DNA of 33,014 nucleotides from positions 1 to 33,014 of the forward strand of contig FLMG01001247.1 in assembly GCA_900088475.1 (NCBI GenBank). Direction: 5' to 3'. How positions within the stretch are numbered: position 1 is the first letter of the stretch; every line of letters begins with the position of its first letter. Below, piece after piece: positions 1 through 33,014 of this stretch. Under the pieces are notes generated by a model that worked only from the letters and a program-made list of their open reading frames with translations, had not been told where the DNA came from and did no database searches. A program made the translations under genes and the position numbers. This stretch comes from Hyphochytrium catenoides. Its lineage: Eukaryota; Protista; Hyphochytriomycota.

Positions 1-148
1 GGGGGGGGGAATGATTAAGCACGGACGACCGAGACCGTCATCATCGATCATTGCATCATCACGCTCATCATCAAGCAGCACGACAAGCAACAACAAGAGA
101 AGAAGAAGGGTCCAGCTGCTGCTGAAGACGACGAACGAGTACTAGGCT

Positions 149-1430
149 TCAGGGTCTGATGAAGAAGTGATTAGAGCGCATATTCTTCATAGATGGCCAG
201 CAGAGGAACTCTGGTGGTATGAAGGCGTAAGGCAATCGCCAGGCGAGACCAATTACCATGATGCCAAGAAGCATCAAGAGCAGCGAGCACATTGAAGATG
301 GATCACAAGTAGTTGTCCCATAACACGACAATCGAGCAACAACAGGGCATAATAGTAGCTCCACCGAAAAATTCCCAAACTAGCGGCGGCACATACCGCA
401 ACCCCACAGCTTGACGACAAGGACGACCCTCATTCTTCGTTAGCTTTGCTATCTCAGACAACCGACCTCGCTCGATGGCGCCGGCATGAATTGCGGCATA
501 AGGAAGGGGGGTCCTTCTGGATTCATTGTAGCGAACATTGACAGACACATCATCATCAAATGTCGTGTTGTACTGATAGTAGGATGTTGAGAAGCCACGA
601 ACCAACATAACATCTCCAGGCCTCCTCTGATTGAAGCAGCCAGCAGCAGCAGGAGGAAAAGAAGGTGGTGACGAGGTTAGCGGGAGACTTCTTTTACCAG
701 AGTCCCGAAAAGTAAGCGAGAGGAGAGCTTGTACACGACGGTGAGGAGGCCGCTGATGAGCACCACTGCTGCCACGAGGACGACGACAGACAATACCACC
801 ATCATTTCGGGAAGCATCCGTCGGATGAGAGCAGGTCTTACTATGACAGGAAGCAGGATTGCGCACAAGGGGATCACCCAACAACAAAAAGAAGGGCCAC
901 AGCATCATCACCCAGAGAGCACCAACGACCAACGGAGAAGAAACCTTCAATGCAACCAGGGAATAGGAGCAGCAACCNNNNNNNNNNNNNNNNNNNGCGT
1001 GTGGGAGAGAAGTAGCCCGCAAGCGAGCCGTAAAGGCGCGTCCAGAAGAACAGACGATAGGAGGACCTTGGCAGACATCGACCAAACAAACCTAGACAGG
1101 TGCGGTTGCAGCTGATGCGCTCTAGTAGTAGTAGGGGATAAGAAGAGAGAAGGGCATGTGTACCTGCTCGTCATGAACATCCTTGGCGTTTCAGAAGAAG
1201 GCGTCAAGCAACTCATCAGCCATCGGATATTATCTTTTATTGAAGACAACATAGATAAAATTCTATGTAATGTGGTGGCTCACACGTTCCACTCGCCTCA
1301 CACCGGGTTTTTGTCCCCTTTTTTGTTGTTTTGGTTCTTCTATTATCATTATCTGCGGTGGTCCGCCGCCGCCGTTCGTTATTATTTCACTCTTCGGACC
1401 TCCTCCCGTCGTCGTCGTCATGCATGGAAG
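149..1430 (-). pseudogene. Decayed multi-pass membrane-protein-like reading frames
   Basis: Hydrophobic segments fall in different minus-strand frames (SSPLVVGALWVMMLWPFFLLLG; IPLCAILLPVIV...VVLSVVVLVAAVVLISGLLTVVY; SLLLMLLGIMVIGLAW). They are separated by stops and frame switches that I could not resolve with convincing GT-AG introns. Family not recognised. Confidence 0.3.
978..996. other. Assembly gap (19 N)
   Basis: Run of N in the sequence. Confidence 0.99.
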
Positions 1431-1940
1431 TAGATGTACGTACTGGACTAAGTATTCTCTGGCTAGATGATAAGAGAGCTCATCATCATCGTCATGCCGC
1501 CAGTCGGTGCGTGCGTTACGTACGCGTTCTATGTCAAACTGATGGAATATTATCTACTATCTATATATATTTATAGTTCACGTCCTTCCTTTGACAGACA
1601 TTCTTAAGGCTGCTTGATCGTGACTGGACGCTATCTAGCTGACCTGAACGCTCAGCGAGTCCAACGTAGGTAAAGCTTTGTTAGCCGGTAGTCAAGTGCC
1701 GTCCACCATCATCCCACTTCCTTTTCTTCAGTCTTACGGATGAGCCTAATTTCTTAACATACAAGTCCTTAGATCGGAGTCACGCCTATCTTACTTTGTG
1801 GCCCTTGCATGAGTGACGACATCCTCGACAAAATGCTTGCAGAGCGGACACTTCCAGCATCGGCCGGAGTCCTCTTGTTCTCAGAAAGGGCTCCAGATGG
1901 CTGCTCTCCAGTGCCGGCCGATTCGGTTGCACCGCTTGTA

Positions 1941-3510
1941 TCAATAACAGTAGTGTAGTCCTCCGCGCTCAGAGTGACCTTTTTCTTTGAGGAGGATTCT
2001 GTTGAAGGGATCAAGGAGCATTCCAAGTACTTCCGCTTCACACTGCTGGAAGAGTTCATCAGAATACTCGGAGAGTATTGCCCTGTGTTGCTCCCCTGCA
2101 ACTGGTGCTGATAAGGATGATGTTTGAACCTTGAGAAGTTTGTCTATTAGCTCTTGCCGCAAGCTCATGCTGATGTTGATCTGTGTCAATGACCCAGGGC
2201 TCAGAAAATTCTCCAAGATTGTTGCTGCATGTGTTGCCCTCTTATGAGTGTCGCTGGATCTGTAGGCAAATGCCAACCGTAAGAAGAGAACATTTTCAAC
2301 GCAAAATTCTTTCATAGCGTAGGTCTGGAAGCGCTGCAGAACGTCTGGCTTCTTAAAAAAGACATTCTTTAGCTCCAAAGGGGTCTTCACCGGCTTAAGG
2401 ATAAATTGCATGTCCCCTTCCTTTCTGCGACTTTTATCACTAGTTGCCATTGACCCATTCACTATTCGAAGGCGGCGTTTCTCCTCGACGTAGGAAAGCC
2501 AGATGGGCCTGAAACCGCAGAAGATAGGGTAGCTAAGAAAGCCTATGGCAATGCCGTACTGTCGCAGAAAGGGCTCTGAGCCTCCCACAGTGTACGCTAG
2601 AGCCGCACCCACGATACTGGTCACCAAGAGTGTCAGCGCGAAGTTTTTAAACTGGTCTTTGAAATGGAAGGCCTCTTCTACTTTTCTCAGCTTGAACGCC
2701 CCTAGAAGTATGGCAAACGTCGCGAAGATTGGTCCTGCTGAACTCAAGCTTCTCTGTAGTAGCAGCAACAGGGAGGGATGAAGGTATGTAATAAGGTCGG
2801 TCAAGATCACATAAGAGAACTAGCTTGTAATGTAATAAGTGATCAGCACAGCCGACAACAGGATGCGGAAGCGACTGAAACCTGGCAAGGGTGAGGCAGC
2901 AAAATGGACAAGACAATTGGAAGGCGGTGAAGACCATGTACGCTGCCACTCTCTAGTCCCATACCTGGACGCTGCCATTTGATCTACAGTCGACAGGGTT
3001 GTAGTGTCCAAGGCTATAGTCGTGCAGGTAGCCGATGTTGAGCATAAAGTTGAGGAGAACTAATACGAGAAACACAGCAACTGTCAAGGGAAGATGCAGC
3101 TTCTTCTTTGCCCATCGCGATCGAAAGACGTTCACGGCACATCCTTGGAGGTATGAACTGAACCACACGTAGAAGAATTGTGCCGTCAGACTGGCAAGGG
3201 CGAAAGGCGAAAGAGTTACTCCAGCCAAATACATCTCGCACTTGATGGCGATAGGGAATATGTAGTCCTGGAAGTTGTACAGCATCCCGATAAAAAAGGC
3301 TAGTTGTCCCACAACAACCCAAGCCAAGGGCAGACATGTCAGTGGATACAGCATCCGTCTCTTCCACCAGAGAAGCAGCACAACAACTTGCATTGCTGCC
3401 ATCAAAGTGACAAGCGGAACGGCTGCAATCAATTCTGATGATGAAGACTCAGATCCAGACCCATCATCATCCTGATGAGGAGAAGAGGAGGCCGCTGAAG
3501 GCGCTTCCAT
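1941..3510 (-). CDS. Seven-transmembrane protein with C-terminal RGS domain (7TM-RGS)
   Basis: Exons 3510 (or 3546)-2965 and 2753-1941, joined by a phase-0 intron CAG|GTATGG...CTACAG|AGA. There are seven hydrophobic helices. The RGS box reads LQRFQTYAMKEFCVENVLFL...ILENFLSPGSLTQINIS...LFQQCEAEVLGMLLDPFNR. The true stop may be at 1769 (see findings). Confidence 0.88.
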
Positions 3511-4331
3511 ATTCTTCATTATCATCGAAGAGGATTGAAAATCCATCCAGCCACCGCTCAATCTGATGCTTATTATTCGGATCAGGATAGAGGCAGCAAC
3601 CAATGGTGCTACCGTCGCGATATATTAGCGGCTTATCGCGAGTTTTATAGTAGATATTCTACTGAGAGCAGGAACGAGGAGGAGCTGGACCGAAAAAGCA
3701 AGAGGTGCCGCAACGAGGTCCTCGCTAACTTACGCGCTTCCTACTCATGGTAGTAGATGGAAGACAGGGACCCCTTAACATTGAATGGTGGATGCTCATT
3801 ACCAGCTTCAACTCTTTTATTGACCTGGGTGGTGATCGCCAATCATCACCAGCACATCCCTCTGACGTTGCACTATTATTATTACGTCGCATCATTAGGA
3901 GGAGGAAGTAACCAGGGAACAAAGTAGTAGTGCAACAGCCAAGTTCGCCGGCAGCCAGCACGGGACGGGCGGGGCATCCAAACACAGACAGCAGCAGCCG
4001 CAAGCAGCACACGAAGACCATTATTATGCAACCTCACCAGCCGCCGGCCACTAGCCACCACCGCACTCCTCTCAGAACAATGCAATAGCCCAGTGGTGCT
4101 CCCAGACAGGGAGCCAAAAATAGTCTATGACTATAGAACCAGCGAAGTGAGAAGAGCGAGGAGCGAGCAGCGGAGGAGGAGGAGGACGGCGAAGTCAAGA
4201 GTCCCGGAGAGCTGCTGGTGCGATCGAATAGTGGTGGGCTCCCAAGTCCTCCTCCTCCGTCCGTTACACCAATCCATACTTGGTACTTCATCTACTTGTA
4301 CCTGGAATTGTATTGTACGTGAATCTCGCTG

Positions 4332-4361
4332 GTACTTGTACTTGTACTTGTACTTGTACTT
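4332..4361. repeat. (GTACTT)5 tandem hexamer
   Basis: Five perfect copies in the divergent intergenic region between the 7TM-RGS and transporter genes. Confidence 0.95.
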
Positions 4362-5041
4362 GAAGTGCTGAGGGAGCGGAGCAGGAGTGATCTGAGAGAT
4401 CATCTTGTCCTACTTTGAGTCCCTGGAGGTCCCTCGGATGACTGTGTGAGTGAGCCCAGCAGCAGCAGCTCCTGGCCGGCTCTATTGAGCACTGGACATC
4501 GCATCGAAAGGACATGGGACCGGTGGAGAGCTCAGCTCCAAGGTGGGGCGCCGTGTATCTCTCTACTTGTATCAAATACCAACAGGGCAATCCTCATCAT
4601 CCATCTCCTGCGCCAGTTCCTCTGTGCCAATATACCATCCAGATACATTCCTGACTCCACCCTGAGACAAATGGCTGAGCCTGATATGCTGTAAGGACAA
4701 AACGATACGAATTGTGGGGTTGCAGGAAGAAGACTTCTGGGCCAGATACCTCGCGTGCCCACTTAGCACAAACAAGACCACTCTGTTAGCATCCGCCAAG
4801 CGCTAAGAATTGAGAGGCAGTCGGTAAAGGCGCGAGGTGGATAAGTGATACAAGTGAGTCCGCCGTGAGGCCTTCCGAGACAGTACTCGTCTTTACAACT
4901 CTTTACTTTTTGACAACCCAGCTGCGAGTGTTGCTAGGTGATAGTCTTGGAGGAAGATAACAAGGAGGCTAACGTCTGGTGTTAGGGAACGGGAAGGAGG
5001 AAAGGTCTCATACGCATAAAGGCTTCCTCACTGCTCGTGCA

Positions 5042-6557
5042 ATGACAAGTACTAAGAAGTATGCGAAGCTCGCGTCGGAGCCAGATGAGGAAGCCTCACA
5101 CATCCTCAAAATCCCACAAGCTAACATGATAGAGCCCCCGAAAGTTAGGCAAAGGGAAAAGCCGGCCAGAGTCAGTAAAGCAGAAGGAGCTTTCTGGCTG
5201 ACGGCTTGGTTCTTCCACAACCTCATGATCACAATTTTAAATAAGACGGTCTTCGAGAACGCTAAGTTCCCATACCCATATACTGTGAGTTCCAGCCGAC
5301 AGACCATGTAGCTATATCAGATTCCTGGCAAAAAAGTTCTGACCGACAACTCTTCCATCTTCTCTACCTAACAGCTCACTCTGGTACATATGGTATGCAA
5401 CACTATTGGGAGTATACTTTACATCGATGTCTTCCACCTAACGCAGAGGAAGAAGCTTCGTCCTGCCGAGCTCCAGACTATGTTCAAGTTCAGGTCCGTA
5501 CCTTCTTACGCTATTTTTAGCCATAGTGATGTTGTTTGCTGAGAATATGATGACAGCATTCTTTTCGCAGCCAACATTATCTTTGGCAATCTTAGCTTGC
5601 TCTATGTTTCAGTAAGCCTCCATCAAGGTATGCCAAGTATCTTCTCCGTAGTGTGCATAAACCAATGTAACTTCAGAGTCATAGCTGTGCCATCGTTTAC
5701 CTCTCTTACGACTCCCAATGAGTGTTCTGTATCGGAGCAAAGCGTCGCATCAACGTCAACTTCTTCTGGCTCTGCCTCCTTCTTAGCCATTGAGCCTAAC
5801 TTGCTTGGCACCCAAATATCCAGTGACTAGAGCAACCGTCCCAGCATTCACAATGGTTACAAGCTATTATATCTTGCACAAGTCCTTCTCTTTGCACCGC
5901 AGACTCGCAATTGTGCCCGTTTGCTTGGGAGTAGCCATCGCATGCCTTGGAGATCTCAGCTATACCTCTATTGGCCTCGTCGTCTTATTTATCTCCATCG
6001 TGCTGGCGGCTCTTAAGGTAGTCTTCTCAAGTCTGGTATGTCCTAATGACTTGTCGCGGAACTGTGGTCTGAATCACTGCTGACAATTCGATCCTTGCAT
6101 AGCTGTTGTCAGGGGAACTGAAACTTCACCCAGTAGATCTAATCTTCAACATGGCACCTTTGTCCTTTGTCTGGTGCCTCCTACTAGCTTGGACGTCGGG
6201 TAAGGGTGTAAGCTAGAGGTTTCTGCTCCCTCCCTAAGTCCATTGCCTCTTGCGTTTGCAGGAGAGCTTTCTAGCGTTGTGGCGGAATGGGACAGTTTGG
6301 TCGCTGCTGGATCGCTCAAAATGGTCCTCCTCACTGGAGTCTTGTCTTTTACTCTCAATCTCACAAGTTTCTTCGCCAATCAGAAGACCTCAGCACTCAC
6401 TCTCACTGTGGCAGGCAATGTAAAGCAAGTGGCAGTCATTTTCTTGTCTATCCACATCTTTAGGACCCCAATCACTGTCACTAACTTCACTGGGATTCTC
6501 GTGACAGTATTTGGGAGTGCCGTTTATAGCTATGTTAGCATGCAAGAGTCCTCCTAA
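5042..6557 (+). CDS. Triose-phosphate/nucleotide-sugar transporter family protein (SLC35E-like)
   Basis: Six exons (5042-5284, 5375-5493, 5557-5627, 5824-6035, 6103-6199, 6262-6557), all GT-AG and in frame. Motifs: ITILNK..F..FPYPYTLTLVHM, GNLSLLYVSVSLHQVTRATVPAFT, TSALTLTVAGNVK. Confidence 0.92.
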
Positions 6558-6782
6558 GGGGGCCTATAACCAGAGACGTACAGTTCCAATAGCTGGACAC
6601 TTTCAATGTGTCATATGTTCCGTACGCGCCAGTTGGTTTCTGCTTTCTAAACAATATTCCTTGGCTATGAATGCAGACGCAGCTTGCTCGCTTTCCCTCG
6701 TTTAAGGGCCAGGCTAAGTGGATAAGCAGTCCCCAATATAAACACGATCTCCTCGCTCCATCGACAAATACGTGCCAACTGC

Positions 6783-8345
6783 TCAGATGCCCTTGTTATA
6801 GAAAACAACTTGGTCCTTTTGACCCTGTTGCAGTTCCGGCTCAAGTTGAGACAGCGCAATGGAGCCTTGCTGAGGGAATAACGCGATTGCCCCAGGGAAA
6901 GCAACCCATAGACAGCCAATCAGGACTCCCAGTTCCGTCAAGAAGCGTGGCATTGGTCGTGTAGGCATCTTGTCCATCCTGCGTAATACGGAAAGAATGT
7001 ACGGAGGCAGAAGAAGGACTAAAGGGCAAGGCATTGGTCAGCGAATTTAGCCAACCAGAAAAACGCGAGAGAACTTACTTGGGGCTGGAAGCGCTACTCT
7101 TGTCAGTGCGACTTCCATCAGGCTCTTCTTCGCAGCGACCTTGGACTTTCCGAGCACTCTACCCTCAGCATCAGTAACGTCAATACCCGTCCTGATTGGG
7201 AGGAAGTGAATGCTCAGCATGTACGTCTTTTACGAGGGGAGTTCCCATAGAGAGTTGCAAGTCCTACGTTAGTTCATTTCGACGCATCATGAGGACGTTT
7301 GTTGCTCCAGCCAGCGCAACTGCCGTGTAGGGCACAGTCTGCAAATAGCGGTGAGATAGATATAACGCGGATTCCTCCTTACGCTCTCACCGTTCGCAAC
7401 AGCGTTCTTGCTCCGGGATTGAGGCCCTGCAGCCTATCTACTAGTCCTCCAAGACCGACTGCCGAGACGACCGAGATACCGCTAGCTAACAAATAAGATG
7501 CTGGAGGCAGACAGCAGGTTGGAGGGTCAATCACTCCTCCCAAACAAGAGTTAGGGGTGAACGTAGCCAACGAAAACAGTAGGATCAATGAGATGGAAGA
7601 CGTGGTATGGTGGGAGAGAGCGCACTTGCTAGGTCTCGCATAGACTGAGTTCCAGATATATTCCTGTTGGCAAAGTTGAATGCTGCGTTGTAGGTCTGAT
7701 TTCCCCATTGGAAAAGCACAGTGTTGGTGAGCTGCAGTCAGGCAAAAAGAAACGGTAAGTCTTCAACTGCTGCAGATGCTTGAGCTAGGGTGGCCACCTC
7801 CTACCGTCGGAGGAACAAAGAGCATGCCCGCACAGATAGGAATGTTCACTGGGACAAATGCTGAGATTCTGAACGCCACTGGGATGATCTCGTTACTTTG
7901 CGGGTGCACACAGGCATCTACAACTAATTTATAGAGACGAAGAAAGTGGTCAATAGTGGTTGGATGTCTAGAGATATGGAGGCAGGACCAGGTACCATCC
8001 TTCGCACGCCACAGCTTCTCATCACTAGTCTTGCCCGTCGGTAGCACACCCTTGCGGTAGTCTTCCAGCAACCGCGCTGACGCTCTTATTTTCTCCCTTG
8101 AGTAGAATAACGCCCTATGGGGAACCCGCTTATTAAGTCAACGGCAAACGACGGCTACCTTTCAGGACAAAGTACGGGTCACCTTGGGTTGATGAGGTTT
8201 ACGAAGTGCTGGAACCTCCCAGAGTAAGTGGTCAGATCATATCTGGAACCATCTATCATCATCAACAGAGATTTAAGCAAACATCGGCAGCGATCTGGCA
8301 ACAAGGTCACTGCTACGTACCAAGGCGAAATGGGGGTAAACCCAT
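6783..8345 (-). CDS. SFXN: Sideroflexin (mitochondrial carrier)
   Basis: Multi-exon. The spliced product begins MGLPPFRLDGSRYDLTTYSGRFQHF, contains HPQSNEIIPVAFRISAFVPVN, QWGNQTYNAAFNFANRN and AIALFPQ, and ends VFYNKGI. Confidence 0.95.
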
Positions 8346-8493
8346 TGGAAAGAACTTCCGCAGCCCACAAGAGCTACCAGCTGGGTATGCTTCTTGAAGA
8401 GCAGTAGGTAAACTAGAATCTGTCAAGGAGATAGAGTATAAACCAGCAGCTGGGATGATGAGCAGATGAAGGCGATAACGAAGAAGATGAAGC

Positions 8494-8997
8494 TCAAGTG
8501 ATGAGAGCAGATTCATCCTTGGATGGAGTGAGGAGCTGATGAGTTGAAGATTGGCGGAGTGATAGATCATATCCGATAATCAATTCCATGCCAAATCTCT
8601 GGTTACCGCATTCTTCTCGGTATTGATTCAAGCGGGCCTGATTATTAGTTGATTTGTTCTGAAAGATTTGCCAGAAGCCCGTCAGAACCGGTTCGGAAGA
8701 TCGGTCGAGAACGACAAAGATCTGAGGTGCTTCTCCTGTGAACTTCAAGGACTTTCTTTCTTCGGAGCTTCGTACGAAGTGCTGCAAGAGTAGAAAGCCT
8801 GCCCATTGTACTTGCACTGCTGCCACAGCTCGCTGTTCCGCTTCTTTGTAAATTGGAAAGCAGCATTCTAGTTCTTCAATTTGAGCTCTAACATTAGAAA
8901 GCTCTTCTTTCAAGGCTACGGAGCTTGTCCGGGACTTGTACAAGCGAGGGCGGGACTCAGTTGAGCAGCGCGATAAGCTGACCAGGAGAAGAACCAT
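8494..8997 (-). CDS. Orphan 167-aa ORF, may be non-coding
   Basis: ATG-started open frame with a short coiled-coil-like stretch (LKEELSNVRAQIEEL). No family recognised. Confidence 0.2.
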   Translation of the reverse strand: MVLLLVSLSRCSTESRPRLYKSRTSSVALKEELSNVRAQIEELECCFPIYKEAEQRAVAAVQVQWAGFLLLQHFVRSSEERKSLKFTGEAPQIFVVLDRSSEPVLTGFWQIFQNKSTNNQARLNQYREECGNQRFGMELIIGYDLSLRQSSTHQLLTPSKDESALIT

Positions 8998-9098
8998 ATT
9001 CCGGTGGCAATTCTCTGCGGCAGGGTCAGCACGAATCGCCGACTAAATCAAGCGAGAGCAGAGAGTGAGGACTTTTGCTGCAGGGAACTCAAGCAGGG

Positions 9099-10410
9099 AT
9101 GTACTTCCTGCTAGGCACAGAGCTGTCCTACTATACAGGCAAAGCGAGAGCCTTTCTCCGATATAAGGGAGTCGAATTTCAGGAGGTTCTTGGCAGATCT
9201 CAGATCTACAAAGACTTCATCATTCCAGAGACGGGAGTCTCCTTTGTTCCCGTACTTGTTGCTCCTAAGACAGATGGGATTAAAGTTCCTACTTCAGAGA
9301 GCTTTCAATGCATTCAAGACTCTACAGATATCATAGATTTCATAGAGCAACGACATCCAGAGCCTCAAGTGATCCCCACCTCCCCAAAGCAAAGGTTTGT
9401 CAGTCTGCTTCTGGAGTTCTGGGCTGACCAGTGGCTTGTCATACCGGGAATGCACTTCCGATGGAACTTTGACGAGAATCTCCCATATATATACTACGAG
9501 TTCGGGCGTTCTTCAACAGGCTCAAAGGTGGCCAAGGAATGCGTAGAAGTTGGGAGGAAAGTGTGCAAGCAGTTTCAAAACTCTATGGCCTTCCTGGGCA
9601 TCTCAGAGACCACTGGTCCAGTAATAGAAGAACAGTTTTATCAGCTTCTTGAGGACCTTGCCACGCATCTGTCCCAGCACTCCTACCTACTTGGAGAAAC
9701 ACCCTCGTTGGCGGACTTTGCTCTTATGGGTCCACTGTATGCACACGGATTACGAGATCCCAGAACCAGCGTCATCATTAAGACTCGAGCCCCTTCCGTC
9801 GCAGATTATATCGAGCGGGTAATGCAGTTAGTGGACGCAAGAGATCCACCCCATGCTCTTTCTCGACATGAGCCAAACAAGCCTCTCTTCATCCGTCAGC
9901 GACCTCTGGGGTCTAAGGGTTGGATGCCCGGTGATGGAATACCCGATACTTTGACGCCTTTCCTGAAGACGATATTTCGTGACTTTTTGCCGTTCGTATC
10001 AGCGACGGCCCGAGAGGTAAGCTATAATTCAATATCAGCTCCCGTCAGAGAGTCTCTTATGCACGCTTTCCCACTCCCTTCAGGTAACTCGTTACCTAAA
10101 AGAGAACCCATCGCAGTCTACCCTTCCCCGAGCTGTCGGTTTTCACAGCTTCTCCCTGGATGGGGTAGAAGATGCCAGAGCAGTGCTGCCCTACGATCTC
10201 TGGATGTATCAGAGGTGCCATGATTTTCGAGCTGCCCTTAGCGAAGTGGATAGAAGCGATCTGGATTATTGGCTATGCCAGAAAGTTTGTCAAGACGCAA
10301 TCCACACCTTGGATAGCATTGACCTTTCGCACTGCCGAGTGCGAAAGATTGGAAACCTAATGGGAGTGGAGGACCATTCGACGATGGAAATGAGCAGGGC
10401 ACGATTGTGA
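9099..10410 (+). CDS. Glutathione S-transferase-family protein, long bacterial type, with C-terminal PTS1 (ARL)
   Basis: Exons 9099-10016 and 10084-10410. Motifs: SYYTGKARAFLRYKG, VPVL, QDSTDII, YLLGETPSLADFALMGPLYAH. Ends SRARL-stop. Confidence 0.9.
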
Positions 10411-11320
10411 AAGGAGGATGACGGTTGCTATTATAAGTCTGTCAAAGGTTCAAGCAACGAGAAGAGAAGTAATGAAACCTGCCAACTGAGGCACATGATT
10501 GACAAGACGAGGAGCTTTATAGCGCATAACTTCCAGTCGGCGACAAACACGATATAATTTAATCTGCCCTAGCGATGGTGACATCATCGCAAACCTTACG
10601 TATCCCATGTGCTGGTGGTAAATTTGCTAAAATAGGGGCGGCGTGCAGGCTGCTCCACTGTTTTTATCGTTGCCAAAAGTTCTTGGAAAGCCCTCTGTCT
10701 GAACAAAAGCGCTCTGCTGTCTTGCTCAACCAAGTCAACACCACTCTGCTGCAACGCTGCCCTTAGCCACTGAGCGTCCTTCCGCCACAAAAGACATCCC
10801 CTTTCCTTCAGCGCTTTCTTCTAGCGCTCCATCCAACCTGATGATGCTGGCCTTTGTGGGCCGGCAGCTACTGTACAAAGATTTGAGCGGGATAGAGTCA
10901 ACGACGGAAGAAGGGCAGCGCTGGTGGCATCACAAGCCTTGATGAAGTTTCCTAGGGAGCTGTCCGTTACACTATCTTCCAATCACTGATAACCACTGAT
11001 TAGCTGTTGCGATAACTAGAAATATGATTCGGTTGATGGTTATAAGCTATCATCTCCAGGTGCGCAGAAGTAGCTTTGGTGCTACGAGTACGAGTACTGT
11101 AGAAGATCTCCAGTATCTGCAGATCCGCCAGGTGTCGGATCGTCACAGGAACTCTTTGTCAGCGAGGCCCACAGTCGCTTGCAGCCTCCGCCATCAGCTG
11201 CTGGGTATTACCAAGTTCATTTGCCAAGGTTCACCGCAAATTCCACTGACGGAGGGGGAATCCTTGAGCTCATTAAGCTGGACTTTCGGGCGGGGCTTAA
11301 TGGTTGGGAGCAGGGACGGG

Positions 11321-14300
11321 ATGGCTAAGTTCTTCGTCTCTTGCTTAGCCTTCTTGGGCATTGCCAGCCAGCTCTTCTATGCCCACGCTGTGGACAGAAG
11401 CAAGTTTAGAACGTGTGCGGAGGCGTCATTCTGCAGGAGGCACCGCGGCCACACGGGGGAGAAGGTAGACCTAATAATTGGTAATTGGGAGCAAACCCAA
11501 GGCTGATACTAGTGCGGCTTTGCTTCGAATTTTCTTGCTCTTCAGTATATTGTCAAGGCAGACACGGTCAAGGAAGGCAATGGTCTTGTGACCGCGGAGG
11601 TGGCGAATGAGCATGCTATCACCTTCTTGCTGGAGATCTACCTCTACGACAATCAAGTTGCAAGAGCTAAGATCAAGGAAAAGAACCCCATCCGCAGGCG
11701 CTGGGAGGTAACCTGTGGTCTTGCTATCCTTTCTTGAAGCATTATGTCTAATGGAAGCAATATTTAGGCTCCAGATGTCCTGCTCCCAGATAATCTGAAG
11801 CCCAGTACCTTTAGACTCCTTCAAGGCAATGATATGAGTCTTCCATCTGGCCTTCGTGCCGGAAGTTATGATCGCGTTATCCTCTACGAGGAGAACTCAG
11901 CTGCCAAGCCGGCTGTTGCCATGAAGGTGTGTTGTTCAGACGCTTTGACCCGCTTCAAAAACGCTTCAAAAGGAGACTAAAACGCGTTGACCGCCACTTT
12001 GCATCCACTTCCCGTAGTTCAATCCATTCCGCCTCGACTACTTTGTCAATGGAGAGCTAGGGGTAACGACAAATGCCAGGTGCCGTGCCGAGGTTACGCT
12101 TCTCTGTTCCCATTTGCTATTCTAACCGCAGTGCCTGTCCTCATAGGAACATGTTCTACTTTGAACATTATCGGGAAAGGAGCAAGGTTGCAGCAGAAAA
12201 GGATGCCGCTGAGGACAAACTTGTAGAAAACAAGGGAGCACTGCCTGAGAAGGAGATTGTAGATTATGGGGAGGATGGAAAGGCAATATATGCCGATGGT
12301 ACCGTTGAGTCCCCTACTAAGGTTAGCCAAGTGCACTCATTTTATATAAGGACAGTGATCAAGTCTAACCAGACCTGTGCTTCAGGAAGAATCGATTGGC
12401 ACTGTCATAGATGAGGAGTCAGGGGTTTGGGAAGAAAACTTTGGCGGCCATGCGGTGAGTCCATGCCTCATCTCTATGTTTGGATCTTTTGTCTTCTTCA
12501 CCTCAGAAGTACTTTTTTGGCCCATTCTACGGTCCTTATATCGTCTCCCTTTTCACAGGACTCGAAGCCCTACGGCCCTGCTTCTGTGGGCGTTGACATC
12601 GACTTCCCTTCTTCCTCACACCTCTACGGCATTCCCGAGCACGCCGAGCGCATGTATGATTTTGAGTGTCGGCAGTTCTGCTTTAGTGAAAGTTCATGGA
12701 GTACCCTCATATGGAGATAATAGGACAGAATCGATTCAACTCTTGTGCTGACTTACAGGGCTCTGAAGACGACGACTGGAGAAGGGGCTGAGTATGAGGA
12801 GCCGTATCGGATGTACAATTTAGATGTTTTCGAGTACGAGCTGTATGTTCCTATGGCGTTGTACGGTGAGGCTCCCAGCCCGTTGTGGTGGTTATTAATT
12901 GAGCACAGCACAAAGTGTCCGAATGCTCAACTGCCCTTTTCATCAACTCTCAATACTGGCTAGGCGCGATCCCATTCATGTTGGGCCACTCTACCAAGAG
13001 GACGCTGGGTATCTTCTGGCTAAATCCTACGGATACTTACGTGGACATCAGTCGCAGCGTTGAAGGGGGCATGCAGTCACAATGGGTCAGCGAGAGCGGC
13101 ATATTTGACTTGTTCTATGTCCCCGGACCAAGACCTGAAGGTAGGCCTTGGAGAGTCTTGGTATAATTGGACCGAGGTGGTGCTCTATCATATTTTCGTG
13201 TCAGGTGACTGACTGAGTATCTTGGGGTCCAGATGTTTTCAGGCAGTATTCAAGCTTGACGGGCACCACTCCTGTCCCTCCTATCTTCTCCCTGGGATAT
13301 CACCAGTGCCGATGGAATTACAAGGACGAGAAGGATGTAGCACAGGTTAGAGTCTGCTCTCATTCAGCTCTTGCCGAGTCGTTTTTTCTCTATCGCGTCC
13401 GCTTATTGATAATATCTGTTGTCCACCTTTACTGGCTGTTTAGGTCAATCAAGGCTTTGAAGATCATAATATTCCATATGATGTGCTCTGGCTAGACATT
13501 GAGCACACTGATGGCAAGCGCTACTACACATGGGACAACCACCTTTTCCCTCACCCGGTCAGTAATTAAGTTAGTTAGGAACCTGAGACTTTGATGTCCG
13601 GGGGCACTAGTTAGCGAGACGATGCTTGTAGTATTGAGTGCGAGCCACGGAAGGCAGCAAGACTTGGTGTTAAAGACCGGCAACAACCTTAAGTCTAAGG
13701 GTTCGGGGTTAAAGTAAGCGAATAGGCTAAGGAATGAGGACCAAACACATCTCGCTGACGACTGGCACGTCTACCAGGAGCAAATGCAACGAAACCTTTC
13801 GGAGTTAGGGCGAAAGATGGTTACAATTGTGGACCCTCATATCAAGAGAGACGATAACTACTATGTACACAAGGAAGCTACGCAGTTAGGCTTATACATC
13901 AAAGACAAGGATGGAAAAGACTTTGATGGTTAGTTTTAGTATTTTTGGGCCAAATGTCCCATGAAATCTCTTAGCCATCTTGGTCTCATTAGTTCTTATT
14001 GATCCCTCTCCTTCTCCCTCATTAGCCTCCTTGCAATGTCCCTCATCTCTATATTCAACGTTTTGTCTCCTAAACACTACTGCGCATAGTCTTTTATAAC
14101 CCTTTTCGGCCTGCCGATCAGGATTCTCTAAATTGTACGCCTACAGGTTGGTGCTGGCCTGGTTCTTCGTCTTATCTAGACTTCACGAGCGCCGAGGTGC
14201 GCCAATGGTGGTCAAAGCAGTTTGGCTACGACAAATACAAGGTAGGGAGCAGGCGCAGGGCCCTGCGTGTGTTACGCTCCAGAGTACAATCTGAAGCATG

Positions 14301-16697
14301 GAGTGAAAGGCTGCCAAGGGAATGAGCGCCATAGACTGCGACACTAACATTTTTTTTCAGGGAAGCACACCGTCACTATATACATGGAACGACATGAACG
14401 AACCCTCGGTTTTCAATGGACCAGAGGTTTCTATGCCCCGAGACTGCAAGGTACCAAGCCATCCTCGCATCTGGTTCCGTTTATGGGCTGTTTGGCTACA
14501 TCTGCTATTGATAGGCTTTCCAACCCTATTCACCGCTTGCCTTGCTGCCTAATCCGCTAATTCTCGGCTGTCCCCCTACTCCTGTCTCTCAGAACCGTGA
14601 GGGGGTGGAGCATCGCGACTGGCACAATCTTTACGGACACTACATGCACCGCGCTACCAGTGAGGGTCTCGTCATGAGAAATGCGGATAAAGACACCCGG
14701 CCGTTCGTCCTGTCCCGCTCTTTCTTTGCTGGATCGCAGCGCTTTGGCGCCATCTGGACAGGTACCCCCTAGAGCAACATAGAGATGCTAGTACACACGA
14801 GTTCTGGCTCTGAGAGAAGAGAGACACACAAAAGCTGTGGGCTGGTAAAGAAAAGAAAATTTTACATGGCACAAGGCTTTCGGCAGTCGATGATGCCATC
14901 AACGCTAATCGAAGTTTTCTCAGGCGATAACGAAGCCAAATGGGATCACTTAGAGGTAGCAGCCCCGATGCTTCTCTCTATGAATATAGCTGGCTTGCCC
15001 TTCATTGGCGCTGACGTTGGGGGCTTCTTTGGCAATCCTAACACAGAGTTACTTGTGCGATGGTATCAGGTATGTAGGATGTGCTCAGAAACGTGATTTG
15101 GCCGAGAGGATAGGTGGAGAGCTGTCCCTAGGGATGGAGAAATAGCCTGATGCTGAACGGTGCCTGTTACGTTGTAATGTCCCTTTAACAGGCTGGAGCC
15201 TACCAACCCTTCTTCAGAGGACACGCACATCATGATGCGAAACGCCGCGAGCCGTGGCTGTTTGGGGAGCCCACCACGTCGCAGATTCGCAAAGCAATTC
15301 TGGCCCGCTATGCACTGCTTCCCTACTGGTTAGTGTGAACGCAAAATTGTTTCTTCTGGCACTTCTGCGTTACATAAGCCTACATGTCTGCATACTTCAT
15401 CTACTACCTCGTCGTAGTACCCCTGTCTCAGCCATGGACCTGCCATCACTGCCCTTGTGGTACCCTGCTCACTGACAGCGGCTATCCCAGTCTTTACATT
15501 ATGTTTCCACCATTTGACACGCCTCCATTCTCTTTGTCTCCCTCAGGTATACCCTGTTCGCTAATCATGAGAAGACTGGGATGCCTGTTATGCGTCCTCT
15601 CTGGGTGCATTATCCTGAAGAGAAGGAGACATTAGACTTAGATGACCAGTGGCTAGTAGGTCGTGATTTGCTGGTCAAGCCCGTTACCAAAGAGGGCGTC
15701 AAAGAAGCTGAAATTTACCTTCCGGGAGGGGCAAGGGAGCTCTGGTAAGACGTCTGTACCGCTTAGTCACCTCCTTCCTTTCCTATAGTTTTTTACTTAG
15801 GAAAAGGTTATGTTCCCTCCTGGCTTGAGCTTTCAATAACCTCCTCCTTCGGATGCCATAACCGCTTTCCCGCCGTTGCCAAGGTATGACGCTGAGACGA
15901 TGGACGTCTTGGAGGGTGGAAGAAGAGTGACAGTGGCGGCGGCCCTAGAGCACATCCCAGTCTTTCAGAGAGGAGGTAGCATCATCGCTCGAAAGCAAAG
16001 GGTTAGGAGGAGCACCAAGCAGATGTTTGGAGACCCGTACACCCTCTGGGTTGCACTCGACGGAAAGAAAGAGGTAATGCACATATCAACGGCAAATATG
16101 TCTTGCTCGGCAACCACCTGACCTGGGACGCCTTGTTCCTTATCACTGACAATCTAACCCTATCCTAAATCGATCCTCGCTTACGTTGACGATGTATCTG
16201 TAGGCTGAGGGAGAGCTCTACCTTGATGACGAGCAGAGCTTCAAGTACCAGCAAGGAGAGTTTAGACGACGTAAGCTCTCTTTTGTAGACAACAAACTGC
16301 AATCCTCTCGTTTGGATGGCGGGAAGAAGTTTGCCCCTGATAATCTGATCGAACGAGTAATTATTGGAGGACTCGGACGGGCACCGAGCAAGGTCATCAA
16401 CAGCGACAACATTGGTCTGGATGCAGAGTACTTGGTGGGTCATAGTTTCTGCCGTCACACTTCGCTTTCTTCTCCTTCCTGGTGATTCCCACTTGTTCTC
16501 CACCCCACGATCTAGTTCATGTAAAATCCACGCGTTTCCACCGTCTGCTGGCCCCATTCAGACCTGCCTCCATCATAACCGAATGCTGTCAATTGGCGCC
16601 CTTCTCACCCTAACAGGTGGAGAGCGATGCCCTCATTATTCGCAAGCCCTTGATCAAGGCAGCCTACGACTGGACAATTACTCTTCACTTCAATTGA
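11321..16697 (+). CDS. GANAB: Glucosidase II alpha subunit (GH31)
   Basis: I traced 21 exons and 20 GT-AG introns in frame. A signal peptide is followed by VDRSKFRTC...[30 protein letters not shown], catalytic [23 protein letters not shown] and FFRGHAH. Ends DWTITLHFN-stop. Confidence 0.97.
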
Positions 16698-16831
16698 TCT
16701 GATAGAGCCAGTGTGACTTGTCGATGCAGGCAACCAGAAGGCAGGCGAAGAAAATGGTAGCCCTCCTCTTAGACTTTACCTAAGCTACAATGAATAATCA
16801 AACCTAGAGAAGTACCTCTTCTTTCACTTAT

Positions 16832-17335
16832 CTAAGATGCATGGGGGTTACGTAGAACTAGAATCACTGAATCTCCGCGTAAGAACATTTTGCTGATGAG
16901 TCTGTCCTTATTGACAGGTTTGGCCTTCTTTCCTTTGCCAGACTTTGGCACTTCGGTCCACATCTCTTTTACATTCTCAAGTACCCTGCAGCCACGAGGA
17001 GTTACCACGTTAGTTTTAAGTTTAGAGGGTATACCAGCAAAGGAAAGCATGACATACATGTTCATATGCCTATCAAAGGCCTTCACACGTGCTAACAGCT
17101 TGTGGTTGTTTCTAACATTGATAAGAACCTGAGAGTTATTCTTGACGCTTTGCATAAGAACAGACAGTGGTCCTGTGGAGAAGTCCTCCTCATCTTTTTG
17201 CTCCCGCTTATCATTTGTCCTGTCGTCACCAGAAACCTTTGGTTAGCAAGTCCCATGTAGCTGATCTTGAACCTAGAACACAGAACTCTGTAACTCCTAG
17301 CTCTCATGATACTTTAGAGGCACTTACGAGGCCAT
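16832..17335 (-). CDS. SNRPD2: Small nuclear ribonucleoprotein Sm D2
   Basis: Three exons, the first an 8-nt coding exon ATGGCCTC. Product contains [51 protein letters not shown]...[15 protein letters not shown]. Confidence 0.97.
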
Positions 17336-18069
17336 CTTTTATGCTTGAAAGGTGTCAGACTCTAAGATGACCTTCCGAACGATGCACTTGTTTTGTTCTC
17401 CCTCTATGCAGGTATCTGTCGTACAGGAGCTCCGAGAAGTGCTGCAGAATCTCCAAAACTGTCTGTAAAGCTCCAGATTAAAATCTGGAAATCTGCGGTG
17501 GAAGGTGGCGATCCACTTACACAGCTCCAGGAGAAGGTCTGGAATGGGTGAATATACAGCCTGAATTTACTGTTGTTGTAGTCGTTGTACAAGTACAGGT
17601 AGCGGCATCTACATAAATGGCTAAGGGTTACTTATTCTTATGAGAACGACGAACTCTTCCAAAGGACGAGGTAGCGTTGAACAAGTATTATATCTACCTG
17701 TATTTCTATACTTGCTCAGGAATTTGGTATTTACTTGAGGGTGTTGCTGATCTGAGTAGAAATAAAACAGTAGAGCTACTTGCACACACATAGTTCTATT
17801 AGTTCTACTGTTGCCCCTTCTTCACTTCCCAAATCATAGAGTTCAGCCTCCCAATTCGATTACTTGGGGAACAATCAGCAGCACAATGAGAAGCGACTGG
17901 TAGTTCTATTGGTGCTGCTCCTCCCTGCAAGCATCAAGCATCATCGCTGATATTATTGATGGATGATGAAACTGCATAAGGCCTTACTGTGCAGAGGTGG
18001 TTTAGTGTGCTTGTCATAATAGTCTCACGGGTAGTAAAGTTCCAATTATTGCTGGAGGCACCATGGTGG

Positions 18070-19050
18070 TGTTGAGATCAATTACTAGTCCACGAGAAGC
18101 GGCAGCCATCACCACGGTGGTCATCTCTGCGGCGCAGCAACAGCACGAGGAGGCAGCAGCATCGTCTGTTTGCTGGTATTCTCATAGTAGCAGCAAGTGC
18201 CCTGTTATATGTCAATGGGTTTAGCTTAGCCTTCGCTTCGGCTGGCCAGGCCTTAGCTTCCACACAAAGCTTCGAAGAGGAAGACTCTAAGGCGATTCTA
18301 ACGAATTTCTTCTTAGTTCAAACTTTATTTTTCGCTCATTAACATTGTTGGCAACGACAAATCGATCTCAGAGCAAAACGCAGAGAGGAGAAGAGGGAAG
18401 GGGATGCGGTGAGAGCGTCCTCCTTCGTAGTAGTAGCGCTATTCTAAGTCAATTCCCCTTGGCCCAGAAGACTCGGATACCGATCCTCGTCGGCTACTGC
18501 CCCCGGACTGTGTGCTAGTTGTACGTAGCTTGCTATTTGCGCCACGTGAACTGGCGTTCTCTTTTCTGTTGTGTAAGCTGGCGACCTTCGTTGCGTTATT
18601 ATCGTTCTAAGACAAATGTTCCCCTCTGGTACAATTACACGTCGAACAACTTTTCTAAACACCATTTTTTATTCAACGCAGATTGCAGGCAGTAGCAAGA
18701 ATGTGCCGGTTGCCCGCACCGCTCGGCTGACTCGAGAGAAGAAGAAGGAGACGAAGTGGGATAGACCAATGTCATCACACGCAGCAGCAGTTCCGTCTAG
18801 ACAAGCAAACAAGTGCATCAGCACGGTCCACAACTTCTGTTGGTCGACTATATCAGCGACTCGGGGCCCATCGACTTCTTGTCTGCAGGACAACGAGGAT
18901 GGAGGCGATCATCATCTCAGAGCTGGTTGTGTGAAGAGCTGCTTCTTCTTCTGGTGATGGCCACAGGAGAAAAGGCGCTACTCATGCTGTCCCAAACAAA
19001 CAAGCACCCACTCATGCTTAGTCTTTCTCAAAAATGGTTATTCTGACCCT
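18070..19050 (+). pseudogene. Decayed membrane-protein-like frames
   Basis: Fragments such as HRLFAGILIVAASALLYVNGFSLAFASA and LLFAPRELAFSFLLCKLATFVALL lie in shifting plus-strand frames with stops. Confidence 0.22.
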
Positions 19051-19116
19051 TCGCGGAGAATTATTGGAGATGGCTACGGCGACGTCGTTCTTAACGACAC
19101 ACTTTCGTCATTGCTC

Positions 19117-21060
19117 TTAGCCATTACTACCGAGTTCTAATAAGCCGGGCGGTGAAGTGAAAGTCTGAATATGGTGCTTCCTTTCTAGTAAATAGGAGTG
19201 AGTGCCCTTCATATCAATAGCTACTACCTTTCCATCATCATTTTGTCCTTGCGCCTCCCAGAACTCGTAAGGAGATTGGGACGCCGCCTCGCGATCAAAG
19301 TAGAAAAGGTAGCGCGCTGTTATTCTATCGGGAGGTCCGATGATTGATCTATCCACCACGAAGAGGACTGCATAGTAGATGACACAGAGTGCTTAGCTAC
19401 TCTTTGATATATCTTTTTTTGTGGATCTCAAACGTAATAGACCTAATGAAAGGAGCTGAGTGGAGGTATGATGGTGGCCGAGCTGCTCACCGGTTAGTTG
19501 CTACAGGGTCGGCGAGGGAAGCAAGAAGGGCCTTCTTATTAGTTATTCCAGTGGCAGTTGGTGGGTGGTGCACTTTATCGAGGACTAAGTGGACCGGAGA
19601 GAACCCCCATACAATAGAAGAATGAGAAGTGGGTGTAACCGATGCTGCTAGCGAAGATGGTGGTGGTGAAGCCAACAACTAGTAGAACCTTAGTAGCAGT
19701 ACCTGGAAGTGACAGATAGCCCTGTGGTATGCCTTAATTGATCATCATTGGTGGTTGGGAGATGCCTACTACGCTGAGGACGCTTTGTCCGTTCCACCCC
19801 CCACCATAGTAGTATTAGAAAGAAACCTCCTATTATTATTCTTCATCGTCTTTTCTATCTTCCTCAGGGTGGCAGAACAAGAAGAGTCATCCATACCATT
19901 GTTTCAAGGCGGCCAGAGCTTAAATTTCCCCACGGTTGTCGTGGCCACTTCTTCATCATGTAATCATCAATCATATTAATATAACAACACTGGGGGAGAT
20001 AACAACGGCCACGACACGCATGAGGCAAGAAGTAAGGGGTGTCCTAGAAAAGAGCACATGCCCTAGTGAAAGGCTCAACAAACGACAAAAGGACGGAGAA
20101 GAGCGATACGTGGAGAAAAGAGAAATCAGATACGGGACGCCGCCGAGCCTGCTGGTGCATCATATAGAGCCCAGCATAGAGCATGATATCCAACTCCATC
20201 ACCACAGCCTCGGCTATGAGCAGGACCAGTGGCGGGGCAATGGCCAGACTCCCCACGGGGGCGGTATCAATGAACCTTCCTGGAGACTTCACTACCCATA
20301 CGGCCATCAATCAAAAAAATAGATGGTCTGTCGACTCTTAAGATAACAACAGCAGTCATGCTTCATGCGCTATTACTAATAACCCTTATTATCCCAAACT
20401 ATCTTCCTATCAAGTAGCACTTGTAGCGACGCCATACAGGTGGCCGATGCCAAATCGAACAATTATGAACTTATAAGATCTGATAATTGAGCTCTTTCGT
20501 TTGTGTTGATTATTATGAGGCCGGGGAGTTGTTGAAGTCCTTGTTCGGCCGCCCTTCTGGATGTGACGACTGAGTGAGTAACAACTCCATTCTTGATGGT
20601 CCCTTTCAACAGAAAGAAACGAAATAGTTTTCTTCTTGGTGGAGGAAAGATGTTGGTGCCATCATCATCATCATCTTCCCGAAGACCCTTAAGTCAATCA
20701 TCGTTGTTGTTACGGTGGTTGGGCGGATGGCCACTAGCGAGGACCCTACAGCGGGAGAGCACACAAATTTATCTTATCACAACAAGCCATATGAACTCCT
20801 GGTACCGCTGAAGATAATTCTCTATTAGCATCTTCGAAAAACCATAACAGTATCTTCACAATAGTGAGATTTGTTGAGTGATGATATCCTTTTTTTGGAC
20901 ATGACGCCTTGTGATGATAATCATACTCCTCATTAACAAGAAGAGGAAAAGCAAGAGTATTCGCAACAAGAAGGCGTATGAAGTAGCGACGCTAAGGAGC
21001 AAGACAATGGTGGAGTCTCATGATCATTATTATCAGTTGTTAGAGATGTAGTAAAGAGAA
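19117..21060 (-). pseudogene. Decayed multi-pass membrane-protein-like frames
   Basis: Minus-strand fragments TIVLLLSVATSYAFLLRILLLFLFLLM, SLAIAPPLVLLIAEAVVMELDIMLYAGLY, FSFLHVSLFSVLLSF and TKVLLVVGFTTTIFASSIGYTHFSFFYCMG are broken by stops, frameshifts and trinucleotide runs. Confidence 0.28.
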
Positions 21061-21399
21061 GAACCAGAAAGCTTTATTATCATCCTGCTTTCCTGGAGGA
21101 TCCTCCTGCTGCCATCCCGCTAAAAAAGAAGATGAGACGCTAGTATTCACCACCCTCATCATCTTACGTCTTATCGACCACCCACCCCGAACTCCTGGCC
21201 GGTGTTACTTACCTCTTCTTCCTCACTCTTGAATGAAGTTCTGAGGAAGGGAGAACAAGCGACCAGAGCTTTCAAACAACAACAAGGATCCCAACTACAA
21301 GCGAGGCGAGGAACGTGTCCCACCCAGCCCACGGCAAGCGGCGGCGACTGGCGGCCGCTCGTTTATAACTGAGTTCTATGGAAAAAGTAGTAATAGCGT

Positions 21400-21657
21400 T
21401 TGTGTTGTATTTATGTACCCACAAAGACCGTTGAAACGGTACAGGAGTATACCCCTCCATCCAGATTACTAATAAATGCAAGGAAACCTATCAGCAAAGC
21501 TTACCATGCCGTTACCAATATTTCCAGTTCTCGACGGTGTGCTGTATGGGGGAAACCCGCGTCAACTTTTAGAAGCTTTCAAAAGTGCAGTGGAAACCTT
21601 TGTTATTGTGCTATTCAAAATACCATCCTGAATAGAGGTCACATCACCTGTAGTTGA
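21400..21657 (+). pseudogene. Possible degenerate MYND-type zinc-finger fragment
   Basis: RRCAVWGKPASTFRSFQKCSGNLCYC...GHITC resembles the MYND pattern C-x2-C...C-x2-C...YC...H-x3-C, with several ligands lost. Confidence 0.25.
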
Positions 21658-22079
21658 TTGTAGTAGTAAGTAGCCCTTATTTTCTAGTTGTACATAATAT
21701 TCGGAGGTAATAATACGCATTGAAGCGGCCCCCCTCACTCTTGCCTTGGTTTTATCACTACCTTCTCCCACCCACTCCTATACTGATATCCCTCCCAGGA
21801 AAATATGAAGGCAGACATTTATTTGGTAGAACACACACAAGTAGACAGAGGTGGAAAAGACTTTTCCCCAACTAGCCCCACTTTGCTATCTCATACACTT
21901 GCATGACGTATCTCGTATCCCCAATTATGCTTATCTCAAAGTTCAGATACTTTGTGGTGTTGAACCATTCATGGCCTCCTCTTTCTCCCCATATGATCTC
22001 TCGCATTTTCTATTTTCTCGCTCTGTCTGGTGTGCCTTACTCAAGTTTCCTGCTTCCGCCACTTTCAAGTTTTGTCTGA

Positions 22080-22117
22080 GCAGCAGCGAGCAAGAGCAGC
22101 AGCAACAGCAGCAGCAG
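22080..22117 (+). repeat. Imperfect CAG/CAA trinucleotide run
   Basis: gcagcagcgagcaagagcagcagcaacagcagcagcag. Confidence 0.8.
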
Positions 22118-22914
22118 GGAAAGCAAGAGGTCAGGCTCCACTCCTCAGATCAGCAGCTCACTCTGTCTGTCTGTCCACCCAATCCCTGCTCTCGCCCTAC
22201 TGTTGTCTGCTTTTCACCTGCATCGCCAGGAAATCAGGGACAAACGACAGAAGAAGTTGGCTCCTTTCACTCTTTTCTTACTTGTCAAATAGCCCAAGTC
22301 TGAGGCTCACTCCACACTAGTAATTCACCGTCTTCTTCTTCTTCTGTGTTGCTCTTTCAACGTGCATGGCCTTTCTTTGCCAAGGTTGAACAGAGTGCGG
22401 TTTCTCCTCTTCCTGACGCTTAGCCTTCCTCTATTCATTAGGGAACAGTGGCGGTAGTAGGTTCCATAGGGGTGGACGGTAGCCATCATCTTGCGTCTGA
22501 AGGTCTTTTCATCCTTAGCAGAGCAATTTCTTGGTGCTTCGACTGTTAACCAGGTGCATATACTCCTCTTTCCAAGCGTCAACTTTGCGAAAGTAAGTGC
22601 TGCTTGGAGCTCGATTAGTACTAATAAGAGGGGACACAAGTGTCAGCCGCGCCCCATCTCTCCTATTCTGGCCCCGATAATGTCGATGTTCGTCACTGAC
22701 CATATTGTTTCTGCTACTGCTGCTGGTGCACCTCACACACTTCACTCTAGGGGCAACTAAAAAGGCCCTCCTCTTAACCATCAGCTGGACAATGCTACTG
22801 GACAACCGGGTGTCGGTGTCCTAGCAGTGAGGGTGTTTGTCATGGTTGCTGTCTGCCTGCTGATCAAGGGGAAAGATAATCTCTATTTAGACCGTGGTGG
22901 GTAGACAGAAGAAA

Positions 22915-25622
22915 ATGGCGAGAAGGCTGTCGAGAAATAAGGACAAGGATGGCCTTTCAGCGGGTGACGGCAAGCACGAGACGAACCAGGATAAGTCACG
23001 CTGGATTGGCACTCCTTACCACAAGATGAAGGCACAGGCCTTCTATCAGGAACTCATGATAGGAGGCGAGGTTTTTGCCCAAGGTGATTGCGTCCTCGTC
23101 CTCTCTGATGACCCTGCTACTCCCTATGTGGCAAGGATTGAGCGTCTCTTTGAGGACGTTAGACATGAAAAAAAGTTTCGCGGCCGCTGGTTCTTCAGAA
23201 AGCAAGACGATTCAGCGCTAAAGCACAAGACCAACGTGCTTGAAAACGAGCTGTTCCTCTCGGATTGCACTGATGTCAATTCTATAGACAGTATCATCAA
23301 GAAATGCACAGTGGTCTATCAGAGCCCGGAACTAGGATCCAACAAAAGGGAAGTGCTAAAGAACCGGAAGGATAAGTTTATATGTAGGTATTTCTTCAAA
23401 CCCCAGACGAAGGGCAAGCTTCTTCCGCTTACGCCCGAGTGGCTACAGACTCCTCCGCCACCAAAAGTAGATCAACCCCTGCCTGAACATATAGAGCCCT
23501 CTCGCGCCTCTCCAGTTGATGCTCAGGAAGGAAATTTGAGAGTAGGGGACAGCTCGCAGTCGAGCCGAAGACCCGGACGGTCTGTTCTCACGGAAGAGAG
23601 CATGTCCAAAGCCTCAGCTAGGATTCCAGCCGTCTCTGGTCCTTCTCCAAAGCAAGGGCCTGCTGTAGGAGAAAAAAGGAAGGCTCAGTCTCTTCCTGAC
23701 TCGCAACAGAGACTTGATATCAAAGGTAAAAGCGCAAGTGAATCCAGAGCCATCAGTACACCTTCCGCCGATGCTGCAAAAAAGGCACGGTTCACATCTC
23801 ATCCATCTACGGCAAGTAGTAGTAGTAAGCAAGACTCCACAAAGAAAGCTTCTGGAGCAACTGAGAAAAGGCCAAAAGCAATTCCTGCAACTATCCAGCA
23901 GCCAATCTCTGTTCCTCCAGTTCCAGAACGCAATGCGGCTGCTGAAGGCCAAGGACAGCAGAAGAGCTCCAACACAACCAGCACTTCTAATGGCAGTGAC
24001 AGACCATCAGGCGCAGCCTCTGCGTCAAAGGACACATCATCGGAGCACACACTTTCCATTGCAGCGCCCCGAGGAGCTCTTAACATCGAGCCCTCCGTCT
24101 CCTCCCCGCCATTGTCACCGCGCCTTTGGGTAAGAAAGGAGGAGGAGGAGGTAGCTCCTGAGGTGACCCAACCTACTAGGAGCAAGCGTGCTTCTACCAG
24201 TGCCAGCACAAAGTCAAGCTACAATCTGCTGCAACAGAGACATCTGGAAGCGGAGCAGGAGCCTGTTCCAGAAACTCGAATCGGCCCGGATTATCAAGCT
24301 GAACTGCCCAGCCTGCTTCCTACGAAACCTAAGCCGCCCACCGGGAAAGATCTTTCACTGATTTGGTCTGCAGAAGAAGGAGAGAAGCTGTCTCCATCTG
24401 AGAATGTTAGTCGATACCTGCACGCTGCAGGCCTTAGGCGGAAATTTCTTGAAGGGCAATATGTTTGGGGTGTCTTCAACGGAGAAGAGACAGGAACTGG
24501 CATTGTCACCGCAATCAGGAGTGAAGGTTCGAGCGTCAAATTAACAATCAAGTCGATGTACCCCGTCTTTGGTCGCCTCTATGGAGAGATTGACTCAAGT
24601 CAAGTCGCAAGGACCTTACCTGAGGTTGAGGCATTGGAGTTCCTGCACACTCGGGGCTATGATATCTCCAAGGCCTTGGCTGAGCTCCCACCAGACATTC
24701 TGGACAACTCTAAGGAGCTTCAGATTAACCTTCTAAGGTGCTTATCCCAGCAATTCGTCCTTCAGGGGCAGCTCGCTCTCTTACAGCCTGGCTCGCTCTT
24801 CATCCATCTCCTCTAGCTTCGTACTACTCGCTGCACATGGTGTTCAAATACAGTCTTTGACCTTCCTTTCAGCCTTGCCATCGGTACAAACGAGGTTGTT
24901 ATGTAGGACTAGCGACTCTCATCTCGTCTATTTCTGACTCCTCATTCCACTCTGATTGACCCTTGATGTCACGCTATGTTGCGCAGAACGAAAAAGAAGC
25001 CAGTAGAGGGTGACATTATCGGTTTGAAAGGCATGGACCAAGGAGCGCCGAGATCACAAAAGAGGAGACGTCCTGAGTCTTCTGGCAGCTCAGGCTCAAG
25101 AAGGGAGCCACGAAGCAGGGTCCCCACGCCAGTTAGAGAGGCACCGCCCAGTGAGGTGGTCCCTCACCATGTTAGAAGTCCAGTTAAACCCACTCCCACG
25201 GTTGTTGAAACAAATTATGCTAAGGATCCAAGGTAGAGAAGTGCCTGCTCTAGTAGATGAGATGTCACACGTTACTCACGCAGGTGACCTGTTACGTCCT
25301 TACAGCGTCGATGATGGATCTACAGATGTAGCAAAGCAGTATCTGAACCGGTAAGGATCCTTAACTCTAGTGCCCGGACAATACCGCCCCGCTCGTCCTG
25401 CCTTGATGCTAAATCTCTGTTCTTTGTCCTCCTAACAGTGTCAAGAAGAGACTGGGAGACCATCGGTTCCTGTACAAGCAGTTCCTTTATACATTGAGAG
25501 ACTTCGACAACGGGATTTTGACCTTAGAGCTCTTATTTCTGAGAGTGCGTCGGCTCTTGGATGACTATGACGACCTTCTTTTGGAGTTCCAAGAATTCTT
25601 CCCCTCGCCAACAGCTGTGTAG
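22915..25622 (+). CDS. BAH-ELM2-PAH domain chromatin protein
   Basis: Exons 22915-24737, 24987-25232, 25306-25350 and 25439-25622, all GT-AG and in frame. BAH: GDCVLV...PYVARIERLFED...RWF...NELFLSD..D.NSIDSIIKKCTV...FICRYFF. ELM2: ETRIGPDYQAELP...LIWS...EALEFLHTRGYDISKALAEL. PAH: AKQYLNRVKKRL...YKQFLYTLRDF...RVRRLLDDYDDLLLEFQEFFP. Further 5' exons are possible (in-frame acceptor at 22890). Confidence 0.88.
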
Positions 25623-25852
25623 TTTAAATATCAGTAGTTATTAGTATGAGTGAACTGTTATCTAGCTTCCTTCTTGGGTACATCGGACACCGTCCCTGAA
25701 ACTTCCCTGGTCCTTGTAATTCTTGTGGCTGGGTGCTCATTTACTTCTGAAGATAAAGCAGCAAGCATCATGAACATTTCAATGCGCTCCGTTCTCTTCT
25801 TCAAGGGCTTGCCTTGGAATCGTATTCCTGCGTGCTGAGTTACGTGTCTCTT

Positions 25853-26454
25853 CTACACTTTGGGTTTACTCTTCTCGAACTGCAGCTTGCATTGAACATA
25901 GCTCGCACCCGTACCAATCCCTGTACCGAACGAAGTCACTGCTACTCTGCCTGCTCTGGAGCCTGATTGAGTGCAGAGACGTGCGGTGTCAACCGGCCGG
26001 TAGCAGCATGAGCTTCGATGCAGAATAAGCAAAAGAGTTGATAAAGAACATGAACTGAATGGATAGGCGCATAGGAGAGAATATCAACAGGTCAGGAGAA
26101 GGCCAGTCATATTTGGTTGAATAAAAATACAGAGGTGCCAGCAAGCACTGTACAGGCAAGTAGGAGCTTAACTGCCGTAACCAGCGAGCTGAATAATAAA
26201 GAATGTGCCAAGAATGGCCGGAAGAGAGAGCAGCTGTGGACTGAAAGATTCTCTATCAGGATTCGGCAGGAGGCAGCGCTGTGTGGAGCCAGATCAGCTA
26301 CAAAGGGAACCGAGTAAACCTTACGTGCAAGAACAAGGGCGGAAAGTCCTGCAGCAACAGTGCCTATAGAGACGTTGTATGCCAAGCTCTCGAGGCACTT
26401 GTCCCACGTCGATGAGATAATCTCTTCACTCGGGAGTTCCTTCTGTGGAGCCAT
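25853..26454 (-). CDS. MIC10: MICOS complex subunit Mic10
   Basis: Exons 26454-26325 and 25962-25853. WDKCLE is followed by two Gly-rich helices, including FGTGIGTGASYVQC. Confidence 0.9.
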
Positions 26455-27186
26455 CCTTCGCCAGTTCCTAATATATCTAGCCGCACTATTTGTTAGGCTC
26501 TCTGCTCATCAGTCTCTGTACAGAATATGTGCTTCTTTCTGGAAGAACAAGTCGGCCCTACCTGTGTTGCAGCTACTTCTGCTACTCTGCGGTATCTGCT
26601 GTGGTGGCGTGACCTGTGGTGTTCGACACTCGGAGCTTACAATCGCGGAAGCGGAGCAGACAGCAATGGACGAGGAGCTTGATAATTGCAGGAGACGACC
26701 CTTTAACGGAGCTGCTTCTGATGATGATGATGATGGACAGATGAAGAGCAAGGCGCGGACGAGAAAATCTTGAACAGATCTCAAGCTCTATAGCAAGGAC
26801 TCCGACGATGGCCAAGTCAGGAGAGAGAGAGGCGGTGGCGAGTGACTGGGGACAGTGACAGAGTGACAGAGATCAAGACAAGAAAGACTCGAGAGAGAGA
26901 GGGGGAGAGAAAGTGAGACAAAGCGAGGAGTAGTATTTACTAATGATAAAGTGAGACAGAGACCATGGAATAGAGACAGAGCAGCAGAGGGAGAGGAAAG
27001 GAGGATTATCGGGAAACTTATTGTCCAACGTCGCAGGTATTACTATAGTTTTCGGGCCTCATTTCTTAAAGAAAAAGATGATGAGAACGCTAATGTTTGA
27101 GTATTACTATTCCAAAATATATAAACTTCAGAAACTTTTATTTGCCGAAAAGCCGTGTGAAGGCGATCGAGCAGTGATCAGAGCTC

Positions 27187-27234
27187 GGCAGGACGGCAGG
27201 ACGGCAGGACGGCAGGACGGCAGGACGGCAGGAC
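27187..27234. repeat. (GGCAGGAC)6 tandem octamer with degenerate copies downstream
   Basis: Six perfect copies followed by ggctgggcaggacgg. Confidence 0.95.
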
Positions 27235-27641
27235 GGCTGGGCAGGACGGTGCCGAGCGACGGCAGGAGGAAGCAAGGACCAGGACCAGGTTTCAGGAGGA
27301 CAGAGCCGAGCAAAGTCTCACGACAATAGGTCTGCTTCTCCATATCCTGCATCCTGGAGGAACCTCCCCAGCACTAGAGGGATGCGTAGTGGATAGCTCC
27401 TTTATCAGCAGCATTGCTGGCAGCTGTTGGCGAGAAAAGTCTAGGAGACTGGCGCTTAGCTCGCTGCATCTCCTCTTTAGGTCCTAAGCTTTGTCTAGCC
27501 AAGCTACCCTCCTTGGGCGATATTGAGTCCAGACCCGTAGATAGATTAGGTCCGAAATAGATCATTCATTGTACTTCTAGACCCTTGGTCTGCCGTCTTG
27601 GGTCTGTCCTCTTCCTCTGGAATACTCTATCACTGGTTCCA

Positions 27642-28168
27642 ATGACGTCAAAACCCGAGAGAGAGAATGATCCGAAGAAGGACGATATCAACGTTGGCCA
27701 ACTGACAGTCTATCAGAAGGATGTGCCCAAGGAGGTTGAGGATCTCTGCGTTAACGCCTCTACCAACGCCCTGAGATCCTATTACAAAGCAGAGATCACG
27801 CACTTCGATGAAATCGCAGAGGTTCTGAAGACGGCGCTGGAGAAGCATCAGCAGGGCGCTTGGCATGTAGTTGTCGGCAAGAACTTCGGTGCATTTGTGA
27901 GCCACGAGACGAAAAGGTGAGGGTTGACAAGCTTAGACCGACCACTTTGTTGAGGTCGGTGAGGAGACTGAGAGTGATTGCAATCCTACGAGGGGATCAA
28001 TAAGGTTGCAAGTGAAAGATTAAGGAAGAGATCGAGTAAACATACAAGAAGAAGGACAAAGAATTGAGAGAAGATGCAACAGCTAACATTTATTTCTTTG
28101 CTCTTCTGCGCAGTCTCTTCTACTACGCCATTGGGCACGTGATCTTTCTGGTGTACAAGCACGGCTGA
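27642..28168 (+). CDS. Dynein light chain, LC8 (type 1) family
   Basis: Exons 27642-27916 and 28114-28168. IAEVLKTALEK...WHVVVGKNFGAFVSHETKSLFYYAIGHVIFLVYKHG. Confidence 0.92.
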
Positions 28169-28425
28169 CCAGCAGTGGTGTGCAGCAGAGGGCGCCGCCA
28201 AGAAAGCTCGACACCACTTCTTAGCCTCCTTTTTCACCCATAGCAATCTGTAACATGTGCCAAAGTCTATTTTCTGGCGCTGACCCCTCCCAGATGAGAA
28301 GTGAACTGAATGTGGGTCGCTTCTCTTTATAGCTATGAAAATAAAGCAGAGAAGCAGAAGATCCCCCTACTGTCCAGCATAAAGATAGAGAGAAAGAGAA
28401 AGAGGGAAAAGGGCAAAGACGAGAA

Positions 28426-28449
28426 CAGCTAGAGTGGCAGCTAGAGTGG
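28426..28449. repeat. 12-bp tandem duplication (CAGCTAGAGTGG)2
   Basis: Perfect two-copy repeat in a convergent intergenic region. Confidence 0.9.
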
Positions 28450-28717
28450 CCACTATGTTTTCCTTCGTTGACAGCTGATCGCTGAATAAAGCACCACGCT
28501 CAGGAGATCCTCATCTCGTCCAATGCCACCTAAGTCCTCCTCTTGCTCCTCAGCTAAGCCGGCAGTGTCGAGGCAGAAAGAGAAGGCAGAAGATATCTAA
28601 AGAAACAGGAGAAGAAGAGGCGGAGGGGCAGGGGGATCTCAGCAGAAAAGCATGAGCAGAGCGCACGCTAGACAAGCAACGCACAGACGCCTTCTGCTTT
28701 TTAGAGTCCGGTCTCTG

Positions 28718-29449
28718 CTACCGGTAGGCAGGGTCGTTGTGTACAGATACATCTAGACATTTGCTGAGAATTTCATAGTCTGCCGTATCATCTCCGCACC
28801 GACTTGGGGAGCTTTCGTCGATCTCATAGGCTAGCTTGTCTTTGTAGAAAGACAGAGCAGCCACGTTAGCCTTGAAGACAGTCAATAGGAGAAACTTCAT
28901 TCCTAGAGCACGACCAATCCTCTCCGTACAGCTCATCAGCCATGACCCTAGCCCGCTACCTCTCCATCTCTGTCCTACCTGGATCTCATAGAGATATAGA
29001 ACTTCATACTGGTTCTCCACGAGGAAGCGGAAGTGCACAAAGGCAGCTAAGCCCGTGCTTGCGCTTGCTTCTTCTCCGGTTTCTTCTGTCAAGCCGTGAA
29101 CGAGCAAGTAACGAGCATCTGTATGGAAGAGCTCCTTGGTCTTTGCATGGATGTCCCAGCCCCATTGGCTGTGAACGTAGAAGTCTTTCATATTCGCTGT
29201 GAACAGGTCGACAATTGCGCCTCTTTCCTCTGCACTCAGTGCGTTGGCGGTTTTGAAGCTGAGTTGTAGAGTGTCCCCAGGAAGCGTCCTGCAGAGGTTC
29301 TTCCACTCGTCAGGGCAGATGGCAGACATCTGCAACGGGTCAGCCACCGCCGCCGCTACCTTCACGCGGTTCTCTTTCACCTTCTGCAGCGCCGCGGATC
29401 GCCCTGCACTAATGCCTGGACCAGGCCGTTTCTTCCTTGATCGTGGCAT
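28718..29449 (-). CDS. NAA40: N-alpha-acetyltransferase 40 (NatD), intronless
   Basis: NMKDFY..SQWGWD...K.KEL...ARYLLV; AFVHFRF...VLYLYEIQV...RGSGLG..LM; LTVFKANVAALSFY...IDESSP...YEILSK. Confidence 0.92.
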   Translation of the reverse strand: MPRSRKKRPGPGISAGRSAALQKVKENRVKVAAAVADPLQMSAICPDEWKNLCRTLPGDTLQLSFKTANALSAEERGAIVDLFTANMKDFYVHSQWGWDIHAKTKELFHTDARYLLVHGLTEETGEEASASTGLAAFVHFRFLVENQYEVLYLYEIQVGQRWRGSGLGSWLMSCTERIGRALGMKFLLLTVFKANVAALSFYKDKLAYEIDESSPSRCGDDTADYEILSKCLDVSVHNDPAYR

Positions 29450-29480
29450 GGCTTCAGGGTTGGTTCTGCTTCTTACTTTA

Positions 29481-29528
29481 TATTCAACGCATGCGAAGCT
29501 CTGGTATTCAACGCATGCGAAGCTCTGG
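29481..29528. repeat. 24-bp perfect tandem duplication (TATTCAACGCATGCGAAGCTCTGG)2
   Basis: Two identical copies about 30 nt upstream of the NAA40 ATG. Confidence 0.95.
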
Positions 29529-29985
29529 ACACGTTGGACTCTGGCGTTGGACTGCGACAATCGATCAATCTCCGTCTCTATAATCTGCTGGTGCGCCGGT
29601 AGATCAGCGGAGTATCCTTCTTAGGAGTGTGTGTCTTTATTCTGGTGAATGTAGTCCCGAATGTAATACTTTCGGATGCCGAAGTCATCAGAATCTCTAG
29701 AGAAAGATATCTCTGTGAACTCTCTCTCTGTGTATTTCATAAGGGTTCTGATTCTCTGTCTTTGGTCACCGCATCAACCGATGTGGATCTTCCACGCTCT
29801 GTTGCAAGCTGACCCTGCCCCGCTCGTCACTTCAAGTCAGAGGAAGAGACTCAGGTTAGGACGGGGACCGTACGTAGAGAGTGAAAGAGAAAGAGACACC
29901 GGGAGAGCAAGCAGACGGAGAAGGGCATAGAAGGGGACACACGGTAGTGAAGGGTGAGCAAGAGAGGCGGCGATCTGAGAGCGTC

Positions 29986-32266
29986 ATGGAGACAGACCTT
30001 GACAGAGTGAGGCGATGGATTGCAGATGGCGTCCTGTTTCACCCGCTGGATGCAGAGCATGTGAACTCCGTGGACTTGTCCAGGGTACGCCATCTCGTGC
30101 ATTATCAGCTCATGATCCTTATTTCTGCTTCTCCCTTTCCTCATCTCTCCTATACCCTGACCTATATCCCTCACTGCCGGTGACCTTGGCCAAACGGTTT
30201 CTTTGTTGCTGAAGAGTGGAGGGCACTTATTGCCTCTGTCGCATCATTGCTCCTCTCCCTACTTTAGGCAATTGGGCTCTGTAATGGAGTGCCTTTCACT
30301 GCTGAGGAGAGGGAGAATCCACGTTTTTCTAAGGTTCAGGAGCTTCACGACCTTATAGTTCGAGAGGAAGTAACAGGAGGAGCATTGGAGAGCAACGACC
30401 GTGCAGGTTATTATCCTAGTGGACCCCTACTCCTATACCTTTTTCTCTTCAGCTGCTTGATCTATTCCTTTCTACTTTCCTTGCCGCCTCGAATGCCTAC
30501 GTGCTCGTTCATCTGGCTACTCTTGCACACTTGTTAGCCTGTCTCTGTGTATATGTCTTTTGCTGGTATGCTTCTCTCGGGGGAGTGTCTTTCCCTTAGT
30601 GCTCACATCTTCTCTATTTTACCTTTCAACCCTCGTGTGTCTCCAACCCTCAATCTCGCAATTGCACTTCCCCGGACACGACTCCCTCTTTATGCCTTTG
30701 CCCTCTTTCCTATTCCCTTGGTTGCCGAATGTAGAGGGCGGGGCTGAGCCGCTTGACTTAGCGCTGTTGGTCTTGGACGGTCTGGGAATGAATATACTTG
30801 AGAAGTTTCTTCCTCCCACTTCATTCCTCCGCCGCCATCTGGTTCGCCCTATCCGCTCCGTGATGCCGTCAACCACTGCAGCGGCACTGTCGTCTCTCAA
30901 CACTGGCTTCTATCCTTCTCAGCACGGAGTGATAGGTTGGACAATCTCAGTCTCTCCTTCCCACTCCTCGGAACGATCAAAGCGGGAGAGAATCGATCCT
31001 CTTCCCTGGTACAACGCCACCACGGACCAGCCTCTCTCTCCTGAGAATGTGGATCCAGCCAAAGTATTCTTTGCGCGGCCTACAATCAAAGAGCGATGGG
31101 TGGGAGTGGACACGTGGGTCGTGCATGCCTATGCAGGTAGTCCCTTCAGTAACTACATCACTTCGGCGCAGTGTGTGCCGGAGAAAGCACCGCGGGCAAG
31201 CCAGGAGAGACTTAAAGGGCCATCAGTTCTTGCCGAGTCTCCGTCACCTCTTATCATTCCGTGCAGCACGCTGCCTGCCTCCTCTCTGGAGGAGGCCCTT
31301 GCCCAGTTGCTGACAATATGGGAGCAGTCAGTGGCACAAACTAAAAGTGAGGAGACGGGGAAGGGACAGAGCTCTGATACGCAGTCTTGCACTCCGTCCC
31401 GCGTGCGCTCTTATACTTATGTATATGTCTCTGACCCAGACGCCACCGAGCACCGGTGTGGAGTCTTCGCCGAAGAAGTCCGTCATATTTTAGAGCACTT
31501 TGACCGTGTCTTAGAGAAATTTTGGACGGAGCGCTTGGCTCCTCTAAGGGAGATAGAAGGAGGGAGGCAGAGGCTCATTATCACTGCGGATCATGGCCAA
31601 GTGGACGCTCACCCCATTCTGGACCTTCATCCGAAAGTGAATGAGCTCTTACTCTTCCCTCCGACTGTTGAGAGCCGCACTCCATGCTTCCACGTCCAGC
31701 CAGGCAAGGGTGAGGAGTTCGCTAAGAGATTTAGAGAGATTTACGGTAAGCATTCCAGGACAAACATGATCAGTTGTCTTAGGACCCATGGGAACGCTTT
31801 CCCCTCTCTCTGCGGTCAACCACTCTTCCCTGCTTATATGACTACCGTCTCTCTGCTCTTTCACACAACCCTTCTGCATGCCCACTTTTGCATAGACAGC
31901 GATGGTGTCTTTCCTTGCCCAGCAGCAATGGTTGTCACTCCGCTTGGGCCATAACTCTTCATCTCTCCAGGGTCTAGTCCTTCTCTTGCCTCATTTACCT
32001 CTTGTCGAAATGGAAGGTGATCTATACTAAGCCGCCCTCACACAGGGGATCACTATGCTCTCCTTACTGCTGCGGAGGCAGAGCAGTTGGAGCTGTTTGG
32101 TCCTTCTCCTTGGCACCCAGAGGCACGGGCTAGGACAGGAGACTTCGTGGCCCTCTCTTCGTCTCATTCTGTACTCAACTGGTTTCGTGGTGAATATCCC
32201 CTAAAAGGGTGCCACGGCGGGATGACGAGAGCGGAGGTGGAGGTCCCTTTGATAGTCTTGAGATAA
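29986..32266 (+). CDS. Alkaline phosphatase superfamily enzyme (type I phosphodiesterase/nucleotide pyrophosphatase-like, prokaryotic type)
   Basis: Exons 29986-30084, 30268-30406, 30735-31745 and 32046-32266. Metal and nucleophile motifs: LVLDGLG, SVMPSTTAAAL...TG.YPSQHG..GW, DPDATEH, ITADHG, RTGDFV, GCHGGMT..E..VPL. Confidence 0.9.
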
Positions 32267-32982
32267 CTGACCGCTCTATTCTTTCCTCTGAATGGCCTCT
32301 AGCCTCCCCTTCTCGCTCTCCATCTTTCCGCTTCGATGTCTCGAGCTCTTCTGCTCTACTTTTTCTAAATATGAGTTTGCTGTCGGCAACAGAAGAGTGT
32401 ACTCTCTAAGGTTGGGCGGCCATGGCGAAGTGTTGGTCGCTATTTGTGAGAGCATTGATGACATTCTTGTGCTGTCTGGACGAGTACTCGTAGCTCACCT
32501 TACGTCAAAGTAACCGCGAATCGGCTTTTTCCATTGACTCTCTCTTATGCTCTTATTGTTGTCACTTATTTGCCAGAAAGTTTCTCTCTCTCAGCGTGCG
32601 CGTGCTTCCTCTTCCGCCTTCTATACCCTTTGGGCAAGCGCTGCACGTGTTCTCATCTCATCACTCTCACACATTCCTCTGAGAGAATTCGACGCAGATT
32701 TGTCGGCCCTTTACCCAGGTCCACATGCTTCTCTTCTCCTTGCTGCCCCGATTGCCCTCTCCAAAGGCTGCGGAGTGTGCGCCCTAACTTCATGAAGAAG
32801 CCCACAGACCGCAGAGGCTTCAACAACTTTCTGAAGCGACATGGACATCTTCCTCCTGGTCATCATAGTAATAAGGAATGCCAGTGGCAGCGTTAATCCC
32901 TAGCTGCCTTATAATAGTGCCCGGAGTAGTAATAGACACGACGATAAGAATCTCTATAAGGAAGATTTATTTTGCAGGTCGT

Positions 32983-33014
32983 CCTCTCTTCCTTTCTCTT
33001 CTCTCTCTCTCTCT
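32983..33014. repeat. CT-rich microsatellite at window end
   Basis: Pyrimidine tract ending in (CT)n. Confidence 0.85.

What the first reader, a model, noticed from the sequence alone, without database searches (positions are those of the whole stretch)
22915..25622. Hybrid corepressor scaffold: MTA-like BAH-ELM2 joined to a Sin3-type PAH domain instead of SANT
Seen: after removing three GT-AG introns, one frame encodes BAH, a long S/P/K-rich linker, ELM2 and a complete C-terminal PAH domain. The ORF track misses the PAH because an intron splits it. Known: BAH-ELM2-SANT defines MTA/RERE proteins, where ELM2-SANT recruits class I HDACs, while PAH domains are the repressor-docking modules of Sin3. 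I see no SANT here. Inference: one polypeptide may combine chromatin reading, HDAC binding and transcription-factor docking, i.e. the core of a lineage-specific NuRD/Sin3 chimeric complex. I do not recall this architecture being described.
Basis: partly seen in the sequence, partly recalled or inferred. Interest (0 to 1): 0.72.

Follow-up and report, generated by a model that had tools for sequence, protein, structure and literature searches.

The report
MTA-like HDAC scaffold with PAH tail
This protist gene very probably encodes one chromatin protein with a nucleosome-reading BAH domain, an HDAC-binding ELM2 motif and a Sin3-type PAH docking domain. It belongs to an undescribed protist family that normally also has a SANT domain, which this copy has lost.

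Summary
A four-exon GT-AG model (22915-24737, 24987-25232, 25306-25350, 25439-25622) closes in frame. Pfam finds BAH, ELM2 and PAH above their curated cut-offs, and no SANT exists anywhere in the window, introns included.

PAH does not replace SANT, and the design is not a one-lineage invention. At least four unnamed protist or environmental relatives (L011, L019, P0039, P0096) carry BAH, ELM2 (motif not detected in L019), SANT and a C-terminal PAH together. L011 is the closest BAH relative. It shares the window's 40-45 nt mini-exon and the phase-2 intron in the codon just before the conserved start of the last PAH exon, which supports both the gene model and common descent.

Named oomycete proteins with the same BAH-ELM2 layout (Albugo, Aphanomyces) lack both SANT and PAH. 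The window gene is intermediate: SANT lost, PAH kept. A normal Sin3 gene sits elsewhere in the genome.

The likely function is a class I HDAC scaffold. BAH would read chromatin, ELM2 would hold the deacetylase, and PAH would dock repressor helices. The SANT-borne inositol-phosphate switch would be missing.

No RNA data could be obtained, so the exon 1-2 join is inferred. I found no paper describing this family.

The parts
22915..24737 (+). Exon 1 (607 codons plus 2 nt). It starts at the first ATG and ends at donor AAG|GTGCTT.
   Evidence: The first residues resemble the N-terminus of relative P0053.
23074..23421 (+). BAH domain (residues 54-169). It is preceded by a short extension (W-I-G, then Y-Y/F-Y) shared with the closest relatives.
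   Evidence: Pfam E 4.4e-23. Best solved relatives are the BAH domains of DNMT1, PBRM1, EBS, BAHCC1 and SHL, E 1e-12 to 1e-10. Subfamily alignment.
23485..24234 (+). S/P/K-rich low-complexity linker of about 250 residues.
   Evidence: Translation. No Pfam match and no homologue.
24277..24429 (+). ELM2-specific motif (R-I-G-P-D-Y-Q-A...), residues 455-505.
   Evidence: Pfam E 3.8e-6, 28.1 bits. The own-genome scan places it at 24277-24429.
24436..24594 (+). Beta-rich unit (five predicted strands) between the ELM2 motif and the C-terminal helices. It looks like an SH3/KOW/Tudor-like barrel.
   Evidence: AF2 secondary structure, low confidence, pLDDT 53. Weak match to an Spt5 KOW region, E 0.07. 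An equivalent insert appears in P0093, P0096 and the oomycete proteins.
24622..24737 (+). Helical end of the ELM2 region (the conserved 'Y-D' helix), then a short helix at the place where relatives begin their SANT. The SANT itself is absent.
   Evidence: Alignment. Weak, non-significant match to MTA1 ELM2 in 4bkx_A, E 0.75. SANT profile negative.
24738..24986 (+). Intron 1 (249 nt, GT..AG). It holds the in-frame stop at 24814-24816 that ends the unspliced ORF.
   Evidence: No coding remnant of SANT in any frame.
24987..25232 (+). Exon 2: a basic, S/P-rich linker with an NLS-like K/R run.
   Evidence: L011 has a comparable basic linker exon before its PAH.
25233..25305 (+). Intron 2 (73 nt, GT..AG).
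25306..25350 (+). Exon 3: a 45-nt mini-exon encoding the first PAH helix.
   Evidence: L011 has a 40-nt mini-exon at the same place.
25351..25438 (+). Intron 3 (88 nt, phase 2). It splits the PAH in the codon directly before V-K-K-R-L-G-D.
   Evidence: L011 has a phase-2 intron in the codon directly before I-K-K-K-L-G-D.
25439..25622 (+). Exon 4: the rest of the PAH domain (Pfam match at 25473-25601) and the stop codon.
   Evidence: Pfam E 4.4e-8. Own-genome PAH scan. PDB Sin3/Pst1 PAH matches.

Best explanation
A single-copy, four-exon gene encodes a protein of about 765 residues. Its order is BAH, a long disordered linker, an ELM2 motif with an embedded beta-rich unit and a helical end, a basic linker, and a C-terminal PAH domain. 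It is a derived member of an undescribed protist family of MTA-like class I HDAC scaffolds, whose fuller form is BAH-ELM2-SANT-(zinc finger)-PAH. This copy has lost the SANT domain; named oomycete proteins of the same BAH-ELM2 layout also lack it, and they lack the PAH too. The inferred mechanism has three parts. BAH binds nucleosomes or histone tails. The ELM2 motif binds the surface groove of a class I HDAC and so tethers the enzyme. The PAH four-helix bundle docks an amphipathic helix of a DNA-binding repressor or another subunit. Without SANT the protein cannot form the inositol-phosphate pocket that activates HDAC1/3 in animal complexes. The bound deacetylase would then be inositol-phosphate-independent, weakly active, or regulated another way. 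Shown here: the domain content, the absence of SANT, the family relationship and the shared intron. Inferred: that the exons are joined in mRNA, and all binding functions.
For: Domains are above Pfam cut-offs. The PAH matches solved Sin3 PAH domains. The frame closes through three GT-AG introns.

L011 holds the best BAH hit of 1.84 billion representatives. It encodes BAH, the ELM2 motif, SANT (Pfam Myb E 3e-6), a linker, a 40-nt mini-exon and a split PAH. Its phase-2 intron lies in the codon just before the conserved start of the next PAH exon, as in the window.

In L019 the SANT and the first three PAH helices lie in one uninterrupted ORF. P0039 is a continuous 578-aa ORF on transcript-sized contigs of about 2 kb, with BAH, SANT and PAH (Pfam E 1e-5). 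P0096 carries BAH, ELM2, Myb/SANT, a RanBP zinc finger and PAH (22.1 bits on the fragment).

Oomycete proteins with the same BAH-ELM2 layout (Albugo candida, Aphanomyces euteiches, P0074, P0143) lack SANT and PAH, and neighbouring genes leave little or no room for more exons. The window gene is single copy in its genome. The genome has many HDAC loci and a separate canonical Sin3. PMC3710971 reports that the ELM2 domain alone suffices to bind HDAC1 and that SANT forms the inositol-phosphate pocket.
Against: There is no transcript evidence: no RNA run was listed. Intron 1 is three times longer than the other two and has a weaker donor (GTGCTT). An in-frame stop follows 26 codons after that donor, and an ATG at 24976 lies in frame with exon 2. 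Oomycete proteins with the same layout end at about the point where exon 1 ends. A split into two genes is therefore conceivable.

The L011 and L019 PAH pieces are not seen by Pfam on their own. They are linked to the window PAH only by pairwise BLAST (E 2e-5) and a small home-made profile. The ELM2-region model is poor, pLDDT 53. No HDAC or peptide binding was tested.
Confidence: 0.72

Rival explanations
1. There are two genes. A BAH-ELM2 protein of the oomycete type ends at the stop at 24814-24816. A separate small basic protein with a single PAH starts at the ATG at 24976 and uses only introns 2 and 3. This would be a gene fission of the ancestral scaffold.
For: The unspliced ORF ends at 24816. 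ORF 24976-25236 begins with an ATG in the exon 2 frame. Oomycete proteins stop shortly after the equivalent helix. Intron 1 is atypically long with a weaker donor.
Against: The stop and the ATG are only 160 nt apart on the same strand. The in-frame GT-AG join exists. Exons 2-4 mirror the linker, mini-exon and PAH exons that follow SANT within one gene in L011, and within one ORF in L019. P0039 and P0096 have BAH and PAH in one polypeptide.
Confidence: 0.15
2. The gene is one unit but is decaying. After losing SANT it no longer recruits an active HDAC. It acts only as a BAH/PAH adaptor, as a decoy, or with the genome's catalytically dead class I HDAC.
For: SANT is absent. PMC3710971 shows that SANT is needed for inositol-phosphate activation. 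An earlier scan note reports a conserved dead class I HDAC in this genome; I did not check it.
Against: All four exons are open and the ELM2 motif is above the Pfam cut-off. SANT-less proteins of this layout are kept in several oomycete genera, which argues for a working SANT-less form. ELM2 alone binds HDAC1.
Confidence: 0.1
3. The missing SANT is an assembly or annotation artefact. The true locus would hold a SANT exon lost in a collapsed or mis-assembled stretch.
For: The SANT would be expected exactly where the unusually long intron 1 lies.
Against: The sequence has no N run or gap. No frame of the intron, and no part of the 33-kb window, scores with the family SANT profile. The oomycete proteins of the same layout independently lack SANT.
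Confidence: 0.03

Closest known systems
Animal MTA1-3 / RERE (BAH-ELM2-SANT corepressors; MTA1:HDAC1 structure 4BKX, PMC3710971)
   Same: Both have an N-terminal BAH followed by the ELM2-specific motif and a helical ELM2 end. The presumed role is the same: a scaffold that tethers a class I HDAC next to a chromatin-reading domain.
   Different: The window protein has no SANT, so no inositol-phosphate pocket. It has no GATA zinc finger or RBBP4-binding tail. A 250-residue linker separates BAH from ELM2, whereas MTA has them adjacent. A beta-rich unit sits inside the ELM2 region. A PAH domain sits at the C-terminus.
Sin3 / Pst1 (PAH1-3 plus the HDAC-interaction domain)
   Same: The C-terminal domain is a bona fide PAH. 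Its best solved matches are Sin3/Pst1 PAH domains, mostly the second PAH.
   Different: It has one PAH rather than three or four, and no Sin3_corepress/HID domain. HDAC contact would go through ELM2 instead. A canonical Sin3 is encoded elsewhere in the genome, on C903.
Unnamed protist family BAH-ELM2-SANT-(Zn)-PAH (L011, L019, P0039, P0096/P0171; all 'hypothetical' or unnamed)
   Same: The BAH subfamily with its N-terminal extension, the ELM2 motif (not detected in L019) and a basic linker are shared. The 'Y-D' helix is seen in L011, L019 and P0096. The C-terminal PAH ends the protein in all of them. With L011 the window also shares the mini-exon and the phase-2 intron inside the PAH.
   Different: The window protein lacks the SANT domain and the zinc fingers seen in P0039 and P0096. 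Sequence identity outside BAH and PAH is very low.
Oomycete 'BAH domain-containing proteins' (Albugo candida A0A024GLG7 / CCI47350.1; Aphanomyces euteiches A0A6G0XBZ3)
   Same: BAH, the ELM2 motif, the beta-rich insert, the 'Y-D' helix and a short following helix are shared, and SANT is absent.
   Different: The oomycete proteins stop there. They have no basic linker and no PAH.

Membership tests
MTA/RERE-type BAH-ELM2-SANT corepressors | N-terminal BAH domain | tested here: met
   Pfam BAH E 4.4e-23, 81.9 bits against a 30.8 cut-off.
MTA/RERE-type BAH-ELM2-SANT corepressors | ELM2-specific motif | tested here: met
   Pfam ELM2 E 3.8e-6, 28.1 bits against a 21.7 cut-off. Own-genome scan.
MTA/RERE-type BAH-ELM2-SANT corepressors | SANT domain directly after ELM2, forming the inositol-phosphate pocket | tested here: not met
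   No Myb/SANT hit in any exon. None in the intron frames. None in the six-frame window with the family SANT profile.
MTA/RERE-type BAH-ELM2-SANT corepressors | GATA-type zinc finger (MTA) or Atrophin region (RERE) | tested here: not met
   No such Pfam family was reported for any exon at E up to 1.
MTA/RERE-type BAH-ELM2-SANT corepressors | Binds HDAC1/2-type class I deacetylase | not testable with these tools
   Only indirect support: the genome has many HDAC loci, and ELM2 alone binds HDAC1 in PMC3710971.
Sin3 | Three or more PAH repeats | tested here: not met
   There is one PAH in this gene. The three-PAH gene is on C903.
Sin3 | HDAC-interaction domain (Sin3_corepress, PF08295) | tested here: not met
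   It is absent from the exons. The only genomic matches are at C903:7591-8063.
PAH domain (PF02671) | Profile match above the curated cut-off and similarity to solved PAH domains | tested here: met
   33.2 bits against a 21.3 cut-off. 8i03_A E 1.2e-4 and other Sin3 chains.
Protist BAH-ELM2-SANT-PAH family (unnamed) | BAH subfamily with the shared N-terminal extension | tested here: met
   The best hit of the exhaustive search is P0001 from L011. Alignment A4 has 16 invariant columns.
Protist BAH-ELM2-SANT-PAH family (unnamed) | C-terminal PAH ending the protein, with a phase-2 intron before the conserved start of its last exon | tested here: met
   Window and L011. BLASTP 43% identity, E 2e-5. 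Family profile hits.
Protist BAH-ELM2-SANT-PAH family (unnamed) | SANT between ELM2 and PAH | tested here: not met
   SANT is present in L011, L019, P0039 and P0096. It is absent here.
Protist BAH-ELM2-SANT-PAH family (unnamed) | All parts on one transcript | not testable with these tools
   No RNA run was listed. The point is inferred from frame closure and from the relatives.

The most novel reading that the evidence does not exclude
Protists, probably stramenopiles and their neighbours, possess an undescribed class of HDAC corepressor scaffold. On one polypeptide it unites the MTA-type HDAC-holding module (BAH-ELM2-SANT) with the Sin3-type transcription-factor docking module (PAH). Within the oomycete/hyphochytrid branch the inositol-phosphate-sensing SANT was discarded. 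This organism would preserve the intermediate form, an HDAC scaffold that is repressor-dockable but blind to inositol phosphate, possibly paired with the genome's catalytically dead HDAC.
Probability: 0.3. Interest if true: 0.7.

Novelty: new variant of a known kind. Interest (0 to 1): 0.5.

Why it matters
In animals and fungi the two main ways of bringing class I HDACs to genes sit on different scaffolds. One is ELM2-SANT proteins such as MTA, CoREST and MIER. The other is Sin3 with its PAH docking domains. A conserved protein family that puts an ELM2 module and a PAH domain on one chain shows these modules have been combined in nature. It offers a compact system for asking how transcription-factor docking is coupled to HDAC tethering. 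The SANT-less forms here and in oomycetes, which include important crop and fish pathogens, are natural tests of whether ELM2 alone can support a working deacetylase complex without inositol-phosphate control. Everything beyond domain content remains inference, so the value is as a well-defined lead and not yet a result.

Tried and rejected
1. SANT remnant hidden in intron 1. One intron frame has a vaguely SANT-like end by eye. However, a profile built from five family SANT domains gave no signal there or anywhere else in the window. Rejected.

2. Close orthologues. All of the following found no closer relative than the weak BAH-level hits:
- three word-index searches
- the exhaustive representative search, BAH-level hits only, best E 1.2e-13
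- two Atlas look-ups
- two metagenome scans (one search failed for lack of a conserved stretch)
- a search for paralogues in the own genome

3. P0053 and P0093 as further PAH carriers. The P0053 tail looks PAH-like by eye, but neither Pfam nor the second family profile supports it. Both are left as uncertain.

4. Structure of the ELM2 region. The AF2 model with a nine-sequence alignment reached only pLDDT 53. I ran no fold search on it, because low-confidence models give meaningless matches.

5. Pfam on the L011 and L019 PAH pieces alone gave no match. Their PAH identity rests on similarity to the window PAH.

6. RNA evidence. The look-up of sequencing runs listed nothing, so read laying was never called.

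7. The spliced protein was never joined or submitted to any search or fold. All searches were made exon by exon, by reference.

Full report
**The observation**

The region 22915-25622 on the + strand reads as a four-exon gene.
- Exon 1 is 22915-24737, exon 2 is 24987-25232, exon 3 is 25306-25350 and exon 4 is 25439-25622.
- All three introns are GT..AG, with lengths 249, 73 and 88 nt.
- The exons sum to 2298 nt, so the frame closes on the stop at 25620-25622.
- Given the GT and AG positions around intron 1, donor 24738 with acceptor 24986 is the only in-frame join I found between the two ORFs.

Every search used single exons by reference.

**Domains**

Pfam gave the following.
- Exon 1: BAH at residues 54-169, E 4.4e-23.
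- Exon 1: ELM2 at residues 455-505, E 3.8e-6, 28.1 bits against a 21.7 cut-off.
- Exon 4: PAH, E 4.4e-8, 33.2 bits against a 21.3 cut-off.
- Exon 2: a basic S/P-rich linker with no match.

Exon 3 is a 14-codon mini-exon and encodes the first PAH helix. The PAH exon matches solved Sin3/Pst1 PAH domains, mostly the second PAH; the best is 8i03_A at E 1.2e-4. The BAH matches the BAH domains of DNMT1, PBRM1, EBS, BAHCC1 and SHL at E 1e-12 to 1e-10.

SANT is absent. Pfam finds no Myb/SANT hit in any exon. Nothing appears in the three frames of intron 1. A profile built from five family SANT domains gives nothing in a six-frame translation of the whole window.

**Relatives**

The exhaustive search of 1.84 billion representatives with exon 1 found only BAH-level hits, the best at E 1.2e-13 and 34% identity. 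No close orthologue is public. Looking inside those hits changed the picture.
- **P0039** (578 aa) is one uninterrupted ORF on contigs of about 2 kb. It has BAH, a degenerate ELM2 motif, SANT, a CXXC-type zinc module and a Pfam-supported C-terminal PAH.
- **P0096** (962 aa, EukProt) has BAH, ELM2, SANT, a RanBP zinc finger and a C-terminal PAH. The PAH scores 22.1 bits on the fragment.
- **L011** is the contig holding the best BAH hit, P0001. It encodes on one strand BAH, an ELM2-motif exon, a SANT exon (Pfam Myb E 3e-6), a basic linker exon, a 40-nt mini-exon and two exons that finish a PAH and the protein.
- **L019**, from the same BAH subgroup, has SANT, a linker and the first three PAH helices in one continuous ORF.

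**Shared gene structure**

In the window, the 45-nt mini-exon ends with two bases of a codon (phase 2). The next exon begins V-K-K-R-L-G-D. In L011, the 40-nt mini-exon also ends in phase 2, and the next exon begins I-K-K-K-L-G-D. The two PAH exons align at 43% identity, E 2e-5.

A shared mini-exon and a shared intron position and phase are hard to explain except by common descent. They also show that the window's small exons 3 and 4 belong to the same kind of gene as in L011, where they follow BAH, ELM2 and SANT.

**The oomycete branch**

Four hits share the window's BAH-ELM2 layout; outside the BAH their sequence similarity to the window protein is not significant. They are P0076 (Albugo candida CCI47350.1 / A0A024GLG7), P0119 (Aphanomyces euteiches, A0A6G0XBZ3), P0074 and P0143. 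They have BAH, the ELM2 motif, a beta-rich insert, the conserved 'Y-D' helix and one further short helix, and then they stop.

Six-frame profile scans of the three genomic loci find neither SANT nor PAH. The next genes begin 80 to 1100 nt downstream.

Earlier scan notes call the window's organism an oomycete relative, perhaps Hyphochytrium catenoides. I did not verify that. The window gene is SANT-less like these oomycete proteins and PAH-bearing like the deeper relatives. The simplest history is an ancestral BAH-ELM2-SANT-PAH scaffold, loss of SANT in the oomycete/hyphochytrid branch, and later loss of PAH in oomycetes.

**Genome context**

- The gene is single copy in its genome.
- A canonical Sin3 lies on contig C903, with three PAH matches followed by the Sin3_corepress domain. 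The window protein therefore adds to Sin3 and does not replace it.
- A second ELM2 gene on C2933 carries a PHD finger. Its SANT could not be resolved.
- The genome has more than ten HDAC loci.

**Mechanism (inferred)**

PMC3710971 reports three relevant facts about MTA1.
- The ELM2-specific motif lies in a conserved non-polar groove of HDAC1.
- The ELM2 domain alone is sufficient to bind HDAC1 without inositol phosphate.
- SANT forms the basic inositol-phosphate pocket whose occupation activates the enzyme.

By analogy, the window protein should tether a class I HDAC through ELM2 and read chromatin through BAH. It should use its PAH bundle to dock an amphipathic helix of a DNA-binding repressor, as Sin3 PAH domains do (established knowledge of Sin3). 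It would lack inositol-phosphate control.

From memory, the BAH keeps aromatic residues at positions that form a methyl-lysine cage in EBS-type BAH domains. I did not test this, so it is only a lead.

The beta-rich unit between the ELM2 motif and the helical end is weakly KOW-like (E 0.07), and its model is low-confidence. It replaces part of what is a helical dimerisation domain in MTA1. Its role is unknown.

**Weak points**

- No RNA run was listed, so read laying could not be used.
- The exon 1-2 join is the weakest link. Intron 1 is long, its donor is GTGCTT, a stop follows 26 codons after the donor, and an ATG at 24976 is in frame with exon 2. I give a two-gene reading about 15%.
- The L011 and L019 PAH pieces are too short and divergent for Pfam on their own.
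- Most relatives are unnamed, so the taxonomic range of the family is unknown.

**Literature and novelty**

Full-text searches for ELM2 with PAH and BAH returned no paper that joins them. The named relatives are annotated only as 'BAH domain-containing protein' or 'hypothetical'.

I rate this a new variant of a known kind. It is an MTA-like ELM2 scaffold belonging to an undescribed PAH-tailed family, in a SANT-less form. It is a good lead for the evolution of chromatin complexes, but it rests on domain architecture alone.

Noticed in passing
window 24436-24594 (+): A unit of about 55 residues, predicted as five beta strands, sits inside the ELM2 region between the HDAC-groove motif and the helical end. 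It is shared with oomycete proteins, P0093 and P0096. It is weakly KOW-like (Spt5, E 0.07), and the P0093 equivalent weakly hits DUF4537. MTA1 has helices at this place.
   Followed up: partly
G000:C2933:5322-8558 (L006, minus strand): The only other ELM2 gene of the genome has the ELM2 motif (E 1.4e-6), a 'Y-D' helix and a PHD finger (E 4e-10). An ORF piece begins with a SANT-like helix-3 ending, but no SANT was detected, perhaps because introns split it.
   Followed up: partly
G000:C903:5426-8063 (L001, L002, L004): A canonical Sin3 gene with three PAH matches followed by the Sin3_corepress HDAC-interaction domain. The organism keeps an ordinary Sin3 beside the PAH-tailed scaffold.
   Followed up: partly
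L015 (Albugo candida CAIX01000166.1), L020 (Aphanomyces euteiches VJMJ01000083.1), L021: Oomycete 'BAH domain-containing proteins' are in fact BAH-ELM2 proteins without SANT. This is a SANT-less ELM2 scaffold class, and its ELM2 part is mostly missed in the precomputed annotation.
   Followed up: yes
L019:8285-9441 (JGI 3300071631 contig): This relative lacks the intron that splits the PAH before the conserved start of the last PAH exon in the window and in L011. It keeps the next intron, after the third helix. Intron gain or loss can therefore be followed within this family.
   Followed up: partly
window 1944-2810 (-), 9075-10220 (+), 28721-29560 (-), 30560-31951 (+): Long ORFs elsewhere in the window match RGS (E 6e-10), glutathione S-transferase (E 4e-8), GNAT acetyltransferase (E 1e-9) and type I phosphodiesterase/nucleotide pyrophosphatase (E 1e-19). 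These are ordinary neighbours with no visible link to the finding.
   Followed up: partly
window 22030-22141 (both strands): A glutamine/CAG-type simple repeat lies about 800 nt upstream of the start codon. It is visible as runs of Q, A or L in the ORF translations.
   Followed up: no
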